Shown: piece by piece, positions 1 through 64,000 of the stretch
How the letters are laid out: every line of letters begins with the position of its first letter
Position numbering within the stretch: position 1 is the stretch's first letter
Source: a virus
IMG/VR virus record: IMGVR_UViG_3300025120_000019
DNA length: 64,000 nucleotides
Direction: 5' to 3' (one strand)
Notes under the pieces: generated by a model
The model's database searches: none
What the model saw: only the letters and a program-made list of their open reading frames with translations
Told to the model about the DNA's origin: nothing
Made by a program: the position numbers and the translations under genes

Positions 1-3000
1 GTATATTGTATCATTAAACACAGTTGAATTATCAAGAATTACTGCATGATCTTTTTGCACTAATCCTAATTTTGCAAAATACAGACCCTGATCATCTTTT
101 GGAAATAATTCTACACTATTAGAAACGTCTCTGTTTATATTTAAAGACACATCTTTAATTGCAGTGCCTGCTACGTTTAATGTTTTATAACCAAATATAT
201 TTTCTTTTACACTATCAATAACAAAATATTCTTTACCAAATTTTAATCTATTAGCTCCAGGACTTAAAGTAATAACAGACCCTACCGCCCAATTTTGTGT
301 AGTGTAAAACAAGAATTCTTTGATACCAAGATTAAAGTTTTCTACAGCTTCAGTATCTCGATTAAAATAATCAAACTCAAATCCTAAACTATTAAGTTTC
401 TTTTCATATCCTTGTAAAAAGTCTACTAAGATTTGTGTAGTTTTTATAATTGTTCCGTATTCTAGTCTTGATACAGTTTCATTAAAGTTTTTTCGTATAG
501 AGGCAGTTGCGCCTCCTATTATCGGAAGATCGGTTAGTCTACTATAAAATTTTTCTTCAAAATCATCGCCAGCTGTATGGTTTTGATTTACTCTGAAAAA
601 ATTATTTTGAAATTTTACAATTTTACCAGATACATATTGTTTACCTTCTGTCCAAAATAAGAAGTTTTCACTCAACCCTCCAACTGTAATAGCAGGGTCA
701 CTTTGTGCAGAAATAGGAGCATTATATTCAAACACAGGATTTTCTTTATCGTATCCACTTACCTTATAACCTTTTTCAACCCTTTCAATTATTACGCCAC
801 TATATGAAACTGTTGTTAACGGAGAACTTTGTATTAAATTAATTTTATAATTTTCAAAAGGTACAAATACATTTCCTTTATTTGTAGGTGTTCTACTATC
901 TAAGACTAATTTAAGTTTACTCTTATCTGCAAAACCTCCTAACTTGAAAGCAACCTTTTGTTTAAGGCCAGATAGTTTTTCAACAAAATTATTATATTGT
1001 GTTTTCACATCAGTAGACATATAGCTGTGAATATAATTTACAAATCCACAAGTAAGTATTTTATTACCAGTAGAATCTACAGTATCTGTAAATTTTAAAT
1101 TAGATAATTTTATTCTTTGTGAATTATCTCCTACATATACTAATTGTCCTGTAATATCTCTTTTAATTCTACTTCTATCAAACCCTACGCCAACAACTTG
1201 TGCAGGCTTATTAATCATAATAGCTTTTAAAATAGCAAACGGGTATTCACTACTACGTCTCCATGCAGTTTCTGTTGGTGTATGATCACCAAATCCAAAA
1301 TTTTCTCCTGACTGCACTCTAAAACTAAAATCATTTATATATCCACTATCTAGAGGACTACTTACCTTTCCGGCATGATCTACAGGTATATGTTTTGTTA
1401 AATTAGGACGTATAAATCTTTTATCTGTGATAACCTTTGTATTTGACGAACGTATAATACCTTTTTCAATATCTTCCCACATTACTAAATTATCTTTTGT
1501 GTAAGGTGCAGGACCATAATTTGTTTCCCACCAAGAAGGTTTAATTGATAAGCCAAGCATTTCCCAAGGATGTGTGTTTGGTCGGTCGGTGTCATACGCA
1601 TCTGTGTATATGCCTCGCCAAAAACCACTAAGCGAACGTTCTGTATCACTAGATGCAAATTTATAATTATAAGTAAATGGTTTAGTCTCAGTTACAAAAC
1701 TATTACTAGTATAATCTACATTTCCTGCTTTCCTTGTCCAACTTAAAAAATCCGAAATAGTAATATCATTTATATCTTGCCTACTAATTTTTGTATTTCT
1801 GAATTCACCACCGATATAATCAAAAATGTTGAAAATTTCTGGATCATAATTAACTTTTATATTATTGAAAAACCTTTTTTCTAATTCTAAAAGCAATTGA
1901 TCTCTATAATCATCATATCCAACTATTATACTTCCGTCATGTCCTCTAACCACAGTTTGTGAAGTTTCGTAAGTAGTATCAACAAATATTTCTGGCTGAT
2001 ATGCTGGAAACATTCCTAACACTGTAGGTGTTTGTGGAATATAACTGCCGTTTGTTGTTTCATATTCATAAATGTCAACTTTATCATCTACATTCAATGT
2101 AAAAGATGTTAAGAACTGCACAAATCCTTCACTTGTAAATTGATAATCTATACTGTTATATACTTGTACATCATTTACATATACATAAACAGCTTTTTCA
2201 CTAAGATTTGTTAATGTAAAAGGCATTGTTAATGCATAATATTTTAAATCTGAATCTAGTACAGTATGCTCAATTTTTTTAAAGGCACCAATACCTATCA
2301 TATCTGAATTAAAAAAAGGCATAGTAGACTTTTTATCTTTAGCAAGATGTAAAAGTATTTGGTCAACTTGTTCACGAACACTACCAGAAAGTTCTAATGT
2401 TTCGCTTGCTTGTATAAAAGCTCTTTTATATTTGCTATACTCATCTTTGGCAAAATTTATAGCAGATACTAGGTTATTTTCTTTGTTAGATATAGCAAAT
2501 AATGGAAGATTTATAGGTCCACTATGTTGTAAAAATTTCCTACCATATTTTTTAATATCGCCTAAGTCACGTATATTATTAGCACCTGGCTGATTACCAG
2601 CAAATCCCTGTAATTCAGGAACAATACTATCTAAATGATCATTTACTTCGCCAAGTGTAAATTCTTTTATATCTTCGTTTAATGGATTTCTTTCAAAATT
2701 ATGCGGAAACTCATAATGTCCATTAATATTTTTATCTGCTGTATTTGTATGAGTTTTTGTAACAATAATATCACTAGGAAGCAAATTATTATAAAATTTT
2801 ATAACTTTTTCATTATTTCTGTTAACCTCAAATGTATAATCTACATTTTCTAACTTTAGCGTATTGTTTACATATACTACAGTTTTTAAGTCAGTAATTA
2901 AACCACTTTTACTATAAACATCAATGATAAAATTATTTGTTTGGGTATCTCCTGTATATTTTCTTATGACATATTGTTTACTTAAATCCGGTGATTTGAC

Positions 3001-5049
3001 CCAACCGTTAGTATAATCAAATAATGTTCCTTCTGCATTATATTTTTTCAAATATCCAGTATTAGTTGTTTTATCAATAACTGCATTGCTTATTTCATAA
3101 CTAAATTTTTCTGTTAATAATCCAAAACTAAAAACAATATCACCTGTATTGTTAATATTCTTATAACTTAAAGGAAATCCAAGTTCAGGGTCGGATGCTC
3201 CTTCACCTACTTTATAATTAAATATTCTGTTACCAGCAAAGTCACTATTAGGATACACAACTTCATCTGAAAAACTTATTCCGTTTTCGTCAAACATATC
3301 AAATAATGGCGCTTGATTCACTCCAGTTTTATCTTGTCCTTTTGTCCACACTGAACCATTATACCAATACGTACATCCTGCATTTTTTGTACCTTGTGTA
3401 ACTAATATTACTTCATTATCCAAAGGCATTGTATCTGTTGTTTCAACTAATGTAATTTGACTATTGCCATTGTATATAATAAATTTTACTTGAAATACTT
3501 TACCATATACCATAGTATCAGTATCATTTAAGAATACTACTCTCATACCATCTGCAAGTTCAACACTATCAATACTGTATCCAGGTTGTCCTTCTATTTT
3601 TGATCTTACATCATTTGTATATTCGTCAATTAAATCAATATTATCTTTTGCCTTAGTTCCATTATTAAATAACTTTAAACCTCTATCAAATTCAATAATC
3701 GGACGCTTACCTCTAGATGATTCATTTAGATCAAAAGATTGATTGTTTAATTCAGCACTTTTAGTAATTACATCTTTGTGAAACCACCTGTTGTATCTTG
3801 CCCATGGATTTCTATCTCCGCTTGATTTATTGGCAACAATATAGTCTTTTGTTCCTGCATAACTTTTTGCATCACTAAAAGGAACTCTATCAAATCCATT
3901 TACATCAAACGGTACTTTAACATCTGAAGTAAAAGTTGAAGGAACTTGTAGGTCGTTTGCACTAACAAGTTTAATTTCATCTCCAACTCCTTCTACATAC
4001 CAAGAACCAACTGCATATTTTGCAGGAATAACGCTCCCTGAAAAATATATTTTCATTCCGTTTGAAAGATCCCAACCATCACTTGTTTTGTATGTTTTTT
4101 TGCCTAAAATTTCATTATCAATATCTATACTTGTATTTTCTTCTATATCATAAATTTTTAGTCTAGAACTAATATTTAAATCATATTGACTTATAAAATA
4201 TAAAGTATTAGGAGCATTTGCAGGAATAGTAAATTCTAGTATTCCTGATTCTATATAACCAGTGTTTACAAAACTGGATTGATTTAATAATGTATCATCT
4301 GAATTAGGTGTAAGTGTTACTCCTTCAGTATACAGTTGATTGATTACTGTACTATCATCTAATCTTTCGTTAGGATCTGCTCCTCTATATAAAGCAACCG
4401 ATAACGGATTTCCAGGAGAAGTTATGTCAAACCTATAAGTTTGTCCTCTATATAATCTTAAGTCAGGATTTTTTGTTAATCCATTTGGATGGAATAATAA
4501 AGATATAGCATTTGCTTCTTCGATAGTTTCAAGACGGTAAGTGCTTACAACCTGATTAGTTTGTCCTCTTACAGCTACGTCCTGTGGACCATCCGGTAAC
4601 CAGTAGTATTCTCTAAAATTACAAAATTTACATAAGTCTATGCTTGGGTTCCAAGAGTAAAATTCTTGCTCATTTGTTTTACTATGATTTTTTACATTTG
4701 CATTGTATGTTTTTAACAAACCTGTATAGTCATTATAATCAGAATAATATCTTGTGTTACCAATAAAATCTTCATATAAACTTACTGGTTCAAATTGATA
4801 ATCTTGACGCTCTTTAGAAACGTCTTCTAGGTAATTGTCATCTAACGTGACAGCTTTTGCTTCACGCTTTCCAACATATCCATTTACTTTTTCAATTACA
4901 CCTGGATTGGTAAACTGGTCCAAAGTACTTGATAAAAATTTCTTATTTTGTGGGGTCCTAAAATATCTAGGAAGTTGATCAACACTAGTTCTTCTTGTTT
5001 TTCCACCAGCTGGTAATGGTGCTTCGCTTTGATTATCATCGTATGACAT
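1..5049 (-). CDS. Very large baseplate/virion structural protein (gp7-like wedge position), 3' end outside window, >=1683 aa
   Basis: Absent from the ORF track, presumably because its stop lies outside the window; I translated only the N-terminal part by hand. ATG at 5049-5047 overlaps the gp6 stop (TAATG). Reads MSYDDNQSEAPLPAGGKTRRTSVDQLPRYFRTPQNKKFLSSTLDQF...FVNFREYYWLPDGP; directly follows gp6. Confidence 0.75.
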   Translation of the reverse strand, partial: MSYDDNQSEAPLPAGGKTRRTSVDQLPRYFRTPQNKKFLSSTLDQFTNPGVIEKVNGYVGKREAKAVTLDDNYLEDVSKERQDYQFEPVSLYEDFIGNTRYYSDYNDYTGLLKTYNANVKNHSKTNEQEFYSWNPSIDLCKFCNFREYYWLPDGPQDVAVRGQTNQVVSTYRLETIEEANAISLLFHPNGLTKNPDLRLYRGQTYRFDITSPGNPLSVALYRGADPNERLDDSTVINQLYTEGVTLTPNSDDTLLNQSSFVNTGYIESGILEFTIPANAPNTLYFISQYDLNISSRLKIYDIEENTSIDIDNEILGKKTYKTSDGWDLSNGMKIYFSGSVIPAKYAVGSWYVEGVGDEIKLVSANDLQVPSTFTSDVKVPFDVNGFDRVPFSDAKSYAGTKDYIVANKSSGDRNPWARYNRWFHKDVITKSAELNNQSFDLNESSRGKRPIIEFDRGLKLFNNGTKAKDNIDLIDEYTNDVRSKIEGQPGYSIDSVELADGMRVVFLNDTDTMVYGKVFQVKFIIYNGNSQITLVETTDTMPLDNEVILVTQGTKNAGCTYWYNGSVWTKGQDKTGVNQAPLFDMFDENGISFSDEVVYPNSDFAGNRIFNYKVGEGASDPELGFPLSYKNINNTGDIVFSFGLLTEKFSYEISNAVIDKTTNTGYLKKYNAEGTLFDYTNGWVKSPDLSKQYVIRKYTGDTQTNNFIIDVYSKSGLITDLKTVVYVNNTLKLENVDYTFEVNRNNEKVIKFYNNLLPSDIIVTKTHTNTADKNINGHYEFPHNFERNPLNEDIKEFTLGEVNDHLDSIVPELQGFAGNQPGANNIRDLGDIKKYGRKFLQHSGPINLPLFAISNKENNLVSAINFAKDEYSKYKRAFIQASETLELSGSVREQVDQILLHLAKDKKSTMPFFNSDMIGIGAFKKIEHTVLDSDLKYYALTMPFTLTNLSEKAVYVYVNDVQVYNSIDYQFTSEGFVQFLTSFTLNVDDKVDIYEYETTNGSYIPQTPTVLGMFPAYQPEIFVDTTYETSQTVVRGHDGSIIVGYDDYRDQLLLELEKRFFNNIKVNYDPEIFNIFDYIGGEFRNTKISRQDINDITISDFLSWTRKAGNVDYTSNSFVTETKPFTYNYKFASSDTERSLSGFWRGIYTDAYDTDRPNTHPWEMLGLSIKPSWWETNYGPAPYTKDNLVMWEDIEKGIIRSSNTKVITDKRFIRPNLTKHIPVDHAGKVSSPLDSGYINDFSFRVQSGENFGFGDHTPTETAWRRSSEYPFAILKAIMINKPAQVVGVGFDRSRIKRDITGQLVYVGDNSQRIKLSNLKFTDTVDSTGNKILTCGFVNYIHSYMSTDVKTQYNNFVEKLSGLKQKVAFKLGGFADKSKLKLVLDSRTPTNKGNVFVPFENYKINLIQSSPLTTVSYSGVIIERVEKGYKVSGYDKENPVFEYNAPISAQSDPAITVGGLSENFLFWTEGKQYVSGKIVKFQNNFFRVNQNHTAGDDFEEKFYSRLTDLPIIGGATASIRKNFNETVSRLEYGTIIKTTQILVDFLQGYEKKLNSLGFEFDYFNRDTEAVENFNLGIKEFLFYTTQNWAVGSVITLSPGANRLKFGKEYFVIDSVKENIFGYKTLNVAGTAIKDVSLNINRDVSNSVELFPKDDQGLYFAKLGLVQKDHAVILDNSTVFNDTIY

Positions 5050-8000
5050 TAGTAACCATAGCCTCCGCCGCTTGATCCACTTGATCCACTTGATCCACTT
5101 GATCCGCTTGATCCTGAACTACTGCTCGAACTACTACTTGAAGAACTTGATGTTCCTGTTGTATAAGCAGTTGAGGCAGTTGAAGAACTTTGTATTCCTA
5201 CATTTAATATATCATCACTTGTTACCACACGTCCGGAAGCTTTTAATCTTGATTCTGTAAGTGAATCAATAATTTGCACATCGTCTACTGAAGCACTACT
5301 AATTAAGACTTCGTCATTTTCGCTTTTTATTTCATACAAACTACCAAAGCTTTGTGTTTCTTGTTTTGGTACTAGCACAATACTAACTAAATCTGGTGAT
5401 AGCCTGTTAATAATATAAGTAGATAATTCACTGAAGTAAAAAGTTTCTCCAAAGTCCCAATTTTCAAGTGCAAAGTATTCGTTCACAGCATCAATGACTC
5501 GACTTTTAATATCATTATCATTTACTACTCTTTCTGCATTTTTTACAACTTTAATTGTAGCTTGTAAATCTACATCGCTTTTACTACCAAAAATTGGTTT
5601 GTATCTTACAGGATGATATATCACATCATCACTTATACTTTTTATAGCAGAAACATTTGTATTATAATCTAAAAATAGCCGATCGCTACTTGGAGGAAGA
5701 GGCAAGGTTGATATATTTCCTTTTAAATAATCTCTATATGAATTATCATAAGATTTTGTCAAAAGGTATACATCTATAATATTACTACTACTTGGGTCAA
5801 TCCTAGCTTGTTCATCAGCGGCATGACTATATTCAAACTTAATATTTTTTCTACCTGTATATGCAAGATAATCTGATGTAAATTGTAGAGCATTTGCTGT
5901 TTTATTATAACGCAAAAATACGTTACGGTCAATTAAGTAGAATACATCCTTATCATTATATTGACTTAATGCTCCTACTGCGCCTTGACTTGATTTTGTG
6001 TAAATTGGTTCTAATCCAGCATCTACATAATTAAAAGTTTCTGTTTTATTAATTGTAGACTTCTTTTGAAAAATATATTTTGTAGATGAATTTGTTTTTG
6101 GTGCAACAATATGTTCAAATAAATCAGGATCATCTACAACACCGTCGTTGTCAGCATCGTTAAAAGAAACTTCAATCTTTTTGCTGTTAATATAACCCGA
6201 ATCATTTTTAAATTCGCTTGTAATTTTCCATGGCCAATCAACTGTAAAAGGTGTAAGCTCATCTGGTTTAAGATTAATGCTTAAAACTTTTATAATATCT
6301 TCTACAACTTTTCCAGTTTTTGTGTTATAAATTTTGTTAGTGCTATCAAAGAAAAACCTTAATTGATCAGTACTCTCAAAGATATACCTTAACCCTCTAG
6401 CAGTAATTGTATATTTTTGGCCATCAGTTTCAAAAAGCAATAGCCAGCTTGCATCACTTTGTGTATTTGTGGAATCGCCTGTCTTTCCAAGACTAAAAGA
6501 ATTTATTGTATCAAGATTGTTAGATAACACTACTCTCCATTGGCTATTTTCAAAATCATATCTCAAACCAAATGTTTTAAAAGCAAATGCTTGATCTATA
6601 ATTTGTGTTTTTACTGCATCTAAAATACTTTTATCTAGTACAGGTATAATTTCAGATAGTACTGCTGTAGTTGGAATATTATCATTTAAAATTATTGGTC
6701 CTAATCCAGTATCAGCATCAACTACTGTGCCGTTTTCTACTACCGAAACTACTTTTACCCATTTGTATGTTACTGAAAAAGGATGGTCTGCATCTCCGGC
6801 CATTAGCCCATGAGCTTCATTTGACATAAAATGTTGTCCAGTCGGTGCTTCAAATTTTAACAATGCACCCGGCGTAACAAATCTCATTATACTTTTTGTA
6901 AAACTAGATACTGCAACTTTAGTGCCTGATAATTCTGTGAAGTAACCTGTAGCTCTATTTGTATCTAAAGATTCTGTATTCCATGCAATGTTTAATGCTT
7001 TTACAGTAGTATTTCTTGGAAAGTTTGTATAATAATAATTTAAAAGTTTTGTATCTTTAATAGTAGGAATGATTGTATTGTTTATTGCACTTTCTATGTC
7101 GTTTCTAGTTACAAAATCAAAACTATATTTGCTATCAATGTCTTCTTGATATAATATTCCATCATCGCTGTACAATAGTGTATTACTATATTTTCCACTA
7201 GCATCTCGTAAATCAAAATATCTACTAATGCCACTGCTGGTTCTATTCACTGCTTTGGTTTTAACTATGTTTTGATTTATACCAAGAGTACCAACATTAT
7301 AGTCTTCTCCTGTAATTAATCTATTTTGTGTGTAATATGTAGATGGTGCATTAGTTTTAATTGACGCATTACTTTCACTCTCTGCACTATTTTCTACAAC
7401 TGATTTAAGCTCCATTACAAGTGTTAATGTTTCATTTTTTCCTGCGGCACTTGTATATGGAATACTTATTGTTATACCTGTTAAATCTGTTGGTACTACT
7501 TTAAAATTTCTATTGTTACTTGTTCTATAATATGCTTTAAAATTACCTTTTGGTAATGTGCCAAATGTGCCGTCTGAAAAAATTAAACTTACTCTATCTT
7601 GTATGCGACTAAGGACACCGTATATGTTTCTAATTTTTTTGCTTACACTATTATAGATTATATTATTACCTTCAATATTATCTACCTTAGTCCATAGTTC
7701 AGTTTCTTGATTATTACTATCTAATTTGTAAAGCCAAACATCATCATTGTTAACATTATCTGTATCAATATTAACAGTAGTGTTAGGTGTTGGATTGTTA
7801 ATTTGAAAAGTATTATTTTCTAATTTGCCTTGCCGAAAATGCATAAAGAATCCGCTATTGTTTGATCCAGATCCTTGTCCGTCGTCTCTATATAAAAATG
7901 CAAGTCTGTTTCCGGGTAATGGTTCTTCTTCGTATATAGACTTGCTATCTATAGTTGTACTGACTATTTCAAAATTAGTTGTAAGATTATCAATAGTTTT

Positions 8001-8609
8001 AGTAAAGCTATAAATTGGCAAAGTACTCGAAGATACAGAGTTTAATCTATATTGTTCTGTAATAACACTATCTATTGTTTCGTTTTTAATACTTTTGCCA
8101 AATTTGTTATCTGCTGGCAGGGCAGAGTTAATAATTTTTATGAACTGTTCATACCAATCAGCATTTGTACCGTCATTCCAAATAACTGTTTGTCCATTTA
8201 AGTTTGTTCCATTACTATCAAAGATATCTTCTGAAGTGGATATACTTTCTATTTTTAAAAGTCCGTTTGCAGGTTGATTTCTTTTGGAATTGTAACTTAC
8301 TAATCTAGCCAAACGGAGTACACTTTCTCTACGTTCTGCTGTTTCTAAATAATTCTCTCTAGCATTTAAGTCTGATCTGAATGCAAGGTTTTGTCCTAAA
8401 AAAGCAATAAGATCTATTAATGCTATATATTCACTACTCTCAATGTAGTCATTAAAATCTTCTGGATAATTTTGTCGAATATAGTTTATCATAGTGCGTC
8501 TTAGATTATCAAAGTCGTAACTTTGGAAATCCGCATACTTAAAACTTTGATAAACTTTTTTCCAATCTTCTGCCAAAAGAAGTCTGTTTTGACGCTCTGT
8601 ACTAGCCAT
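5049..8609 (-). CDS. gp6: Baseplate wedge subunit, T4 gp6-like
   Basis: N-terminal DFDNLRRTMINYIRQNYPEDFNDY...LIDLIAFLGQNLAFRSDLNARENYLETAERRESVLRLARLVSY and later ESNASIKTNAP...QNRLITGEDY are typical gp6/baseplate-J motifs; adjacent to gp25. Confidence 0.9.
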   Translation of the reverse strand: MASTERQNRLLLAEDWKKVYQSFKYADFQSYDFDNLRRTMINYIRQNYPEDFNDYIESSEYIALIDLIAFLGQNLAFRSDLNARENYLETAERRESVLRLARLVSYNSKRNQPANGLLKIESISTSEDIFDSNGTNLNGQTVIWNDGTNADWYEQFIKIINSALPADNKFGKSIKNETIDSVITEQYRLNSVSSSTLPIYSFTKTIDNLTTNFEIVSTTIDSKSIYEEEPLPGNRLAFLYRDDGQGSGSNNSGFFMHFRQGKLENNTFQINNPTPNTTVNIDTDNVNNDDVWLYKLDSNNQETELWTKVDNIEGNNIIYNSVSKKIRNIYGVLSRIQDRVSLIFSDGTFGTLPKGNFKAYYRTSNNRNFKVVPTDLTGITISIPYTSAAGKNETLTLVMELKSVVENSAESESNASIKTNAPSTYYTQNRLITGEDYNVGTLGINQNIVKTKAVNRTSSGISRYFDLRDASGKYSNTLLYSDDGILYQEDIDSKYSFDFVTRNDIESAINNTIIPTIKDTKLLNYYYTNFPRNTTVKALNIAWNTESLDTNRATGYFTELSGTKVAVSSFTKSIMRFVTPGALLKFEAPTGQHFMSNEAHGLMAGDADHPFSVTYKWVKVVSVVENGTVVDADTGLGPIILNDNIPTTAVLSEIIPVLDKSILDAVKTQIIDQAFAFKTFGLRYDFENSQWRVVLSNNLDTINSFSLGKTGDSTNTQSDASWLLLFETDGQKYTITARGLRYIFESTDQLRFFFDSTNKIYNTKTGKVVEDIIKVLSINLKPDELTPFTVDWPWKITSEFKNDSGYINSKKIEVSFNDADNDGVVDDPDLFEHIVAPKTNSSTKYIFQKKSTINKTETFNYVDAGLEPIYTKSSQGAVGALSQYNDKDVFYLIDRNVFLRYNKTANALQFTSDYLAYTGRKNIKFEYSHAADEQARIDPSSSNIIDVYLLTKSYDNSYRDYLKGNISTLPLPPSSDRLFLDYNTNVSAIKSISDDVIYHPVRYKPIFGSKSDVDLQATIKVVKNAERVVNDNDIKSRVIDAVNEYFALENWDFGETFYFSELSTYIINRLSPDLVSIVLVPKQETQSFGSLYEIKSENDEVLISSASVDDVQIIDSLTESRLKASGRVVTSDDILNVGIQSSSTASTAYTTGTSSSSSSSSSSSSGSSGSSGSSGSSGSSGGGYGY
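5071..5115 (+). repeat. 9-bp tandem repeat (CTTGATCCN x5) encoding the Ser-Gly-Ser tail of gp6
   Basis: cttgatcca x3, cttgatccg, cttgatcct read directly. Confidence 0.9.
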
Positions 8610-8632
8610 TCTTCGTTCCTCGATTTATATAA

Positions 8633-8657
8633 TATTTAGCTGAAAAATAAAGTACGC
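8633..8657 (-). promoter_or_regulatory. Late promoter (TAAATA core with upstream GCGTAC element) for gp6
   Basis: Minus strand gcgtac-tttatttttcagc-TAAATA, 24 nt before the gp6 ATG. Confidence 0.6.
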
Positions 8658-8660
8658 ATA

Positions 8661-9104
8661 TTAAATAAGGCCTGAATTTTGATCAAACGTTAACCGCATA
8701 CGTTCCGAAATATTGTAAGGCAAATAAGTTAAGTCACATTCAATTTGAATTCCGTTTTCAAATGCTTCAATGGTAACTTTGTTAACACCGACTCTAGGAT
8801 CATAATTAATTATATCTGTTACATTTTTAATAATTGCTTCTTGCAATGAATCCGTAAGTGGTTCAAATAATACGTCCCAGATAATTGTTCCAAAAGTAGG
8901 ATTTTCTAATTTTTCGCCTTGTCTTATATGAAAATAATTTATTATATCTTGTTTTATAAGTTGTAAATCATATTTTGTAAAATTTCCAGTTGTTTGATCA
9001 ACTGTGCTTATACCCCTATATTTTTTTGAAGTTATAGGATTTTCTTGCTTACTTCCAGCACTTACAGATATATTTTTATAAAGTTGTTTTTCATTTGCAG
9101 ACAT
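8661..9104 (-). CDS. gp25: Baseplate wedge / sheath initiator, gp25-like
   Basis: LIKQDIINYFHIRQGEKLENPTFGTIIWDVLFEP...IINYDPRV is the gp25/GPW motif (GE+..P.FG....LFEP, PRV). Confidence 0.9.
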   Translation of the reverse strand: MSANEKQLYKNISVSAGSKQENPITSKKYRGISTVDQTTGNFTKYDLQLIKQDIINYFHIRQGEKLENPTFGTIIWDVLFEPLTDSLQEAIIKNVTDIINYDPRVGVNKVTIEAFENGIQIECDLTYLPYNISERMRLTFDQNSGLI

Positions 9105-9121
9105 ATTGTATTTATTTTTCT

Positions 9122-10714
9122 TTATCGGGGTACAACATAAGTTTTGCCATTTATGTTTTTTATTCTTTCATTTGAAAAAATTGTTCCTGTAAATGCTCTA
9201 ATTACATCATTTGGTATTACATCACCTAACGCACCATTTGAAACAGATCTTACCTCATCTATAAGTTTTGCTGGTGTATTATTTAAAACAAAATTTCCGG
9301 TATTATCTACTGTTAATACTTTTTCAAATTCTTTAGCGGCAAAATCTGATTTTGCGGCTAAATTTCCAAATGTTGAATTACCAGTTTTTTCAAATATTTT
9401 TTGATCCATTGCTCTTGATGATGTTGCTAAAGCACTAAAACCACTTGCTGGATTGTTTACAAAACTTATTGTTCCTGCAATAGCGGCCGCTGTGTTAGGA
9501 TTTATACTAGGTAACCCTGCTTTATCTAATAGCTTTGCACCTACGCCTGCTATACTAGCATCTACTACTGTTTTTAATACAGGATCTAATCCTTTATATG
9601 CTGTTGATATTGTGTTTCCTAGACCTTTTACAGCAGATGAAAAATCTTGCACAATAGGAGCCATACCTGGTATTTCACTAATGACATTTCCTAATCCGGT
9701 GAACAAAGTACCTGCTACATCAGTAAGAGCACCAGCAACTTCACCAACTGCATTTCCTATAGCACCAGATACACTTCCAATAACATTTCCTAGTGTACTA
9801 GTCAAAGCAGTAGAACTTAATAAATTAGACATAACTCCGCCTAATAATCCAGACAAACTTTGTATAGTACCCCCTAAGATCGAACTTAAACTTCCTGGTA
9901 ATGATTGTAAAAATGTATCAGGAGTAAGATTTATTATATTACCTAATATATCTTGTATTGCTGTGCTAAGTCCGCCATTTGCATCACCTATAATATATCC
10001 TTGTTTAGTAGTTGTTCCTGTTGCTGGGCCTGCCTTTGTAATTGTATCTTTATCTAAATTATTTTTTTCTTTATCATCTACAGTGTTAGGTTGTGCAACA
10101 AGGTTTGCTGTGAATCTTTCTTCAGCATAAGGATCTAAAGATATATCATTTGTAGCATTTGGAATCTGGTCTCCGTCTGCTCCTCTTAATATATCTGTCT
10201 GTGTGTTCAAAATTGGAGGAGTGCGTACTATATTATTCAAAGGTTTTATTTCATCTAAGCCTTCTAAAGCTTCTGTTTGAAATGTTCCAGGTAATTGATC
10301 GTTTTGTGCATCTCTAATTGCATCGTCTTTATATCTAATCATTTTTGCCAATGGATAATCTACCCAAGTCTTTGGATCATCTGCAAACTGTTGTAATAAA
10401 ACAATATAAATCCTGCCTCCAGCTGAATTAATGCGTACAACAACTGCATCATTTTCTGGTCTACCTTCAGGATTATCAAAAGGCTTTTTTTTGCTTCTTA
10501 CGAATTCTTTAGCTTGCTGTCTTGTTAAGAATGTCCATATTCCGTTTGCTTTTATTTTATCATCAGGATGTACAAAAGGATATGATGCCCTTTTTGTTTT
10601 TGTAGAAATAGATTCGTCACCAGAAAGATATTGTTCAGCATCTCTTGGATTAAATTTATTAGCACTATTTTTTGTGCCTACTGCTCCGCCACTTATTGGC
10701 CATGTATCTGCCAT
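9122..10714 (-). CDS. Hypothetical 530-aa baseplate-region protein with long Gly/Ala/Ser/Leu amphipathic stretch
   Basis: Long ORF with SD (ggagg) between the gp5-like gene and gp25; no family recognised. Confidence 0.6.
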   Translation of the reverse strand: MADTWPISGGAVGTKNSANKFNPRDAEQYLSGDESISTKTKRASYPFVHPDDKIKANGIWTFLTRQQAKEFVRSKKKPFDNPEGRPENDAVVVRINSAGGRIYIVLLQQFADDPKTWVDYPLAKMIRYKDDAIRDAQNDQLPGTFQTEALEGLDEIKPLNNIVRTPPILNTQTDILRGADGDQIPNATNDISLDPYAEERFTANLVAQPNTVDDKEKNNLDKDTITKAGPATGTTTKQGYIIGDANGGLSTAIQDILGNIINLTPDTFLQSLPGSLSSILGGTIQSLSGLLGGVMSNLLSSTALTSTLGNVIGSVSGAIGNAVGEVAGALTDVAGTLFTGLGNVISEIPGMAPIVQDFSSAVKGLGNTISTAYKGLDPVLKTVVDASIAGVGAKLLDKAGLPSINPNTAAAIAGTISFVNNPASGFSALATSSRAMDQKIFEKTGNSTFGNLAAKSDFAAKEFEKVLTVDNTGNFVLNNTPAKLIDEVRSVSNGALGDVIPNDVIRAFTGTIFSNERIKNINGKTYVVPR

Positions 10715-10723
10715 TTTGCCCTC

Positions 10724-12340
10724 CTATTCTTCTACTTTTTCTGCTTCTGTTTTATCAACTGAAACTTCTGTAGGGTTCCAACTTTCGTGTCCTGTCCAAG
10801 GCTCATGTTCTGGTATCCTTTTTGGTACTGCTGAGGGTTTGGCCTTTTCTGCTTCTAATGCTTCAACAGCTTCGTCAGCTTCTTTAGCCGGATTACTTCC
10901 TGAATTCATATGTATTTGGTCTGCTGTTTCTTGATGTGTTTTACTTTTTAAATTTATTGTTTCAGCGGCTTGTAATTTAACGTCTGTTTTGGCATTGAAG
11001 TTTTGAGCACCTTCAGTTGTAACTTTTAAGTCTTGTCCAACTTTTACATCATATAATCCTGCAGATTCTACTTTTAAATCTTTACCTACTTTATAATCTT
11101 GAGATCCAACTGTTTGTACAGCTAGATCTTCACCAACATTTATATGCATTTTAGTTTCTGTAGTAATTTTTCCATCTATGCCAACTTTTACTTCCCAGTT
11201 CTCTGCAGATGACATAAAAGTGCTTTCGTTTGAGGTTATGTTAACATTACGTGAAGCGTGAATATTTACGTCTCTTTCAGCTTTAAAATTTAAATCGGCA
11301 TCACTGTGAAAACTAATGCTATCTTCTGCATATACATCTAATTTTCCATTGCTGGTCATTTCTATCCAACAAGTGCCTTTGCTATTATTGATGTAAATTA
11401 AGTCTTCGCTAGTATGCATTAATATTTGAGCACCTGTCCTAGTCCTTAATCTAATTAATTCATTATGAGGAATAGTTACATCGCCTCCGCTTTCGCTTGC
11501 TTCTTTGTTTACATACTCAAATCCTATTTCACTAGCGTTTCCTTTTCTAATACGCTTATCATCACCGTCATCAATTACTATGCTACTACTTCCAAGCCTA
11601 CTAACTGGAATATTTGCTTTTGATTCTTTTAAGCCTACTGGTGCTGTTGGTTTTCCGCCTCTTTTGTCTAAAGGCCCTGGACTACTGAAGCCAACTACTG
11701 CACTAGGTGTTTCTCGTTGAGCACTAGAAGTTGTTATTCCTCTAATTTCATCTTCAACTAATCCTTGTTCAATTAACGTATCTACGAATTCAGTGTTAAT
11801 AGGTTTTTTATATTTTATTACGTTGTTTGTTTGTGGTTTAGTTATTGCTTTGTTATACTCTCCGGCAGGTAATTTTTTTCCTTTAAGATTTGTTGGAATA
11901 TCACCGCTTAGTTGTTCTGTAGCAGGTTGTCCTCCGGGTAACATAAAAGTCATTCCCTTTTCTGGAATACAAGCAAACCAATAGCCAAAATCTCTACTGC
12001 CTTCAACAAATGTTACTAAAACTAAACTGCCTGGATCTGGCGGTATTGCCCAAAACCCATAACTTTTTTGTGTACTTGCATAATCGTCATTTTTTCTAGG
12101 TCCGTTTTGACTATTTGTTACTCCATAAAAAGGACTTGCATAATAAACTTCAACTGTTTGCCCAACTGTTTCACCAATATTTCCAGCTTCTGCTGTTTTT
12201 AATAATTCAACACGTAGCCCACCCAGATATAAACTATCTAAATGTTCTATTACCCTTGCAATATAAGGACCAGGATTACCGGTCTTTTGTCCAGTATCTG
12301 CGCCTCTAGTAACTTCATTTTTATTTGGAATATTACTCAT
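10724..12340 (-). CDS. gp5: Baseplate central spike, gp5/VgrG-like (OB fold + beta-helix, no lysozyme domain seen)
   Basis: GPYIARVIEHLD...GGLRVEL, YGFWAIPPDPGSLVLVTF (gp5 OB fold), IRLRTRTGAQILM and about 8-residue V-x-V-G beta-helix repeats. Confidence 0.75.
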   Translation of the reverse strand: MSNIPNKNEVTRGADTGQKTGNPGPYIARVIEHLDSLYLGGLRVELLKTAEAGNIGETVGQTVEVYYASPFYGVTNSQNGPRKNDDYASTQKSYGFWAIPPDPGSLVLVTFVEGSRDFGYWFACIPEKGMTFMLPGGQPATEQLSGDIPTNLKGKKLPAGEYNKAITKPQTNNVIKYKKPINTEFVDTLIEQGLVEDEIRGITTSSAQRETPSAVVGFSSPGPLDKRGGKPTAPVGLKESKANIPVSRLGSSSIVIDDGDDKRIRKGNASEIGFEYVNKEASESGGDVTIPHNELIRLRTRTGAQILMHTSEDLIYINNSKGTCWIEMTSNGKLDVYAEDSISFHSDADLNFKAERDVNIHASRNVNITSNESTFMSSAENWEVKVGIDGKITTETKMHINVGEDLAVQTVGSQDYKVGKDLKVESAGLYDVKVGQDLKVTTEGAQNFNAKTDVKLQAAETINLKSKTHQETADQIHMNSGSNPAKEADEAVEALEAEKAKPSAVPKRIPEHEPWTGHESWNPTEVSVDKTEAEKVEE

Positions 12341-12345
12341 TTATT

Positions 12346-14667
12346 TTATCCATACGGTGTATAACTTTGTTGAGATGTGCCTGCATCTTTCATTTTTACT
12401 GTTTTATCATTTGTACCAGTTTGTTTTACATCTTCTGGCTGGTTTGGTCTTCTTAATAATTTTAATCTTTGCGTAAACTGCCCTTTATTAAAACCATTAG
12501 ACAATGTTGTTACCCTATACAACCCACTAAAACTATCAACTGGAATAGTATCTTCTGGAAATATTACACTACCATCATCTCTATAATCAATAGGAGTTCT
12601 AAAATTAACAATTACATCAACTTCTCCACGCTGATATTCCATACTACCATTTGTTGTTGTATTTTCGTCTTGTTTTCCTGCTGTAAAATTTCCCATTCCG
12701 CTGTCAAAGATGTAATAAGGATCGCCAAGTATTTCAAGATCTAATTGAACTAAATCAACAAAACTATTAATAATGTTATCATTAAACATTTTAGCAATAC
12801 GTACTTTACTATCGTCTATCCCGGCGCCGCCACTGCCTTGTAAGCTAGAATTAGATACTGATATTTGTTGTGCAAACCCAGTTCCACTTAATCCGTTAAC
12901 TGTTTGGTTGATTATGCTTGCATCTTTGTCACCTTGTACAATATTCTGCTGTAATCCTCCGCCTTTGCGTTGTAAATTGTTTTGTCCAGCATCAGACATA
13001 ATACCTTTAAAAAAAGCGGCATTAATATTAATATCAAAGTTAATAATATCGTTATTTGCGCCTGTATATATGTAATTGTATTCTCTTTTAGCATTAGCCC
13101 TTAATTGTTCATAACTTAGTCCTGGATCTGCTGGTTTTTGTAAAGCACTAGAGTGTACTTTATATGGAACTACTCGATATACATATGTTTTTGCTAGTGT
13201 TCCGTCTTGTTGTTCGCGAGATACTCCGTCTTTTATAAAAGTTTGGGCATCTATTTTAAACCATTCTACCATTCCATCGGCATCAGCTGGTCTAGTTTTT
13301 AATTCTTTTGCCCAATCAGAAGTAACAACAACTTCCTCTATCATTTGTGTAACTTTTGTATCAGTATTAAATGTAAAACTCCTTTGTACAGGGTCTATTA
13401 CATTTTTTCCTCGTGTATAAACTTTGTTATTTTTATCGTATTGTTGTCCACTTTTGCCCATTGGTATTTTTCCTGGATCAGAATAGCTGTTTGCTATAGT
13501 TCCACTACCTATTGCATTAACGCTACCTGCACTTTGAGCTATTTGTGTCAGTCCTTCACTAATACTACTTTTGTTAAAAACTAATCCAGTTACACTACTT
13601 AAAAAAGCATCAAAGTCTTGTGGTGCTTGGGCACCTAAGAACCCTGTAATACTTTGGAATACACCGTTTATGTCTCCCGATCTAAAAGCACCAAGAACTC
13701 CTGTCAGAGCACCAAAGTTTGCTCCTCCAAATGCTCCGCCTATTGCTCCTGCAAGTGCATTCTGTCCTATATTTTTATTTCCGCCTATTGCACCTCCAAT
13801 AATTCCGCCAACTACACCTTTAGCAATATTACCAAATAACCTATTTCCTGATTTTTGCGGAGCCACTGTTGCTCCTTGATCAATTGAATTATTTTTTGCA
13901 ATACTACTTGCACTAGTAGCTATATCATTAGGAAAAGTTATAACAAGTTCGTCTGAAACTGGAAAATTACCTTCTGCTCTAAGCTCTTCGTATCTACCAT
14001 TCATTATTGTTGTTAAACTTTCGGGGCCTGTCTGCAAAATTTCTACCACATTTTTACCAGTAACAGTTATATCAGAATAAGTTCTATCAATTTGATCAAC
14101 TAGTGCTTGTTCATTCCACGGAATAGCTGTTATATCGTATCTTGTTCCACCACCACTTACATTAAACTCTGCATTTGTAAGTTTCATGGGAATTTTTCTT
14201 TGTAAATTTAATGTTTTTCCATCTTTATCAACCGTAACAGGCTTTCCATCATCGTCAAAACCAACAAATTCAATTGTAAGTAAAAAAGGTGCTTGTAAAT
14301 AATTTGTGTAACCAGCTTGTAATGACGCTATTTGCAATGTTTGCAAAAATAATCCCATACTATATGGTTCTATAACTTGGAATGAAATATTTGTTGCATT
14401 TGTTAATCTAGTCCTAGTATTAGGAACTACTAATGCTTGTATTTCTACATCCTCGATAAAATATTCTAGTTTGCCACCTATTTGTTCTTCAAAGATAGTA
14501 GAAACCGACGCTTCGCTTTTTCCACCACTTCTAAAAATTTCTAATTGTGGTTTGTCTCCAACATAGGTTTCATCAGGAAAGTTTACTTCATCTTTTGTTA
14601 GTACAGCAAATGTAAAGATATAATTATAGCTTGAATAAACGTGTAAAGGATTAATTTCAACTGCCAT
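12346..14667 (-). CDS. Baseplate hub / tail protein (gp27- or GPD-like)
   Basis: NPLH.YSSYNYIFT start; C-terminal LEILGDPY...FSGLYRVTTLSNGFNKGQFTQRLKLLR matches the hub-protein C-terminal signature; lies between gp53 and gp5. Confidence 0.6.
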   Translation of the reverse strand: MAVEINPLHVYSSYNYIFTFAVLTKDEVNFPDETYVGDKPQLEIFRSGGKSEASVSTIFEEQIGGKLEYFIEDVEIQALVVPNTRTRLTNATNISFQVIEPYSMGLFLQTLQIASLQAGYTNYLQAPFLLTIEFVGFDDDGKPVTVDKDGKTLNLQRKIPMKLTNAEFNVSGGGTRYDITAIPWNEQALVDQIDRTYSDITVTGKNVVEILQTGPESLTTIMNGRYEELRAEGNFPVSDELVITFPNDIATSASSIAKNNSIDQGATVAPQKSGNRLFGNIAKGVVGGIIGGAIGGNKNIGQNALAGAIGGAFGGANFGALTGVLGAFRSGDINGVFQSITGFLGAQAPQDFDAFLSSVTGLVFNKSSISEGLTQIAQSAGSVNAIGSGTIANSYSDPGKIPMGKSGQQYDKNNKVYTRGKNVIDPVQRSFTFNTDTKVTQMIEEVVVTSDWAKELKTRPADADGMVEWFKIDAQTFIKDGVSREQQDGTLAKTYVYRVVPYKVHSSALQKPADPGLSYEQLRANAKREYNYIYTGANNDIINFDININAAFFKGIMSDAGQNNLQRKGGGLQQNIVQGDKDASIINQTVNGLSGTGFAQQISVSNSSLQGSGGAGIDDSKVRIAKMFNDNIINSFVDLVQLDLEILGDPYYIFDSGMGNFTAGKQDENTTTNGSMEYQRGEVDVIVNFRTPIDYRDDGSVIFPEDTIPVDSFSGLYRVTTLSNGFNKGQFTQRLKLLRRPNQPEDVKQTGTNDKTVKMKDAGTSQQSYTPYG

Positions 14668-14973
14668 TTAAAGTCCTAGTTCACTCTTTATATTGCTTTG
14701 CTTTGGTAAAAATATTTTTATACCCGCTTCCATATCAAAAACAGGATCTTTTACGATATCCATATTTCTTTGAGCAAACACCCACCATAAGCTTGCAGTT
14801 CCGTACAAATCAAATGCTAATAAATCAGGTCTATGATTATATTGCGGTTCTATTGTGTATAAAACATCATCATCTTCTGCTGGAATAGGTCTTATTTTTA
14901 AAACTCCTAATTCTCCTGAAGCTTCTACTGTTGTATTGTTCCAAGGACTTGTTTTTGAATAACTAACAGCCAT
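14668..14973 (-). CDS. gp53: Baseplate wedge subunit gp53-like (LysM-like)
   Basis: RPDLLAFDLYGTASLWWVFAQRN...DP is the gp53/LysM-type signature. Confidence 0.8.
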   Translation of the reverse strand: MAVSYSKTSPWNNTTVEASGELGVLKIRPIPAEDDDVLYTIEPQYNHRPDLLAFDLYGTASLWWVFAQRNMDIVKDPVFDMEAGIKIFLPKQSNIKSELGL

Positions 14974-15788
14974 TATAGGTATCCCTCTGAAGTAATATCA
15001 CCGTTTACAAATTTATCTAAACTAAACGCAGACGCTTTTACTCTGCTGTAAGTTGGAGTACAGGTTACACTAAGCATTGACGTTGTAGGTACCCATGTAT
15101 ATTGTTCAACTATTTGATTAGATTGTCCAACATTTATAGGAACTCTAATATAATCTACTCCATTTTCTAAACTATAATTAAAATTAGTAATTACTACAGG
15201 CACATTATTAAGAACATACGAACCGTACCCATTTAATTTTACTACTGGAGGTGGTGCTCCTTTATTACTAGTATCCCCAAATGCCATTTTTGTTACACTT
15301 TTAAAGAAATGTATTGCGGCAACCCAATATTTTCCATCTTCTATAGTTTGAACTGGAAACTCTCCTGCAATAGTAATAGGTTCAATACTGCTATTTTCAT
15401 ATGTAGGAAAGGGATAATTACTATGTGTAGGATGTAAACTACCGTAATTTGCAGTATGGGAAAAAGTAATATTAGGCACTAAAGGAAAAACTACCGAATT
15501 TCCAGTCACAGCTAAAGGTTCTAACAATGGACTTGTTCTAAAGGTTCCAAGATCTGGTACAGAGATACGAACTCTCCAGTCTTCTCCTTGTTGTGCATTA
15601 CTAGGATTGAAAGTTGCGGTGGCATAATTGGCAGAAGCAGGCTCAGCACCAGGAGAAATATTTTTACTTCTTAATGCACTCATGAAAAAATTTACATTGG
15701 TTAAAAAATCTGATATACTTTGTTTTTTTGTAACATTGTTTTCACTTCCAATGTTATTATCTATACCTGTGATTGGATCAATTGACAT
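14973..15788 (-). CDS. Baseplate-tail tube initiator/cap (gp54/gp48-like)
   Basis: VVFPLVPNI...HSNYP...GAPPPVVKLNGYG...VPVVITNFNYSL...DY...VPT pattern of tube-initiator proteins; first gene of the baseplate operon. Confidence 0.55.
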   Translation of the reverse strand: MSIDPITGIDNNIGSENNVTKKQSISDFLTNVNFFMSALRSKNISPGAEPASANYATATFNPSNAQQGEDWRVRISVPDLGTFRTSPLLEPLAVTGNSVVFPLVPNITFSHTANYGSLHPTHSNYPFPTYENSSIEPITIAGEFPVQTIEDGKYWVAAIHFFKSVTKMAFGDTSNKGAPPPVVKLNGYGSYVLNNVPVVITNFNYSLENGVDYIRVPINVGQSNQIVEQYTWVPTTSMLSVTCTPTYSRVKASAFSLDKFVNGDITSEGYL

Positions 15789-15806
15789 AATGGCGCTCCT
15801 ATACTG

Positions 15807-15832
15807 TATTTAGTTGACAAAAATATGTACGT
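15807..15832 (-). promoter_or_regulatory. Late promoter for the baseplate operon (ACGTAC-N14-TAAATA)
   Basis: Minus strand acgtac-atatttttgtcaac-TAAATA upstream of SD aggag and ATG 15788. Confidence 0.6.
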
Positions 15833-15842
15833 AGTTTATAAT
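15814..15842 (+). promoter_or_regulatory. Consensus sigma70 promoter for gp55
   Basis: TTGACA (15814-19), 17-nt spacer, TATAAT (15837-42): perfect consensus. Confidence 0.85.
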
Positions 15843-15865
15843 AGAATATATAATAAGGAAAAAAT

Positions 15866-16693
15866 ATGGCAAAAAGAGTAAATTACCTAAATAATAAAGA
15901 TATGCTAAAACAAATACATAAAAGCAAGAGTACATTCTGTAGTTATGTTGACCCAGCATATGAACAATTTGATATAATACTTCCGGCTATTGAAAAAGTT
16001 AATATTAGAACAGTAGCAGAAGCAAAACGTAATCGTGCAAAGAAAATGACTACAACAGCATATGATGCGGCAAAAGCATTGAATAAAAAAGTTAAAATTA
16101 CAGAATTTGAAGTAGATTATAGATCCATTCCAAAAACTGAGTTAGTATTTCGTATAATGACATTTGATCATATTCCAGATGAGCCCGGACGTAAGAAAAC
16201 TCCTAAAACAGTAGCTGATACAAAAACAAAACTTAATTTTCCTCCATTTCAACACTATATGTTTGATGAAGATGACAATTTAGTATGTATAGGAAAGAGT
16301 CATTGGGAAGGTGGTATGGAAAACGGATGTTTTTCTAAAGCTCACGGAACAGCAACAAACGAATTAGCAAGAATGTGGATGAAGTTAGTTGATAGATATG
16401 CAACCAGAGGAAATGTTAGAGGTTATACCTATAATGACGAAATGAAAGGGCAAGCAATATTACAATTATCACAAATAGGACTACAGTTTGATGAATCCAA
16501 GTCTAATAACCCGTTTGCATACTACACTGCGGCTGTAACTAATTCATTTGTTAGAGTTATTAACTTAGAAAAACGTAATCAAAACATTAGAGATGATATT
16601 TTAGAGATGAACGAGCTAAAACCAAGTCATACAAGACAACACGCAGGAGAATGGGAAGCCGCATTGCGGAGAGAAGCAGAGATTAAAAAATAA
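15866..16693 (+). CDS. gp55: Late-transcription sigma factor, gp55-like
   Basis: NYLNNKDML start, GYTYNDEM and FDESKSNNPFAYYTAAVTNSFVRVINLEKR are gp55 motifs; gp55-47-46 order as in T4-like phages. Confidence 0.9.
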   Translation: MAKRVNYLNNKDMLKQIHKSKSTFCSYVDPAYEQFDIILPAIEKVNIRTVAEAKRNRAKKMTTTAYDAAKALNKKVKITEFEVDYRSIPKTELVFRIMTFDHIPDEPGRKKTPKTVADTKTKLNFPPFQHYMFDEDDNLVCIGKSHWEGGMENGCFSKAHGTATNELARMWMKLVDRYATRGNVRGYTYNDEMKGQAILQLSQIGLQFDESKSNNPFAYYTAAVTNSFVRVINLEKRNQNIRDDILEMNELKPSHTRQHAGEWEAALRREAEIKK

Positions 16694-16698
16694 TAAGG

Positions 16699-16727
16699 TT
16701 GCTCTTTTATCTATTTTAGTTTATACT
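16699..16727 (+). promoter_or_regulatory. sigma70-like promoter for gp47/gp46
   Basis: TTGCTC-17 nt-TATACT in the intergenic gap. Confidence 0.55.
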
Positions 16728-16749
16728 ATACTCAAAGCGGAGTCTTCTA

Positions 16750-17763
16750 TTGTTTAAAAAATCAGCAGTTTTTACAGACCTACATTTAGGTATGAAAGGT
16801 AATTCTCGTGTCCATAATCAGGATTGCGAAGATTATATTAATTGGTATATTGACACAGCCAAAGCAAATAATTGCGAAACTGGTATATTTTGTGGAGATT
16901 GGCATCATAACCGTAATAGTTTAAATTTAACTACTATGGATCATACAATTCGATGCTTAGAAAAGCTAGGTCAATCGTTTGAAAACTTCTATATGTTTGC
17001 CGGTAATCACGATTTGTACTATAAAGACAAACGTGATGTAAAGTCTACAGAGTTTGCTAGACATATACCCGGTATTACTGTTATAGAAGATATATTGGTT
17101 AAAGAGGATGTAGCGTTAGTTCCTTGGTTAGTAGGTGACGAATGGCACCGTATAGAGAAGCTACAATCTAAGTATTTGTTTGGTCATTTTGAACTTCCTA
17201 GTTTTTATATGAACGCTATGGTACAGATGCCAGACCACGGTGAACTAAAAGCTGAACATTTTAAAAATCAAGAGTATGTGTTTAGTGGACATTTCCATAA
17301 AAGACAAAAGCAAGGAAAAATACACTACATTGGTAATGCATTTCCACACAATTATGCTGATGCATGGGACGATGCACGTGGAATGATGATACTTGATAGA
17401 GAAAATAACAAAGAACCAGAGTATATTGACTGGATAGACTGTCCTAAATATAGAACAGTAAAGCTATCTCAACTAATTGATGAGAAAGACACGTTAATCA
17501 AACCAAATATGTATCTAAGGGTAACACTAGATTTGCCTATAAGTTATGAAGAAGCAAGTTATGTAAAAGAAACCTTTATAGATCAATACGAATGTAGAGA
17601 AATTACGCTAATACCGCAAAAACACCTAGAAGAGATTAATACTGAACTGGATATTGAGCAATTTGAAAGTGTTGATCAAATAGTAAGCAACGAAATACAA
17701 GCAATCGACAGCGAACAGTTTAATAAGAAACTGCTATTAGACATTTATAACGAGTTAGCATGA
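16750..17763 (+). CDS. gp47: Recombination endonuclease subunit, Mre11/SbcD-like
   Basis: Metallophosphoesterase motifs DLH.G, GDW.H, GNHD, GHFE, SGHFH. Confidence 0.92.
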   Translation: MFKKSAVFTDLHLGMKGNSRVHNQDCEDYINWYIDTAKANNCETGIFCGDWHHNRNSLNLTTMDHTIRCLEKLGQSFENFYMFAGNHDLYYKDKRDVKSTEFARHIPGITVIEDILVKEDVALVPWLVGDEWHRIEKLQSKYLFGHFELPSFYMNAMVQMPDHGELKAEHFKNQEYVFSGHFHKRQKQGKIHYIGNAFPHNYADAWDDARGMMILDRENNKEPEYIDWIDCPKYRTVKLSQLIDEKDTLIKPNMYLRVTLDLPISYEEASYVKETFIDQYECREITLIPQKHLEEINTELDIEQFESVDQIVSNEIQAIDSEQFNKKLLLDIYNELA

Positions 17764-19538
17764 TAAAAATAAAAGACCTAACAGTAAAGAACTTTATGAG
17801 TGTAGGTAATGTTACACAAGCTATCGACTTTAATAAAGAACAACTAACATTGGTTCTAGGAGAGAACCTAGACCAGGGTGGTGACGATACTGGATCACGT
17901 AATGGTACAGGTAAAACAACCATCATTAATGCATTAAGTTATGCATTGTACGGCACGGCTCTTACTAACATAAAACGTAACAATCTTATCAATAAAACGA
18001 ACTCAAAAGGTATGCTTGTTACTTTAAATTTTGAAAAAAATAACAACAAATATCGAATTGAACGAGGAAGATCTCCAAATGTTCTTAAATTTTATATAAA
18101 TGAACATGAACAAGAGGACGATTTAACTAACGAGTCACAAGGAGATAGTAGAAAGACTCAAGAAGATATAAATTCACTAATTAGTATGAGTCATGATATG
18201 TTCAAGCACGTTGTTGCATTGAATACATACACCGAACCTTTTTTAAGTATGCGAGCTAACGATCAAAGGGCTATTATTGAACAGTTACTTGGTATAACAA
18301 TACTAACCGAGAAGGCAGAAGTACTAAGAGAAAAGGTAAAAGCAACAAAAGATAGTATCGCCGAAGAAACAATTAAAATAAATGCAATAGAAGCAAGCAA
18401 TAAAAAGATCGAAGAAAGCATAAATCAATTAGCTAGTAGACAAAAAGCTTGGGTATCTAAGCAAAATATAGATATTGAAAAATTTTCTAGTGCTATAACA
18501 GAATTAGAGCAGTTAGATATTAACAACGAACTAGATTCTCACGAAAAACTTACAAACTGGATTGAGCATAATAATAGATTAACAAGTTTAAACAAAGAAA
18601 AAGCAACATTAGAAGCCGCACTAATGAGAGCAAATAAAAGTGTTACTAAAGCACAAAAAGATACACAAGATCTCGATGACGCTGTGTGTTATACTTGTGG
18701 GCAAGCTTTACCTGGTGATAAAAAAGCAGAAATACAAGAAAGAAAACAAAAAGAACTTGATGATGCTATAGCATATGAAAAAGAAGTTACTAGAAAACTA
18801 GATGCTACTATGTCTTTTTTAAATGAAATAGGTGATATAAATGGTAAGCCAACAACATTTTATGAAACAGCGAAAGAAGCTTATGAACATAGAAACAACG
18901 TGGATAATTTACGTCAAGCACTAGTAAGTAAAGAGCAAGAAGAAGATCCTTATCAAGGACAGATAGATGATTTAACAAATACTGCACTACAAGCTATAGT
19001 TTGGGATAGTGTAAACGAACTAACTAATTTAAAAGATCATCAGGAGTTTTTATTAAAGCTATTGACAAATAAAGATTCTTTCATAAGAAAAAAGATAATC
19101 GATCAAAACTTAGCATATCTTAATAACAGACTTACATACTATTTAGACAAACTAGGCTTACCGCATCAGGTTTTATTTCAAAATGATTTGAGTGTAGAAA
19201 TTACACAATTAGGACAGGATTTAGACTTTGATAATTTATCAAGAGGCGAACGTAATAGACTAATACTAGGTATGAGTTTTGCATTCCGTGACGTTTGGGA
19301 ATCATTATATCAAGGTGTTAACTTACTTTTTATTGATGAGCTAATAGACTCAGGAATGGATACTGCCGGAGTAGAAGGTGCTTTAGCTGTATTGAAAAGA
19401 ATGGGTCGAGAAAGAAGAAAAAATGTTTTTCTAATTTCTCATAAAGACGAACTTGTTGGGCGTGTTAATCATGTTATGAAAGTTATAAAAGAAAACGGCT
19501 TTACAAGTTATGAAAATGATGTGGACATAGTAGAATGA
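17760..19538 (+). CDS. gp46: Recombination ATPase subunit, Rad50/SbcC-like
   Basis: KNFMSVG, Walker A NGTGKTT, coiled coil with CYTC zinc hook, signature LSRGE, Walker B LLFIDE, H-loop ISHK. Confidence 0.93.
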   Translation: MIKIKDLTVKNFMSVGNVTQAIDFNKEQLTLVLGENLDQGGDDTGSRNGTGKTTIINALSYALYGTALTNIKRNNLINKTNSKGMLVTLNFEKNNNKYRIERGRSPNVLKFYINEHEQEDDLTNESQGDSRKTQEDINSLISMSHDMFKHVVALNTYTEPFLSMRANDQRAIIEQLLGITILTEKAEVLREKVKATKDSIAEETIKINAIEASNKKIEESINQLASRQKAWVSKQNIDIEKFSSAITELEQLDINNELDSHEKLTNWIEHNNRLTSLNKEKATLEAALMRANKSVTKAQKDTQDLDDAVCYTCGQALPGDKKAEIQERKQKELDDAIAYEKEVTRKLDATMSFLNEIGDINGKPTTFYETAKEAYEHRNNVDNLRQALVSKEQEEDPYQGQIDDLTNTALQAIVWDSVNELTNLKDHQEFLLKLLTNKDSFIRKKIIDQNLAYLNNRLTYYLDKLGLPHQVLFQNDLSVEITQLGQDLDFDNLSRGERNRLILGMSFAFRDVWESLYQGVNLLFIDELIDSGMDTAGVEGALAVLKRMGRERRKNVFLISHKDELVGRVNHVMKVIKENGFTSYENDVDIVE

Positions 19539-19783
19539 ACGATGATACACATGATCAACTTGTAAAAATATATTTAGAATACTTTAAGGCAAACGAACAA
19601 TTTGAAAGAGCTCCTAGTCTAAGAACAAAAAGAAATACTAGAGAGTTATTAAGAAAACTACGTGACTTAGCAAAAATAAGGCAAAACGAAATTAAAGAAA
19701 AATACGACATTGTACTTGAAGATATAAGAGCATCTGGTAAATGGGCAGGCAATATAGGTAAATCAAAAAAGACAAAAAAATAA
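19535..19783 (+). CDS. Small basic helical protein, possibly Hc1-like DNA-binding protein
   Basis: 82 aa, K/R-rich, FE...RNTRELLRKLRDLAKIRQNEI pattern; overlaps the gp46 stop (ATGA). Confidence 0.5.
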   Translation: MNDDTHDQLVKIYLEYFKANEQFERAPSLRTKRNTRELLRKLRDLAKIRQNEIKEKYDIVLEDIRASGKWAGNIGKSKKTKK

Positions 19784-19804
19784 AACGGTTTGTATACATA
19801 AAGT

Positions 19805-20239
19805 ATGAGTTGGTTATATAAAGGAAAACAAGTTAAAGAAATTTCAGATGTATATGAAGGATTTGTTTACTTAATAACAAACTTAAAAGATAACCGTAAG
19901 TATGTAGGCAAGAAACTAGCAAAATTTAAAACAACCAAGCCACCATTAAAAGGCAAAAAAAACAAACGCAGAGGTCATAAAGAAAGTGACTGGCGTGAAT
20001 ACTGGGGAAGTTCAGACAGACTGAACGAAGATGTAAAAAACTTAGGCCAAAAAAACTTTACTCGAGAAATACTTTATTTTTGTAAGTCTCGCGGTGAAAT
20101 GTCATACTTAGAGGCAAGAGAACAATTTGAAAGACGTGTACTGGAAACAGATGAATACTATAATGGTATTATCAATGTAAGAGTAGGCGGTTCAAACATA
20201 CTTAGAGAAAATTTAAAGGCACATCAGGACACTGTTTAA
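19805..20239 (+). CDS. Stand-alone GIY-YIG family endonuclease (144 aa)
   Basis: GFVYLITNLKDNRKYVGKK (GIY-x10-YIG), YWGSS, conserved E (YLEAREQ) and YYN. Confidence 0.8.
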   Translation: MSWLYKGKQVKEISDVYEGFVYLITNLKDNRKYVGKKLAKFKTTKPPLKGKKNKRRGHKESDWREYWGSSDRLNEDVKNLGQKNFTREILYFCKSRGEMSYLEAREQFERRVLETDEYYNGIINVRVGGSNILRENLKAHQDTV

Positions 20240-20240
20240 A

Positions 20241-20500
20241 AGCCAAAATCCAGCCGAGGTAATGCTCGTCGCCGGTGGAGTGGTATCGTCCAACAGGCTG
20301 TATGCTACGAAAACCCTTTAGCTATAGGAACGAAGCGAGGGATAGCACTAAATTAGTGTGATGTCGACGTAGGTTGGGAAAGGTCAGAGCCCAGTAGCAA
20401 AGTCAAACACCTACTTCCGATCTCGGCCATGCTACTCGTATGAAGCTGGAGAAGGTGGAACCGCTAGTAGGTTCCGTCTGACCAATTTATCTGTATGAAA
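20241..20500 (+). ncRNA. Candidate structured non-coding RNA (or DNA origin element) downstream of the GIY-YIG gene
   Basis: About 51% GC over 20241-20480 by manual count; no ORF in the track. Nested helices GCCGAGGT 20253-60/ATCTCGGC 20420-27, GTAGGT 20369-74/ACCTAC 20409-14, TGGG/CCCA, GCACTA/TAGTGT and GGAACC 20457-62/GGTTCC 20470-75. Strand inferred from neighbours. Confidence 0.5.
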
Positions 20501-20584
20501 CATAAGTGCTTCGCACTTAAATTATAATAAAAATGTGTTTGAGCAAAAGCGAAAACACAGATGAACATCGTTCATCTTAGAATA

Positions 20585-20592
20585 TATAAATA
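20585..20592 (+). promoter_or_regulatory. T4-type late promoter TATAAATA
   Basis: Exact T4 late consensus 28 nt before ATG 20620. Confidence 0.7.
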
Positions 20593-20619
20593 CATACATA
20601 ACAGTTGGAACAACTCTGA

Positions 20620-21960
20620 ATGAAAATAATACAGATTATAAACGAAGAAGTACCAAAAGGAACTGTCGTAGAAATAGACGGTAACAAGTTCACATGGCTT
20701 GGAGCTCAGTGGAAAAATGTTGCAACAAACAAGCTTGCAAGTAAAGCTGATAATAAAAAAATAAATGCTCTTCCTTCAGTAAAAGAATTAAAAGTATCTA
20801 ATAAAGTAGGAAACTTATCAATAGATAATAAAACTGTTTCATCACAAATGGTTGGCAAAGACAAGTTTGTTGTTACTTTTCAAGAAACAGAAAATGGAAA
20901 AAAAGTAAATCGTTCTGTTAGATTCAAAGATCCTAAATTAGCGGCAGGTGTTGCAAAGTCAATCAGAGAAGGTATGACTTTTAAGCAAGCATCAAAAGTT
21001 TTACCTAAAGATAGTTATAAAATATTAAACGTTGGTAAACTAATGACTAGCTTTAACATTGGTAGGTCAATGTCTAAGAGTCAAATAGATGCTTACATTG
21101 ACAAAGTAAAGGCAAAAGGAGCTAATGCACCTGGTGCCCAGAGATTCTTAAAAATAGTTAATGGCAAAATGTGGCAAGCTCTTGGAAGGTTCGGAGGGTT
21201 TGCTGGATTTCAATACTTACTTTATCAAACATTTGTTATTAACTATGATCAGGTGTTAACAGCTCCAGAAGACAGTTTTGAAAGTCCTGAAGGTAGACAA
21301 GAATTACTAGATGTAATTACTGGATTATATTCAACTCAAGTTATTCTTGGTATTGTTGCAATTTTAAGATCTGCTAAATTAACAAAATCATTTATAAACT
21401 TACTAAGAGCTCCAATAAGGGCATTTCAGGCAGGCGCATTGGTAACAGGAGCCGGAACAGTACCTGCTATTATTACAGCTATAGTTACTGAAGGTGCTTT
21501 TTTTGTTGCACTTTATGCCCTTTCAAATCCAACTGTACAAATGGAACTTGCCAAATATATTGCAAGCACAAGTGGAGGTGTCTTTTTTATAGGAGGCATA
21601 GGAAATTTAGCAAACAGTTCTATGCAAGTCCTTGATAGTTTAACAAACGGAGCCTTAGGTGGTGAAAGTTTACGAGATGCTATTGGTTTCAAAAAAGGCG
21701 TTACTAAGATGCCATCAGGAACTGCTTGGGCTTCTAGTGAATGGGCAAAACTTGCATTCCAAGATATGATTTTTCCTCCAGACATGGAAAAAATAAAAGT
21801 ACCCTATCTGTCTCCTGAGCGAAGAAGAAATGCAATATTTATTGCACTAGAAATGAAAGCACCTACTAGTACTACTACTAATCAACCTGCTCCAGGCCCT
21901 GGAGATCCTTCTGTACCTGGACTACCAACTAATCCAGATGCTCCGGCTGTACCACAGTAG
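20620..21960 (+). CDS. Late hypothetical protein with several hydrophobic helices; possible internal/ejected virion protein
   Basis: 446-aa ORF after a late promoter; basic N-half, hydrophobic Gly/Ala segments in the C-half, Pro-rich tail. Confidence 0.6.
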   Translation: MKIIQIINEEVPKGTVVEIDGNKFTWLGAQWKNVATNKLASKADNKKINALPSVKELKVSNKVGNLSIDNKTVSSQMVGKDKFVVTFQETENGKKVNRSVRFKDPKLAAGVAKSIREGMTFKQASKVLPKDSYKILNVGKLMTSFNIGRSMSKSQIDAYIDKVKAKGANAPGAQRFLKIVNGKMWQALGRFGGFAGFQYLLYQTFVINYDQVLTAPEDSFESPEGRQELLDVITGLYSTQVILGIVAILRSAKLTKSFINLLRAPIRAFQAGALVTGAGTVPAIITAIVTEGAFFVALYALSNPTVQMELAKYIASTSGGVFFIGGIGNLANSSMQVLDSLTNGALGGESLRDAIGFKKGVTKMPSGTAWASSEWAKLAFQDMIFPPDMEKIKVPYLSPERRRNAIFIALEMKAPTSTTTNQPAPGPGDPSVPGLPTNPDAPAVPQ

Positions 21961-21961
21961 T

Positions 21962-22159
21962 TTATAATAATGGCATTTTAGAATTTTTAGTATTTTCTAT
22001 ATTATCTTTAATAATCTTTGATATAACATCCTGATCCATAACATCAGTGTTGTACAGTAATGTATCAACAGAGAGTCCTCCTCTCATGTACCAACTGAGT
22101 CTATAGACAGTATCTTTTATTTTTTTAATATCTTCTTCAAACTCTTCGGCTAATAACAT
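21962..22159 (-). CDS. Small baseplate-hub/tail assembly protein (gp51-like position); probably the -1 frameshift extension of the upstream ORF
   Basis: LSWYMRGGLS motif; frame stays open upstream to the slippery site at 22195-22201; no clear SD before ATG 22159. Confidence 0.6.
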   Translation of the reverse strand: MLLAEEFEEDIKKIKDTVYRLSWYMRGGLSVDTLLYNTDVMDQDVISKIIKDNIENTKNSKMPLL

Positions 22160-22182
22160 TACTTCACTGTCATTAAGTTGTA

Positions 22183-23022
22183 TTAGCCTTTGGCGAAAAA
22201 ATCCGTTTGATCAACTGTTATCCTTAGTTGATTCTCTTTTCCGCAAGCGGCACAAACAACATTTTCAACTGGCAATAACCAAGCTTCGTATTGTGCATTA
22301 ATATGATCTTTAATAGCTTGATACATTTTAACATCATAGTTTTCTATAAAGTCAAAAATTGCTTTTATATCAGTTTCTGTTTCACCTTCGATATCAATAC
22401 TTTTTAATGAAAGTAAAATAGTTTTTAAATTTAGTTGTGCAATTTCTCTTAAAATTTTATCACGAAATTTATCTCTTTCGCTTTCTTCTACAATAGAAGG
22501 TAGTTGTATTGACATTGCACGTTGATATCCAACTGATTCTTTTTGTAAATCGGTATATTGTTGATATGTTAACGGTGATACATTAATTTTAAAATCTTGA
22601 TACATTAAGCTATCTTCAAACGTAAGTCCATTTAGATGATTAATATATTTTTGCAACTCAACTTCATACGTGTTTTCTTCTCCGCAATGTATACATTTTT
22701 GCGAAACTGACATAGTGCTACCATAAGTTGCCATTCTGATTGCTAATAGTATAGCATCAACATCTATTGATACTAGATCAAACGGCTTTAGAATAGATGG
22801 TATGCAACTTTGCATATTTGAAGCTGTTGCTTGACCGTTGATTAGAGCATCTGGTGTTTTGTAAAGAATCTCATCATTAGCAGTCATACTAAACACAGCC
22901 AAGTTAGTATAAGAATCTTCATAAAGAATACCAGGAGACTTATAATACTTTCCTTTGCTTGGTAAGTCTATATAAATCTTTGGTTGCCTTTGAAACTTCT
23001 TTAATGGGCTTTCATTTTCCAT
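22183..23022 (-). CDS. gp26: Baseplate hub assembly protein / tail chaperone, gp26-like
   Basis: PKIYIDLPSKG, MTANDEIL, DVDAILLAIRMATYG, two CxxC pairs (CIHC, CAAC), ends DFF. Confidence 0.75.
   Translation of the reverse strand: MENESPLKKFQRQPKIYIDLPSKGKYYKSPGILYEDSYTNLAVFSMTANDEILYKTPDALINGQATASNMQSCIPSILKPFDLVSIDVDAILLAIRMATYGSTMSVSQKCIHCGEENTYEVELQKYINHLNGLTFEDSLMYQDFKINVSPLTYQQYTDLQKESVGYQRAMSIQLPSIVEESERDKFRDKILREIAQLNLKTILLSLKSIDIEGETETDIKAIFDFIENYDVKMYQAIKDHINAQYEAWLLPVENVVCAACGKENQLRITVDQTDFFAKG
22195..22201 (-). other. Putative -1 programmed ribosomal frameshift heptamer T TTT TTC
   Basis: Minus strand GAT TTT TTC GCC AAA GGC TAA; the -1 frame reads CGC CAA AGG CTA ATA CAA CTT AAT GAC AGT GAA GTA ATG TTA..., in frame with ORF 21962..22159. 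Confidence 0.65.
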
Positions 23023-23034
23023 AAATTTTTCCTA

Positions 23035-23061
23035 GGTAAATAGTATATAACGATATTTATA
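23035..23061. promoter_or_regulatory. Face-to-face late promoters for the gp26-like gene (-) and tape measure (+)
   Basis: GGTAAATA at 23035-42 on +; TATAAATA at 23061-54 on -. Confidence 0.6.
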
Positions 23062-23087
23062 ACCGGTATTTTTTAGGAGAATGACTT

Positions 23088-25226
23088 TTGGCGGCGTTAG
23101 ATGATTTAGTTTCTACCTCAGGTGCTGTAAACCTATTTGGTTCAGAACTTAAAGGCGCTACTAATTCTGTAGTAGGATTAGCTGGTAATTTACTTTCTGG
23201 CAGTATGAAGCTGTCTGATTACAGTAAATCTCTTGATACAAATACCAAATTATTAGGCAAACTTGGAAAAGTTGTAAATGCATTAACAATGTTTGCTGAA
23301 CAAAGTTTATCAGAATATCAAAGTTTAACCGGTATTGGTGCAAGCTTTGGCAAACAGATGACTGAAATTAAAATTGCCGCGGCAGAACTTGGTATGAGTG
23401 TAGAAGACATGACCAAGCTGTTTAAAGACAATGCAGAAGGACTTAGTGCTTTTGGGGGCAGTACAGATTCGGCTATTAGTGCATTTAGACAATTTAGTAG
23501 TAGTGTATTGTCCAGTGACGTAGGAACAGGGTTACGTAGACTAGGATACACCGTTTCTGATATAAATGAAAATTTACTAACATATGCAGAAATTGCAGAA
23601 CAAGATAATCAATTAGAGCGTAGTGTTGGTAGAGACAGAAATCAATCTGCACTTGAATTTGCTAAAGAATTAGACTCATTAAGTAAGCTTACTGGCAAAC
23701 AAAGAGACGAACTTGCTGACCAGATGAAAGAAGCAAGACGTCAAGGAGATGTACAAGCATTCCTTACAGGACAAAGTGCTGATGCAAGTGAAGCACTTAC
23801 TACAGGACTTACAAAAATAAGTTCAACAATGGGTCCTCAGTATGCAGAATTGTTTAAAGATTTATTGATACGAGGAGCACCAACAACTGATGCAACTAGA
23901 AGTGCTTTTGTTGCACTAGGAGATAGTGCAGATGAATTTCAAGCACAGGTCGATTCATTTAGATCCGGCATGAATACAGATAATTTTAGTCAGTTTGATC
24001 AATCTATATCAGAAACACAAGCGGCTTTTACAAGATATTTGAATACTGAGGAAGGTAGACAAATAGGTATGTTAGGTGGGTTAACAGACATAAGTCAAGC
24101 ACAAGGGCAACTACGTGAAGACTCTTATGTATTTGCCAATAGACTAAATGCGGCAGGCGATGCGGCTGAAGATACACTTGTAAAGTTACAGAGAATTACA
24201 ACTGAAATAGAAAGACAACAAGAAATCCAAATGGGTCAAGAAGATCCAAGGAATCTCATAGATGAAACTATTAGGTTAAACGAAACAACACGTGAGATGG
24301 TTTTAGCAACACAACAAAAAGCTTTAACAAACTTAGAAGAAATGGGTGTAACGGCATTACAAAAAGTTCAAGATGCAATGCCTAGTGTTGGCGAGATTAC
24401 AAACAAAATAGGCGGTGTAGTTGATAATTTATTTGAAGCCGCTGGAAGAGCTGATAAATTATGGAACAGCGGCAATGGTATGATAGATTTTCCAAATCTT
24501 GCCACAATGCCCGTTGAAAATTTAACGGTAAACGAAACTTCTGGTGGAAAGATTGCTACCTTAGAAAAGCAAGAAGAAGCGGCAACTATGGTATCAAAAG
24601 CAACTGATGCACAAGATATTGCTTTCACAAAAGTTGAAGATGCAACTAACAAATTAGCTGATCTACAAGCAACTGCCGCACAAATGACAACAGACGGCTT
24701 TACCAAACAGGATCCACAGTTTGCTGGTATTCAATCTGACATAGAAAGAGTTAGAGGTGATTTAGCAAAAGCAAAAAGTGAACTACTACAAAAGCAAGCA
24801 GACTTGTATACTGCACAAAGAATAAGAGATGGACGTAGAACAGGTAATTATACACGAGGATTTGCCACAGGAGGTAATATTCCAGGCGGAAAATTTGGAG
24901 TTGTTGGTGAAGCTGGTCCAGAGTTTGTATCAGGTCCTGCTAATGTAATGAGTTCAAGGTCGAGTATGGGTGTGGTAAACAACATGATGAGAACTATTAG
25001 AAACGTAGAAAACCGTGTTCAAGAAGGTGGGTCTAATGGTCAAAATTCGATAAGTAGTAATATAACTGATAGTATGGTTAGTATGCTAGAAGGTAAACTA
25101 AATGAACAAAACATGATATTACAAAATTTATTACAAGTTGAAACTACTGCATCAGAAACAGGCAAACGCCAATACAAAGCAACTAGAGGGCTAAGTGGTA
25201 ATATGCTAAAAGGAATAGGCGCATGA
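23088..25226 (+). CDS. Tail tape measure-like protein
   Basis: 712 aa, helical A/Q/E/L-rich; C-terminal FATGGNIPGGKFGVVGEAGPE motif typical of tape measure C-termini; next to the chaperone pair. Confidence 0.7.
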   Translation: MAALDDLVSTSGAVNLFGSELKGATNSVVGLAGNLLSGSMKLSDYSKSLDTNTKLLGKLGKVVNALTMFAEQSLSEYQSLTGIGASFGKQMTEIKIAAAELGMSVEDMTKLFKDNAEGLSAFGGSTDSAISAFRQFSSSVLSSDVGTGLRRLGYTVSDINENLLTYAEIAEQDNQLERSVGRDRNQSALEFAKELDSLSKLTGKQRDELADQMKEARRQGDVQAFLTGQSADASEALTTGLTKISSTMGPQYAELFKDLLIRGAPTTDATRSAFVALGDSADEFQAQVDSFRSGMNTDNFSQFDQSISETQAAFTRYLNTEEGRQIGMLGGLTDISQAQGQLREDSYVFANRLNAAGDAAEDTLVKLQRITTEIERQQEIQMGQEDPRNLIDETIRLNETTREMVLATQQKALTNLEEMGVTALQKVQDAMPSVGEITNKIGGVVDNLFEAAGRADKLWNSGNGMIDFPNLATMPVENLTVNETSGGKIATLEKQEEAATMVSKATDAQDIAFTKVEDATNKLADLQATAAQMTTDGFTKQDPQFAGIQSDIERVRGDLAKAKSELLQKQADLYTAQRIRDGRRTGNYTRGFATGGNIPGGKFGVVGEAGPEFVSGPANVMSSRSSMGVVNNMMRTIRNVENRVQEGGSNGQNSISSNITDSMVSMLEGKLNEQNMILQNLLQVETTASETGKRQYKATRGLSGNMLKGIGA

Positions 25227-26968
25227 GCTGGAAGAAATTTTTTACGCCAGTACCAACTGGAAATAATGCAAACGGAAGTTATAGTCCGTTTAGTCAGCGG
25301 GGTGGCGCTGGTCCAGGACCTGCTTCAACTAACTATAGTTCCCATTTACCTGATGTATATGTGGGTTCGCCTAATCGTATTGAAAGATATAATCAATATA
25401 ACACAATGGACAGTGATAGCGAAGTAAATGCGGCACTAGATATACTTGCTGAATTTTGTACACAAAAGGGTAAAGATAACGATACCCATTTCAATATTCA
25501 GTTTAAGAAAAGTTCTAATAATTCCGAGGTTCAAATACTTGGTCAATACCTAAAACAATGGTGTAAACTAAATCAATTTGATGTTAGAATGTTTAGAACA
25601 ATTCGTAATGCTTTTAAATATGGAGATCAGTTTTTTATTAGAGATCCAGAAACACAAAAATTATTTCATGTTGATCCAAGCCAAGTCACAAAAATTATTG
25701 TAAATGAAAGTGACGGTAAAAAACCAGAACAGTACTGTGTAAAGAATTTAAATTTTGCATTTGAATCATTACAAGCAACTCCTTTAAATCAAACAAACAG
25801 TTATGGACCAGGTGGTACTAATGGCTATCAAACTGTAAGTCAACAGCAAGCAACAGGAACAGCAACACCTCCGGCAGGAACTAGCAGATGGCAAACTGGT
25901 GACGGAGAAACATACATAGATGCTAATCATATGGTTCATTTAAGTATGAGTGAAGGGTTAGATCAAAATTATCCATTTGGTAATAGTTTATTAGAAAGCA
26001 TTTTTAAAGTATACAAACAAAAAGAATTACTTGAAGATGCTATAATTATTTACAGAGTGCAACGAGCACCTGAAAGAAGAGTATTCTACGTTGATGTGGG
26101 TAATATGCCCTCGCATCTTGCTATACAATTTGTTGAGCGTGTTAAAACGGAAATACATCAAAGAAGAATCCCATCCAAGACAGGTGGTGGCACAAATGTT
26201 ATAGACTCATCATATAATCCACTGTCAATCAACGAAGACTACTTCTTTCCACAAACTGCTGAAGGCAGAGGATCTAAAGTTGAAACATTGCCAGGAGGCA
26301 CTAATTTAGGAGAAATAGATGATCTCAGATATTTTACTAATAAACTTGTACGTGGCTTACGAATTCCTAGTTCATATCTCCCAACCGGGGCAGATGACGG
26401 TGCTAGCCAATACAATGACGGTAGAGTAGGCACAGCATATATTCAAGAATTAAGATTCAACAAATACTGTGAAAGACTTCAAGGAATGCTTGAAGAAGTA
26501 TTTAATCTTGAATTTAAATTATATTTAAAAAATAAAGGTGTTAATGTAGATTATGCTATGTTTGATTTAGCAATGACACCTCCGCAAAACTTTGCGGCAT
26601 ATAGACAAGCCGAACTTGATAATAACCGCATCGGAACTTTTGGATCAATACAGGCTGTTCCTTTTATATCAAATAGGTTTGCATTGAAAAGATTCTTAGG
26701 AATGACAGATGAAGAGGTTGCAGAGAACGAGCGTCTGTGGAGAGAAGAGAACGAAGATCAAATGGTACCAGGTCAAGCCGAAGGCGGTGCCGCAATGGGT
26801 GCTCCTGCATTATCAGGTACTGGCCTTGGAGATGATCTAGGAGGACTAGAAGATGCATTAGCCGACGAAGGCGGCGATATAGGTGGTGGCGAAGCTCCTC
26901 CTCCTGAAACAACAACAGGAGATGACTTAGGAGGCGCACCAGCACCAGAACCTGACGCTCCTGCATAA
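25223..26968 (+). CDS. gp20: Portal protein
   Basis: LLEDAIIIYRVQRAPERRVFYVDVGNMP, EDYFFP...GRGSKVETLPGG.NLGEIDDLRYF.NKL.RGLRIPSSYL: gp20 hallmarks. Confidence 0.96.
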   Translation: MSWKKFFTPVPTGNNANGSYSPFSQRGGAGPGPASTNYSSHLPDVYVGSPNRIERYNQYNTMDSDSEVNAALDILAEFCTQKGKDNDTHFNIQFKKSSNNSEVQILGQYLKQWCKLNQFDVRMFRTIRNAFKYGDQFFIRDPETQKLFHVDPSQVTKIIVNESDGKKPEQYCVKNLNFAFESLQATPLNQTNSYGPGGTNGYQTVSQQQATGTATPPAGTSRWQTGDGETYIDANHMVHLSMSEGLDQNYPFGNSLLESIFKVYKQKELLEDAIIIYRVQRAPERRVFYVDVGNMPSHLAIQFVERVKTEIHQRRIPSKTGGGTNVIDSSYNPLSINEDYFFPQTAEGRGSKVETLPGGTNLGEIDDLRYFTNKLVRGLRIPSSYLPTGADDGASQYNDGRVGTAYIQELRFNKYCERLQGMLEEVFNLEFKLYLKNKGVNVDYAMFDLAMTPPQNFAAYRQAELDNNRIGTFGSIQAVPFISNRFALKRFLGMTDEEVAENERLWREENEDQMVPGQAEGGAAMGAPALSGTGLGDDLGGLEDALADEGGDIGGGEAPPPETTTGDDLGGAPAPEPDAPA

Positions 26969-26976
26969 ATAATACT

Positions 26977-27225
26977 ATGATACTAAAAGAACTTTTTTAC
27001 TTTGATAAAGATAACCTAGAACCAATTGAAGACTTGACTTATAGTCCAAAAGACGATACAAGTGTTCAAATGGCTGACGATTCACGTAAATCAAGACTTA
27101 CTTTCAAAGACATTAATAAAGCTCGTAAAGCACATGATAGTCATCAAAAAGAAACTACCAAAGAGTTAGATCTTGTTAAACAAATGTACGGAGCGGCGGC
27201 AATAGCGGCGGCTGGTGCAGTTTAA
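26977..27225 (+). CDS. Small head-region protein
   Basis: 82 aa after CATAAATA (26964-71), between portal and prohead genes. Confidence 0.6.
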   Translation: MILKELFYFDKDNLEPIEDLTYSPKDDTSVQMADDSRKSRLTFKDINKARKAHDSHQKETTKELDLVKQMYGAAAIAAAGAV

Positions 27226-27236
27226 CAGGATGAAGA

Positions 27237-27848
27237 ATGACACAAGAAAAGATTGCTTTTGTATTAGGAAACGGTGTTAGCCGTAAATCAATTGACCCTC
27301 ATGCTTTAAAATTACATGGTAAAACATACGGCTGTAATGCGTTGTTTAGAACGTTTGCACCTGACTATCTAGTAGCTGTTGATACTAAAATGATAATGGA
27401 AATACAAAAAACATCATACAGTCATAAACACGAAGTTTGGAGTAATCCAAACAAATTAACTAAAGCTGATCCAAATTTAAAAATTTTTAATCCAAACAAA
27501 GGCTGGAGTAGTGGACCAACTGCTTTGTATATGGCAAGCATTCACGACAATGCAAGAATTTATATTTTAGGATTTGACTATGTAGGTGTAGGTAATAACC
27601 ATGAATTAGTGAATAATATATATGCAGGAACAACAAACTATAAAAATCTTAATGATAGGGCTACATACCATGGAAATTGGCAAAGACAGACTGCACAATG
27701 TATAAATCAATTTGTAAGAACTAAATACATTAGAGTTATTGAAGAGGATAGTTACATACCGGATAATTTAGTAGACTGTAAAAATTTAAAACATATGTCA
27801 ACCAGAATATTTTGTAAGACTTTTGGTATTAAACCTCTTAATTCTTAA
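27237..27848 (+). CDS. Maf/DUF115-like (sialyltransferase-related) nucleotide-sugar transferase domain protein
   Basis: FVLGNG.SR, YGCNAL, PDYLVAVD, WSSGPTA and IYILGFD motifs. Confidence 0.55.
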   Translation: MTQEKIAFVLGNGVSRKSIDPHALKLHGKTYGCNALFRTFAPDYLVAVDTKMIMEIQKTSYSHKHEVWSNPNKLTKADPNLKIFNPNKGWSSGPTALYMASIHDNARIYILGFDYVGVGNNHELVNNIYAGTTNYKNLNDRATYHGNWQRQTAQCINQFVRTKYIRVIEEDSYIPDNLVDCKNLKHMSTRIFCKTFGIKPLNS

Positions 27849-27874
27849 AATACGGTGTTTTGACCCCATTTTAA

Positions 27875-27901
27875 GCGTATATTTCCCAAAAGGTGTAAAT
27901 A
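27875..27901 (+). promoter_or_regulatory. Late promoter for the prohead/capsid operon (GCGTAT-N15-TAAATA)
   Basis: gcgtat-atttcccaaaaggtg-TAAATA upstream of SD aaggag and ATG 27944. Confidence 0.6.
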
Positions 27902-27943
27902 TAGTAGACAGCCTTGTAGAATTTAATTGAAAAGGAGAATAAC

Positions 27944-28951
27944 ATGACTGAGCGTAATAAATTTGAAGAAATGCTTGAGCATTTAGTCAATGAAGACAAA
28001 ACAAAAGCAGAAGAGCTTTTCCACGAAATCGTGGTAGAAAAATCAAGAGATATATATGAAAATCTACTATCTGAAGAAGATGACGAAGTAGATGAAACTA
28101 CTGATGAAGAAGTAGATGAAACTACTGATGAAGAAGTTGATGAAGCATCTGAAGATGATTTAGACGAAGCTACTGATGAAGAAGTTGATGAAGCAACTGA
28201 TGACGAAGAAGTTGATGAAGCAACTGATGACGAAAAAGTAGATGAATTTATGGAGCCAACTATAGAAGCTGACCCTGTAGACGATATGCAAATGGATATT
28301 GAGATGCCAGACGCTGGTGACGACATGGAAATGGGCATGGACGGAGACGACATGGGTATGGACGCAGAAGGCGGAGAAGGCGACATTGAAGATCGTGTAA
28401 TGGACCTAGAAGACGAGCTAGAGTCATTGAAGCAAGAATTTGAAGCAATGATGGATGGCGACATGGGTGACGAAGAAGCACCAGCTGATGATGAAGGTGA
28501 CATGGGCGACGAAATGCCAATGGACATGGATTCAGAAGAAGGTGACGATGACGAAGCTGAAGAAGCATTTGCATATGAAGCAACTGATGAAGAAGTTGAC
28601 GAAGCAAATGACGAAGAAGTAGAAGAGTCAAAAGTTGCCAAGTCACACACAGAAGTGATGCGTGAATATACTGATAAAGTATCAGCATCAATGGGTGACA
28701 ACGGTGCAAATGCAAAATCAGTAGTTGCTGGTTCAAATAACATGGGCGGAACATCTGCAAATATTGCAAAAGGTGGATCAGCTGATGAAAAAGGCACTGG
28801 TGCAACTGCTCCAAAACAAGATTCAGCAGGTAATGTAAACGTACCTGGTGGTAAGGCTTCAAAATCAATGAAGTCACAACCTGGACACGGCGCTGAAAAG
28901 AAGTCGAAGCCAGAGAACGCTGACAATAAAAAATCAACTATTGGAAGCTAA
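27944..28951 (+). CDS. Highly acidic prohead core / scaffold-like protein
   Basis: 335 aa, D/E-rich, strong SD, located between portal and protease. Confidence 0.75.
   Translation: MTERNKFEEMLEHLVNEDKTKAEELFHEIVVEKSRDIYENLLSEEDDEVDETTDEEVDETTDEEVDEASEDDLDEATDEEVDEATDDEEVDEATDDEKVDEFMEPTIEADPVDDMQMDIEMPDAGDDMEMGMDGDDMGMDAEGGEGDIEDRVMDLEDELESLKQEFEAMMDGDMGDEEAPADDEGDMGDEMPMDMDSEEGDDDEAEEAFAYEATDEEVDEANDEEVEESKVAKSHTEVMREYTDKVSASMGDNGANAKSVVAGSNNMGGTSANIAKGGSADEKGTGATAPKQDSAGNVNVPGGKASKSMKSQPGHGAEKKSKPENADNKKSTIGS
28079..28246 (+). repeat. Imperfect 24-27-bp tandem repeat encoding (D)EEVDE(A/T)T
   Basis: gatgaagaagt(a/t)gatgaa(a/g)c(t/a)act units, about 7 copies. Confidence 0.85.
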
Positions 28952-28965
28952 ACGAGGACGACTAG

Positions 28966-29583
28966 ATGAAAATACTTAATGAACATTTGAGTTTTGACCA
29001 AGCTAGAATTGTCGTTGAGTCTGCTAATGAAGGCAAAGACCTTTTTATGAAAGGTATTTGCATTCAAGGTGGAGTAAAGAACGCAAACCAGCGTGTATAT
29101 CCAGTTAATGAAATTAGCAGGGCTGTCACCACACTCAACGAACAAATTAGTGGCGGCTACTCAGTGTTAGGAGAAGTTGATCATCCTGAAGGACTCAATA
29201 TAAACTTAGATCGTGTGTGCCATATGGTTACAGAAATGTGGATGGATGGCCCAAACGGTTATGGGAAACTTAAAATTTTACCTACACCAATGGGAGGCCT
29301 AGTTAAAACAATGCTTGAAAGCGGAGTTAAACTAGGTGTCTCATCTCGCGGTTCAGGCGAGGTAGACGGTGGTGGTCAAGTTGAAGGATTTGAAATAATT
29401 ACTGTGGACGTAGTGGCTCAGCCCTCCGCCCCTGGTGCGTATCCAACGCCAATTTACGAACATTTGATGAATGAAAGAGGCGGATACAAGGCATATTTAA
29501 CTTCGAGAGAAGTCCAAGGCGACAAAAAGGCACAAAAATATTTAAAAGAGAGCTTATTAAACATAATAAGCAGACTCCATTAA
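28966..29583 (+). CDS. gp21: Prohead maturation protease
   Basis: N.N.RVYP, GEVDHP, ILPTPMG, LGVSSRGSG and DVVAQPSAPGAY motifs. Confidence 0.95.
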   Translation: MKILNEHLSFDQARIVVESANEGKDLFMKGICIQGGVKNANQRVYPVNEISRAVTTLNEQISGGYSVLGEVDHPEGLNINLDRVCHMVTEMWMDGPNGYGKLKILPTPMGGLVKTMLESGVKLGVSSRGSGEVDGGGQVEGFEIITVDVVAQPSAPGAYPTPIYEHLMNERGGYKAYLTSREVQGDKKAQKYLKESLLNIISRLH

Positions 29584-29596
29584 CGAGGAGAAATTA

Positions 29597-30691
29597 ATGA
29601 TAGATGCACTAAAATCACTCTTCGAAAATGACGCATTATCGGAAGAAGTACGTTCAGAGTTAGAAGAAGCATGGAACAAAAAGATTGATGAAAATCGTCT
29701 TGAAGTTACCTCAGAACTCCGTGAAGAATTTGCTAAAAAGTATGAACATGATAAGTCAACAATGGTGGAAGCTATTGATTCACTTGTTACGGAAAGACTA
29801 GCAGAAGAAATTAAGGAATTCTCAGAAGATCGTAAGCAACTGGCAGAAGCGAAAGCTAACTTTGCTGTTGCCCAACGTAAAAATGCAAATCTAATGAAAG
29901 CTTTTGTTACTGAGCAACTAGCTACAGAAATAAAAGAACTACATGGCGATCAAAAAGCAATGGCTGATAAGTTTGTTGCTCTAGAGGAGTTTGTAGTAGA
30001 ATCACTTGCAAAAGAACTTGCAGAATTTTATGAAGATAAAAAAGACCTAGCTGAAACAAAAGTACGCTTAGTACGTGAAGCTAGAAACCATCTTGATACA
30101 GTTAAATCAAACTTTATTAAGAAAAGTGCAAACTTGGTATCAGATACTGTGGGAAGAACTCTTACTAAAGAAATTTCCTCACTCAAAGAAGATATCGAGA
30201 AGGCACGTGAAAATGATTTTGGCCGTAAATTATTCGAAGCATTTGCTAACGAATACTCTCACTCCTATCTAAACGAAAAGAGTGAAACTTCTAAACTTCT
30301 AAAAGTTGTAGATACTAAAAATCAACAACTTAGCGAAGCTAAAGTAGCGGCGGCCAAGGCAATAAACCTTGCGGAAAAGCAAGCTCATGAAAATAAAAAA
30401 ATTAATGAGTCAATTGTACGCAAAGACAAAATCGATAATTTGGTTGCACCACTAAGTGTTGATCAAAAAGAAATTATGATGGATTTGTTAGAAAGTGTTC
30501 AAACAACTAGACTAACGTCACAGTTTGAAAAGTATCTACCGGCAGTTATCGACGGCAAGAGTCCAACTAAAAAGGCAAAAGTATTGGCAGAGGCAAAAGA
30601 AATTACAGGCAACAGAGAAAACCCAAAAACTGATATCTCAGCAAACGCAAGTAATATCATTGATATTAGACGTTTAGCTGGTTTAAACTAA
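29597..30691 (+). CDS. gp22: Prohead scaffolding protein
   Basis: Coiled-coil E/K-rich protein between protease and MCP; GRKLFEAF motif. Confidence 0.8.
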   Translation: MIDALKSLFENDALSEEVRSELEEAWNKKIDENRLEVTSELREEFAKKYEHDKSTMVEAIDSLVTERLAEEIKEFSEDRKQLAEAKANFAVAQRKNANLMKAFVTEQLATEIKELHGDQKAMADKFVALEEFVVESLAKELAEFYEDKKDLAETKVRLVREARNHLDTVKSNFIKKSANLVSDTVGRTLTKEISSLKEDIEKARENDFGRKLFEAFANEYSHSYLNEKSETSKLLKVVDTKNQQLSEAKVAAAKAINLAEKQAHENKKINESIVRKDKIDNLVAPLSVDQKEIMMDLLESVQTTRLTSQFEKYLPAVIDGKSPTKKAKVLAEAKEITGNRENPKTDISANASNIIDIRRLAGLN

Positions 30692-30701
30692 GGAGATAAC
30701 A

Positions 30702-31874
30702 ATGTCAGAACTATTAGAAAGTCGCTGGCAAGAGACAAAAACAGCACTTCTTGAAGGCCTTTCAGGCACAAAGAAAGCAGTAATGTCGTCAACGCTAGAA
30801 AATACTCGTAAGTATTTGGCTGAGACAGCAACTGCAGGTGCAACCTCTGCCGGTAATATAGCGACACTTAACCGTGTGATCCTACCAGTGATCAGACGTG
30901 TTATGCCAACCGTTATTGCAAACGAAATCGTTGGTGTACAACCAATGACAGGTCCAGTGGGTCAAATCCACACACTAAGAGTACGGTACTCCGATACTGT
31001 TGGTTCTGGAGCCTCAGGCGCAGTAGCAGGTGAAGAAGCACTTTCACCATTTAAAATTGCGGAAGCATATTCCGGAAACGCCACATCAGGTAAAGCAGAC
31101 GCAACTGCGGCACTTGAAGGTGAAGCCGGAAAAAGACTAAGCATTCAGATCTTAAAACAGACTGTTGAAGCTAAATCACGTAAGCTATCAGCACGATGGA
31201 CTTTTGAATCTGCACAAGATGCTCAGTCACAGCATGGTATTGATGTAGAAGCCGAAATTATGGCGGCTCTTGCTCAAGAAATTACTGCTGAAATCGATCA
31301 GGAGATCTTAGGTTCTCTTGCTTCCCTAGCAGGTACAGGTACTGATACATACAATCAAGCAAGTGTATCCGGTACTGCAACTTTTGTTGGTGATGAGCAC
31401 GCCGCTTTGGCTGTTCTCGTTAACAGAGCGGCAAACAGAATTGCTCAAAGAACACGAAGAGGCGCAGGTAACTGGGCTGTTGTGTCACCAGCAATCTTAA
31501 CTGTACTACAAAGTGCAACAACCTCAGCGTTCGCAAGAACAACTGAAGGTACATTTGAAGCACCAACAAACACCAAAATGGTTGGTACACTTAACTCAGC
31601 AATGAAGATATATGTAAACACATATGCGGCTGACGACGATGTACTTGTTGGTTACAAAGGTACAAGCGAATCAGACGCCGCGGCATTCTATTGCCCATAC
31701 ATCCCGTTGATGTCAAGTGGCGTTGTGCTTGATCCAACATCATTCGAGCCAGTCGTATCATTTATGACTCGTTACGGATATGTTGAATTGTCAAACACAG
31801 CTTCGTCTCTTGGTAATGCGGCTGACTACTTGGAAAAAGTAGAAGTCAATACAAGCAACCTTGCTTTCAGCTAA
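30702..31874 (+). CDS. gp23: Major capsid protein
   Basis: LPVIRRVMP...GVQPMTGPVGQIHTLRVRY, VEAKSRKLSARWT.E.AQD, EITAEIDQEI, FYCPYIPL, FMTRYG. Confidence 0.97.
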   Translation: MSELLESRWQETKTALLEGLSGTKKAVMSSTLENTRKYLAETATAGATSAGNIATLNRVILPVIRRVMPTVIANEIVGVQPMTGPVGQIHTLRVRYSDTVGSGASGAVAGEEALSPFKIAEAYSGNATSGKADATAALEGEAGKRLSIQILKQTVEAKSRKLSARWTFESAQDAQSQHGIDVEAEIMAALAQEITAEIDQEILGSLASLAGTGTDTYNQASVSGTATFVGDEHAALAVLVNRAANRIAQRTRRGAGNWAVVSPAILTVLQSATTSAFARTTEGTFEAPTNTKMVGTLNSAMKIYVNTYAADDDVLVGYKGTSESDAAAFYCPYIPLMSSGVVLDPTSFEPVVSFMTRYGYVELSNTASSLGNAADYLEKVEVNTSNLAFS

Positions 31875-31893
31875 TATTATTAGCGATACTATT

Positions 31894-31922
31894 AAAAAGG
31901 CCCTTCCGGGGGCCTTTTTTTA
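31894..31922 (+). terminator. Rho-independent terminator after the MCP gene
   Basis: AAAAAGGCCCT-TCCG-GGGGCCTTTTTTT hairpin plus U-tract. Confidence 0.9.
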
Positions 31923-31933
31923 TGAGTAAATAA

Positions 31934-32602
31934 ATGATGCAAACAGGCTTATCAGGATACTGGCATACACATAATCTATGGATAACATGGAGCCCTAAAT
32001 GTGGGTTAACCACAATGAATCATCTATACACAGATTATAAAAAATTACATAAGAAAAATTATAATTGTAATGATGATACTAAAATTATAACAATAATACG
32101 TAATCCATTAGAAAGGGCAATATCTATTTTCAATTATAATATGTATAGGTTACCTTACACAGTTGACGGAATAGATAGACTAAACGAAAGAGAATCCGAA
32201 CCAAGATATTATGAATTATTTAAAACTATAAGAAAAAAATATCCAGACCCACCAACCTCTTGGTATAATGATTCTATTGATGAAACAAAATTTTTATTTT
32301 GGTTAAATGAAATATTACCAATTAGTATTGAAAATGATGGACATTCGATGAGACAAAATACATCATGGCAGTATCCAAATCAATTGCAGACAAGATCAAA
32401 ATATTGGACTTTGGAAAATTTAAATAAACATTTGCTAAAAGTTTTTGGATACACATCTAATAAACAATATCAAAACTTTGGCAAATATAATAAAGAAAAA
32501 ATGACAACCTTATTATCTTTACCAAATGTAAAAAAGAAATTAATTGAATATTACTACACCGATAATATAATTTATAACACCGCTAAACAAAAATATAAAT
32601 AG
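31934..32602 (+). CDS. Sulfotransferase family 2-like protein
   Basis: 5'-PAPS loop SPKCGLTTM and 3'-PB motif TIIRNPLERAISIF; preceded by AGTAAATA. Confidence 0.7.
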   Translation: MMQTGLSGYWHTHNLWITWSPKCGLTTMNHLYTDYKKLHKKNYNCNDDTKIITIIRNPLERAISIFNYNMYRLPYTVDGIDRLNERESEPRYYELFKTIRKKYPDPPTSWYNDSIDETKFLFWLNEILPISIENDGHSMRQNTSWQYPNQLQTRSKYWTLENLNKHLLKVFGYTSNKQYQNFGKYNKEKMTTLLSLPNVKKKLIEYYYTDNIIYNTAKQKYK

Positions 32603-32618
32603 GTTGTAGGAGAAACAC

Positions 32619-32810
32619 ATGACACAAACTGGCCAAGTTTATAAATTTGTTGGAACCAAAGGAGTTATTAGACCCGATTCCTTTGGCCAATATAGAAGAG
32701 ATGTATTATTTGACAAAAGAGAAAACGATTTAATTATTGGAGACAGGGTTGTATACGAGCATATGGAAAAAAATAGTAGAAGATATGCATTTAATTTAAA
32801 AAAAGTTTAA
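32619..32810 (+). CDS. Cold-shock-domain (OB-fold) protein
   Basis: TGQVYKF...KGVIRPD...DVLF...LIIGDRVVYE...AFNL follows the CSD pattern with degenerate RNP motifs; TATAAATA at 32594-601 and SD aggag. Confidence 0.6.
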   Translation: MTQTGQVYKFVGTKGVIRPDSFGQYRRDVLFDKRENDLIIGDRVVYEHMEKNSRRYAFNLKKV

Positions 32811-32817
32811 AAAAAGG

Positions 32818-32845
32818 TTGACTTTTATTTTGTATGTGCTATATT
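32818..32845 (+). promoter_or_regulatory. sigma70-like promoter with extended -10
   Basis: TTGACT-16 nt-TATATT, with TG at the extended -10 position and an A-tract upstream; no substantial ORF downstream. Confidence 0.65.
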
Positions 32846-32851
32846 AAGTAT

Positions 32852-33060
32852 ATAACAAAGACGACGGTCCTAGTTAGATAGTGCAAGGAAGAGAGATAGC
32901 AGGTCTCAAACTTGGCTAGTAGTTGTAGTGACAGCGTATGAGCGTAGAGATACGAAGATGCGACTTTAAACGTAACTGTTTAATACTAGGCTCTTGGTGA
33001 TTTAGCAGAACAGACTGCAAAGCCGGGTTGTTGGTATTCTGAAGTCCAACCTATCAACAT
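32852..33060 (+). ncRNA. Candidate multi-branch structured ncRNA (about 200 nt)
   Basis: Own promoter and terminator; about 44% GC. GATAG 32877-81/CTATC 33051-55 encloses CAAG/CTTG, CTAGTA 32916-21/TACTAG 32984-89 (with a CGTA-GAGA-TACG GNRA hairpin), GCT/AGC with GCAG/CTGC, and GTTGG 33030-34/CCAAC 33046-50. Confidence 0.6.
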
Positions 33061-33065
33061 TATAG

Positions 33066-33098
33066 AAAGGTCTATCATTTATTTGGTAGGCCTTTTTT
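33066..33098 (+). terminator. Rho-independent terminator closing the candidate ncRNA
   Basis: AAAGGTCTATCA-loop-TGGTAGGCCTTTTTT. Confidence 0.75.
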
Positions 33099-33108
33099 AT
33101 ACATTATA

Positions 33109-33134
33109 ACCCATTTTTATTTTTTTCATAAATA
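33109..33134 (+). promoter_or_regulatory. Late promoter (ACCCAT-N14-TAAATA) for the fibre operon
   Basis: acccat-ttttatttttttca-TAAATA. Confidence 0.6.
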
Positions 33135-33215
33135 CTATTGTCAATAGGTGAGCCTCATTAGAGGACTTATGCTAGACCCATAGCGTAGACTTAGAACGTC
33201 ATAAAGGAGAAAATC

Positions 33216-33581
33216 ATGGGACGACCAGTCAATAAAAGAAACTTTGGTGCAACAGGCGTTGACGCCACACCAACAATACCAATTAGATTTCACGATGGAT
33301 CATCATTAATAGAAGGAAAGATTCTATCACAACGAGGCACAAACAAATTTAACTGCTCAAACGATGCAGGAAGTGTTACAAGAGTTTGCACACTTACTAG
33401 TGATGGTAGTGCTCCAAATGCTGATAAAGAAGCTTTGCTTGTTGGAATAGCCGCAGGCGGAGAAGCTATTAATATTAGAAAAATGTTTAATAGAACTTGT
33501 TTAGACTATAGTAATAATCGATATACTTGGACAGCAGAAGACGACTCAACAGAATCATTGCTACGGTTAACTGCTATTTAA
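33216..33581 (+). CDS. Hypothetical late (probable virion) protein
   Basis: 121 aa, strong SD aaggag, after a late promoter. Confidence 0.65.
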   Translation: MGRPVNKRNFGATGVDATPTIPIRFHDGSSLIEGKILSQRGTNKFNCSNDAGSVTRVCTLTSDGSAPNADKEALLVGIAAGGEAINIRKMFNRTCLDYSNNRYTWTAEDDSTESLLRLTAI

Positions 33582-33593
33582 GGAGTTAAATAA

Positions 33594-34613
33594 ATGGCTG
33601 AACGTATCAATAATGTAGGTGCAAGTTCTTACAAGATAAAAGTTAACAGCGGCGGCGACATTACACTTGATGTTGGCAACGGTGGTAAAGTTACTGTAAG
33701 CGGTGATCTTGATATACAAGGTCAAAGCACAAGCATTGGCTCTAGTGAGCTGATTGTTGAAGATAACACAATTACTTTAAACAACGGTGAAACCGGTGCA
33801 GGAATTACTCTTGGCACTGCTGGAATCATAATTGATCGTGGCGTAAGACCAGATGCAAATTTAATATTTGATGAAAGCTTGCAAACGATACAAGGCGGAA
33901 GTGCCTATACAGGTAGTTGGGCATTAAAAGATCAAAACAATGTAATTCAAGGATTGTATGCTTCGAGTATCAAACCTGATCCAAGTAATGCAAATAACTT
34001 AACATTATTAGGTGCAGGAACAAGTATAGTTACAGTTAGTGGAACTACAGATTATGAAAAAAATGTGTATCCGTATACAGCTTCAGCTATAACACCAAAT
34101 CCAAGTCGACCAAATAAATTATCTTTAGCTACTGACGATGATGCATTAGTAAATGTAAAATTGATGGAAGACTATATTTTAGGTTTTTATACTTATAATT
34201 TCCAAAATAGAATTGATAGAGGTGAAGCATCAAAAACATCTGTGCAAACTTATGATTTTGAAGAGGATGCAACAACAAGTAGAATAGAATTTGGTGTCGA
34301 CGGAACTAATATAGCAACTATGTTTGAAAATCGTTTTGATATAGGTAACTTAACTCTTTCCGGCGGCTCGCTTACATCTCAAAATACAAACGGTGATGTT
34401 GAATTAAAAGGCAATGGTACTGGAGTTGTAAAAATAACTACTCCAACTACAATAATACAACAAAGTGATCCTTCTGCTCCTGCTGATGGAATATCTTTGT
34501 ATAGTAAACCTCTTGCTGATGGTGGAACTGGTTTATTCTTTGTAAATCAGGATTCTACGCAAGACGAAATTGCAAGCAGAAATAAAGCATTACTTTTTAG
34601 TATAATTTTTTAA
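33594..34613 (+). CDS. Virion structural / fibre-associated protein
   Basis: G/T/S-rich beta repeats (V.GDL.IQG...S.ELIVEDNTITLN.GETG.G) typical of fibre shafts. Confidence 0.65.
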   Translation: MAERINNVGASSYKIKVNSGGDITLDVGNGGKVTVSGDLDIQGQSTSIGSSELIVEDNTITLNNGETGAGITLGTAGIIIDRGVRPDANLIFDESLQTIQGGSAYTGSWALKDQNNVIQGLYASSIKPDPSNANNLTLLGAGTSIVTVSGTTDYEKNVYPYTASAITPNPSRPNKLSLATDDDALVNVKLMEDYILGFYTYNFQNRIDRGEASKTSVQTYDFEEDATTSRIEFGVDGTNIATMFENRFDIGNLTLSGGSLTSQNTNGDVELKGNGTGVVKITTPTTIIQQSDPSAPADGISLYSKPLADGGTGLFFVNQDSTQDEIASRNKALLFSIIF

Positions 34614-34624
34614 AGGACGAAAAC

Positions 34625-34957
34625 ATGGCAATAGTAAATTCATTAATATCAACTACAGATACAACATTAATTACTGTTCCTGCTGGTAAAAAATATGCTA
34701 TGACTACAATCTTAGTTTGTAATAATGCAACCGACGATGGCACCACAGCAAATGATACAAAATTTGATATGCACGTTATTAAAAGCGGTCAGAGCAGAAA
34801 TAGTACAAATATTGTTCTTAATGATATACCGGTCACAGCATCAGATACTTTTACATTTAATGTAGAAAGAATAATTTTAGAAGCAGACGACAGGATTACA
34901 TTCGTAGGAGCAAACCCAACAAATTTAAGTGTTACAATAAGCTATTTGGAAGTATAA
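34625..34957 (+). CDS. Small beta-sandwich virion protein
   Basis: 110 aa; TVPAG...ILVCN...ILEADDRI...ISYLEV pattern seen in fibre-operon proteins. Confidence 0.55.
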   Translation: MAIVNSLISTTDTTLITVPAGKKYAMTTILVCNNATDDGTTANDTKFDMHVIKSGQSRNSTNIVLNDIPVTASDTFTFNVERIILEADDRITFVGANPTNLSVTISYLEV

Positions 34958-34960
34958 GGA

Positions 34961-37900
34961 ATGGAATTTTTTAAGAGGCAGAGTTTACATAAAAGAACAG
35001 TAGGTGATACTAGTGTTACTTTAACTGCTGACGGTGAAGTATTAATTGCACCCGAAGGAGCAAAAACAAGAGTTACTGGTGACTTAATAGTTTCTGGTAA
35101 TGCAACAGGCCCAGCAACAACAGACATCTTATATGTTACTCAAGATGGTAGCGATACCAACGACGGTAAAAGCATGGGAAAAGATGGTGCTAAAGCAACA
35201 ATTAAAAGTGCCGCCGCTTCGGCTTTACCAGGCACTACTATTATTGTAGGACCGGGTGATTATTATGAATCAAATCCGATTACATTAGCAGACTTTGTTA
35301 CAATCAGAGGTGCAGGAGATTTAAGAAACACAAGAATTTTTCCAAGGAATAATACACAAACAATATTCTTTATGGGCAATGGGTGTTACTTACACGAACT
35401 TACATTTAGGGCTTTGAGATATCCAGGTTGGTGTGTTGAAATACGCCCAGGTGCTAGAGTAACTACATCACCTTATGTACAAAATTGCACTAACATGAAT
35501 GGACCTTGGTTAAATGATGGTACAGAATTTATTCCTTTTGAAACTGTACAAATTGCTGGAATAACGCCAGGTGCCAAACCATTAATGCTTGAAGATTACC
35601 CAGCTCTGTCAACTGACAAGCAAATTAACGATACCGGCGGCGGTGGAGGATTATACGTTGATGGTAATAGTTACGATCCAACATCATTAGTATTCAGCTT
35701 TGTTGCTGATGCATTTACACAAATTTCTCAAGGTGGTATTGGGTTTTGGATTGACAACTTTGGATATACACAGATTGTTAGTTGTTTCTCTGTATTTTGT
35801 TCTGTTGGATTTAAAGCTACAAATGGTGGCTACTTATCAATTTCAAACTCGGTTTCTGACTTTGGACTTAAAGGTATTGAGTCTGACGGATTTTTTCCAC
35901 AAGCATATACCACAGCTCGGGCTGAACAAAACTATTTTAGTACTGTTGCAAGTGTAACAATACAAACTGCTGGAGCAGGATATACCAGTGCACCAACAGT
36001 AGTAATCGAAGCACCTACTTTAGGAGGCGGAACACAAGCCACAGCAACTACTTCAATTGATGCTACTACTGGTAAACTTAGTGCTATTACAGTTCAAGAT
36101 GCTGGTAGTGGATATACAACTACACCATTAATTACTATAAGCGGTGGAGGAGCATCAGCACAAGCTACTGCCGTTGTAAATTTAGCAAAAAATATTACAA
36201 TAAGATTAAACAGTTTACGTGATAAACCGCAAACAGGTAGTATTGTTAAATTTGAAGCAGATCCAACTTATTACTACATTACTGGTAACACACAAATAAA
36301 TGCACCATTTATATATGATGAAACTGTATGTAGACGAGACCTTAAAAGAATAATTGATGCTGTCACTTCTGATATTGTACTAGGAACATCTTTTCAATCA
36401 CAAGCCGCAGGAACGAGTTATCTACGTAGTACATCTACTAAAGTGTTAAACGATCAAAAAGCACCAACAATATATGGCATTGAGCAAGCACGTGACGGTA
36501 TGAAAGCACAGACTACAAATCTTGCAATGGAAGAAAATATTGATTATTTGTTTAACATTATTACTAGCACTATTAGTGAAGGTGATAGTAGTATACAACC
36601 TGATAATAGTAACGATGTAGCGGCTACATTTAATGATTTACAAACTATTGACCCTGCTAAAATTGAAGCAAAAAATAATATTTTAGAAAATAGAGAATTT
36701 TTAGTTGAAGAACTTTCTGCATATATTAATGATCAATTTACTGAATTAAGCTATAACCAAGCTACATATACTGAAAATATGACTACACTTATAGACGGTA
36801 TAGAAATGTTTGCAACATTAGAAAGTAATCAGCAAATTGTTAGAGCGGCTGAAGAATTTGAGCTTAGAACAAGATTTAAACCAATGTTGTTGTCAAGTTT
36901 TAGATATTTGAGCGACAAGTTTGAAGCACTAGCAGATGTTCAAGCAAGTAGTATTGCACTTACAAATGTTAAAGAAGGCTTTAATCAATTTATGAATATT
37001 ATTGATGATGGTGATAGTTCAGCTATTGTGATAGTATTTCCAGAACACGCTGGTGTTGATAATAATAGGGCTGATGCAAAAGATCAAATTATTGCAAATA
37101 AAAACTTTTTGATAGCTGAATTTAAAACATTCTTATCAGCTGAAGTATCAGGGTTCGTATATGATGATGCAATATATACCACAGACTTAACAAACATTCT
37201 TGATGCTTGTATATTTGATGTTCTTTATGGCGGAAATAGTAGTACAGTACAAGAAGCAAAATATTACTTTGCTAACGGAGCAGGCGGGGTGGCTTTTTCT
37301 GCACTTGCTCCTGTAAACAAAGCGGCATTAGTTAATGCTTTTGCAAGATTAAGATTTGTAATACAAAGAGTTGTTAGAGGTTTAGCAGTAACACCAACTT
37401 CTGGAAACGGTGTAGCTCAAAACTTTGCAAGCAACAATGCCACACAAAGTGAAGCAGATTTTATAGATACTTTGATATTTAATATACAAGATATGATTGA
37501 TAATTTAACATTATCAAGATTACCAGCTACATTAACAAAACCTCTTTACACTGATGAACCTACATTACAAATAACAGCAGGGCAAAAAATTCTTCTAAAC
37601 AGAAATAACTTTATTACTGATGCAATAGCTTATAACTTAGCAAATAATCCTACTTTAACATACGATCAAGACAAATGTAGAAGAGACGTTGGGTACATTG
37701 TTGATGCTGTAAATAGAGATATCCTTTTAGGAACTAATACAAATAGTATTCAAGCAGGTCAAGCATATAAGAGAGCAAACACTGCATACCTAAATGTTGA
37801 GCAGAAGCCAGCAACAATATTAGGATTAAGAAAAGCAAAGGCATTAGGTGAAGCCGCAGTAATATCAAGCACTACAATCAAAGACGCTGTTACTGCAAGG

Positions 37901-40900
37901 TGGGAAGATGTTTTAAATATAATTGAAAATGATGAATTACCGTCAGAAGGTTTGTCATACCCTGATCCGGGGCCTGCTACAAACGAATTAATTTATGGTG
38001 TTGATCAGGTAATTGCAAACAAAGCATTTTTACAAGAAGAACTTGTTGCATATATTAATGCAAATAATTATGTATACGACAAAGATAAGTGTAAAAGAGA
38101 TACAGGACTAATAATAGATGCCGCCGCATATGATACATTGCTTGGCACTAATTATAATCAAAGAGTTGCAGGATTATCATATCAAAGAGCAAATAGTGCA
38201 TACTTGCAAAGCAATCAAAAAACACAAACTATTGCAGGAATAAACTTTGCAAAAAGTAAATCATCTGATGCAACAACTCATTCACCATCACAATCAACTG
38301 TGGAAGCGGCATTTGACGAAGTAATAGATATTATTAACAATGGAGCAACATCAACAGAACAAGCGGCAGATCCGTTAACATTTACAGATCCAAGTACAGC
38401 TACAACTGGTCAAAAAAATGCAAGACTACAATTACAAGCTAACAGAAATTTTATTGGAAAAGAAGCTGTAGCATATGTAAATAGTAACTATGTAAATTAT
38501 ACATATGATGTTACAAAATGTCAACGAGACACAGGCTTAATTATAGATGCTGTAGCAAGAGATGTTGCATTAGGCACCAACTACAGCTCAGTGACAGCCG
38601 GACTTGCATATTCAAGAGCAAGTGCATTAACTAATAAACAAGCACAAGGAATACAAACTCTTAATGCATTTCAATTTGTTAGAAAAGAAACATTAGAAAA
38701 AGGTTTAAGCGATGTTGGAGAAGCAAGGGCTTTAGCAGGTTACAACGAAGTCATAGATGTTTTCCAAAATGGAGTGCTTAGTACAGATGTTTCTGCAGAT
38801 GCTATAACATTTACAAATCCAACAGGAGCAAGTCAAGATTTAATTGATGCTAAAAATCAATTACAAGCAAACAGAGAATTTATTGCACAAGAAACATTAG
38901 CTTATGTAAATGCAAATAATCCAAAATATGATGTATCAACAGCAACTTACAATCAAACTACTGGAGATATGGTTCTTACAATAGGATCACATAGTTATAC
39001 AACAGCTGATTATATAAGATTAGGAAAAGAATCGTTAGCTTTTAGTTGTACATATGGACAAGGCAATCACACTTATGTTGGTGGTACAGCAAGCAACGCA
39101 GTTCAGTCAGGTGGTAACTATCTACATACATTCGTATCTGCTGTAACCAACGGAGTTACATCAAATGCAGGTAATTTACCAAACGCAGTTACAGGTGCAA
39201 CATATAATGCATCAACTGGTGAGATGATTATTACCTCTGCTTCACATCTGTTAACAACGTCAAACACACTTGCTATAGCCGATGATGCACTCTCTTTTAC
39301 CTGCACAATGGACGGCAACACAACAACTAAAACGTATCCAAGATCAACAGATCCTGCGTCTGGAGCAACTCTTGCTATTAGTGCAGTAACTACTAATACT
39401 ATTACTATAAATGTAGGCGCATCACCAATTGTAAATCATGATGTTACTAATGCAACATACAACTATGCTACTGGCATAATAGAAATGACTATTGGCAGTC
39501 ACTCACTGGCTGTAGGAACAAGTATTAAGATTGCTAATGATGCATTAACATTTACTTGTGATGCTGATGGTAATGCAACAAATCATACATATCCAAGATC
39601 AACTGATCCAGCAAGAGATACTGCATTGTCTATTACAGCCAAAACTGGAACTACAATATCAGTAAACGTAGGTATTATTTCAAGTTCAACAAGTTCAACT
39701 AAAAAATATCCACGTAACAATGCAGATCCTGCTTATAGTGCTAATTTAAGAATTACTGCGGTAGCTAGTAATACTGTTACAGTTAATGTTGGACCAAACA
39801 CAACTAATCCTACTGTACACACATTTGAATCTGCAACACCAGGTGCAGTTACAACTGGATATAATCAAGATAAGTGTTTAAGAGATGCAAGATATTTGGT
39901 TGATTCTTTATCACATGATATTCTATATGGAGGCAATACTGCAATTAGAACAGTTGCAAATAGTTACTTTGATGATGGCACTCCGCAACTTCCAAATTCA
40001 CAGCAAAAAACAGCTATTGTAAATGCATTCCAACATATTGCAACTAATATAATTGGTGATGTTGTACAAAATATAACAGTTGCACCAACAAGAACAAAAT
40101 TTACACCTGGAGCAGGTACAACGTATGATCCTACAACAGGCGTATTAAAATTAGCAGTCGGTTCACATAACTTACAACTAAGTGATTTGATTAAAATTGA
40201 ACCAAATGGGGTTACATTTAGTTGTACATATGGAGCAGGTGCTCATACTTATGTAGGCGGCACAGTATCAAATGCAATTACTATAACTGCAGGAAGTGTT
40301 CAAAAAGACGTTACAAATGCAACATATGACTATGCAACAGGTGTTATGGAATTAACTATAGGCTCACATAGCTTTACAACTAGTGATACTGTGACAATAG
40401 CTACAAATTCATTAACATTTACTTGTGATGCAGATGGAAACGCAACTAACCATACGTATCCAAGAGTAGGAGACCCTGCTCATAACACTGCTATAGCAAT
40501 ATCAGCAGTAACTGGTACTACTATTACTGTAAATGTCGGTGCTGTTGGATCATCTAGTTCAAATAAGTCTTATCCAAGAGCAACTGATCCAGCAATACAG
40601 CGATCATTTACACCTGCCACAGGAACTACATATAATCCAGCAACAGGAGAACTTGTTTTAGAAATTGGCTCGCATAGCTTAACAACAAATATGCAAGTTG
40701 TGATTGCACCTAATAGTATGGTGTTTACTTGTACTACAGATGAAACAAAACCTAAGCTTTATCCTAGACGAACTGACCCTGCATTTCAAAAAGGTTTAGA
40801 TATAACAGCCGTTACAGCAACAACAATTACAATGAATGTAGGAGTATCATCAGATACTAATCCACATACATTTATTTCTGCAAAAACAAATTCTGTAACA

Positions 40901-43900
40901 ACAGGTTTACTTCCAATTACTGCTTTAGATGCAACATCAATTACAGTTGATGTTGGAATTTCACTTACTGCGTTGCAAGCTCATACTTGGATAAGCTCAA
41001 TAGCAGATAGTGTATCAGTTGGAAACTTTACTGTGCAAGATACATCTAATGGCCCGGCTAGTAGTTCAGAAGTGTCTGCATTAGAAGGCGATATAACAAT
41101 AGTTACAAATGCTATAACTGCAAATAATAACTCAGGCGTACCAGCAGAAGTTACACCAAGTGTTACATGGGCATCACAATCTATCCAAGCAGATTATAAC
41201 ACTATTGTAGCAAATAAATCTGCATTACAAACAGCAACTACAGATTTTATAACTGAAAAATATCAAGGATATAATTTCAACGCAACAAAGTGTGAAAGAG
41301 ATACAAAATATATAATTGATGCTCTTTCATATGACTTATTGTACGGTGGTAATAGTGCTACTATAGATGTAGCTAAAAGTTATTGGGTAGGAACACAAAC
41401 ACAAGTAGCTGATCAAAAAGAAGAAACAGCAGTCACCATAGACTATGTTGGAAAAATATGTGACGAAATAATTAGAGATAAAGATGTTGATTATAAATGG
41501 CAAGGTGTAGTAAATCAAGATAAAACTAATGGTGCTGGTACAATTATAGAAGTAGGTAGGGTACAAACACTAGTACAAATTATGGAAGATGTAATTGAAA
41601 ACGGACTTGATAATCTTCCATCTACTACATATCCAGATTACCCACAATGGGTAGATACAGATGTTGTACAAGGTATCTCAAACTTGTTTAGTCAAAAAGA
41701 AACAATTAAAACTGAAACTGTAGATTATATTGATGCAACATATAATGGTTACTCATATGATCAAGCTAAGTGCAAGCAAGATACTGGATTCTTAATAGAT
41801 GCAATTACACATGATTCATTTTATGAATCTAATATTCAAACACTTATTGCAACTAGAGCATACTTTTTAGGATCTGCTCAGTATCTTCCATCTTATCAAG
41901 TAGCAAACACAGTAACAGCATACACACATTTACAAAGTGTAATAGACGATTGTATACAAGGTGTAGCAGTTACTAAATCTGCAGGAAATCCACTTAATCA
42001 AACACTAAGTGGTAATTATGGTAATTCTACTGTAGCAAATACTTTTACAGGCTTGATTAATATAACAAAAACAGCAATAAACAATCAAACACTTGTTGGT
42101 ACTCCAGCAGAAATAGAACCAAACTATAGCTGGATATCACAGGCAACAAGAAACGCTTGTTTAGAATTTTTTAGTCAAAGAGCTTACTATCAAACTGAAG
42201 TTATTAACTATCTGAATACAAAAGTTATTGGCTTTACTTATAATATTGATAAGTGTAAAAGAGATACTGGATATATTATTGATGCCGCTGTGTACGACAT
42301 GGTTTATGGTGGTGATAAGCAAACACAGAGAGCCGCAACTGCATATTATAGTGGTACAGTATTACAGGTGACTAACAATGCATATACTGACCAGTGTGAA
42401 ATAACTGCATATGCTAATTACTATCTTGCAGATATTATTGCTAAAGTTTCAATAAATGATACTGTAACAAAAAGTTTTGGCAACACATTTAATCAGATAC
42501 AAACTATACCAGACGGAAGTACCTTGATAGGAACAGCAACATATCCGGGTGCAACTTGTGAATTATTGATTAATAGATTAGCAGATTCGATTTATAATAA
42601 ATCAGTAAGTGGTTGGTTTGAAAGAGAACCTGACTTAACATTAGGTAACAGCATTTATTTGACTGAACGTAATACTATACTTGCCGCTGAACAAACTATT
42701 GTAGACAATGCTATTTCAGCATTAAACTTACAATATGGTGGTAGATTTGATGTTAACTTATTTCCAGGAATAATAAGTGTAACTACTGATAAGTTAGGTA
42801 GCTTGCATAATGTAAGTACAGTAAGTACTTCAGGTCACGCATTTGAATATGTAGGTGCAGGTATAACATATAATGCACTACCGTTCTTTGGAGGTACGGC
42901 TGTTCCTTCAACAGAAATTATACAAAGTAATCAAGGTAAAGTTTTTGCAGGTGGTACTGTTGACCAAATCGGTAACTTTAGAGTTGGTGACTTCTTTGGT
43001 GTAAATGCATTAACAGGTAGCATCACACTTAATGCTAATGAAATTGATTTATCAGGATTAACTAGTGTTGGACCTTTCATTAGAAACGGTATTCCAGTTG
43101 GTGTAGAATTAAAAGAGGTTAGTGATAATGAAGCACTTGTTTCAAGTTTAGGTACACAGGATTTAAATACTGCTCCTACTCAAAGAGCTGTTTCTAATTA
43201 TGTTGAAGCTAGATATCTAAATAAATTAACTGGTGGTACAGTTCAAGGAAACGTTACACTAAACGGAAACTTTGATGTAAATGGTAGTGTTATTTCAACT
43301 ACTTCAACTGGTGCTTTTGAATTATTAAACACAAACGCAACAACAGTTAACGCATTTGGACAAGCAACGGCTATAAATTTAGGCGCCGCAAATGGACTAG
43401 TAACTATTAATCCTGATATGACAGTTCAAGGCGCATTAACTGTAAATGGTAATTTGATATTTACAGGCGATGTTGCAATTACTATACCGGACGAAGAATT
43501 ACAAGCATATAGTATTACAGAAGGAACAGAAGATTACATTAGTATTAATACTAGATCAGGTGAAGAATCAGTAACCTTTGGTCAACAACCAAGTGTAATT
43601 ATTGCTAATACAACTGATAGTACAAGTAAAGATACAGGGTCGTTAATAGTAGATGGTGGAGCCGGTATTGAAAAGAATATTAATGTAGGCGGCAGTGCAG
43701 ACATTGATGATAACTTAACACTAGGTACAGACAGAACTGTAAACGCACATACTATTAAAGGTAAAATAGATATTGATATACCAGATTCTGGTATTAACAA
43801 TTTTAGAATACACGAAAACCTAAGTGAATACTTAGACATTGTAACAACAGATGGTTCAGAATCTATAAAACTTGGTACAACACCTAAACTTGTTGTACAA

Positions 43901-45313
43901 AATAACACAAATGCTACAAGTAGCACAACTGGTGCAGTACAAATTACAGGTGGGTTAAGTACACAACAAGATATCCATGCTGGTAATGATATAACAGCAG
44001 ATAGAGATTTAAAAGCTGATAGAGATGTTGAAGTAAATGGCACAAATATTATTACAGATGAAACAGGTGCTTTCAATGTATTCAATACAAATGCTACAAC
44101 AATAAATGCGTTTGGAGCCGCTACATCAGTTAACATAGGAGCGGCAACAGGTACATTAACTATAAACAACGAGGTTGTAATTGTAGATAGTGTTGCTGGT
44201 TTCCAAATTCCGGTTGGTACCACAGGACAGCGTCCAACAAATGTTACAGGTAGAATTAGATTTAACACTACTACAAATGCATTTGAAGGTTACGATGGTG
44301 TAGCGTGGAATAGCTTAGGTGGTGTAATTGATGTAGATCAAAATACATATATCTTAGCTGAAGATACACCTGGTGCTGATAACAATGAATTAGACTTTTA
44401 TACAGAAGGAACTAAACGGGCAACACTTTCTAACACCGAATTTAATATTGGTACAACAACTATTCTAAATGTACAAAATACTACTGAAAGTACAGATTAT
44501 CAAACCGGCGGATTAGTTGTATCAGGTGGTGCTGGAATAGCTAAAGATTTACACGTACAAGGATTTATAGGTGGTGATAATAGCGGAGTGCTTACACTAG
44601 CCAATGTTGCAAGTGATAAAATATTAATAAAAGCAGATACTATTGAATCTCCTGAATCGTTAAAAATTATTACTAATGCACCGGATAGTGCCGCCGACGA
44701 TGTAGTATATCCAGTTAGTTTAGCACATCATAGTGTTAGTGGATCTCCAACAGTTGGTAGTGGTACAGGACTTAAATTTGAATTAGAAACTTCAAATAAC
44801 AATTTTGAAGTAGGCGGACAAATTGAAGTTACAGCAATTGATATTACTGGTAACCAAGAAGATTTTGATATGGTATTCAAAACAATGGTTAACGGTACAG
44901 CTGGTATTGAAAAATTTAGAATAAGTGACACAACTAGTACATTTACAAATAATGTACAAGTAGATCAAAGCTTATTTGTTACAGGTGTGCTTGATGCTTC
45001 AAGCTTTAGAGGTAGTGTTGTTGCTGATGATAGTACTGAAATTATTGACGCTATTAATAATAAACTTACTGTTGTAAACGGAGCAATAGGAACCTTATCA
45101 TTAACAACTGATTTAGAAGTACAATATGGTGGTACTGGTAGAAGTAGCTTTGTTCCAAACGGTATTGTTTATGGAGATAATACAAGTCAATTGCAAGTTA
45201 CAGAAGCGGCAGGTAGTGCAGATATTAATACATCATTCCAAATGCTAACAGTAACAGATTCAGGCGATGATACTCCAATTTGGACAGACACAATAGACGG
45301 CGGTTCATTTTGA
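34961..45313 (+). CDS. Giant fibre-like virion protein (3450 aa): beta-helix scaffold, about 10 phycobiliprotein-like helical repeats, 6 beta-rich repeats, fibre shaft
   Basis: LYV...G.D.NDG...TIK.A...G.Y.E beta-helix start; repeated KCxRD..I+DA...D...G.N; C-terminal GG.GI.KD shaft repeats ending IDGGSF. Confidence 0.8.
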   Translation: MEFFKRQSLHKRTVGDTSVTLTADGEVLIAPEGAKTRVTGDLIVSGNATGPATTDILYVTQDGSDTNDGKSMGKDGAKATIKSAAASALPGTTIIVGPGDYYESNPITLADFVTIRGAGDLRNTRIFPRNNTQTIFFMGNGCYLHELTFRALRYPGWCVEIRPGARVTTSPYVQNCTNMNGPWLNDGTEFIPFETVQIAGITPGAKPLMLEDYPALSTDKQINDTGGGGGLYVDGNSYDPTSLVFSFVADAFTQISQGGIGFWIDNFGYTQIVSCFSVFCSVGFKATNGGYLSISNSVSDFGLKGIESDGFFPQAYTTARAEQNYFSTVASVTIQTAGAGYTSAPTVVIEAPTLGGGTQATATTSIDATTGKLSAITVQDAGSGYTTTPLITISGGGASAQATAVVNLAKNITIRLNSLRDKPQTGSIVKFEADPTYYYITGNTQINAPFIYDETVCRRDLKRIIDAVTSDIVLGTSFQSQAAGTSYLRSTSTKVLNDQKAPTIYGIEQARDGMKAQTTNLAMEENIDYLFNIITSTISEGDSSIQPDNSNDVAATFNDLQTIDPAKIEAKNNILENREFLVEELSAYINDQFTELSYNQATYTENMTTLIDGIEMFATLESNQQIVRAAEEFELRTRFKPMLLSSFRYLSDKFEALADVQASSIALTNVKEGFNQFMNIIDDGDSSAIVIVFPEHAGVDNNRADAKDQIIANKNFLIAEFKTFLSAEVSGFVYDDAIYTTDLTNILDACIFDVLYGGNSSTVQEAKYYFANGAGGVAFSALAPVNKAALVNAFARLRFVIQRVVRGLAVTPTSGNGVAQNFASNNATQSEADFIDTLIFNIQDMIDNLTLSRLPATLTKPLYTDEPTLQITAGQKILLNRNNFITDAIAYNLANNPTLTYDQDKCRRDVGYIVDAVNRDILLGTNTNSIQAGQAYKRANTAYLNVEQKPATILGLRKAKALGEAAVISSTTIKDAVTARWEDVLNIIENDELPSEGLSYPDPGPATNELIYGVDQVIANKAFLQEELVAYINANNYVYDKDKCKRDTGLIIDAAAYDTLLGTNYNQRVAGLSYQRANSAYLQSNQKTQTIAGINFAKSKSSDATTHSPSQSTVEAAFDEVIDIINNGATSTEQAADPLTFTDPSTATTGQKNARLQLQANRNFIGKEAVAYVNSNYVNYTYDVTKCQRDTGLIIDAVARDVALGTNYSSVTAGLAYSRASALTNKQAQGIQTLNAFQFVRKETLEKGLSDVGEARALAGYNEVIDVFQNGVLSTDVSADAITFTNPTGASQDLIDAKNQLQANREFIAQETLAYVNANNPKYDVSTATYNQTTGDMVLTIGSHSYTTADYIRLGKESLAFSCTYGQGNHTYVGGTASNAVQSGGNYLHTFVSAVTNGVTSNAGNLPNAVTGATYNASTGEMIITSASHLLTTSNTLAIADDALSFTCTMDGNTTTKTYPRSTDPASGATLAISAVTTNTITINVGASPIVNHDVTNATYNYATGIIEMTIGSHSLAVGTSIKIANDALTFTCDADGNATNHTYPRSTDPARDTALSITAKTGTTISVNVGIISSSTSSTKKYPRNNADPAYSANLRITAVASNTVTVNVGPNTTNPTVHTFESATPGAVTTGYNQDKCLRDARYLVDSLSHDILYGGNTAIRTVANSYFDDGTPQLPNSQQKTAIVNAFQHIATNIIGDVVQNITVAPTRTKFTPGAGTTYDPTTGVLKLAVGSHNLQLSDLIKIEPNGVTFSCTYGAGAHTYVGGTVSNAITITAGSVQKDVTNATYDYATGVMELTIGSHSFTTSDTVTIATNSLTFTCDADGNATNHTYPRVGDPAHNTAIAISAVTGTTITVNVGAVGSSSSNKSYPRATDPAIQRSFTPATGTTYNPATGELVLEIGSHSLTTNMQVVIAPNSMVFTCTTDETKPKLYPRRTDPAFQKGLDITAVTATTITMNVGVSSDTNPHTFISAKTNSVTTGLLPITALDATSITVDVGISLTALQAHTWISSIADSVSVGNFTVQDTSNGPASSSEVSALEGDITIVTNAITANNNSGVPAEVTPSVTWASQSIQADYNTIVANKSALQTATTDFITEKYQGYNFNATKCERDTKYIIDALSYDLLYGGNSATIDVAKSYWVGTQTQVADQKEETAVTIDYVGKICDEIIRDKDVDYKWQGVVNQDKTNGAGTIIEVGRVQTLVQIMEDVIENGLDNLPSTTYPDYPQWVDTDVVQGISNLFSQKETIKTETVDYIDATYNGYSYDQAKCKQDTGFLIDAITHDSFYESNIQTLIATRAYFLGSAQYLPSYQVANTVTAYTHLQSVIDDCIQGVAVTKSAGNPLNQTLSGNYGNSTVANTFTGLINITKTAINNQTLVGTPAEIEPNYSWISQATRNACLEFFSQRAYYQTEVINYLNTKVIGFTYNIDKCKRDTGYIIDAAVYDMVYGGDKQTQRAATAYYSGTVLQVTNNAYTDQCEITAYANYYLADIIAKVSINDTVTKSFGNTFNQIQTIPDGSTLIGTATYPGATCELLINRLADSIYNKSVSGWFEREPDLTLGNSIYLTERNTILAAEQTIVDNAISALNLQYGGRFDVNLFPGIISVTTDKLGSLHNVSTVSTSGHAFEYVGAGITYNALPFFGGTAVPSTEIIQSNQGKVFAGGTVDQIGNFRVGDFFGVNALTGSITLNANEIDLSGLTSVGPFIRNGIPVGVELKEVSDNEALVSSLGTQDLNTAPTQRAVSNYVEARYLNKLTGGTVQGNVTLNGNFDVNGSVISTTSTGAFELLNTNATTVNAFGQATAINLGAANGLVTINPDMTVQGALTVNGNLIFTGDVAITIPDEELQAYSITEGTEDYISINTRSGEESVTFGQQPSVIIANTTDSTSKDTGSLIVDGGAGIEKNINVGGSADIDDNLTLGTDRTVNAHTIKGKIDIDIPDSGINNFRIHENLSEYLDIVTTDGSESIKLGTTPKLVVQNNTNATSSTTGAVQITGGLSTQQDIHAGNDITADRDLKADRDVEVNGTNIITDETGAFNVFNTNATTINAFGAATSVNIGAATGTLTINNEVVIVDSVAGFQIPVGTTGQRPTNVTGRIRFNTTTNAFEGYDGVAWNSLGGVIDVDQNTYILAEDTPGADNNELDFYTEGTKRATLSNTEFNIGTTTILNVQNTTESTDYQTGGLVVSGGAGIAKDLHVQGFIGGDNSGVLTLANVASDKILIKADTIESPESLKIITNAPDSAADDVVYPVSLAHHSVSGSPTVGSGTGLKFELETSNNNFEVGGQIEVTAIDITGNQEDFDMVFKTMVNGTAGIEKFRISDTTSTFTNNVQVDQSLFVTGVLDASSFRGSVVADDSTEIIDAINNKLTVVNGAIGTLSLTTDLEVQYGGTGRSSFVPNGIVYGDNTSQLQVTEAAGSADINTSFQMLTVTDSGDDTPIWTDTIDGGSF

Positions 45314-45441
45314 TAGCTTGGCATAAAAAACAAATAGAATGGTATAGTGATAAACTAGGTATTGGCTGGTATGGTATAGCTTGGATTGCATTCGCAAAAG
45401 GTATAATACTAACAATTATTATTGACTTTTTGTTGTTCTAG
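45310..45441 (+). CDS. Unannotated 43-aa membrane micro-protein
   Basis: TTG start overlapping the upstream TGA (TTGA); MIAWHKKQIEWYSDKLGIGWYGIAWIAFAKGIILTIIIDFLLF. Confidence 0.5.
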   Translation: MIAWHKKQIEWYSDKLGIGWYGIAWIAFAKGIILTIIIDFLLF

Positions 45442-45452
45442 ATCTATAAAAC

Positions 45453-45479
45453 ACCCACTATTTTAATCCTTGATAAATA
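45453..45479 (+). promoter_or_regulatory. Late promoter (ACCCAC-N15-TAAATA) for the 3929-aa gene
   Basis: acccac-tattttaatccttga-TAAATA. Confidence 0.6.
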
Positions 45480-45558
45480 CATTTAAGAGCGATTTCTATC
45501 GTAATTAAAATTATGGGCGTCTATATAGACTTGACTCGTACCTAAATAGGAGGCCGTT

Positions 45559-48500
45559 ATGGCAACAAAAATCAAGCATAAGCGTAGTGCGGTTGCTGGG
45601 AAGCAACCAAGTGTATCGCAGTTAGAATCAGGTGAATTAGCTATTAACACCGCAGACGGAAAAGTATACCTTTTGCGTGATGATAATACAGTTCAAGATA
45701 TAACAAAAAGAGTTTTTGAAGGAAATACAGAATTAAAAGTTGATGATTTAGGTGATAGTACGTCAGCCGCAATTACTGCAAGAGTAAATGCTGACGATAA
45801 AATGATAATCACTGATAACGGCATCAATATAAATGATGATGTACAGATTGAAAATGCCAACACACTTACACTTAAAGAATTAACAGGATCTGGTGCAGAC
45901 GGAGTAAGTCTAAAAGCACCTGATACGCTTGACGCTGGATACTCACTAACATTGCCTCCAAATAGTGGTACTATAGGTCAGCTTTTAAAAACAGATGCTA
46001 ATGGAAATTTAAGTTTTACTGATCCTGATATTTTTGGCGGTAATGTTGTCTACGTTTCTAATGAACAAGGTGATGATATAAATGACGGTCAAAGTGCTCC
46101 TGTAAAAACAATTAAACGTGCCTGTCAGATTGCTTCTGGGTTAGTTTATAATACAGACGGCACAACAAATAATAAACGTGTAAACGTTAAAGTTGCTGTT
46201 GGAGATTACACTGAACAAAATCCTATTATTGTTCCAGATAACACAGTTATTAAAGGTGACGGCTTACGTGGATGTATTTTACGTCCAGCAAATGCTAACG
46301 AAGATATGTTACGGGTGCGTAATGCTTGTTACTTTGGTGAAGTTACATTTAGAGACGGTGTAGACGAGAACGGAGTTCCATTAATTACTTTTGATTATGC
46401 TGTTGCTTTTGATGATCCGTTTGATGTAACTGTAGCTAGGGTTGGCTATACAAATATGCCAACTTCTAGACCCTTTATTACTACTTCACCATATATCCAA
46501 AACTGTTCCATACTTTCATTCTTAGGCGGTAACGGAGCAAAAATTGATGGTAGTAAAATTACATCTCCAAACGTTGGACTAGTACCTTCAGAGCAAGAAA
46601 ACCCAGTTGTAGGATCAATACCTGAACAAGGTAAGTCAATGGTTGCTAACGCCTTTACTATTCTGTCCTTCGGCGGTACAGCATGGCGATTAACCAACGA
46701 TGCTTATGCACAGATTGTGTCTTGTTTTGAAATCTTCCTACTAAACGGTGTTTATACACAGTCCGGCGGATATTGTTCTATTACTAACTCCGCTACAAAC
46801 TTTGGTTTGTATGCGTTGAGATCAAGTGGGTATTCACCTAAAGCTTTTGAATTTGATAGAGCATTTGTATCGTCAACAGGTGCTTTTGAAGGATTACAAA
46901 CTTTAAGTGTAGTTGGTATTAATCGTGCTTCACCAGTTGAAGAATTTGTATTAAGATTTAGAGACCCTGATTATAAAACTGCACGTGACTTGTTATTATT
47001 AGCTAAAAATACTATTGCAACTGATACCGTTTCATATATCAATACTCAAATTGCTGGTGCATCTGCAAGCATTTGGGCAGGATATGATTACGATCCACTG
47101 CAAGCAAAATGTGAAAGAGATACAAAATTATTAGTAGATGCTATTAGGTACGACGCGGCGTTTAACACAAATTATAGATCAATTGCATCTGTAATTACAT
47201 ACTTTAATGGACGTCAAACACCAGCAGTATTTGAATCACAAAGACTACAAGAAGTAGATGCTTTTACACAAGCAAAAGCATTTACTACAAATATAACACA
47301 AGATTCCACATATGATGCAAGAGTTAACGCATTATGGGATGAAGTTATTGATATTCTGGAACACTCTGGAACATATACTGCTGGCACAGGTACTTCATAT
47401 AATGCGGCAAGCGGTTCACTTATTTTAAACGTAGGTGCTCACGATTTAACTGTAGGAACCCAGATTGAAATTGCTCCTAACAGCTTATCATTCAGCTGTG
47501 ACTATGGACAAGGTGCTCATACTTATGTAGGTGGTACTGTAACAGATGCAATTACAATTACTTCAGGTAGTGTTAAAAGAGATGTAACTGATGCAACATA
47601 CAATCATGCAACAGGCGTAATGGAACTTACTATAGGTTCACATAGTTTTACAACTAGTGACACAGTAACAATAGAAACAAATTCTTTAACATTTACTTGT
47701 GCGGCTGATAGTAATGCAACAAACCATACCTATCCAAGAGTAGGAGATCCAGCCGACGGAGTTGCAATAGCTATTTCAGCAGTATCCGGTACTACAATAA
47801 CTGTTAATGTAGGAGCAGTTGGCTCGTCAAGTTCTACTAAAACATATCCAAGAGCAGTTAATGCATCTAACGGAGATCCAGATCCGGCATACAAAACTCC
47901 TGTTACAATTACCGCAGTAAATGCAACTACAGTTACAGTAAATATTGGTAACGCAGGATCAGCCGCTTCGTCAGCTCATACTTTTGAAAGTGCTACAGCT
48001 AATTCTATTACAGTTGCAGGTACTGGAACATTTTCAGATCCCACAGGCTATAATACAAGCTACCTTGCAGGCTACGGTAATGCAAGAGCACAATTAATTG
48101 CAAATAGAAAATTTATTGTTGCAGAAATTACAGCCTATGTTAATAATCAAATTGCCGCTGGAACTGCACCATTTTCAAAAACATTTACATATAGTAAAGA
48201 AAAATGTGAAGAAGATATTGGACATTATTTAGATGCATTTTTATATGATTTAACATATGGTGGTAACTTACAAACTATTGATGCCGCTAATCAAAATTTT
48301 ACTAATACAACACAAGCAGGTGGACTTGCTAATAATAGACTATCAGAATATGGCGAAAAAGCACAAACACTTGCCGCTTATGTTAGATTGAAAGAAGTAT
48401 TAGGTCAAATTGTTCAAGAACAAACAGTAACTAAAAGTGGTGGAGGAGTTCATACTTATGTAGGTGGTACTGTAACAAATGCGGTTACTATAACAGCACC

Positions 48501-51500
48501 AAATCAATCAACTGTTCAAAGAGATGTTACAAATGCAACATATGATCCTGATACAGGTCTAAGTGTTATTACTATAGGTTCACACAGTTTTACTACAAGC
48601 GATAAAGCAACAATAGTTACAAATTCATTATCATTTACTTGTGATACAGATGGTAATACTGTAACCAAAACATATCCAAGATCAACTGATCCAGCCGCTG
48701 GCACTGCTTTATCAATAGCATCAGTAACTGGCAATACTATTACTGTAAACATAGGTAAATCTGGAAATACTGTAACACAGGATGTATCAGGTACAGCAGG
48801 CGGATCAGATACCGCAGTTTTTGTACAAGCTAGAATGCAAGAAGTTATAGATTTTATCACAGCAGATGGAGCAACACAACCAACAAAAATTGATCCAGGC
48901 GTTAGCTGGGTTGCACAAGCGTATCAAGATGACTTAATCCGATTAAATGCAGAAGGTCAAAAAAATATTGCACAAAATGTATCTGGATATATCGAAACAC
49001 AAACTGAAGCCGCTAAATGGTATAATTTTGTATACGATTCAGCCAAGTGCTTAAGAGATACAAAATTAATTGTTGAGGCTGTAGCAAAAGATACCTGGGA
49101 TACTGGTAACAGATATTCAAGAAGTGCTGGACTTTCTTATTACACAAAAAATTTAGCAGACTCGTCACAAATTAGTATTAGTGGACAAGAGAGACAAACA
49201 ATTGATGCAATCAAAAAAGCAAGAGATTTAGCATTAACTTATATTACATCAGTATCTGCGGGAACACAAAACTTTGTCTCATCAAGATTTGATATTGTTA
49301 CTACAATTATTAATGATCCTGGTGATTTACCAGATGCACAAGATGTAAGTTCTGAAGGTGATACAACAAACAATTTTAAAACTAATGCTACTGAAAAATC
49401 ATTTAATGCGGCTACAGATGTAAACATAGGTGTTGATGTCATTACTATTACTGGACATGGATTTGCAAATTTACAAAAAGTAATTTATACTGCTAACGGC
49501 AATACACCATTAGGTGGACTAGACGAAGAACAAACATACTACATAAACATAATTAATGACGATGAATTTAAACTTACTTTTGATGAATCTGGAGATTTTC
49601 CAGTCGATATTAGAGTATTAAGCACAGGAAGTCATAAGTTCCTATCAGGAGTAATTGAATTTTTTGTACAAGAGATAACATCTTCGCACACAACATACCA
49701 GCAATTAGAACTAGAGTCTGGATCAGAAAGTTTTGTTTTTACTCCAGGTAAATCGATAGCTGGTACAACAGGTTCAAGTAATAACAGTGCTATTGTTTCT
49801 AGTTGGGAACCAGCAGAACGTAGACTTATTGTAAGTGTTGAACAAGTTGCAGTTGGAAGTAGTTTGTTACGTATTCAATTTGATGCTACAAGTGTTATCA
49901 CAGCAGACCACGCAGGAACTCCAAATGCAAGTATTGGGGTTAATGCCGTTCAAGCAAAAACAGGATTAGGTAGTGCTACATTTTCAGTAAAAGCTACAGA
50001 CGGAAGTAGTAGTTTAACAAATTTAGGCAATTTACCTGAAAGTCAAGTATGGTTCCATAGACCTAGTATTGTTAACTCATCTTCTCACACATGGGAATAT
50101 GCAGGTTCGGGTACAGACTATAACGCACTACCGCAAAACGGTGGTAACACCAAAGCAGAGTTTGAACAGTTTGAAGAACTACCAGGGCGTGTATACTCAT
50201 CAGGTACAAACGAACTTGGTGACTTTAAAGTTGGTGACTTTATTACAGCGTTTAACAGAACAGGTAACATTACATTTAGAAACAAAGTACAGGTGGACGA
50301 ACTTGATGCTTTGAGATTAAGTGTTTCCGATGTTATTATTGAAGAAATTTCAACAAGTGTTAACTTAGGTGATGACGAATTAGGTGGTGCAACTAATACT
50401 AGATTATCAACCCAGTTAGCTGTGAGATCCTTTATTAGTAATAGACTAGGTGGATTTGTTGATAAAACTGTGAGTACTGCGGCAGTACCGGGTGCTATTG
50501 TTCAACTTAATGTTAACGGACAATTAAACGCTGACTTGATTCCTGCTACACGACAGTTTACAAATACAAATACTTTTGGATATCTTTCAAGACTAGATCA
50601 AATTGACGATATACCGGCTGTAGATTTAAAGGCTGGCGATATTGGTACTGAAAACTATGAACAACAAGAATTAACATTAAGTGGAAATATTTCAGCGGCA
50701 GACGGAGCAACAATAACACAACCTACTTCTTTTGGTGCTACAGGCTATGCTAAAGGACTCTATGGTAATAGTGGTAACATTTTGGTTGCAAGTATTACTG
50801 GTGAATGGATTGCGGGTGATGATAGTACAGGGTCACAATGGGCAACAGGCGCTGGAAATAATTTATTTGTAGACGGTGTTGACTCCGGAGTATATCCAAC
50901 TGCACTTGGCGTAGTTAGTGAAATAGTTGATAACTTCTTTATAAAAACATCTAATAGTAGTCAGTTCTTAGTTTTAGATCCTACACCAAATTATACATTT
51001 ACAACCAATGCTATAGCAAATGCGGCTAGAACAAGTAATGTATCTACTATTACAACCAGTGGCGCTCATAATCTACAAATTGGAAATACTGTCAATGTTA
51101 CTATAGCTGATAATTCAACATTTGATGAAAATGCAGTAGTTATTAGTACACCTACTGCAACATCATTTACATATGCAAATGTTGATCCTGATAATGTTGG
51201 TAGTTTTAGTGTAACTAGCGGTACAGTAGGGACAGTTGTAAAAAGTGCTGATGGTGATGCACAAGGTAAAGTTACAGAAACAAGATTTGGTGTAGCAACT
51301 GGTGTTGACAATGCGGCAATTACTGGCGGTAGTTTATATACCCCAACTACCGGAAGTAAAATATACAAAAATATTCCAATGACAGCCGTAACAGGAAGTG
51401 GAACTGGTGCTAGGGCAAATATTACAGTCACAGCAGGACAGATAACAGATGTTGACCTAATAAGAGGTGGTACAGGATATGCGTCAGGCGACGAGCTTGG

Positions 51501-54500
51501 TGCAAGCCCTACAGACATTGGCGGCACAGGTAGTGGTTTTAAAATTGTTTGTACTGCTATTGAAAAACGTATATATGTTGATATTATTGGTGGTGTGTTA
51601 TTTGTTGCAAGTACATCAAGTGTTGACTTTGTTGAAGATAACACAGCTATTGCAAATAAGAAAACAATAAACTTAGATGATAACATTTCTAAAAACTTCT
51701 TAGCTGGTTCATCCGGTGGTAGTGGTAACGTAGACTATACTAATGATAGAATTACAATTACAAACCACGGATTTACAACTGGTGATCCTGTTTCATATGA
51801 CACACTTACAAATGTGCCAATTGGAGGGTTAACAAATACTCAAGTTGTTTATGTAAAAGTTATTGATGCAAATACAATTGAATTGTACGAAGGATTTTCG
51901 TTACTTAACAAAGTAGAGTTCTTAACAACTCCAGCAAATAATAATCATAACCTTACAAGAAAAACTGTTAACATAACTGATAATAGTATTATTGTTGAAG
52001 GACACGGATTTACAACAGGTAACGCACTTAGACTTGTTACCTTGTCAGACGGTAGCTCATCAAATGCATTATTTTCTGTAGGTGGAACAGCTATTGCATC
52101 AGGTTCTAGATTCTTTGTTGGTTCTGTAACAACAAACTCTTTTACATTGCATACGTTAAGATCAGATGCTTTAAGTAGTATTAATGATTTGGTTACTAAT
52201 GCACAAGACATTGACGGTATTGGTGTTGGTAGTGCTGAGGTAATACAACAAAATGTTCAAGTTATTTCGCAAGTAAACTCCTCTAGTAAAACAGTATCTA
52301 ATTGGAATTCACTTGCTGTTACAAATATTGACGCAAGTAACATTATTTCTGGTATAGTATCTCCAAGTAGATTGGGTGGAGCAGGTACTCCTAATAGTGA
52401 TACATTCTTAAGGGGTGATAGTGCATATTCTGTAGTTGTACAAAAATTGAAAAAAGCATCAACCACAGATAATCCAATAACTCTTACAGGTAGTAGCATT
52501 AGTCAAGAATTTTATGGAACAGTAAATGTAGGTGTAAACAATATTGATCTCAATCCTGGTGGAACTTTTAGTACACTTGGAACATCACGATTTTTACAAT
52601 CACAATTTGATGTTGCTTCAGATGCTAGTGGACAAGTTTTTCTTAAGGATGGTGTAATAGATGCTGGTACATTAGATTCACTAGATAGTGCATACTTCTT
52701 GAACCCAGCAAACTTAACATCAGCTGTTCCTGTAAATAGAGGCGGCACAAACTTAACCACATATGCTGTTGGAGATATAATTTATGCTTCAACAACAGGT
52801 ACATTGAATCCGTTAAATATTGGTAGGAAAGACTCTGTTTTAAAAGTATCAGCAACTGGTATACCAGAGTGGGGTACTGCACTTGATCTTGCAGAAGGAT
52901 TAGATGTTGGTGCCGCAAAACTTACTTCGTCAAGCACAGGTGCTGGACAAGTTTATAATGCAAATGTTTCAAGCTTAGAAATTGGTGGCGCCGCAACAAA
53001 TATTGCTTTTGGTAGTACAGCAGATACAAGGAATATATTTACACTACTTGCTAGTTACGAAGCAAACGCAAGCCAATCAGTGGTAGCTAACTTAACCAGT
53101 ATTACTCAAACTACAAATGGTGTTGCGGCAAATGGCGATAAAGAAATTCCATTAACATCAACGACAGGAATATTATCAGGTATGCTTATAACTGGTAGTG
53201 CATCTATTCCGGCAAACACAACAGTAACTGGTGTAACTGAAAACTTTATATATCTAAGTGCAGAAACAACAGGTACTGTAGCATCTGCACTAACATTAAC
53301 TTTTACTTATACACCATTTACATTAGGTATAAACGTTGGTGATACAATTAATGTTGCTTCAAGTACAATAGCAAATCTAGATGGGTCATGGCCTGTAACT
53401 GGTGCTACAGAAAATGCTACATCGTTTACTTTCCAAACAGATGCTAATGTTACAGCATCAAATGGTGATACCCCGGCTGGTGCATTAACTATTGATTCAA
53501 ACTTTGTAGTTAAAAATACAAAGTTTGTGTTAGGAAATGCAGAACACGCAACTACTCCAGAACCTGGAAGACTCTTAGGCACATCTGGTATTGGTACAGA
53601 TAAATCCGGAGGAAGTATTAGTATTGAGGGCGGTTTAGGTACAGGTAACGGAACAGGCGGAGACGTAATTATCAAAACAGGTGATGTTTCAACCACTGGT
53701 GATATTAAGCATACAAGTAAACAGCGTATGAAAATTGATACACAAGGTCATGTAGGAATCGGTGAACATGAGCCGGACACTACATTACATATTAAAGAAA
53801 CAGCTGGAACAGATACTACTTTTACAATGCAACGAGGTGCAAATACTGATAGAAACCAAATTGTATTTGAGCAAGCAGACGGAACGGCTGTTGGCCATAT
53901 TAAGCATGATGCTGGTGGTAATGATATTGTTATTGGTAATTATAACGGATCTGCTATAATAGATAGAATTAAAATTACAGGCACAAATGGTAATGTAGAA
54001 ATTACATCCGACCTAGAAGTAGACGGTGGAGATATTACTACGGATCAGGCTACTTTTAATCTAATTAACACAAATGCTACTAGCGTAAATGCATTTGGAG
54101 CGGCTACTACTATACAAATGGGTACAGGTGGCGATGGTGGTGGATCAACTACAATCGGACATGATTTAGTTGTACAAGGTGATCTAACAGTTAACGGAAG
54201 TCAAACTACTATTAACAGTACAACACTTACAGTTGATGATAAAAATATTGTTATTGCAAGCGGAGCCGCAGATAGTTCAGCGGCAAATGGTGCAGGTATT
54301 ACTATAGATGGTGCAAGTGCTACTTTAACCTGGGATCACGCTAATACTACTTGGGATTCAAATCAAGACTTTAATCTTGCTAGTGGAAAAGAATACTTTA
54401 TAAACGATGCTAGTGTATTAAATGCAACAACATTAGGATCAGCAGTAGTTAATTCCAGTCTACAAACATTAGGCACAATTACTACAGGTGTGTGGAATGG

Positions 54501-57348
54501 AACAATTATAGATCCTACATACGGTGGAACAGGTGTTAACAACGGTTCAAAAACTATTACATTAGGCGGATCGTTTACACACACCGGTGCTCACACATTA
54601 GGAATTACTACAACAGGAAACACAAGTGTAACATTACCAACAAGCGGTACTATTGCAAGAGTAGATGACGGACTAAATCAATTCGCGGCAACTACTTCGG
54701 CACAATTAGCTGGTGTATTAAGTGACGAAACTGGCACTGGAGTTGCTGTTTTTGGTACAAGCCCAGAAATTACAACAAGTATTACAACAGGTAGTACAAC
54801 ATTTGGCTTAATAGATGCTACTGCTACAACTGTTAACTTTGCTAGAGCGGCCACAGCTTTAAAAATGGGTGCCGCTACTGGTACAACTACTATACAAAAC
54901 AACTTAAACGTTGACGGTGACATCGAAATTGATGGAGGAGATTTAACATTTAGCGATGCAAGTATTAACATTGCTAACACTACTCCAACCACTGTAAATT
55001 TTGCAGATGCGGCATCAACATTAAATATTGGTGCTACAACTGGTACAATGACATTGAAAAATACAAACATTGTTATTACTAACGACTTAGCAATTAATGG
55101 TACATCATTAGATACAGATGAAACTGCAACGTTTAACCTACTTAAAGATAATGTAACTACTATTGCATTTGGACAAGCGGCAACAGCTATTCAAATGGGT
55201 GCAACAACTGGCACAACAACAGTAAGAAACAATCTAACTACAGATGGTGACTTAACTATTTCTGCAGGTGGCGTGCTTATAGCAGATGCTATTAATAACA
55301 TTCCAATTGGAAATTTAACACCAAGCTCAGCCGCATTTACAACCCTTACAGCAAATAATTTTGTTACGTTCACAGATGCTACAAATGCAACAGGTGATTT
55401 TGCAAGTGGTAGTGCATCAGTTAAAATGACAGGCGGATTACACGTAGCAAAAGATATAAAAGCTGATAACTTCATAGGTGATGCTAGTGCAAGTGACCTT
55501 ACAAGTGGTACTATTCCAGACGCAAGAGTACCTTCAAGTGCAATTACACAACACCAAACAGATATTACTGCAACTGGTATATTAAATGGTGGTAGTATTA
55601 CATCAGGATTTGGTAGCATTAATATTGGTACTAGTACATTTTCTGGAAATGGAGGTGGCTTAACTGATCTAGTTGCTACACAATTATCAAGTGGTACAAT
55701 TCCAGATGCACGTATCCAATCAAGCGGTGTTACACAACACCAAGCTGATCTTACAGCAACCGGACAACTTAATGCAGGAAGTATATCAACAGGATTTGGT
55801 AACATTGATATTGGAGCAAGTTCGTTTACTGGAACAGGTGCTTGTTCTTTTGGTGCAACAAGCTTTAATGATAATAATATTACAAATGTTGGTAGTATTG
55901 CTTTAGATAGTATTACTTCAGATAATGGAGCTAGTATTGATTTTAATTCAAATGCAGTGGTAACATTTGCTAACACAAGTTCATCAACAAGTACTACAAC
56001 AGGCGCTGTAAGAGTAAGCGGTGGTTTGGGTGTTGCTGGTGCATTATATGCCGCATCAATGTACACTGCTGATGGTAGTAACGTACAATCACTTAATGCA
56101 AGTTATCTTGCAAGCGGTACAGTACCAAACACAAGGATTGATGGAACATATAGTAACTTAACAGGTACTGGTGCATTAGACGCAGGTGAAATTACTGCTA
56201 ACTTTGGTAATGTTAATATCGGCACAAGCACATTCACTGGTAATGGTAGTGGGCTTACAAACGTAGATGCTACAACACTTGATAGTATAGATAGTGGTTC
56301 GTTTGTGCGTAGTGATGCTGATGACACTATTACTGGACTTTTAACAACAAGTAGAAGCGGCGAACAACTAAAACTTAGTGACACTAGTGCAACAGGTAAT
56401 CCTTATATTGGCTTTTATCAAGGTACTACAAGAAGAGCTTATATTCAATTTGTAGACTCTGGAGGAATACTACGTTTAGCAAGTGACGAAAACAATGACA
56501 GACTAGATATTGGCAACGGAACAACCGGATTACAACACTATGTTGATGGCACTGGTTACACTGTATGGACTTCAGCTAATGACGGTACTGGTAGTGGATT
56601 AGATGCTGATACACTTGACGGTGTAAACTCAGGAAGTTTTTTACGTAGCGATGCAAATGATAGTTTCACTGGTACACTAAGCGGTACAGGAAGCATAAAC
56701 ATAAGCGGAAATGTAAGTTGTACAAGTCTATCAGGAGATGGTAGCGGTATCACTGGTGTTACAGCAACAAATGCAGGCACACTTGACAACTTAGATAGTT
56801 CACAGTTCTTGCGTAGTGATTCAGCAGATCAAAAAACATCAGGTAGTTTAAGATTTAATGATAGTATTCAATTAAACTTTGGTACAGGAGACGATGCAGA
56901 AATTTATCATAATGGTTCGGATTTGTATTTTGATCTGAATTCAGACGATGATATATACTTTAGAGATGGTAATAGCAGTAACGCAACAAGATTTACTTTT
57001 GATATAAGCAGTGGTAACTTTACAGCATCAGGCGAAATTACAGCGTTCTCTGATGCTACTCTAAAAGACAATATCGAAATTATTGCAGATCCATTAACAA
57101 AGATACTAAGTGTAAGAGGTGTAACCTTTACTCGTACTGATCTTGCTGATACTGAAACAAGACACATGGGTGTAATTGCACAAGAAATAGAAGAGCATTT
57201 CCCAGAGGTTGTAACCACACATGAAGAATCAGGTATTAAAACTGTAAACTATGGTGCTATGGCAGGTGTGTTTATCGAAGCAATAAAAGCACAGCAAACT
57301 CAAATTGATGATCTTAAAAGAATGGTTAAAAAGTTAACCGATAAATAG
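45559..57348 (+). CDS. Giant tail-fibre protein (3929 aa) with C-terminal peptidase S74 intramolecular chaperone
   Basis: N-terminal KRSAVAGKQP...L..GELAINTADGKVY fibre anchor; same beta-helix and KCxRD repeats as the 3450-aa paralogue; LDADTLDG...FLRSD repeats; C-terminal SDATLKDNI...GVIAQEIE..FPEVV...VNY plus coiled coil (S74). Confidence 0.85.
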   Translation: MATKIKHKRSAVAGKQPSVSQLESGELAINTADGKVYLLRDDNTVQDITKRVFEGNTELKVDDLGDSTSAAITARVNADDKMIITDNGININDDVQIENANTLTLKELTGSGADGVSLKAPDTLDAGYSLTLPPNSGTIGQLLKTDANGNLSFTDPDIFGGNVVYVSNEQGDDINDGQSAPVKTIKRACQIASGLVYNTDGTTNNKRVNVKVAVGDYTEQNPIIVPDNTVIKGDGLRGCILRPANANEDMLRVRNACYFGEVTFRDGVDENGVPLITFDYAVAFDDPFDVTVARVGYTNMPTSRPFITTSPYIQNCSILSFLGGNGAKIDGSKITSPNVGLVPSEQENPVVGSIPEQGKSMVANAFTILSFGGTAWRLTNDAYAQIVSCFEIFLLNGVYTQSGGYCSITNSATNFGLYALRSSGYSPKAFEFDRAFVSSTGAFEGLQTLSVVGINRASPVEEFVLRFRDPDYKTARDLLLLAKNTIATDTVSYINTQIAGASASIWAGYDYDPLQAKCERDTKLLVDAIRYDAAFNTNYRSIASVITYFNGRQTPAVFESQRLQEVDAFTQAKAFTTNITQDSTYDARVNALWDEVIDILEHSGTYTAGTGTSYNAASGSLILNVGAHDLTVGTQIEIAPNSLSFSCDYGQGAHTYVGGTVTDAITITSGSVKRDVTDATYNHATGVMELTIGSHSFTTSDTVTIETNSLTFTCAADSNATNHTYPRVGDPADGVAIAISAVSGTTITVNVGAVGSSSSTKTYPRAVNASNGDPDPAYKTPVTITAVNATTVTVNIGNAGSAASSAHTFESATANSITVAGTGTFSDPTGYNTSYLAGYGNARAQLIANRKFIVAEITAYVNNQIAAGTAPFSKTFTYSKEKCEEDIGHYLDAFLYDLTYGGNLQTIDAANQNFTNTTQAGGLANNRLSEYGEKAQTLAAYVRLKEVLGQIVQEQTVTKSGGGVHTYVGGTVTNAVTITAPNQSTVQRDVTNATYDPDTGLSVITIGSHSFTTSDKATIVTNSLSFTCDTDGNTVTKTYPRSTDPAAGTALSIASVTGNTITVNIGKSGNTVTQDVSGTAGGSDTAVFVQARMQEVIDFITADGATQPTKIDPGVSWVAQAYQDDLIRLNAEGQKNIAQNVSGYIETQTEAAKWYNFVYDSAKCLRDTKLIVEAVAKDTWDTGNRYSRSAGLSYYTKNLADSSQISISGQERQTIDAIKKARDLALTYITSVSAGTQNFVSSRFDIVTTIINDPGDLPDAQDVSSEGDTTNNFKTNATEKSFNAATDVNIGVDVITITGHGFANLQKVIYTANGNTPLGGLDEEQTYYINIINDDEFKLTFDESGDFPVDIRVLSTGSHKFLSGVIEFFVQEITSSHTTYQQLELESGSESFVFTPGKSIAGTTGSSNNSAIVSSWEPAERRLIVSVEQVAVGSSLLRIQFDATSVITADHAGTPNASIGVNAVQAKTGLGSATFSVKATDGSSSLTNLGNLPESQVWFHRPSIVNSSSHTWEYAGSGTDYNALPQNGGNTKAEFEQFEELPGRVYSSGTNELGDFKVGDFITAFNRTGNITFRNKVQVDELDALRLSVSDVIIEEISTSVNLGDDELGGATNTRLSTQLAVRSFISNRLGGFVDKTVSTAAVPGAIVQLNVNGQLNADLIPATRQFTNTNTFGYLSRLDQIDDIPAVDLKAGDIGTENYEQQELTLSGNISAADGATITQPTSFGATGYAKGLYGNSGNILVASITGEWIAGDDSTGSQWATGAGNNLFVDGVDSGVYPTALGVVSEIVDNFFIKTSNSSQFLVLDPTPNYTFTTNAIANAARTSNVSTITTSGAHNLQIGNTVNVTIADNSTFDENAVVISTPTATSFTYANVDPDNVGSFSVTSGTVGTVVKSADGDAQGKVTETRFGVATGVDNAAITGGSLYTPTTGSKIYKNIPMTAVTGSGTGARANITVTAGQITDVDLIRGGTGYASGDELGASPTDIGGTGSGFKIVCTAIEKRIYVDIIGGVLFVASTSSVDFVEDNTAIANKKTINLDDNISKNFLAGSSGGSGNVDYTNDRITITNHGFTTGDPVSYDTLTNVPIGGLTNTQVVYVKVIDANTIELYEGFSLLNKVEFLTTPANNNHNLTRKTVNITDNSIIVEGHGFTTGNALRLVTLSDGSSSNALFSVGGTAIASGSRFFVGSVTTNSFTLHTLRSDALSSINDLVTNAQDIDGIGVGSAEVIQQNVQVISQVNSSSKTVSNWNSLAVTNIDASNIISGIVSPSRLGGAGTPNSDTFLRGDSAYSVVVQKLKKASTTDNPITLTGSSISQEFYGTVNVGVNNIDLNPGGTFSTLGTSRFLQSQFDVASDASGQVFLKDGVIDAGTLDSLDSAYFLNPANLTSAVPVNRGGTNLTTYAVGDIIYASTTGTLNPLNIGRKDSVLKVSATGIPEWGTALDLAEGLDVGAAKLTSSSTGAGQVYNANVSSLEIGGAATNIAFGSTADTRNIFTLLASYEANASQSVVANLTSITQTTNGVAANGDKEIPLTSTTGILSGMLITGSASIPANTTVTGVTENFIYLSAETTGTVASALTLTFTYTPFTLGINVGDTINVASSTIANLDGSWPVTGATENATSFTFQTDANVTASNGDTPAGALTIDSNFVVKNTKFVLGNAEHATTPEPGRLLGTSGIGTDKSGGSISIEGGLGTGNGTGGDVIIKTGDVSTTGDIKHTSKQRMKIDTQGHVGIGEHEPDTTLHIKETAGTDTTFTMQRGANTDRNQIVFEQADGTAVGHIKHDAGGNDIVIGNYNGSAIIDRIKITGTNGNVEITSDLEVDGGDITTDQATFNLINTNATSVNAFGAATTIQMGTGGDGGGSTTIGHDLVVQGDLTVNGSQTTINSTTLTVDDKNIVIASGAADSSAANGAGITIDGASATLTWDHANTTWDSNQDFNLASGKEYFINDASVLNATTLGSAVVNSSLQTLGTITTGVWNGTIIDPTYGGTGVNNGSKTITLGGSFTHTGAHTLGITTTGNTSVTLPTSGTIARVDDGLNQFAATTSAQLAGVLSDETGTGVAVFGTSPEITTSITTGSTTFGLIDATATTVNFARAATALKMGAATGTTTIQNNLNVDGDIEIDGGDLTFSDASINIANTTPTTVNFADAASTLNIGATTGTMTLKNTNIVITNDLAINGTSLDTDETATFNLLKDNVTTIAFGQAATAIQMGATTGTTTVRNNLTTDGDLTISAGGVLIADAINNIPIGNLTPSSAAFTTLTANNFVTFTDATNATGDFASGSASVKMTGGLHVAKDIKADNFIGDASASDLTSGTIPDARVPSSAITQHQTDITATGILNGGSITSGFGSINIGTSTFSGNGGGLTDLVATQLSSGTIPDARIQSSGVTQHQADLTATGQLNAGSISTGFGNIDIGASSFTGTGACSFGATSFNDNNITNVGSIALDSITSDNGASIDFNSNAVVTFANTSSSTSTTTGAVRVSGGLGVAGALYAASMYTADGSNVQSLNASYLASGTVPNTRIDGTYSNLTGTGALDAGEITANFGNVNIGTSTFTGNGSGLTNVDATTLDSIDSGSFVRSDADDTITGLLTTSRSGEQLKLSDTSATGNPYIGFYQGTTRRAYIQFVDSGGILRLASDENNDRLDIGNGTTGLQHYVDGTGYTVWTSANDGTGSGLDADTLDGVNSGSFLRSDANDSFTGTLSGTGSINISGNVSCTSLSGDGSGITGVTATNAGTLDNLDSSQFLRSDSADQKTSGSLRFNDSIQLNFGTGDDAEIYHNGSDLYFDLNSDDDIYFRDGNSSNATRFTFDISSGNFTASGEITAFSDATLKDNIEIIADPLTKILSVRGVTFTRTDLADTETRHMGVIAQEIEEHFPEVVTTHEESGIKTVNYGAMAGVFIEAIKAQQTQIDDLKRMVKKLTDK

Positions 57349-57359
57349 ACTATAAGGAC

Positions 57360-57388
57360 TTGACATACATAATTATAAGTGTTAAAAT
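57360..57388 (+). promoter_or_regulatory. sigma70-like promoter (plus late TAAATA core at 57342-47)
   Basis: TTGACA-17 nt-TAAAAT with extended -10 TG. Confidence 0.6.
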
Positions 57389-57414
57389 AAAAAATATGAA
57401 TGTAGGAAAATAAT

Positions 57415-57585
57415 ATGGCTTTACCTAATACAGGAAGCACAATTACAATGAGTCAAATCTCTAACTATTTCAGTGGACCATCGTCCACAATTAGACTCAG
57501 TGCCGATTTAGGACCATATATAGGTATAGGTAACCAGGCTACTATATCAATGAGTAGTAGTTTTGGCGGATATTATTTTCCATAA
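57415..57585 (+). CDS. Unannotated 56-aa protein resembling a fibre-tip cap (gp38 N-terminal-like) domain
   Basis: SD agga, ATG 57415; MALPNTGSTITMSQISNYFSGPSSTIRLSADLGPYIGIGNQATISMSSSFGGYYFP, directly after the S74-bearing fibre gene. Confidence 0.6.
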   Translation: MALPNTGSTITMSQISNYFSGPSSTIRLSADLGPYIGIGNQATISMSSSFGGYYFP

Positions 57586-57601
57586 TTTAACAGGAGAACT
57601 T

Positions 57602-57976
57602 ATGATAACATTATACGAAATTATGAACGTACACCTAGCTGATGAATATACAAAAGCAAGGAAAAAACATCTAGTCACAACAATGGAGCTAGAAAAAGAT
57701 TTGTTTAATCAAGCTGTTGAAGCTATTGATGCTATGGATATTCCAGAAGATGATGAAAGACATCATTGGATACAAAAATTTGGTATCACAGCAGGTATCG
57801 ATTTGCTTACATTAGGCAAAGTACAGCCAGAAAATATGTTGGCTATGAGAGGATTAGGTGATGATTTTCAAGAAGCTGTAAAAGTTGCAACAAGCACAGC
57901 AAGGAAATTAAATCAAAATACCATCGATGCTGAAAAAGACCTAAACGAAGAACTTATACCAAATACTACAATTTAA
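57602..57976 (+). CDS. Hypothetical protein (124 aa; start corrected from TTG 57563 to ATG 57602)
   Basis: SD caggag 5 nt before ATG 57602; the TTG start would overlap the 56-aa ORF. Confidence 0.65.
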   Translation: MITLYEIMNVHLADEYTKARKKHLVTTMELEKDLFNQAVEAIDAMDIPEDDERHHWIQKFGITAGIDLLTLGKVQPENMLAMRGLGDDFQEAVKVATSTARKLNQNTIDAEKDLNEELIPNTTI

Positions 57977-58560
57977 TGAAAATTAGTATATGTGTTCCTT
58001 GCAGAGATCAAGTACACACTCTGTTTACACAAAGTTTAGTTAATCTGACCAATAGACTTACCCGCAAGCAAATAGATTTCGAATTGCATCTGTTTGCCGG
58101 AAGTGTAATCTGTGAGTCACGCACAAGACTTGTTAACGAAGCTTTATCTGTAAATAGTGATAAAATATTATTTTTGGATAGTGATATACAATTTCCTTCA
58201 AATGTAGTAGACAAGCTAAATTCTCATAATAAAGATATTGTTGGAGCAACTTATAGCACAAGATATCCACCTTATCAAACTGTAGCATTTACTAATCCAG
58301 ATAATATAAAAGATAGATTAGGTGTTTCTAGTGGGCTACATAAAATTTGGGCTGTAGGAATGGGATGTATGTTGATTGATAAAAATGTATTTTATACATT
58401 GCCTAAACCTTGGTTTAATCACGAATATAATAAAATAGACGATACGTTTAGCGGAGAAGATATATACTTTTGCAATCAGGCAATGCATCACGGCGTAGAT
58501 GTATGGATAGATGCTGATATAAAATTAGCACATATAGGAACAAAGGCATACACATTATGA
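57976..58560 (+). CDS. GT-A fold (GT2-like) glycosyltransferase
   Basis: ISICVP start, R..LV..AL...DKILFLDSD (DxD), GMGCMLI...VF, GEDIYFC and GV.VW.D...LAHIG motifs. Confidence 0.8.
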   Translation: MKISICVPCRDQVHTLFTQSLVNLTNRLTRKQIDFELHLFAGSVICESRTRLVNEALSVNSDKILFLDSDIQFPSNVVDKLNSHNKDIVGATYSTRYPPYQTVAFTNPDNIKDRLGVSSGLHKIWAVGMGCMLIDKNVFYTLPKPWFNHEYNKIDDTFSGEDIYFCNQAMHHGVDVWIDADIKLAHIGTKAYTL

Positions 58561-61500
58561 AAGCCATAGACAGATTTAACAAATTTTCTAAGCCTTTACA
58601 CAACGGACAAGATCAGTTAAAAAATCTTATATTTGATAGATATCCAGTATTAAGGATAGATGACTATTGTGATCTTGACAAAGTTTATCAACAAAATATA
58701 GATAGCGATTATGTGTGGGTAGTTGATAAAAACATTAAAGTATTTGATAGCTTTCCTTGGTGGTTCAAACCAAGGTCAAACGACATTATACAAATACACG
58801 AATTTCCTTATGTGTACAAAGAAAGTAGAAAAATAAAAAGTTGGGATAAAGTGCGTTTAGTACCAACTAAAAAAACACAGCATGAACCACGACAGCATAT
58901 TCACATCTGTGGAGAATATGATGTATATAAAGGCAATAGCAAATTTGATTGCTTTTACATAGGAGAAAATCAAGACGATATAAATTCTATACAGCAAAAA
59001 GTTCCGCATCTACAAACAGTTAAAACATGGCAAGAAGCACAACAACGTAGCTACACAGATATGTTTTGGGTAATATGGGAAGATGTTGATGTTAGAAATA
59101 CATTTAAATTTAGTTTTAAGCCAGACGAATGGAGTCATGATTTTGTCCATGTGTTTGGCAATGGCGATATTGATCAACTAGACGGAGTAGCATTATTTCC
59201 AAAAAATTATAATATAACAGAAAAAGAATTAGAACATAGATTTTATGTGAATAAAAAAGAAGTTCGTATTATGGCAAGTACTCCAAAAAAATACGAAAGG
59301 TTTATCATTGATAATTATGAAGACTACGAAAATGCATCACGTAAATCAACTAATGATATGTTCTGGGGAGTTCCGTCTGATGTAGAAATTATTGAAGAAT
59401 TTGATTTTGATTATTATATTAGTCACCACGATAAATCTTTAAGAAAACAAAATCATGTATTTTTAAATAAAAACAAATACAACGGAGTTGTTTTGTTTAG
59501 CAAACATTCTATTGTTACAAAAAAAGAAATTGCATATAGATTTGTTGTTAATCCTATAGAAACTAATATCGTAGCTTCTAAACCTCACCCTATTAAAGTG
59601 TTTAGAATGAACAATTATGCAGACTACGAAAAGGCATTAGAAAATAGTAAAACTCATGTTTTTCTCGGTGTTCCAGATGATGTGATATTGGATAAAAATT
59701 TTAATATAGACGAATGGATAGCAGAACAAAAAACCTTAGATACAGGAACTACACATTTATTTTTAAATGATAAACATTATGATGGTGTTGCTCTTTTTAG
59801 TAAAAGTTTTAAGGTTACAAAAAAAGAAATAAATCATAGATTTCTTGTAAGTAATAAAGAACATAATATAATAGCAAGCATTCCTCGCCCTTATGAAAAG
59901 TTTACAATTAATAATTATGAAGATTATTTACAAGCACTACAAGATTCTAAAACAGAAATGTTTTGGCTTATTCCTAGCGATGTAGATGTAAAAGACGATT
60001 TCAATTTTAATTTGTACTTTAGTCATCACAATAAATTTGATAAAGAAATAAATCATGTATTTTTAAATGATAAGAACTATGATGGAATAGCTTTAATGAG
60101 CAAAGAATGTATAGCAACTGAAAAAGAAATTAATCATAGATTTTTTATTAATAAAAAAGAACATGAAGTAGTTGCAAGTACTCCTAAACCATTTGATAAA
60201 TTTATTATAAAAGATTATGACGATTACTTAAAAGCAAAAGAAACATCAAAAACAGGAATGTTTTGGATTATATATCATGATATTAATGTTGTGGAAGATT
60301 TTAATTTTAATATGTACATATCGCATCATAATCAATATGAAAGAAAAATTAATCATGTGTGGAAGAATGGTGAATACTACGATGGAGTTGCACTAGTAAC
60401 AAAAAATATAGTTCTTACAAAACACGAAATAGATTATAGATTTTTAGCAATTAAAAAAGAATATACCGAGGTTGGAAGTTATCCTAGTACATTTGATATT
60501 GTCTTTATTAGTAACGGTGAAAATAATGCTGATAAAAATTATGAAAGATTGACTTCATCATACCCTAATGCTAAAAGAGTTGATAAAGTTAAAGGAATAC
60601 ACCAAGCACATATCGAAGCCGCAAAGCTTGTAGATACTGAAATGTTTTGGGTAGTTGACGGTGATGCCGAATTACTAATGGACTTTGAGTTAGATTATCA
60701 AATTGCATATTACGACATAGATGGGAAACGTACTGTATATGTATGGAGGAGTATGAATCCTGTTAACGGATTAGTTTATGGATATGGCGGCGTAAAACTT
60801 TTACCAACAAACCTTACTTTGAATATGGATGTTAATACTGCTGATATGACCACAAGTATAAGTAAAAACTTTAAAGGTATTCCTCGCATGAGTAATATTA
60901 CAGCATTCAATACTGATAGCTTTAGTGCTTGGAGAAGTGGATTTAGAGAATGTGTAAAACTTTCTAGTAGGACAATTAATAGACAAAAGGATGACGAAAC
61001 AACATTTAGATTAAAGTCTTGGTGTTCAAGAGGACAAGAAAAGGAGTTTGGTGCTGAAACAATAACAGGTGCATATGAAGGAGCAAAGTATGGAATTAAA
61101 TGGAAAAATAATCCAGATGCTTTGAAAAAAATAAATGATTTTGAATGGTTGAAGAAAAGATTTAAGGATACTTATCCACCAAAATCTTTTGATTTTGATT
61201 TGGACTTTTTAGATTATTCTGAGGAAGAAAGTCTTAAAGCGTTTAATCCTATTGTAAGCACAATGTTTAAAGAAATTGAAAATAAGCTAGGAAAGAATTA
61301 TAAATTTCAGCATGGTAGTGTAAAGTTATCAGTCACTAATGTTGGAGATTTATTTTGGGATAAAAAAGGTGTAAGAGTAAGTAGCGAATATGCAGATACA
61401 GAGATAACAACAGATCTTAAAACAGGCTTAAAACTTCTAAAAATGGAAGATGATTCTGTAGAAATGTACAAGCGTGGTGATTTTTTATTAGAAGGTGATG

Positions 61501-61856
61501 CAGACTTAGCAATGCTATTTTTTGATGATTTAAAACAGCAGGTTTTACATAAAGAAGAGACCAAAATAGCATTACATAGAATAGCTCTATCAAGTATTGT
61601 TGATAATGAATTATTAGATATGCAAATAAACATTAATAAAGTTGGATCAATTAGCATAGATAATAATGGTATTATAGAGAAAGATAACAAAAAAGAAACA
61701 TATATTGAACTTGATCAAGAGATATTTGAACAAATATTAGAAAATGAATTATCTGTTGTTGATGCATTACAGGAAAAAAGTATAACTTATAAAGGTGATA
61801 TTTTACAAGTTATTAAGTTAAGTCAACAGCTTGATCGTCAAGAAACACATGAATGA
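58557..61856 (+). CDS. Multi-repeat glycosyltransferase-like protein with two C-terminal SCP2-like domains
   Basis: About six degenerate 100-aa repeats, then an intact GT-A-like domain (FDIVFIS...GIHQAHIEAA...FWVVDGDA...YGYGGVKL...AWRSGFREC), then two ...EGD.DLA / KGD...IKL SCP2-type ends. Confidence 0.65.
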   Translation: MKAIDRFNKFSKPLHNGQDQLKNLIFDRYPVLRIDDYCDLDKVYQQNIDSDYVWVVDKNIKVFDSFPWWFKPRSNDIIQIHEFPYVYKESRKIKSWDKVRLVPTKKTQHEPRQHIHICGEYDVYKGNSKFDCFYIGENQDDINSIQQKVPHLQTVKTWQEAQQRSYTDMFWVIWEDVDVRNTFKFSFKPDEWSHDFVHVFGNGDIDQLDGVALFPKNYNITEKELEHRFYVNKKEVRIMASTPKKYERFIIDNYEDYENASRKSTNDMFWGVPSDVEIIEEFDFDYYISHHDKSLRKQNHVFLNKNKYNGVVLFSKHSIVTKKEIAYRFVVNPIETNIVASKPHPIKVFRMNNYADYEKALENSKTHVFLGVPDDVILDKNFNIDEWIAEQKTLDTGTTHLFLNDKHYDGVALFSKSFKVTKKEINHRFLVSNKEHNIIASIPRPYEKFTINNYEDYLQALQDSKTEMFWLIPSDVDVKDDFNFNLYFSHHNKFDKEINHVFLNDKNYDGIALMSKECIATEKEINHRFFINKKEHEVVASTPKPFDKFIIKDYDDYLKAKETSKTGMFWIIYHDINVVEDFNFNMYISHHNQYERKINHVWKNGEYYDGVALVTKNIVLTKHEIDYRFLAIKKEYTEVGSYPSTFDIVFISNGENNADKNYERLTSSYPNAKRVDKVKGIHQAHIEAAKLVDTEMFWVVDGDAELLMDFELDYQIAYYDIDGKRTVYVWRSMNPVNGLVYGYGGVKLLPTNLTLNMDVNTADMTTSISKNFKGIPRMSNITAFNTDSFSAWRSGFRECVKLSSRTINRQKDDETTFRLKSWCSRGQEKEFGAETITGAYEGAKYGIKWKNNPDALKKINDFEWLKKRFKDTYPPKSFDFDLDFLDYSEEESLKAFNPIVSTMFKEIENKLGKNYKFQHGSVKLSVTNVGDLFWDKKGVRVSSEYADTEITTDLKTGLKLLKMEDDSVEMYKRGDFLLEGDADLAMLFFDDLKQQVLHKEETKIALHRIALSSIVDNELLDMQININKVGSISIDNNGIIEKDNKKETYIELDQEIFEQILENELSVVDALQEKSITYKGDILQVIKLSQQLDRQETHE

Positions 61857-62271
61857 GTTTTATTACTGTTTCTAATTTATTATAATTTCTTTTATTTCTT
61901 AATGTATTTTGGACACCTTGATGTAGTGGTTTAGGCCATTGGTTTAATGTTACCCAGCAATACCCATCATGCTCGTCGTTTAACTTTGGTAAAAATTCAT
62001 TTTGAACAATACAAAGATAGGTATGGAAATTAAAATGTTGATCACTACTTATAAAAGTTTCTAAAGGAAAAACTTTTTTTATTTTGTTTACTGTGCCTAT
62101 TTCTTCATTTATTTCTCTACTTAAAGATTCCCACGGAGATTCTTGATCCTCAGCTGTTCCGCCAACAAGCCCCCACTTGCCTTTGGTTTTTCCTTTTGTT
62201 CTATGTAGAAGTAAAAATCTTTCAGTATCTTGTGCATAAAATAATGCACCACTACAAACTATTTTGTCCAT
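61813..62271 (-). CDS. Nudix hydrolase
   Basis: Nudix box GGTAEDQESPWESLSREINEEIG; LNDEHDGYCW. Confidence 0.88.
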   Translation of the reverse strand: MDKIVCSGALFYAQDTERFLLLHRTKGKTKGKWGLVGGTAEDQESPWESLSREINEEIGTVNKIKKVFPLETFISSDQHFNFHTYLCIVQNEFLPKLNDEHDGYCWVTLNQWPKPLHQGVQNTLRNKRNYNKLETVIKLIHVFLDDQAVDLT

Positions 62272-62284
62272 ACAAATAGTTATT

Positions 62285-64000
62285 TTATATTATTAAATCC
62301 CAACTTCCTCTTGGATAATATCCATCAACTGAAAACTGCCAGTAAAAACTATTCCAGTAAAACTGCTGACTTGTGTTTAAGTTTGTTACATAAGTTGGTG
62401 TTTTTGTTTGACTAGCATCAAAAATTATTTGCCATTCAGTACCAGACCATTCACAAATATCTCCAGTATCTGCTACAAAGTCTCGGTCAGTTGTAGATTT
62501 CCACGCATCTGCTCCATCTTCGTTTATGTATAAAACATACCTTACTTCTTCGCCTGGTCTTGGCATATCGTCTGGCTGTATTTTTAATACTAAACTACCA
62601 TCAATAGTTTCTTGTGATGTAACATCAGTTTTACGTATATTATTAATATACAAATCAATATCGTACACTCTATCAGCATCTACTTCTGTTTCTACTCGTG
62701 TGGTGCTATTACTTGCGGTAAATATTCTTTCAATTTGTCCGCCTATGGGTTGTAAAAGTAAAAGTCGAACACCGTTTGCTTTTACAGTAGTAGGATCAAA
62801 GTTACGTGGATTAATAATATAATCAACTGTTCCTGCATTTTTAGTTGGCCCTTGTAAAAGTGTATCTGCTGGTAAAGTATCAACATCGTATGTCAAAACA
62901 ATCTCTTGTGTATTATTATTAACAAAATCAAATGTAGCTACAATAGATGTTAATAATTCAGCTCTTTTTAGTCTTATTTGACTTATTCCTGGTTGGAATT
63001 TTGCTGGAGCTTCTGCTTCTAAAACATTTAACCAATTTATGTTATTGAGATTTGCCGCATTTTTAGCAAGTTTAGCTAATCGTTTTTCAATTAATATATC
63101 AAAATTTCTATAGGTTGCTGTGTTAACATTAGCTACATTTATATTTCCGTCATTTGAAGTTTTTATAACAGTAGTTCTACTATCTTCAGGGCGTAATCCA
63201 TCATAAACAACATTACCATCTTCATCGTATTTTGCTTCTTTTGGTTCATTTGGATTATTACTAACTACTGACCCATCAGGTAATACGACAAATCCGTCTG
63301 CAACTTTTGTTTGATCACTTGTATCAGGATTAAATCCATCTAAAGTTATTGTATTAGCATCTAAATTTAACACACTATTAATTATTTCAGTAATAACACC
63401 AAGCTTTTTAACTTTTGTTGGCGGTGAAATATAAACAGGAGCAATAAAACTTAATGTAGCAATATCTATTTCTGTTTCTGTTCCCACCGGAATACTTCTG
63501 CTACTAAAATTAATATTTTCAAGTTGTAGTACAGTTAAACTTGTCCAATCTACATAATTGTCATTTGTTTGGAATTCTAAATCAGGATTAAACATCATAA
63601 AAATTTGTTCTAATAGCTGTAATTTTTGTTCTGTATTAGAACTCCATACATCCACATTTACACCTAAAACATAAGGCGTCGGATGTAATCTTTCTACCGT
63701 AAATCCGCTTCCTTGTGTAGTTGAATATGTTTGACTAGTTTCATCAAATGCACGTTCTTTAATATTAATTTTACTTATAAAACTACTATCACTTAGTCTG
63801 CTTCTATCCATTTGCATACTAGTAATATATACAGCCATTCTTGGTACAGAAGGCATTTTATTTTCACTATTATCTCTAATAATATTTGCAACTTGTCTTG
63901 TCAAATCACCATATGTTACAGGCACTTGACGTAACTCTTCGTCACCGTCTTTGTAATTAAAATTACTGAAAGCTCTTACAATTTGTGTAAGATACCTTCT
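62285..64000 (-). CDS. gp15: Tail sheath stabiliser/terminator gp15-like with long C-terminal extension; 5' end outside window
   Basis: Frame is open to the window edge (RRYLTQIVRAFSNF...QVPVTYGD); PRMAV, PTPY.L.VNVDVW...QKLQLLEQI..FNP are gp15 motifs. Confidence 0.7.
   Translation of the reverse strand, partial: RRYLTQIVRAFSNFNYKDGDEELRQVPVTYGDLTRQVANIIRDNSENKMPSVPRMAVYITSMQMDRSRLSDSSFISKINIKERAFDETSQTYSTTQGSGFTVERLHPTPYVLGVNVDVWSSNTEQKLQLLEQIFMMFNPDLEFQTNDNYVDWTSLTVLQLENINFSSRSIPVGTETEIDIATLSFIAPVYISPPTKVKKLGVITEIINSVLNLDANTITLDGFNPDTSDQTKVADGFVVLPDGSVVSNNPNEPKEAKYDEDGNVVYDGLRPEDSRTTVIKTSNDGNINVANVNTATYRNFDILIEKRLAKLAKNAANLNNINWLNVLEAEAPAKFQPGISQIRLKRAELLTSIVATFDFVNNNTQEIVLTYDVDTLPADTLLQGPTKNAGTVDYIINPRNFDPTTVKANGVRLLLLQPIGGQIERIFTASNSTTRVETEVDADRVYDIDLYINNIRKTDVTSQETIDGSLVLKIQPDDMPRPGEEVRYVLYINEDGADAWKSTTDRDFVADTGDICEWSGTEWQIIFDASQTKTPTYVTNLNTSQQFYWNSFYWQFSVDGYYPRGSWDLII

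Follow-up and report, generated by a model that had tools for sequence, protein, structure and literature searches.

A candidate double-pseudoknotted RNA with a duplicated, co-varying seven-nucleotide element beside a GIY-YIG nuclease gene in uncultured marine phages

In the 64,000-nt stretch of DNA analysed here (the window), which is part of an uncultured T4-related giant marine phage, positions 20249-20502 are predicted to encode a structured RNA on the + strand, the strand of the adjacent nuclease gene. Our best explanation, to which we assign a probability of about one half, is that this is an uncharacterised, single-copy RNA, kept at a fixed position in one phage clade, that would serve as a scaffold for two copies of a seven-nucleotide element (R1 and R2). 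The evidence for a structured RNA is comparative throughout and supports a new family, while the folding energy of the single sequence was ordinary (z of -0.34 on the + strand and -0.82 on the - strand compared to shuffles). If expressed, this would be a large double-pseudoknotted RNA family present on several hundred uncultured marine phage contigs and matched by no described family.

The gene neighbourhood comprises the following features, those other than the nuclease gene and the gap being taken from the list of open reading frames (ORFs):

16750-17763: gp47
17760-19538: gp46
19535-19783: orf82, 82 aa
19805-20239, + strand: SegE-type GIY-YIG nuclease gene, 144 aa, recognised by Pfam PF19835 and PHROG 447
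20240-20619: ORF-free gap of 380 nt between the nuclease stop codon and orf446
Start codon at 20620: orf446, 446 aa

The longest stop-to-stop frame inside the gap measured 41 aa, and the GC content at 20240-20500 was 49.0%, compared to 34.4% for the whole window; the RNA core corresponds to 20249-20502. An earlier note, made from the sequence of the window, had described a non-coding, GC-rich stretch at this place, which holds except that its GC figure of about 51% was slightly too high. With the nuclease as query, IMG/VR yielded 600 candidate stretches, of which 590 were confirmed. Within the best 80 of these 590 loci, the order gp47-gp46-orf82-nuclease was found throughout, short contigs excepted, and every sufficiently long locus carried 300-750 nt free of ORFs after the nuclease gene. 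The gap sequence was conserved, and the 46 distinct gaps sorted into sequence classes:

Class A: gap sequence like that of the window
Class B: core sequence unlike class A, plan alike
Class C: class A core with a 5' extension
Class D: diverged subgroup of class B
Class E: a more remote class

The window itself is a mosaic, its positions 20240-20286 (47 nt) being 89-94% identical to class B and its core belonging to class A. Approximately 650 IMG/VR stretches contained the class A/C 18-mer from the core, and the RNA was single-copy in four large contigs, with no second copy found elsewhere in these contigs. As the 236-kb contig of the clade was rated 66% complete, the genomes are probably about 350 kb in size. 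The nearest cultured phages were jumbo phages with roughly 48% gp46 identity, and one of these, PA5oct, has neither the nuclease gene nor the gap after gp46. No match to the element was found by blastn in 50,697 records of cultured phages, and among 185,579 prokaryote species genomes only two of 22 matches to a 17-mer were genuine; both lay on phage-like contigs of one metagenome-assembled genome, again in the order gp46-orf82-nuclease-RNA.

The proposed fold was evaluated on an alignment (A1) of 98 distinct class A/C sequences covering 20281-20501, which were gathered with the core 18-mer. Its elements, all on the + strand, are:

20249-20295, + strand: 5' module, including a local hairpin (20255-58/20265-68); swappable between classes
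20303-20399, + strand: helix P_a, TGCTAC (20303-08) with GTAGCA (20394-99), enclosing P_b, P_c and P_e
20314-20341, + strand: hairpin P_b (20314-18/20337-41) with the near-invariant loop TAGCNNTAGGAACGAAGC
20346-20358, + strand: variable hairpin P_c (20346-49/20355-58) with a covarying pair
20369-20414, + strand: helix P_d, GTAGGT (20369-74) with ACCTAC (20409-14), crossing P_a and so forming a pseudoknot
20375-20393, + strand: hairpin P_e, TGGG/CCCA, with the conserved loop AAAGGTCAGAG
20382-20483, + strand: loop-tail pseudoknot, GGTCA (20382-86) in the P_e loop with TGACC (20479-83) in the tail
20438-20444, + strand: R1, GTATGAA, preceded by an invariant ACTC
20454-20478, + strand: hairpin H (20454-62/20470-78), between R1 and R2
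20493-20499, + strand: R2, GTATGAA, preceded by an invariant ATCT

The covariation among relatives for which the earlier note had proposed to look was present in P_a and P_b. P_a was tested directly, the six bases before an A-run against the bases after CCCA, because MAFFT places its variants out of register. In 92 of 98 sequences, the two strands of P_a formed six contiguous pairs with each other, compared to 57 of 1214 when 5' strands differing at two or more positions were set against foreign 3' strands. Overall, 14 complementary versions of this helix were found (for example TGCTAC/GTAGCA, TACACA/TGTGTA, AGTTCA/TGAACT and GCTCCA/TGGAGC), and peaks of mutual information, computed without prior assumption, fell on the same columns. 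P_b contained three compensatory pairs (CG 47/UA 45, CG 79/GC 19 and UA 59/CG 29). In P_c, the pair 20346-20358 covaried (CG 45, TA 17, AT 10), and length variation in the alignment marked this hairpin as the place where relatives carry insertions as long as about 100 nt.

For P_b, P_d, P_e, the loop-tail helix and H taken together, 98.7% of 2837 alignment cells could pair, compared to 96.2% in shuffles (none of 500 reached the observed value) and 33-50% when the partners of the same helices were slid. As the 18-mer bait lies within P_d and P_e and forces invariance there in the class A/C set, the figures for these two helices (100% of cells paired in P_d, with one pair GC 89/GU 9, and 99.7% in P_e, which was invariant in class A/C) should be read accordingly. 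The loop-tail helix was paired in 100% of cells (GU 81/GC 17 and CG 95/UG 3), and H in 99.2%, with many G-U variants (for instance UG 74/CG 19 and AU 75/GU 23). In total, A1 held hundreds of G-U cells, and since these wobbles would become A-C mismatches on the - strand, the functional strand is predicted to be the + strand; the suggestion of the earlier note that G-U pairs favour an RNA was borne out on this alignment. G-T wobbles are compatible with single-stranded DNA as well.

By-eye comparison with the other classes adds to this picture. The class B equivalent of P_d showed compensatory versions (AGAG/CTCT, AGAA/TTCT and TGAG/CTCA), and both P_e and H were swapped there for other complementary sequences, GGGGG/CCTCC standing at the position of P_e and TTCGCCCGG...CGGGCGAA at that of H, which in class E reads ACACTTGGCC...GGCTAAGTGT. 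The case for P_d, P_e and both pseudoknot pairings is thus made by one-sided G-U changes together with this comparison to class B. The alignment is compatible with the loop-tail pseudoknot but short of proving it, its changes being one-sided only. RNAalifold added a pairing of GAG (20387-89) with CTC (20435-37), which could form in 98 of 98 sequences; the 3' part would therefore be a junction built on the P_e loop. Instead of the P_d partner, the same program chose for 20369-76 a stretch that precedes R2 and extends into it, and the 5' strand of P_d may therefore have an alternative pairing. At the position of the 5' module, other class A loci carried a hairpin of unlike sequence (by eye). An 8-bp helix between 20253-60 and 20420-27 can be drawn, and a crude test of own against shuffled partners gave no separation (7.54 vs 7.23); among relatives, no compensatory change was found in this helix, only conservation. 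Finally, A1 contained long invariant unpaired stretches in the pseudoknotted core.

The two copies of GTATGAA flanking a hairpin, to which the earlier note had drawn attention, are present in the window, where a 7-nt repeat within 260 nt of a single sequence has an arithmetic expectation of about two by chance. Across relatives, the identity of R1 and R2 is far beyond chance: the copies were the same in 93 of 95 A1 rows, compared to 50 on average and at most 60 after shuffling of partners, and the two discordant rows were one position off in one copy. Class A/C contained nine versions (ACATGAA 68, ACATAAT 10, GTATGAA 6, ACATGAT 3, GCATAAA 2, ACGTGAA 2, GCATGAA 2, ACATGAG 1 and ACATAAA 1). Five others (GAATAAT, GAATGAT, AGATGAA, AGACGAA and AGATGAT) occurred in both copies in class B/D, where locus L049 was discordant, and both copies read TGTCAAG, TGCCAAG or GGTGAAG in eight of 10 class E loci, where the hairpin between them is unrelated in sequence. 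In a separate set of 81 loci, all but one of those extending beyond R2 had identical copies. The total of 17 versions (9, 5 and 3 in the respective classes) implies at least 16 concerted changes. The three bases preceding the copies were always CTC for R1 and TCT for R2, hence identical in none of 95 rows, and the two bases that follow matched in only about 40% of rows. Since the preceding bases are never identical, simple homogenisation of the copies is argued against, and the confinement of the identity to seven positions speaks against homogenisation of a longer repeat as its source. With flanks that stay unlike, this many concerted changes are unexplained by ordinary base pairing.

The 3' module therefore keeps one plan, in which single-stranded R1 and R2 flank H at a spacing of 55-60 nt (67 loci) and remain identical to each other while their sequence drifts between lineages. 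The pattern implies a reader of seven nucleotides, which could be a dimeric protein, a nucleic acid acting in trans or an internal receptor. In the mechanism that we propose, the RNA would be made as the 3' part of a gp47-gp46-orf82-GIY transcript, and its folded core would display R1 and R2, as a pair of equivalent recognition sites, to one co-evolving partner, either a protein homodimer or a short complementary nucleic acid bound in two copies. An alternative explanation is that the R1 and R2 segments dock by turns into one receptor, which is conceivable because CUC and UCU are both able to pair with CAGAG in the loop.

Searches for such a partner covered several ranges. A wobble-allowed complement of R between -450 and +200 nt was found in only 23 of 153 sequences and at one variable place, no consistent exact complement occurred within 3 kb on either side, and complements of R in the whole window were found at the chance rate. 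The only inverted repeats of R in 432 sequences were at a hairpin downstream of the RNA (hp3, see below), whose stem reads AGATGAA and did not track the R type of the locus. When the window was compared with the 236-kb contig and a 105-kb contig (three R types, 32-44 kb aligned per pair), no co-varying partner was found at homologous sites.

Several direct readings of the repeat were rejected. The start regions of the GIY-YIG gene and of the gene that follows showed no covariation with R. Positions 4-6 of R read TGA or TAA in classes A-D, which had suggested anticodon-loop, start-codon or stop-codon readings, and TGTCAAG and GGTGAAG of class E as well as AGACGAA do not fit any of these. A promoter reading on the - strand was inconsistent between classes. 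A coding module was rejected on the frame of the ATG in R1 relative to a conserved TGA, which was 0, 1 and 2 in 31, 18 and 33 sequences, respectively; the same counts, together with the absence of any frame above 41 aa, dismissed a small ORF running through R1-R2. In the bypass cassette of T4 gene 60 with mobE, a gap of 50 nt that contains a hairpin is bordered by matched take-off and landing sites. The present module resembles it in that identical short sequences flank a hairpin over 55-60 nt and a gene for a homing-type endonuclease is adjacent, but translational bypass is excluded because no reading frame runs through the R1-R2 module.

Downstream of R2, the gap contains three hairpins and a putative promoter:

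20503-20519, + strand: hairpin hp1, 7-bp stem and loop TTC; stem variants GTGC/GCAC and ATGC/GCAT (by eye)
20535-20558, + strand: hairpin hp2, GTGTTT/AAACAC, with a 12-nt loop of the GAGCGATAGCGA type conserved across classes
20559-20577, + strand: hairpin hp3, AGATGAAC/GTTCATCT, with at least seven complementary stem versions
20585-20592, + strand: putative T4-type late promoter TATAAATA for orf446

The hp2 loop motif occurred in 40 of 46 distinct gaps, on stems such as GTGTT/AACAC, AGTTT/AAACT and GTATT/AATAC. We take TATAAATA to represent the T4 late-promoter consensus; NTAAATA was found 40-260 nt beyond R2 in 59 of 62 loci. An intrinsic terminator forming a simple 3' end was rejected, as both terminator-like sites, including hp3, scored on the - strand only and no U-tract follows on the + strand. 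The 3' end of the RNA would lie at these downstream hairpins or be protected by them. The promoter scan recognised no promoter upstream of the RNA, and because none of its own was seen, we infer co-transcription with the nuclease gene.

The element was then compared with known families. The Rfam search that the earlier note had suggested returned no match at the gathering score over the whole window, and only chance matches at E values up to 10 within 19700-20700. ARAGORN found no tRNA or tmRNA gene in the window, and a tRNA, tmRNA or tRNA-like RNA was accordingly rejected. The same was done for a group I intron with a GIY-YIG ORF of the I-TevI type, no intron family matching at E 10; moreover, orf82 stops short of the nuclease gene and no frame continues beyond the element, which speaks against a split host gene. 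A type III toxin-antitoxin RNA (ToxI-like, with tandem repeats of about 36-45 nt beside a ToxN-type endoRNase) was rejected too, as there are only about 1.2 loosely similar units, the exact repeat is a 7-mer and the neighbour is a GIY-YIG protein. Large structured RNAs of orphan status, such as the GOLLD, ROOL and HEARO-type motifs of phages and bacteria, were described by comparative genomics only. Like these, the present RNA was recognised by covariation in metagenomic phage DNA and is a multi-helix, pseudoknotted and GC-rich element in an AT-rich genome; unlike these, it lacks any Rfam match. A duplicated co-varying 7-mer module is, to our knowledge, part of none of them. We found no description of this RNA in the literature. 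A 2023 catalogue reports 8,495 structured-RNA candidates from IMG/VR, each of 29-151 nt (PMC10690425), and fragments of the RNA may already be included there without a name, although the class A/C 18-mer is absent from those tables of the catalogue that are readable.

The nuclease was characterised from its sequence. PF19835 (SegE_GIY-YIG) matched residues 3-123 along positions 1-123 of its 123-position profile (E value 3.5e-34, 118.1 bits, cut-off 25), and PHROG 447 matched with an E value of 3.4e-37. As the Pfam match spans the full profile and the PHROG profile has only 148 positions, the 144-aa protein appears to be a bare GIY-YIG catalytic domain with a 21-aa tail that leaves no room for a DNA-binding domain; the Pfam search found no second domain, in agreement with the minimal nuclease devoid of a DNA-recognition tail that the earlier note had described. 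FVY (residues 20-22) and YVG (33-35), candidates for the GIY and YIG motifs, can be read in the translation, and no relative of solved structure was found by sequence. Across the 80 syntenic loci, a set selected for similarity to it, the protein was 78-90% identical. It resembles SegE of the T4 Seg proteins in its full-profile match to the catalytic domain and differs from the Seg proteins in its 144-aa length, the missing tail and a fixed rather than sporadic occurrence: it occupied the same place in 80 of 80 similarity-chosen loci and in 103 of 103 loci found from the RNA. These observations speak against behaviour as a Seg-like free-standing homing endonuclease, the gene not being sporadic among relatives and the protein having no second domain, although nuclease copies in other genomic contexts do suggest past mobility.

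RNA-first searches found the nuclease upstream on the same strand in all 103 class A/C loci (those with at least 350 nt upstream) and in 22 of 22 class B loci, 78 of the 119 matches to the class B 15-mer being due to chance. Among the loci examined, the RNA never occurred without the nuclease. However, all RNA loci were syntenic and belonged to one clade (gp47-gp46-orf82-GIY-RNA), so that the linkage is not specific to the nuclease and equally points to gp46. With the homologue from phage Melnitz, which is 70% identical to the nuclease and positioned after nrdB, as bait, 80 loci were retrieved. None of the 13 nuclease homologues (about 65-70% identity) that lacked an upstream gp46 and had 400 nt or more of downstream sequence was accompanied by the RNA, compared to 38 of 48 loci in the gp46 context by nhmmer; of the 10 nhmmer-negative loci, eight carried a class E module and two showed, by eye, a class B-like P_b hairpin. 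The nuclease family thus exists without the RNA. The link between RNA and nuclease in related genomes, on which the earlier note had made its proposal depend, was complete within the clade (103/103 and 22/22) and absent in other genomic contexts (0/13), which is a matter of positional synteny. We conclude that the GIY-YIG gene is a fixed neighbour and not a demonstrated partner.

These results bear directly on the proposal that the adjacent nuclease has the RNA as its cofactor (guide, specificity subunit or regulator) and takes its specificity from R1 and R2, which we consider improbable. RNA and gene are inseparable within the clade, the nuclease is a bare catalytic domain, and R is short, exposed and variable between lineages; yet the linkage amounts to plain synteny, homologues elsewhere do without the RNA, and GIY proteins that are 97.9% identical accompany different R types with no obvious protein change. 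No target of R was found either, neither as inverted-repeat sites in the 432 sequences nor as a co-varying site. The guide-like variable segment that the earlier note had envisaged does exist in the form of the lineage-variable 7-mer, but this is internal and duplicated and has no target that we could find. In its most specific form, the proposal appears very unlikely: as a specificity subunit, the RNA would pair through its two 7-nt elements with an inverted-repeat target, one on each strand, or with a pair of sites, allowing two copies of the nuclease to cleave both strands. If it were true, the nuclease would be the first GIY-YIG enzyme with an RNA guide, and the lineage-specific 7-mer would act as an address that evolves fast in phage-phage conflicts; we know of no RNA-guided GIY-YIG enzyme, and our literature search found none. 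The locus is similar to OMEGA/HEARO systems (IscB or TnpB with an omega RNA) in that a small nuclease gene adjoins a long structured RNA with a short variable segment, and differs from them in having a GIY-YIG instead of a RuvC/HNH nuclease, no transposon end, a variable segment that is internal and duplicated, and nuclease homologues that occur without the RNA. An RNA-guided system of this type was rejected on the nature of the protein, the missing Rfam match and the 0/13 homologues outside the gp46 context. The reading as an RNA-guided nuclease is therefore unsupported, and the idea in the earlier note that the RNA supplies specificity to the nuclease or regulates it is likewise unsupported in view of the same observations (synteny only, 0/13 elsewhere, no Rfam match). 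Its fallback of an independent non-coding RNA fits better than an RNA-nuclease system. A nuclease gene beside a structured RNA thus calls for caution before a guide system is named, as the neighbourhood here is plain synteny.

Three further explanations accept an RNA or its locus and assign it another role, and a fourth dispenses with RNA. A replication-origin transcript, that is, a folded pre-primer acting at its own locus in the manner of ColE1 RNA II, with the downstream hairpins as loading sites on the displaced strand, is unlikely in our estimate. The position at the border of the replication/recombination and late structural modules, beside gp46/gp47, the single copy, and the succession of a GC-rich folded region, an AT-rich stretch and conserved hairpins would suit it, and RNA II is likewise a long folded transcript followed by conserved hairpins. 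RNA II, however, has neither a pseudoknotted invariant core nor a duplicated address, and an origin at this locus is only hypothetical; an R-loop would need neither the identity of R1 and R2 nor long invariant unpaired loops, no upstream promoter was recognised, and T4 origins consist of a middle promoter and an unwinding element and not of a pseudoknotted RNA. We regard it as quite improbable that the element is a passive 3'-UTR, stabilising the transcript end or insulating early/middle from late genes with no function in trans: it does begin directly after the stop codon and precedes three hairpins and a late promoter, but its length of about 250-700 nt, its two pseudoknots and invariant loops, and the identity of its R copies far exceed what end protection needs, and the + strand has no intrinsic terminator pattern.

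Equally doubtful is a reading as a ribozyme or self-processing RNA, with R1 and R2 as equivalent sites of cleavage, ligation or template translocation and repeated excision or copying of the unit of 55-60 nt that holds R and the hairpin. Template translocation in telomerase and DRT2 is marked by direct repeats at the template borders, and the units of type III antitoxin RNAs are bounded by identical sites; the identical short sequences that bound a hairpin unit of near-constant length here are reminiscent of both, and the pseudoknotted core has invariant unpaired nucleotides. Against this stand the absence of an internal guide complementary to R, of a reverse transcriptase or ToxN-like gene nearby and of any match to a known ribozyme family. 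We see only a very slim chance that the element works as DNA, as a single-stranded structure or as two direct repeats bound by one protein. One DNA-binding protein could recognise both of the co-varying direct repeats, and DNA hairpins can hold G-T wobbles, but long-range nested and pseudoknotted helices with strand-specific wobbles are typical of RNA, and the insertions in P_c and the variable R1-R2 spacing fit RNA hairpins better than phased sites.

Two sequence classes met in the structured RNA 3' of the nuclease gene: its 5' module (20240-20286) was 89-94% identical to class B loci (L024-L077), and its core belonged to class A. Modules of this RNA seem to be exchanged between phage lineages through recombination. 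Most relatives of classes A and C (the latter being a class A core with a 5' extension) carried an additional conserved 5' domain, CCAAC...GGTTGGCGGGCCAGTTT...ACCGCTGTGG, with covarying pairs, which was absent from the window. The window RNA is a reduced form. The features concerned are as follows.

Features in and around the RNA
19535-19783: 82-aa ORF, basic product, between gp46 and the nuclease gene
~130-300 nt upstream of the equivalent of P_a (RNA helix 20303-08/20394-99): extra 5' domain, seen in L056, L071 and L080 (class C)
20535-20558: hairpin hp2, with a 12-nt loop (20541-20552) of the GAGCGATAGCGA type, GAGCAAAAGCGA in the window
20620-21960: 446-aa late gene, 3' of the RNA, C-terminal tail proline-rich

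When the RNA classes were compared, the hp2 loop was kept across classes whose cores were otherwise unalignable. The hairpin lies immediately 5' of hairpin hp3 and the late promoter, and its loop looks like a binding site. The hairpins hp1 (20503-20519) and hp3 (20559-20577) scored as terminator-like in a pattern scan on the minus strand only, where T-rich runs lie behind them; no minus-strand gene reads into either site.

Neither the 82-aa ORF nor the 446-aa late gene matched a family in Pfam or PHROG. The 82-aa ORF was found in every syntenic locus, yet it was weakly conserved (36-89% identity); its product could be a partner of either neighbour, gp46 or the nuclease. Homologues of the 446-aa gene were 27-57% identical, compared to 78-90% for the nuclease in the same loci.

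In Melnitz-like phages (phage Melnitz itself, L001, 2993-3581; loci L322-L340), another lineage of this small nuclease was located 3' of the ribonucleotide reductase genes, which is evidence that the nuclease gene changed its genomic context in the past. In these loci the nuclease was followed by a short gap with TATAAATA, and the structured RNA was absent. The order gp46, 82-aa ORF, nuclease, RNA was also present on L420 (335 kb) and L422 (153 kb), which are probably phage contigs; both were binned in a genome record titled as a Candidatus Neomarinimicrobiota MAG, at most a weak hint to the host.

Follow-up and report, generated by a model that had tools for sequence, protein, structure and literature searches.

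Organization of the gp26-like locus

The window, the whole stretch of DNA that was analyzed, comprises 64,000 nt of IMG/VR record IMGVR_UViG_3300025120_000019 and derives from an uncultured marine giant T4-related phage. A gp26-like baseplate-hub assembly gene is located on the minus strand at 22183–23022, and its 0-frame product of 279 amino acids, termed the short form, matches the Pfam family PF12322 (T4_baseplate) over residues 56–276 with 35.5 bits against a cut-off of 24.5 and the PHROGs baseplate hub family phrog_150 at 7.5e-12. The protein has 902 homologues, and the best 120 of the 902 are all 250–300 amino acids in length. The family alignment, which includes T4 gp26, shows Cys-110 and Cys-113 to be nearly invariant (at least 90%), with Cys-257, Cys-260 and the adjacent Phe-275 and Phe-276 near the C terminus being invariant.

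The 3' end of the 279-amino acid ORF reads CAA ACG GAT TTT TTC GCC AAA GGC TAA on the minus strand and contains a slippery heptamer, U UUU UUC (T TTT TTC in the DNA), at 22201–22195. The heptamer spans the codons of the invariant Phe-Phe, is phased as X XXY YYZ and precedes the 0-frame stop (22185–22183) by three codons. The -1 frame forms an extension of 77 codons and a stop on the minus strand (21962–22195), with the codons at 22195–21965 and the stop at 21964–21962, and its translation reads FF|RQRLIQLNDSEV-M... The ORF of 65 amino acids starting with ATG (22159–21962) is the 3' portion of this open frame. The predicted products are the short form of 279 amino acids and a long form of 353 amino acids (276 + 77) with the junction ...VDQTDFF-RQRLIQLNDSEV... 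The position and phase of the heptamer at the end of the gp26-like gene match the preliminary description of this DNA exactly, and the reading frames bear out the open -1 frame running into the 65-amino acid ORF and the two product lengths that it had put forward. No match to the 65-amino acid ORF is found in the named phages by tblastn, and neither the small ORF nor the extension has a family match in PHROGs, Pfam or NCBIfam. An ORF of 446 amino acids on the plus strand (20620–21960) is convergent on the extension with its stop at 21958–21960, one base from the extension stop at 21962–21964; it has no family match and is characterized by hydrophobic segments and a Pro-rich C terminus.

A stem-loop on the minus strand (22148–22188) begins 6 nt 3' of the heptamer and is formed by arms at 22188–22179 and 22157–22148 (GGCUAAUA.../...UAUUAGCC). 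The 0-frame stop is located inside the 5' arm, and the ATG of the 65-amino acid ORF abuts and enters the 3' arm (columns 43–45 of the alignment compared with arm columns 45–54). The invariant base of the stem (AGG CUA ... UUA GCC) is shared with conserved codons for Arg-Leu and Leu-Ala, and not all of its conservation is therefore at the RNA level; the codons used at these residues are unusual for this AT-rich genome, and the covarying pairs are placed higher up the stem. Upstream of the slip site no SD-like stimulator is evident on inspection by eye.

The divergent neighbor of the gp26-like gene is a candidate tape measure protein gene encoding 712 amino acids on the plus strand (23088–25226), with a T4-type portal gene next to it (PF07230, 4e-108). 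Residues 443–634 of the 712-amino acid protein match annotated tape measure proteins with an E value of 2e-5, and it is by this C-terminal region that the immediate divergent tape measure neighbor named in the preliminary description is identified; no match is seen to T4 gp29 by BLASTP or to PDB sequences. The divergent gp26-like/tape measure layout is also present in Phosso, PA5oct, RaK2 and pEa_SNUABM_47, and the syntenic neighbors in RaK2, PA5oct and pEa_SNUABM_47 are annotated as tape measure-like or as virion proteins detected by MS. In the PA5oct and RaK2 records the tape-measure neighbor is marked as an MS-detected virion protein, with the gp26-like gene unmarked, a hint that its product may be absent from virions. 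The window also contains gp6-, gp25- and gp5-like baseplate genes, genes for the gp55 late sigma factor and gp47/46, and genes for the prohead protease, major capsid protein and sheath, and these surroundings are, as judged from gene content, those of a T4-superfamily giant phage.

Conservation of the slip site, the -1 frame and the downstream structure

The IMG/VR sample includes 52 related loci with a complete 3' end and a further 80 retrieved with the extension motif W[YF]MRG[GSA][ILV]S, for which over 600 matching stretches occur in IMG/VR. The classifiable IMG/VR loci number 147, with 139 being split, 7 in frame and 1 cut by a contig end. The heptamer TTTTTTC is in phase in every split locus (139/139), and clustering of the split form gives 70 groups at an identity of 70%, 32 at 50% and 15 at 40%. 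An in-phase TTTTTTY together with an open -1 extension is present in nine of nine named jumbo phages (Atu_ph07, Phosso, PA5oct, RaK2, XacN1, Escherichia coli phage A4, Salicola SCTP-2, Erwinia pEa_SNUABM_47 and Ralstonia RsoM2USA), which share 23–29% identity with the window protein, and in all except two of them the heptamer is TTTTTTC. The extension has 76–77 amino acids in the environmental (marine and freshwater) loci and 71–82 in the named phages. The predicted junction is ...DPTHFF-RSQLLFSNPEEIK in E. coli phage A4 and other Asteriusvirus and ...NPVSFF-QRILVSGTPDDIR in PA5oct.

The -1 frame of the split loci opens just 2–15 codons 5' of the slip site, and the alignment of the extension peptide shows conservation from the first residue (R.RL..L.D.E...LA) as well as the W[YF]MRGG motif. 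The residues encoded 5' of the window's ATG are conserved among relatives, and codon periodicity in this intergenic-looking stretch is 0.99/0.75/1.43 compared with 0.80/0.49/1.22 in the rest of the extension. The first ATG, GTG or TTG of the -1 frame varies in position from codon -20 to +36 and is often merely the Met of WYMRGG, and the PA5oct extension has no start codon at all. The preliminary description had looked to homologues for conservation of the heptamer, of the -1 phase and of protein similarity 5' of the ATG; the heptamer and phase are retained throughout both sets of loci, and the similarity, like the codon periodicity, reaches back to the slip site. Its remark that the ATG of the small ORF has no clear SD extends to the relatives, in which neither a start nor an SD of the small ORF is conserved. 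These comparisons indicate that the -1 frame is coding from the slip site onward, and the in-frame fusions described below show that both parts are one polypeptide in other lineages.

Database annotation of the extension is uneven. It is unannotated in the GenBank/RefSeq records of PA5oct (locus L009, 2325–2566), RaK2 (L010, 2334–2560) and RsoM2USA (L173, about 1560–1830), and the records of A4, SCTP-2, pEa_SNUABM_47, XacN1, Phosso and Atu_ph07 give it as a "hypothetical protein" of its own, truncated in most cases. The slip site of RsoM2USA (L173, just 5' of position 1580) is a run of nine T, GTT TTT TTT TCC, the length of which means that transcriptional slippage could add to ribosomal slippage in this phage.

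As the Phe-Phe at the slip position is invariant as protein across the family, T4 gp26 included, the codons alone are weak evidence, and it is the nucleotide pattern that is informative. Elsewhere in long ORFs, Phe-Phe is encoded as an in-phase T TTT TTY in 3 of 26 cases in the window and in 1 of 57 in the related loci, giving a background rate of 2–12%, and the occurrence of the heptamer exceeds this chance expectation. The UUC in the A site is retained though 86% of the Phe codons in the window are UUU. Five in-phase TTTTTTY heptamers are present in the long ORFs of the window, and only the one at 22201–22195 coincides with a gene end and a long open -1 frame. The other four, at 21498 on the plus strand and at 13015, 2317 and 601 on the minus strand, are all mid-gene with -1 frames open for 0–43 codons and give no hint of programmed shifting.

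The 10-bp helix of the stem-loop was compared across 21 diverged sequences, in which 90.5% of cells are paired compared with 77% in shuffles (0 of 500 shuffles reaching the observed value), whereas sliding one arm gives pairing of 17–42%. Compensatory changes occur at 5 pairs, amounting to 35 cells in the same 21 sequences. Of 70 representative split lineages, 29 have their first helix of at least 5 bp exactly 6 nt beyond the heptamer, and 43 have it at a distance of 4–8 nt. Over the next 70 nt the MFE averages -16.1 kcal/mol in the split lineages compared with -9.7 kcal/mol in six in-frame loci. The stems of Phosso, PA5oct and XacN1 also start 6 nt downstream despite having unrelated sequences, and the predicted downstream structure is weak in RaK2 and pEa_SNUABM_47.

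In-frame fusions and the relation to T4 gp26 and gp51

A profile of the extension compared with 1.8 billion representative proteins finds 217 proteins, most of which are short ORF calls with starts at many different profile positions. Seventeen of the 217 (cluster representatives) are 319–351 amino acids long and have the gp26-like body and the extension in frame, and their fusion joint, ..LDLDF..xF-R.(K/R)L(I/V).., is in the same place as that of the frameshift product, DFF-RQRLI. The 7 in-frame IMG/VR loci (L090–L096) have non-slippery junction codons, for example CAA TTT AGA, and across the in-frame fusions (L090–L096 and proteins P0151–P0259) a single Phe, not two, is present at the junction and the downstream RNA structure is weaker. 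Two much larger proteins, P0197 (2295 amino acids) and P0211 (1435 amino acids), show 7 and 5 separate matches to the extension profile, respectively, and these multiple matches may be helical repeat or low-complexity similarity. In a quick tree, in which the T4 branch is very long, the in-frame forms are found in at least three places, comprising a 16-member clade beside the window's marine clade, one locus nested in a split clade and a basal grade, and the frameshift and in-frame architectures appear to have interconverted. The in-frame lineages encode only the long form, which suggests that the short form may not be universally required.

The AF2 model of the in-frame fusion P0192 is one confident unit (pLDDT 95.5, pTM 0.90) in which the extension is predicted as four helices (residues 256–331) packed on the body and forming no separate domain. 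A homologue search with P0192 returns only P0192 itself. Foldseek of the AF2 model against the PDB gives no match, and a VIA wide search with it gives helical-hairpin matches only (Z of at most 8.3) with no informative fold.

Both T4 proteins belong to the same family as the window protein. PF12322 matches T4 gp26 (208 amino acids) over residues 1–206 at 8.8e-64 and T4 gp51 (249 amino acids) over residues 1–201 at 3.9e-52, leaving over a tail of ~48 amino acids in gp51, and direct alignment of gp26 with gp51 has an E value of 2e-6. The Phe-Phe codons of T4 gp26 are in the non-slippery context GAG TTC TTT, and gene 25 is directly next with no extension between; T4 is thus without the signal, in line with the earlier statement that this frameshift is not known from T4. 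Profiles of the long form align with the gp51 family profile (19 sequences) colinearly to the last residues, with probabilities of 79.5 and 89.8% and E values of 1.5e-5 and 1.8e-6. For the tail of gp51 alone, a broad extension profile (119 sequences) gives a probability of 59.5% and an E value of 9e-5 compared with 0.2% for a reversed control. The profile of the marine-clade extension has a probability of only 0.3% against T4 gp51 or its family, and the extension HMM searched against the T4 ORFs ranks gp51 first but with an E value of 2.9. A second Pfam family, PF28602.1, is recorded on T4-type gp51 homologues (P0272–P0363) and presumably covers the gp51 C-terminal tail. The in-frame fusion P0192 carries no record of this family.

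The equation of gp26 with the short form and gp51 with the long form has good support as regards the body and the architecture, and support for homology of the tail is moderate; T4 appears to make the same short/long pair from the separate genes 26 and 51. The "gp26/gp51-like pair" of the preliminary description stands at the profile level, where gp51 is paralogous to gp26 within PF12322, differing by an additional tail at the C terminus, and the long-form profiles are colinear with the gp51 family. T4 gene 26' (locus L012, 3803–4090) is an annotated internal in-frame start in gene 26 giving a C-terminal product of 95 amino acids, and by it T4 makes nested products of the PF12322 family by yet another route.

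Predicted frameshift, alternatives and comparison with known systems

It is highly likely that a conserved programmed -1 ribosomal frameshift takes place in the one gp26/gp51-family (PF12322) gene of this phage, and this gene very probably yields proteins of both 279 and 353 residues. Most ribosomes would read GAU UUU UUC and terminate three codons on, giving the short form. A fraction of ribosomes would pause at the hairpin beginning 6 nt downstream, allowing the two tRNA-Phe to re-pair one base back (from UUU UUC to U UUU UU), and the shifted ribosome would then read CGC CAA AGG... and 77 more codons in all to give the long form. Sequence comparison supports the frameshift predicted in the preliminary description through the signal and the coding status of the -1 frame, and adds the hairpin; from the same comparison we infer the actual occurrence of the shift.

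Three other explanations of the arrangement can be considered. The 65-amino acid ORF (ATG at 22159) could be a separate small gene, expressed by its own initiation or by termination–reinitiation, with the heptamer being mere Phe-Phe codons. The in-frame ATG of the window would suit such a gene, as would the ATGA overlap at extension codon 1 in Atu_ph07 and Phosso, where GenBank has small ORFs annotated, and the conservation of Phe-Phe as protein even in T4. However, the position of the start is unconserved (-20 to +36, often the Met of WYMRGG and absent in PA5oct), whereas both conservation and codon periodicity begin at the slip site. The heptamer is moreover fixed at the nucleotide level, far over the 2–12% background, with T4, which has no extension, using TTC TTT. 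In the window the ATG lies against the edge of the 3' arm of a conserved stem and extends into it, and natural fusions exist in which both parts are in frame, leaving a separate gene very improbable. That the split is an artefact, either a homopolymer sequencing indel or a decaying gene with the in-frame 353-amino acid form being the real gene, is scarcely credible, as the same split in the same phase is present in 139 independent metagenomic contigs and 9 finished phage genomes obtained on different sequencing platforms; the break does fall inside a T run and in-frame versions do occur in other lineages, but these have different, non-slippery junction codons with a single Phe.

Slippage might alternatively occur during transcription, with RNA polymerase adding an extra U in the U6 run and standard translation producing the identical fusion. 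The homopolymeric site, extended to T9 in RsoM2USA, is compatible with this mechanism, and at the protein level the product is the same. A run of six U is, however, short for efficient slippage by bacterial or phage RNA polymerase (reviewed in PMC5009743). The run is exactly six followed by C-G in 139 loci with no drift to longer runs, and a covarying hairpin at the canonical 6-nt spacing fits a ribosomal stimulator, so that the constancy of the run, the C retained after it and the distance to the hairpin all favor the ribosome. Transcriptional slippage is for these reasons unlikely to account for the long form, and it may be a minor contributor on U6 to a product that is probably made principally by the ribosomal frameshift.

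The best reading of the function of the predicted pair is that of a hub and tape-measure assembly chaperone, a role suggested by the tape measure adjacency, the T4 genetics and the two-product logic. Both forms would be non-virion assembly factors for the baseplate hub and the tape measure protein, in the manner of T4 gp26 (short) and gp51 (long, the "hub assembly catalyst") and with a logic like that of gpG/gpGT. Leiman et al. (2010, PMC3004832) list both T4 proteins as hub assembly chaperones. Searches of Pfam, PHROGs and NCBIfam give no match to the known tail assembly chaperone (TAC) families and return the baseplate-hub family only. The equivalence with G/GT proposed in the preliminary description is an analogy, with two products by a predicted -1 shift and the tape measure adjacency in its favor, and against it the divergent orientation, the lack of a match to a TAC family or fold and the lineages having only the long form.

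No published report of this gp26/gp51-family frameshift was found in literature searches. The mechanism is a canonical -1 frameshift and its logic resembles that of G/GT, both being already known kinds; what is new is the family to which the gene belongs, its setting in the genome and the existence of three interchangeable solutions, namely frameshift, in-frame fusion and the two T4 paralogues. To our knowledge, what T4 gp26 and gp51 do in hub assembly has been obscure for decades. A strictly conserved predicted frameshift, present in hundreds of T4-related giant phages in their only gp26/gp51-family gene, joins this puzzle to that of the T4 exception, and it leads to the prediction that T4 uses gp26 as the short form and gp51 as the long form of one assembly factor. 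A review describes G-T frameshifting as conserved in long-tailed phages "except T4" (PMC5009743). A broader and tentative proposal, which can be regarded as possible but rather doubtful, is that the gp26/gp51 family is the T4-superfamily counterpart of lambda G/GT, the body binding the tape measure protein in hub assembly and the frameshift tail coupling the next partner. The ancestral state on this proposal would be one gene with a -1 frameshift, which T4 and close relatives duplicated into 26 and 51 and others fused in frame, and replacement of an ancestral frameshift by duplication in T4 would, if true, explain T4 as the one reported exception. The annotation of PA5oct, RaK2 and RsoM2USA should be corrected by addition of the missing extension, and that of the other phages where it is truncated. 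The prediction is open to experiment in cultured phages of E. coli, Klebsiella and Pseudomonas.

The E/E+E' frameshift of phage P2 uses a T-run site. Conserved -1 frameshifts of tail assembly chaperone genes were reportedly described by Xu, Hendrix and Duda in 2004 and are reviewed in PMC5009743. As with lambda gpG/gpGT, the window locus is predicted to give two N-coterminal products, the longer by a -1 shift shortly before the short ORF ends, and the gene adjoins the tape measure gene with an expected role as a non-virion tail assembly factor. In a clear difference with lambda, the proteins belong to another, larger family (279/353 amino acids compared with about 140/280), and the gene is divergent from the tape measure gene, whereas G/GT are co-oriented with and upstream of it and placed after the tube gene. 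Further differences are that there is no match to a TAC family or fold, that the extension is modeled as packed onto the body and that some lineages have the long form only.

The E. coli dnaX frameshift, which generates tau and gamma, has in common with the window locus a homopolymeric X XXY YYZ heptamer, a stem-loop at about 6 nt and two forms from one gene. In dnaX, shifting yields a shortened protein and draws additionally on an SD-like element upstream of the site, whereas the shift here would extend the protein and no such upstream element is evident. In the comparison with T4, gp26 and gp51 are of the same PF12322 family, the short form here ends just past the Phe-Phe like gp26, the long form carries a helical C-terminal tail like gp51, and the genes adjoin hub and tape-measure genes. 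T4 differs in having two paralogous, divergently transcribed genes with no slippery site, in place of which the window has one gene and a predicted frameshift.

Follow-up and report, generated by a model that had tools for sequence, protein, structure and literature searches.

The window analysed here is a 64,000-nt stretch of viral DNA (IMG/VR record IMGVR_UViG_3300025120_000019), and its carrier is a giant (jumbo) phage with capsid genes similar to the ones found in Vibrio phage 2.275.O and in PA5oct. On the plus strand, a gene for a 63-aa protein (32619-32810) is followed by an RNA unit and then by a gene for a 121-aa protein (33216-33581), the first gene after the RNA unit. The unit, whose three parts were all kept in related phage contigs, runs from a promoter of the sigma70 type (32818-32845) through a folded RNA of about 205 nt (32855-33057) to an intrinsic terminator (33066-33098). 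Its GC content was 0.43, against about 0.33 in the neighbourhood, and the longest open reading frame within it had 34 codons and lay on the minus strand. No tRNA or tmRNA was detected by ARAGORN, and a blastn search with the region and with the RNA of the best-scoring relative gave no match in 50,697 phage records. In this giant aquatic phage the unit is a genuine gene, complete in itself, for a folded RNA about 245 bases long.

The promoter, on the plus strand, comprises TTGACT (32818-32823), a 16-nt spacer and an extended -10 element (TGc-TATATT, with the hexamer at 32840-32845), and an A-rich tract lies upstream of it; transcription is predicted to start near 32852. A simple promoter scan gave counts at chance level in this AT-rich region (33 found against 33.3 expected), so the site owes its credibility to conservation in relatives and not to the scan count: a matching promoter ending about 8 nt upstream of the RNA was observed in 21 of 22 distinct relatives. 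The sequence-only reading, made before any database search, had placed a host-type promoter within a block of structural genes, and this was upheld. The terminator, also on the plus strand, has a stem of about 11 bp, a 6-nt loop and a U-run; both the hairpin (33066-33094) and the U-run to 33098 appeared in the MFE fold. The stem can continue into the T-run, which is probably why a consensus terminator scan did not list the hairpin at 33066-33098. With our own terminator finder, a terminator was detected in 22/22 distinct relatives, where at least six different stem sequences occurred, with compensatory changes. From the promoter and terminator positions, a primary transcript of about 247 nt (32852-33098, plus strand) is predicted.

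The same reading had described a stand-alone unit, running from promoter to terminator without a conserved open reading frame, and had named as an alternative that a 20-codon frame at 32938 was the conserved feature. The first description agreed with the relatives. As for the second, the frame (32938-33000) exists in the window copy and could encode a small protein, but the alignment of relatives refuted it as the conserved feature: the start codon was missing at the aligned position in 12 of 24 distinct relatives, the frame stopped after 5 codons in seven relatives that keep the ATG, and the substitutions in this region compensate base pairing and are not synonymous. The chance that a small protein is what is conserved here is virtually nil.

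The core of the RNA (32855-33057, plus strand) is a five-way junction of the RF01745 (manA) type, as revealed by an Rfam match, by a model built from the window's clade (R1) and by covariation. It begins with hairpin P1 (32857-32872), placed by the Rfam alignment, whose family-conserved GACG loop (32863-32866) is identical in the cyanophages P-SSM2 and P-SSM4. In the closing helix P2, GAUAG (32877-32881) pairs with CUAUC (33051-33055), and the helix encloses four arms, one of them itself a three-hairpin junction. These arms are P3 (32884-32914; outer CAAG/CUUG, inner GAGAU/GUCUC, loop AGCAG), P4 (32916-32989; stem of CUAGUA at 32916-32921 with UACUAG at 32984-32989), P8 (32993-33027; outer CUUGG/CCGGG, inner GCAG/CUGC, loop AACAGA) and P9 (33030-33050; GUUGG/CCAAC with an 11-nt loop), all on the plus strand, and P4 in turn encloses hairpins P5 (32922-32932), P6 (32934-32963, with a GAGA loop at 32947-32950) and P7 (32966-32983).

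In alignment A4, which like A6 was aligned to the structure of the model, so that pairing percentages of modelled helices are inflated while the loop contacts are unaffected, 93.3% of alignment cells were paired over the 12 helices, against 34-41% with slid partners; by helix, the values were 98% for P2 (compensatory changes in 5/5 pairs), 100% and 96% for the two P3 helices, 91-100% in the P4-P7 region (compensatory changes in most pairs) and 100% for P9, the most conserved part of the family. Compensatory changes were found in 52 of 60 pairs, and covariation backed every helix. The five-way junction with its GAGA-capped arm and GAUAG/CUAUC closing helix had been proposed from the letters of the window, with covariation named as the check, and it came through that check well. 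A further proposal, that CCTAGT could alternatively pair with ACTAGG as a switch or pseudoknot, gained no support: the complementarity is present in the window copy, yet 70.7% of cells were paired against a shuffle mean of 70.9%, and no covariation was seen. The covarying tertiary pairings, as judged from the aligned sequences, are those of loop L5 with L7 and of L8 with L9, away from CCTAGT/ACTAGG.

When the window was searched against Rfam at gathering thresholds, no match was obtained; manA and another family, freshwater-2, surfaced at permissive thresholds only. The manA match spanned 32857-33060 and the full model (positions 1-192) with 31.0 bits, below the gathering threshold of 55.2 (E = 3.9e-6 for a 701-nt search and 3.6e-4 for the whole window). 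Syntenic RNAs of relatives were above the gathering score (L053, 89.3 bits; L013, 62.5; L007, 59.0; L028, 56.3; L008, 55.4), and across the entire intergenic region L007 and L008 are 69-71% identical to the window. Model R1 gave 181 bits on the window RNA, its sole match in the window, and retrieved the copies of P-SSM4 (38 bits) and P-SSM2 (34 bits), which score 184 and 182 bits with the Rfam manA model, together with 80 further cyanophage-type copies. Furthermore, the conserved manA nucleotides GACG, AGUG, GNRA and the 3′ hairpin UUG-GGUA...UCC-ACCU were all found in the window. The RNA is almost certainly a divergent member of the manA family (RF01745), and so belongs to a known family and not to a new class. 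It had at first been taken for an undescribed ncRNA, on the understanding that a match to a known Rfam family would overturn this, and manA (Weinberg et al., 2010, Genome Biol 11:R31, PMC2864571) is such a match. Neither Vibrio phage 2.275.O, which is the nearest cultured relative by its capsid, nor the 182-kb related contig behind L034 contained a match to the Rfam manA model, and the cassette is therefore accessory.

Two loop-loop contacts are present in the window RNA (plus strand): L5 UAGU (32926-32929) is complementary to ACUG in L7 (32975-32978), and L8 CAGA (33011-33014) to UCUG in L9 (33038-33041). The L5-L7 contact, absent from the model that guided the alignment, was 94% paired, and its central pair occurred as AU (9), GC (7) or GU (4). 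For the second contact, at least 4 nt of the L8 apex had a Watson-Crick complement in L9 in 95% of 82 distinct family members, whereas control loop combinations were complementary in 5-10%; 16 different sequence pairs made this contact, 9 of them in a single RNA each. As both loop pairs covary across 82 natural sequences, the contacts must be selected, although such covariation is equally expected of an intramolecular and an intermolecular kissing loop.

These contacts bring to mind the oligomers described in a recent preprint (Ren et al., 2026, bioRxiv 10.64898/2026.07.01.735769), according to which manA RNAs form RNA-only homo-oligomers in vitro, as decamers, octamers and a 60-mer icosahedral cage. 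In the 60-mer-forming variant manA_A0F1, the pentamer is reported there to be built by two intermolecular kissing loops, and cryo-EM of manA RNAs other than ours is reported to show pentamers closing into decamers or the 60-mer cage; the cages formed at about 3 mg/mL RNA, 10 mM Mg2+ and 50 °C. The L5, L7, L8 and L9 of the preprint were mapped onto the hairpins of the window by taking the GNRA loop as L6, and not from its figures. The preprint also bears on the idea that the RNA might process itself, as a ribozyme or by being cut and circularised after transcription: its accessible text describes the in vitro manA transcripts as oligomers and mentions no self-cleavage. In addition, no known ribozyme family matched the RNA even at permissive thresholds, and the conserved terminator hairpin already defines the 3′ end, so self-processing would be extremely unlikely.

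We then turn to the 63-aa gene upstream, an open reading frame conserved in 18 related loci. As a single sequence its product had no Pfam match even at E 10, while a profile from alignment A5 searched against the PDB gave cold-shock proteins as all of its matches (E 0.008-1.4). The AF2 model (pLDDT 91.6) had five strands, and Foldseek returned CspA on top (TM 0.78), with CspA and Unr cold-shock domains at TM 0.72-0.78 and E of about 2e-3. Cold-shock domains carry the motifs RNP1, K-G-F-G-F-I, and RNP2, V-F-V-H-F. The RNP2 region of the window copy keeps D-V-L-F; its RNP1-like motif is two residues shorter and without aromatics, and sister clades have K-K-Y-G. The profile search, AF2 and Foldseek thus bore out the cold-shock character given to this gene at the outset: its product is a divergent cold-shock-type protein with the five-stranded OB-type barrel expected of such domains, which have about 65-70 residues.

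Whether this protein is also the partner of the RNA, in an RNA-protein complex or as chaperone and client, is another matter. The gene lies directly upstream of the promoter of the RNA, here and in the 18 related loci, and its product has a cold-shock-type nucleic-acid-binding fold, but co-occurrence did not support the pairing: about half of the distinct related loci were without the gene, which was missing beside manA in groups L008, L044, L013, L028, L031, L053, L066 and L069 and at both cyanophage loci inspected, P-SSM2 and P-SSM4. Moreover, the window copy has the shortened RNP1-like motif that has lost its aromatic residues, and cold-shock domains bind single strands whereas the window RNA is almost fully paired. 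The partnership, which the sequence-only reading had raised as a possibility, is highly improbable.

Directly after the terminator lies a late-type promoter-like element (33101-33135, plus strand) of putative function, made up of an ACCCA box (33109-33113) and ATAAATAC (33128-33135), the latter resembling the T4 late motif TATAAATA. The element formed an invariant block in alignment A1 of the relatives, ATAAATA was present 51-107 nt downstream of the RNA in 22/22 of them, and a matching bipartite motif was also seen upstream of the giant open reading frame at 45559. It is followed by a freshwater-2 RNA (RF02980; 33151-33218, plus strand), the 5′ leader of the 121-aa gene, which scored 37.7 bits in the window, below the gathering score of 49.9 that 9 of 20 related loci exceeded at the matching position (50.9-53.9 bits). 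Relatives that have no manA retained the late-type motif 86-102 nt before the gene in a gap of just 90-180 nt and, where scanned, the freshwater-2 leader as well. The 121-aa gene itself was found in 71 related loci, and its all-beta product (AF2 pLDDT 81) belonged to no Pfam or PHROG family; a tandem-Tudor-like assignment was rejected, the fold search being weak (TM about 0.29).

This arrangement bears on the long-standing view of manA. On that view the manA fold would be a metabolite-binding attenuation riboswitch, here controlling how often polymerase passes the terminator (33066-33098) and reaches the 121-aa gene and the structural genes behind it. The family was rated a probable riboswitch from its complex structure and 5′-UTR positions (Weinberg et al., 2010, PMC2864571), the order of promoter, aptamer, terminator and gene is the classical layout, and the copy of cyanophage P-SSM2 abuts a start codon. 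In the window's clade, however, no conserved alternative pairing between the RNA and the terminator was found. The search for an antiterminator covered 18 distinct copies, in which the pairing of the terminator's 5′ arm with the RNA stayed within the range of shuffled arms (duplex z from -1.9 to +1.4, with no consistent position). The linker between RNA and terminator is AU-rich and variable, with a 40-nt insertion in L012, the genes neighbouring manA are unrelated across the family, and the literature searched contains no report of a manA ligand from 2010 on. The 121-aa gene is served by a conserved promoter-like motif and a leader of its own; the motif persists in relatives that lack manA, and so does the leader in those that were scanned. 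Attenuation of the downstream genes is, to our judgement, decidedly unlikely at this locus.

Given the terminator in 22/22 relatives, the lack of an antiterminator, and a next gene whose own promoter and leader are kept without manA, manA looks like a separate RNA gene, and it is probable that it forms here an independent transcription unit which does not regulate the gene that follows. The placement implied by the cis-regulatory label of Rfam, in the 5′ UTR of a regulated gene, does not apply in the window's clade. Among cyanophage-type manA RNAs, 50 of 66 had a promoter of this kind about 8 nt upstream, and a TTGACA/TATAAT promoter also lies immediately upstream of those of P-SSM2 and P-SSM4, while a terminator was found in 12 of 66, in contrast to 22/22 in the window's clade. 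The P-SSM2 RNA ends 16 nt before the start codon, so other members of the family may act in cis.

On balance we lean towards a self-contained manA cassette whose RNA works in trans, as a particle of several copies, and is not a switch for the 121-aa gene. A host-type RNA polymerase would start near 32852 at the strong sigma70-type promoter and would stop at the terminator (33066-33098), freeing an RNA of about 247 nt. This RNA would take the manA fold supported by covariation, with the GACG-loop hairpin at its 5′ end and then the closing helix around four arms, one of these being the three-hairpin junction with the GNRA loop. The L5/L7 and L8/L9 loops, complementary and covarying across the family, may then join neighbouring molecules into pentamers and these into decamers or a 60-mer cage, if they are rightly equated with the contacts of the preprint. 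It is because the equated contacts assemble other manA RNAs that the window RNA would, on this reading, act in trans as an oligomer. That it is oligomeric in vivo is held more tentatively, as a possibility that falls somewhat short of probable. A more specific proposal is rather unlikely as it stands: that a free transcript made early assembles, by way of its two kissing-loop pairs, into closed particles of RNA alone, either rings based on pentamers or a 60-mer shell, which would serve as a phage RNA compartment or decoy during infection and not as a gene switch. A role of such a particle as a scaffold or sequestering shell is speculation.

Since 2010 manA has counted as an orphan riboswitch candidate, and the cages that the preprint reports in vitro are not known to be linked to any biology. 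What this locus and its 22 distinct relatives add is a free-standing manA gene, along with loop pairs that covary across 82 natural sequences. One phage lineage shows manA plainly as a gene of its own, with promoter, terminator and a separately controlled neighbour, and the independent gene and the covarying contacts together make manA particles in infected cells a directly testable question. If such particles do form in cells, the covariation at the interfaces would be the first evidence of selection on the cages reported in vitro. The results also suggest that the cis-regulatory label of Rfam and the manA threshold need revisiting.

Some known systems resemble this locus in part. SreA and SreB of Listeria are riboswitch leaders, each ended by its own terminator, that go on to work in trans as small RNAs; they have known ligands and antiterminator/terminator alternatives. 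The window RNA is similar in that it, too, is structured and aptamer-like and would be set free as a separate, terminated transcript, and differs in that neither a ligand nor an alternative pairing has been seen for it. The freshwater-2 RNA next door, which immediately precedes the 121-aa gene and has three small hairpins, then AAGGAG and the ATG, is separate from the manA unit, lying behind its own late-type motif and outside the manA transcript. With the manA oligomers studied by cryo-EM, the window RNA shares the GNRA loop on P6 and, on our own numbering, L5-L7 and L8-L9 complementarities that match the kissing loops of the pentamer; those oligomers were seen in vitro at high RNA concentration, whereas the window RNA is known from its sequence.

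The closest likeness is to manA RF01745 itself. Both have the same nine-helix architecture, a P1 loop of GACG, AGUG behind the closing helix, loops of the types GURGUG (L5), GNRA (L6) and ACYA (L7), and the GGUA...UCC hairpin ahead of the closing strand; both come from phages or aquatic metagenomes, their covariance models match reciprocally, and the window RNA, like those of P-SSM2 and P-SSM4, is immediately preceded by a sigma70-type promoter of its own. The differences lie in sequence, carrier and surroundings. The closing helix of the window is GAUAG/CUAUC, in contrast to the family consensus GGGAG/CUCCC, and its L8/L9 pair is CAGA/UCUG where cyanophage copies have CUGU/ACAG. It is carried by a jumbo phage with a 2.275.O/PA5oct-like capsid, whereas the others are found in T4-like cyanophages or a gamma-proteobacterium. 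Finally, throughout the window's clade (22/22) the RNA is followed by a terminator, behind which the next gene has a promoter of its own, an arrangement that the cis-regulatory label does not fit.

The window was searched against Rfam, and no match was obtained within it at the curated thresholds; it likewise held no tRNA and no tmRNA. At permissive thresholds only two families appeared, manA (RF01745) and freshwater-2 (RF02980), the former at 32857-33060 over the full model length with 31 bits (E 3.6e-4 for the whole window), below the manA gathering score of 55.2 bits. Relatives were gathered via the 121-aa protein encoded by the first gene 3′ of the RNA unit (33216..33581, plus strand). In many of the resulting 71 loci the intergenic region aligned end to end with that of the window at 68-77% identity, and the manA threshold was passed at the same place in five of 20 sampled loci (L053, 89.3 bits; L013, 62.5; L007, 59.0; L028, 56.3; L008, 55.4). 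A covariance model of this clade (R1), built from the window and 11 relatives of manA architecture, matched the window exactly once, at 181 bits, and the related loci 41 times. It also recovered the cyanophage manA RNAs of P-SSM4 and P-SSM2 (Rfam scores 184 and 182 bits, respectively) together with 80 further cyanophage-type copies collected by a 3′-hairpin pattern. Since the manA model matches this clade and R1 matches the cyanophage manA, homology was seen in both directions, and on these model matches the window RNA (core 32855-33057, plus strand) is a divergent manA member below the curated threshold. The sequence-only reading had called the RNA undescribed, which is refuted by this match, if sub-threshold, to a known family. 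In the P-SSM4 record (L078), the 'hypothetical protein' PSSM4_169.1 (164884-165057) lies inside the manA RNA (164829-165014) and probably reflects an ORF wrongly called across an RNA gene.

Run on the 12 close sequences without a structure supplied beforehand, RNAalifold recovered the terminator along with the closing helix and arms, with double changes preserving 20 pairs. In a model-guided alignment of 24 distinct sequences (A4), standard pairs filled 93.3% of cells against 34-41% with partners slid by 1-3 columns, percentages biased towards the structure as the alignment was fitted to the model, and compensatory changes were found at 52 of the 60 pairs. The fold comprises a 5′ hairpin (P1) with the GACG loop of the manA family and a closing helix, GAUAG 32877-81 with CUAUC 33051-55, enclosing four arms: P3 (32884-32914), P4 (32916-21 with 32984-89), which encloses P5, P6 and P7, P8 (32993-33027) and P9 (33030-50). 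P6 carries the GAGA loop (32947-50). The helix, four arms and GAGA-capped hairpin proposed from the sequence alone were thus obtained again, with covariation. The 20-codon ORF inside the RNA was not conserved among relatives. The suggested switch or pseudoknot between CCTAGT (32869-74) and ACTAGG (32985-90) did not hold, being paired in 70.7% of cases against 70.9% for shuffled columns, with 304 of 500 shuffles reaching the observed value. This pairing was also rejected because in the L007 group of loci P4 changes to CUCACA/UGUGAG with the 5′ segment unchanged.

The RNA unit lies in a low-GC phage segment (window GC about 34%), within a 405-nt gap (32811-33215) that is the window's longest non-coding stretch. 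The window encodes a T4-type portal (25223-26968), a prohead protease (28966-29583) and a gp23-type major capsid protein (30702-31874), with two giant ORFs after the capsid gene; the capsid protein has its nearest counterparts in jumbo phages (Vibrio phage 2.275.O, 71%, next Sinorhizobium Phosso, Pseudomonas PA5oct and Pectobacterium CBB). The gap begins with an A-rich tract and holds a sigma70-type promoter (TTGACT 32818-23, 16 nt, TGc-TATATT 32840-45), and a GC-richer block after it (0.43 versus about 0.33 locally). Next come a strong U-run hairpin at 33066-98, a block that is AT-rich, conserved and includes ATAAATAC (33128-35), and three small hairpins followed by AAGGAG and the ATG (33216) of the 121-aa gene. 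The other long intergenic gaps, at 20240-20619 (380 nt; singled out separately in an earlier note), 45314-45558 (245 nt) and 57349-57562 (214 nt), gave neither an Rfam family at E ≤ 0.1 nor a match to the manA model R1.

The layout was compared between this clade and the cyanophage-type copies with one crude terminator finder for both. An intrinsic terminator was present in all 22 distinct copies of this clade, starting 8-48 nt after the RNA, with stems of at least six sequence types; a sigma70-type promoter was found in 21, the remaining copy being truncated by a contig end, and ATAAATA followed in all 22, at 51-107 nt. Among 66 distinct cyanophage-type copies, by contrast, 12 had a terminator and 50 a promoter, and the P-SSM2 RNA stops 16 nt short of a start codon. 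These terminator counts and the P-SSM2 layout indicate that the promoter-RNA-terminator arrangement is a property of the clade and not a family rule; within the clade, the proposed stand-alone transcription unit is borne out.

The manA motif was reported by Weinberg et al. (2010; PMC2864571) in marine metagenomes and T4-like cyanophages as well as in two gamma-proteobacteria; they placed it commonly in 5′ UTRs of unrelated genes and rated it a probable riboswitch, with 'pseudoknot?' marked in their drawing; phage genome papers after 2010 only listed it. A riboswitch is, however, improbable here: duplexes of the RNA with the terminator 5′ arm were no better than with shuffled arms (z -1.9 to +1.4) and inconsistent in position, giving no antiterminator, and the 121-aa gene has its own late-type motif and freshwater-2 leader, of which manA-less relatives keep the motif and, where scanned, the leader.

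The motif, an invariant ACCCA-N14-ATAAATAC block between the terminator and the 121-aa gene, resembles the T4 late promoter TATAAATA, recurs upstream of the giant ORF at 45559, and on this likeness looks like the late promoter of the phage. ATAAATAC was found within 33109-33135 and 45450-45480 and at 20586-20593 and 9108-9115 (minus strand), a raw count of four that is not above chance (7.3 expected); each copy is intergenic and oriented towards the next gene, and two of the four have an ACCCA box 14-15 nt upstream. Directly 3′ of the block lies freshwater-2 (33151-33218; 37.7 bits versus a gathering score of 49.9), the 5′ leader to the 121-aa gene; it passes the Rfam threshold in nine of 20 related loci and shows compensatory hairpin changes in the alignment A1. 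An orphan motif from metagenomes is thereby linked to a late structural gene in jumbo phages.

In the manA-less relatives (L022, L043, L046, L054 and L059 groups), the gap before the 121-aa gene was only 90-180 nt, with ATAAATA 86-102 nt before the start (88 nt in the window). Freshwater-2 was above threshold in L054, the leader was present and the exact ATAAATA absent in L020, and in L022 and L043 the capsid gene was followed directly by the module of the 121-aa gene. Since manA-less relatives keep the motif and, where scanned, the leader, it follows that promoter, manA and terminator make up a cassette inserted 3′ of the capsid gene, at a variable spot; judged from these arrangements, the 121-aa gene is independent of it. 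The cassette is accessory, as neither a 182-kb related contig nor Vibrio phage 2.275.O gave a manA match with the Rfam model. The same spot holds a glutamine riboswitch plus small ORF, or a CSD (cold-shock domain) gene, in other phages, and accessory genes and RNAs seem to have a hot spot of insertion here. In L028 (1397-1443, followed by a 50-aa basic ORF at 1466-1618), L031 (1387-1433) and L053 (1959-2006), the glutamine riboswitch (RF01739, 50-52 bits) was located between capsid gene and manA cassette; a nitrogen-sensing switch within a jumbo-phage structural block is unusual. A 222-aa ORF (31934-32602) between the capsid and CSD genes of the window, with a faint sulfotransferase-domain match (E 0.007, below threshold), is missing in relatives where the 121-aa gene directly follows the capsid gene.

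The 63-aa ORF (32619-32810), kept in 18 loci, gave no match in single-sequence searches. All PDB matches of its profile (11 homologues) were cold-shock proteins (E 0.008-1.4), its AlphaFold model was a five-stranded barrel (pLDDT 91.6), and Foldseek placed CspA and Unr cold-shock domains on top (TM 0.72-0.78). The proposed CSD was thus upheld at fold level, despite an RNP1 region that is shortened and lacks aromatics in the window's copy. About half of the distinct related loci have manA without this gene beside it, as do the P-SSM2 and P-SSM4 loci, so the partnership with the RNA suggested earlier is unlikely to be a dedicated one. The 121-aa protein is all-beta and showed no family and no convincing structural match; its gene is tandemly duplicated in some relatives, e.g. 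L028 (2043-2492 and 2501-2863), where a 149-aa paralogue with the common N-terminus MGRP-NKRNFG lies directly upstream.

Two loop-loop complementarities covaried, though neither belonged to the model. L5-L7 (UAGU 32926-29 with ACUG 32975-78) was 94% paired, its central pair being AU in nine, GC in seven and GU in four distinct sequences. L8-L9 is CAGA 33011-14 with UCUG 33038-41 in the window. The main sister clade has AGGAU/AUCCU at this contact and L025 has AUGA/UCAU; deeper relatives show GGUA/UACC and UGGU/ACCA, and cyanophage-type copies CUGU/ACAG, AUGU/ACAU and UAAUGU/ACAUUA. A perfect L8-L9 complement of at least 4 nt was found in 95% of 82 distinct RNAs, against only 5-10% for the control combinations (L5 with L9, L8 with L7). 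In a shortened manA variant of about 172 nt (L013-L017 and L019, e.g. L013 2188-2359; L021, about 2178-2389), a single hairpin replaces the three-hairpin P4-P7 junction, and hence there is no L5-L7 contact; the variant scores 62.5 bits, above the Rfam manA threshold, and keeps the L8/L9 complementarity (AGGA/UCCU).

The P8 apex is about 12 or more bp from the junction and L9 sits on a 5-bp stem beside it, so an intramolecular L8-L9 kiss would need a sharp bend of P8; an intermolecular contact would need none. In the most likely working model, an early transcript of about 247 nt would be made by the host polymerase, released at its own terminator, and function in trans, probably oligomerised through L5-L7 and L8-L9 contacts. 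A July 2026 preprint (10.64898/2026.07.01.735769) reports cryo-EM of several manA RNAs as decamers, octamers and a 60-subunit cage (T=1 icosahedral, about 430 Å), all built from pentamers that intermolecular kissing loops hold together. There, the cage-forming RNA uses L5-L7′ and L8-L9′, and another variant an L6-P6′ GNRA-receptor contact with L5-L7′ and L3-L8′. Under the numbering that we infer, the two covarying loop pairs found here would correspond to the L5-L7 and L8-L9 contacts of that preprint, if the GNRA-capped hairpin is P6.
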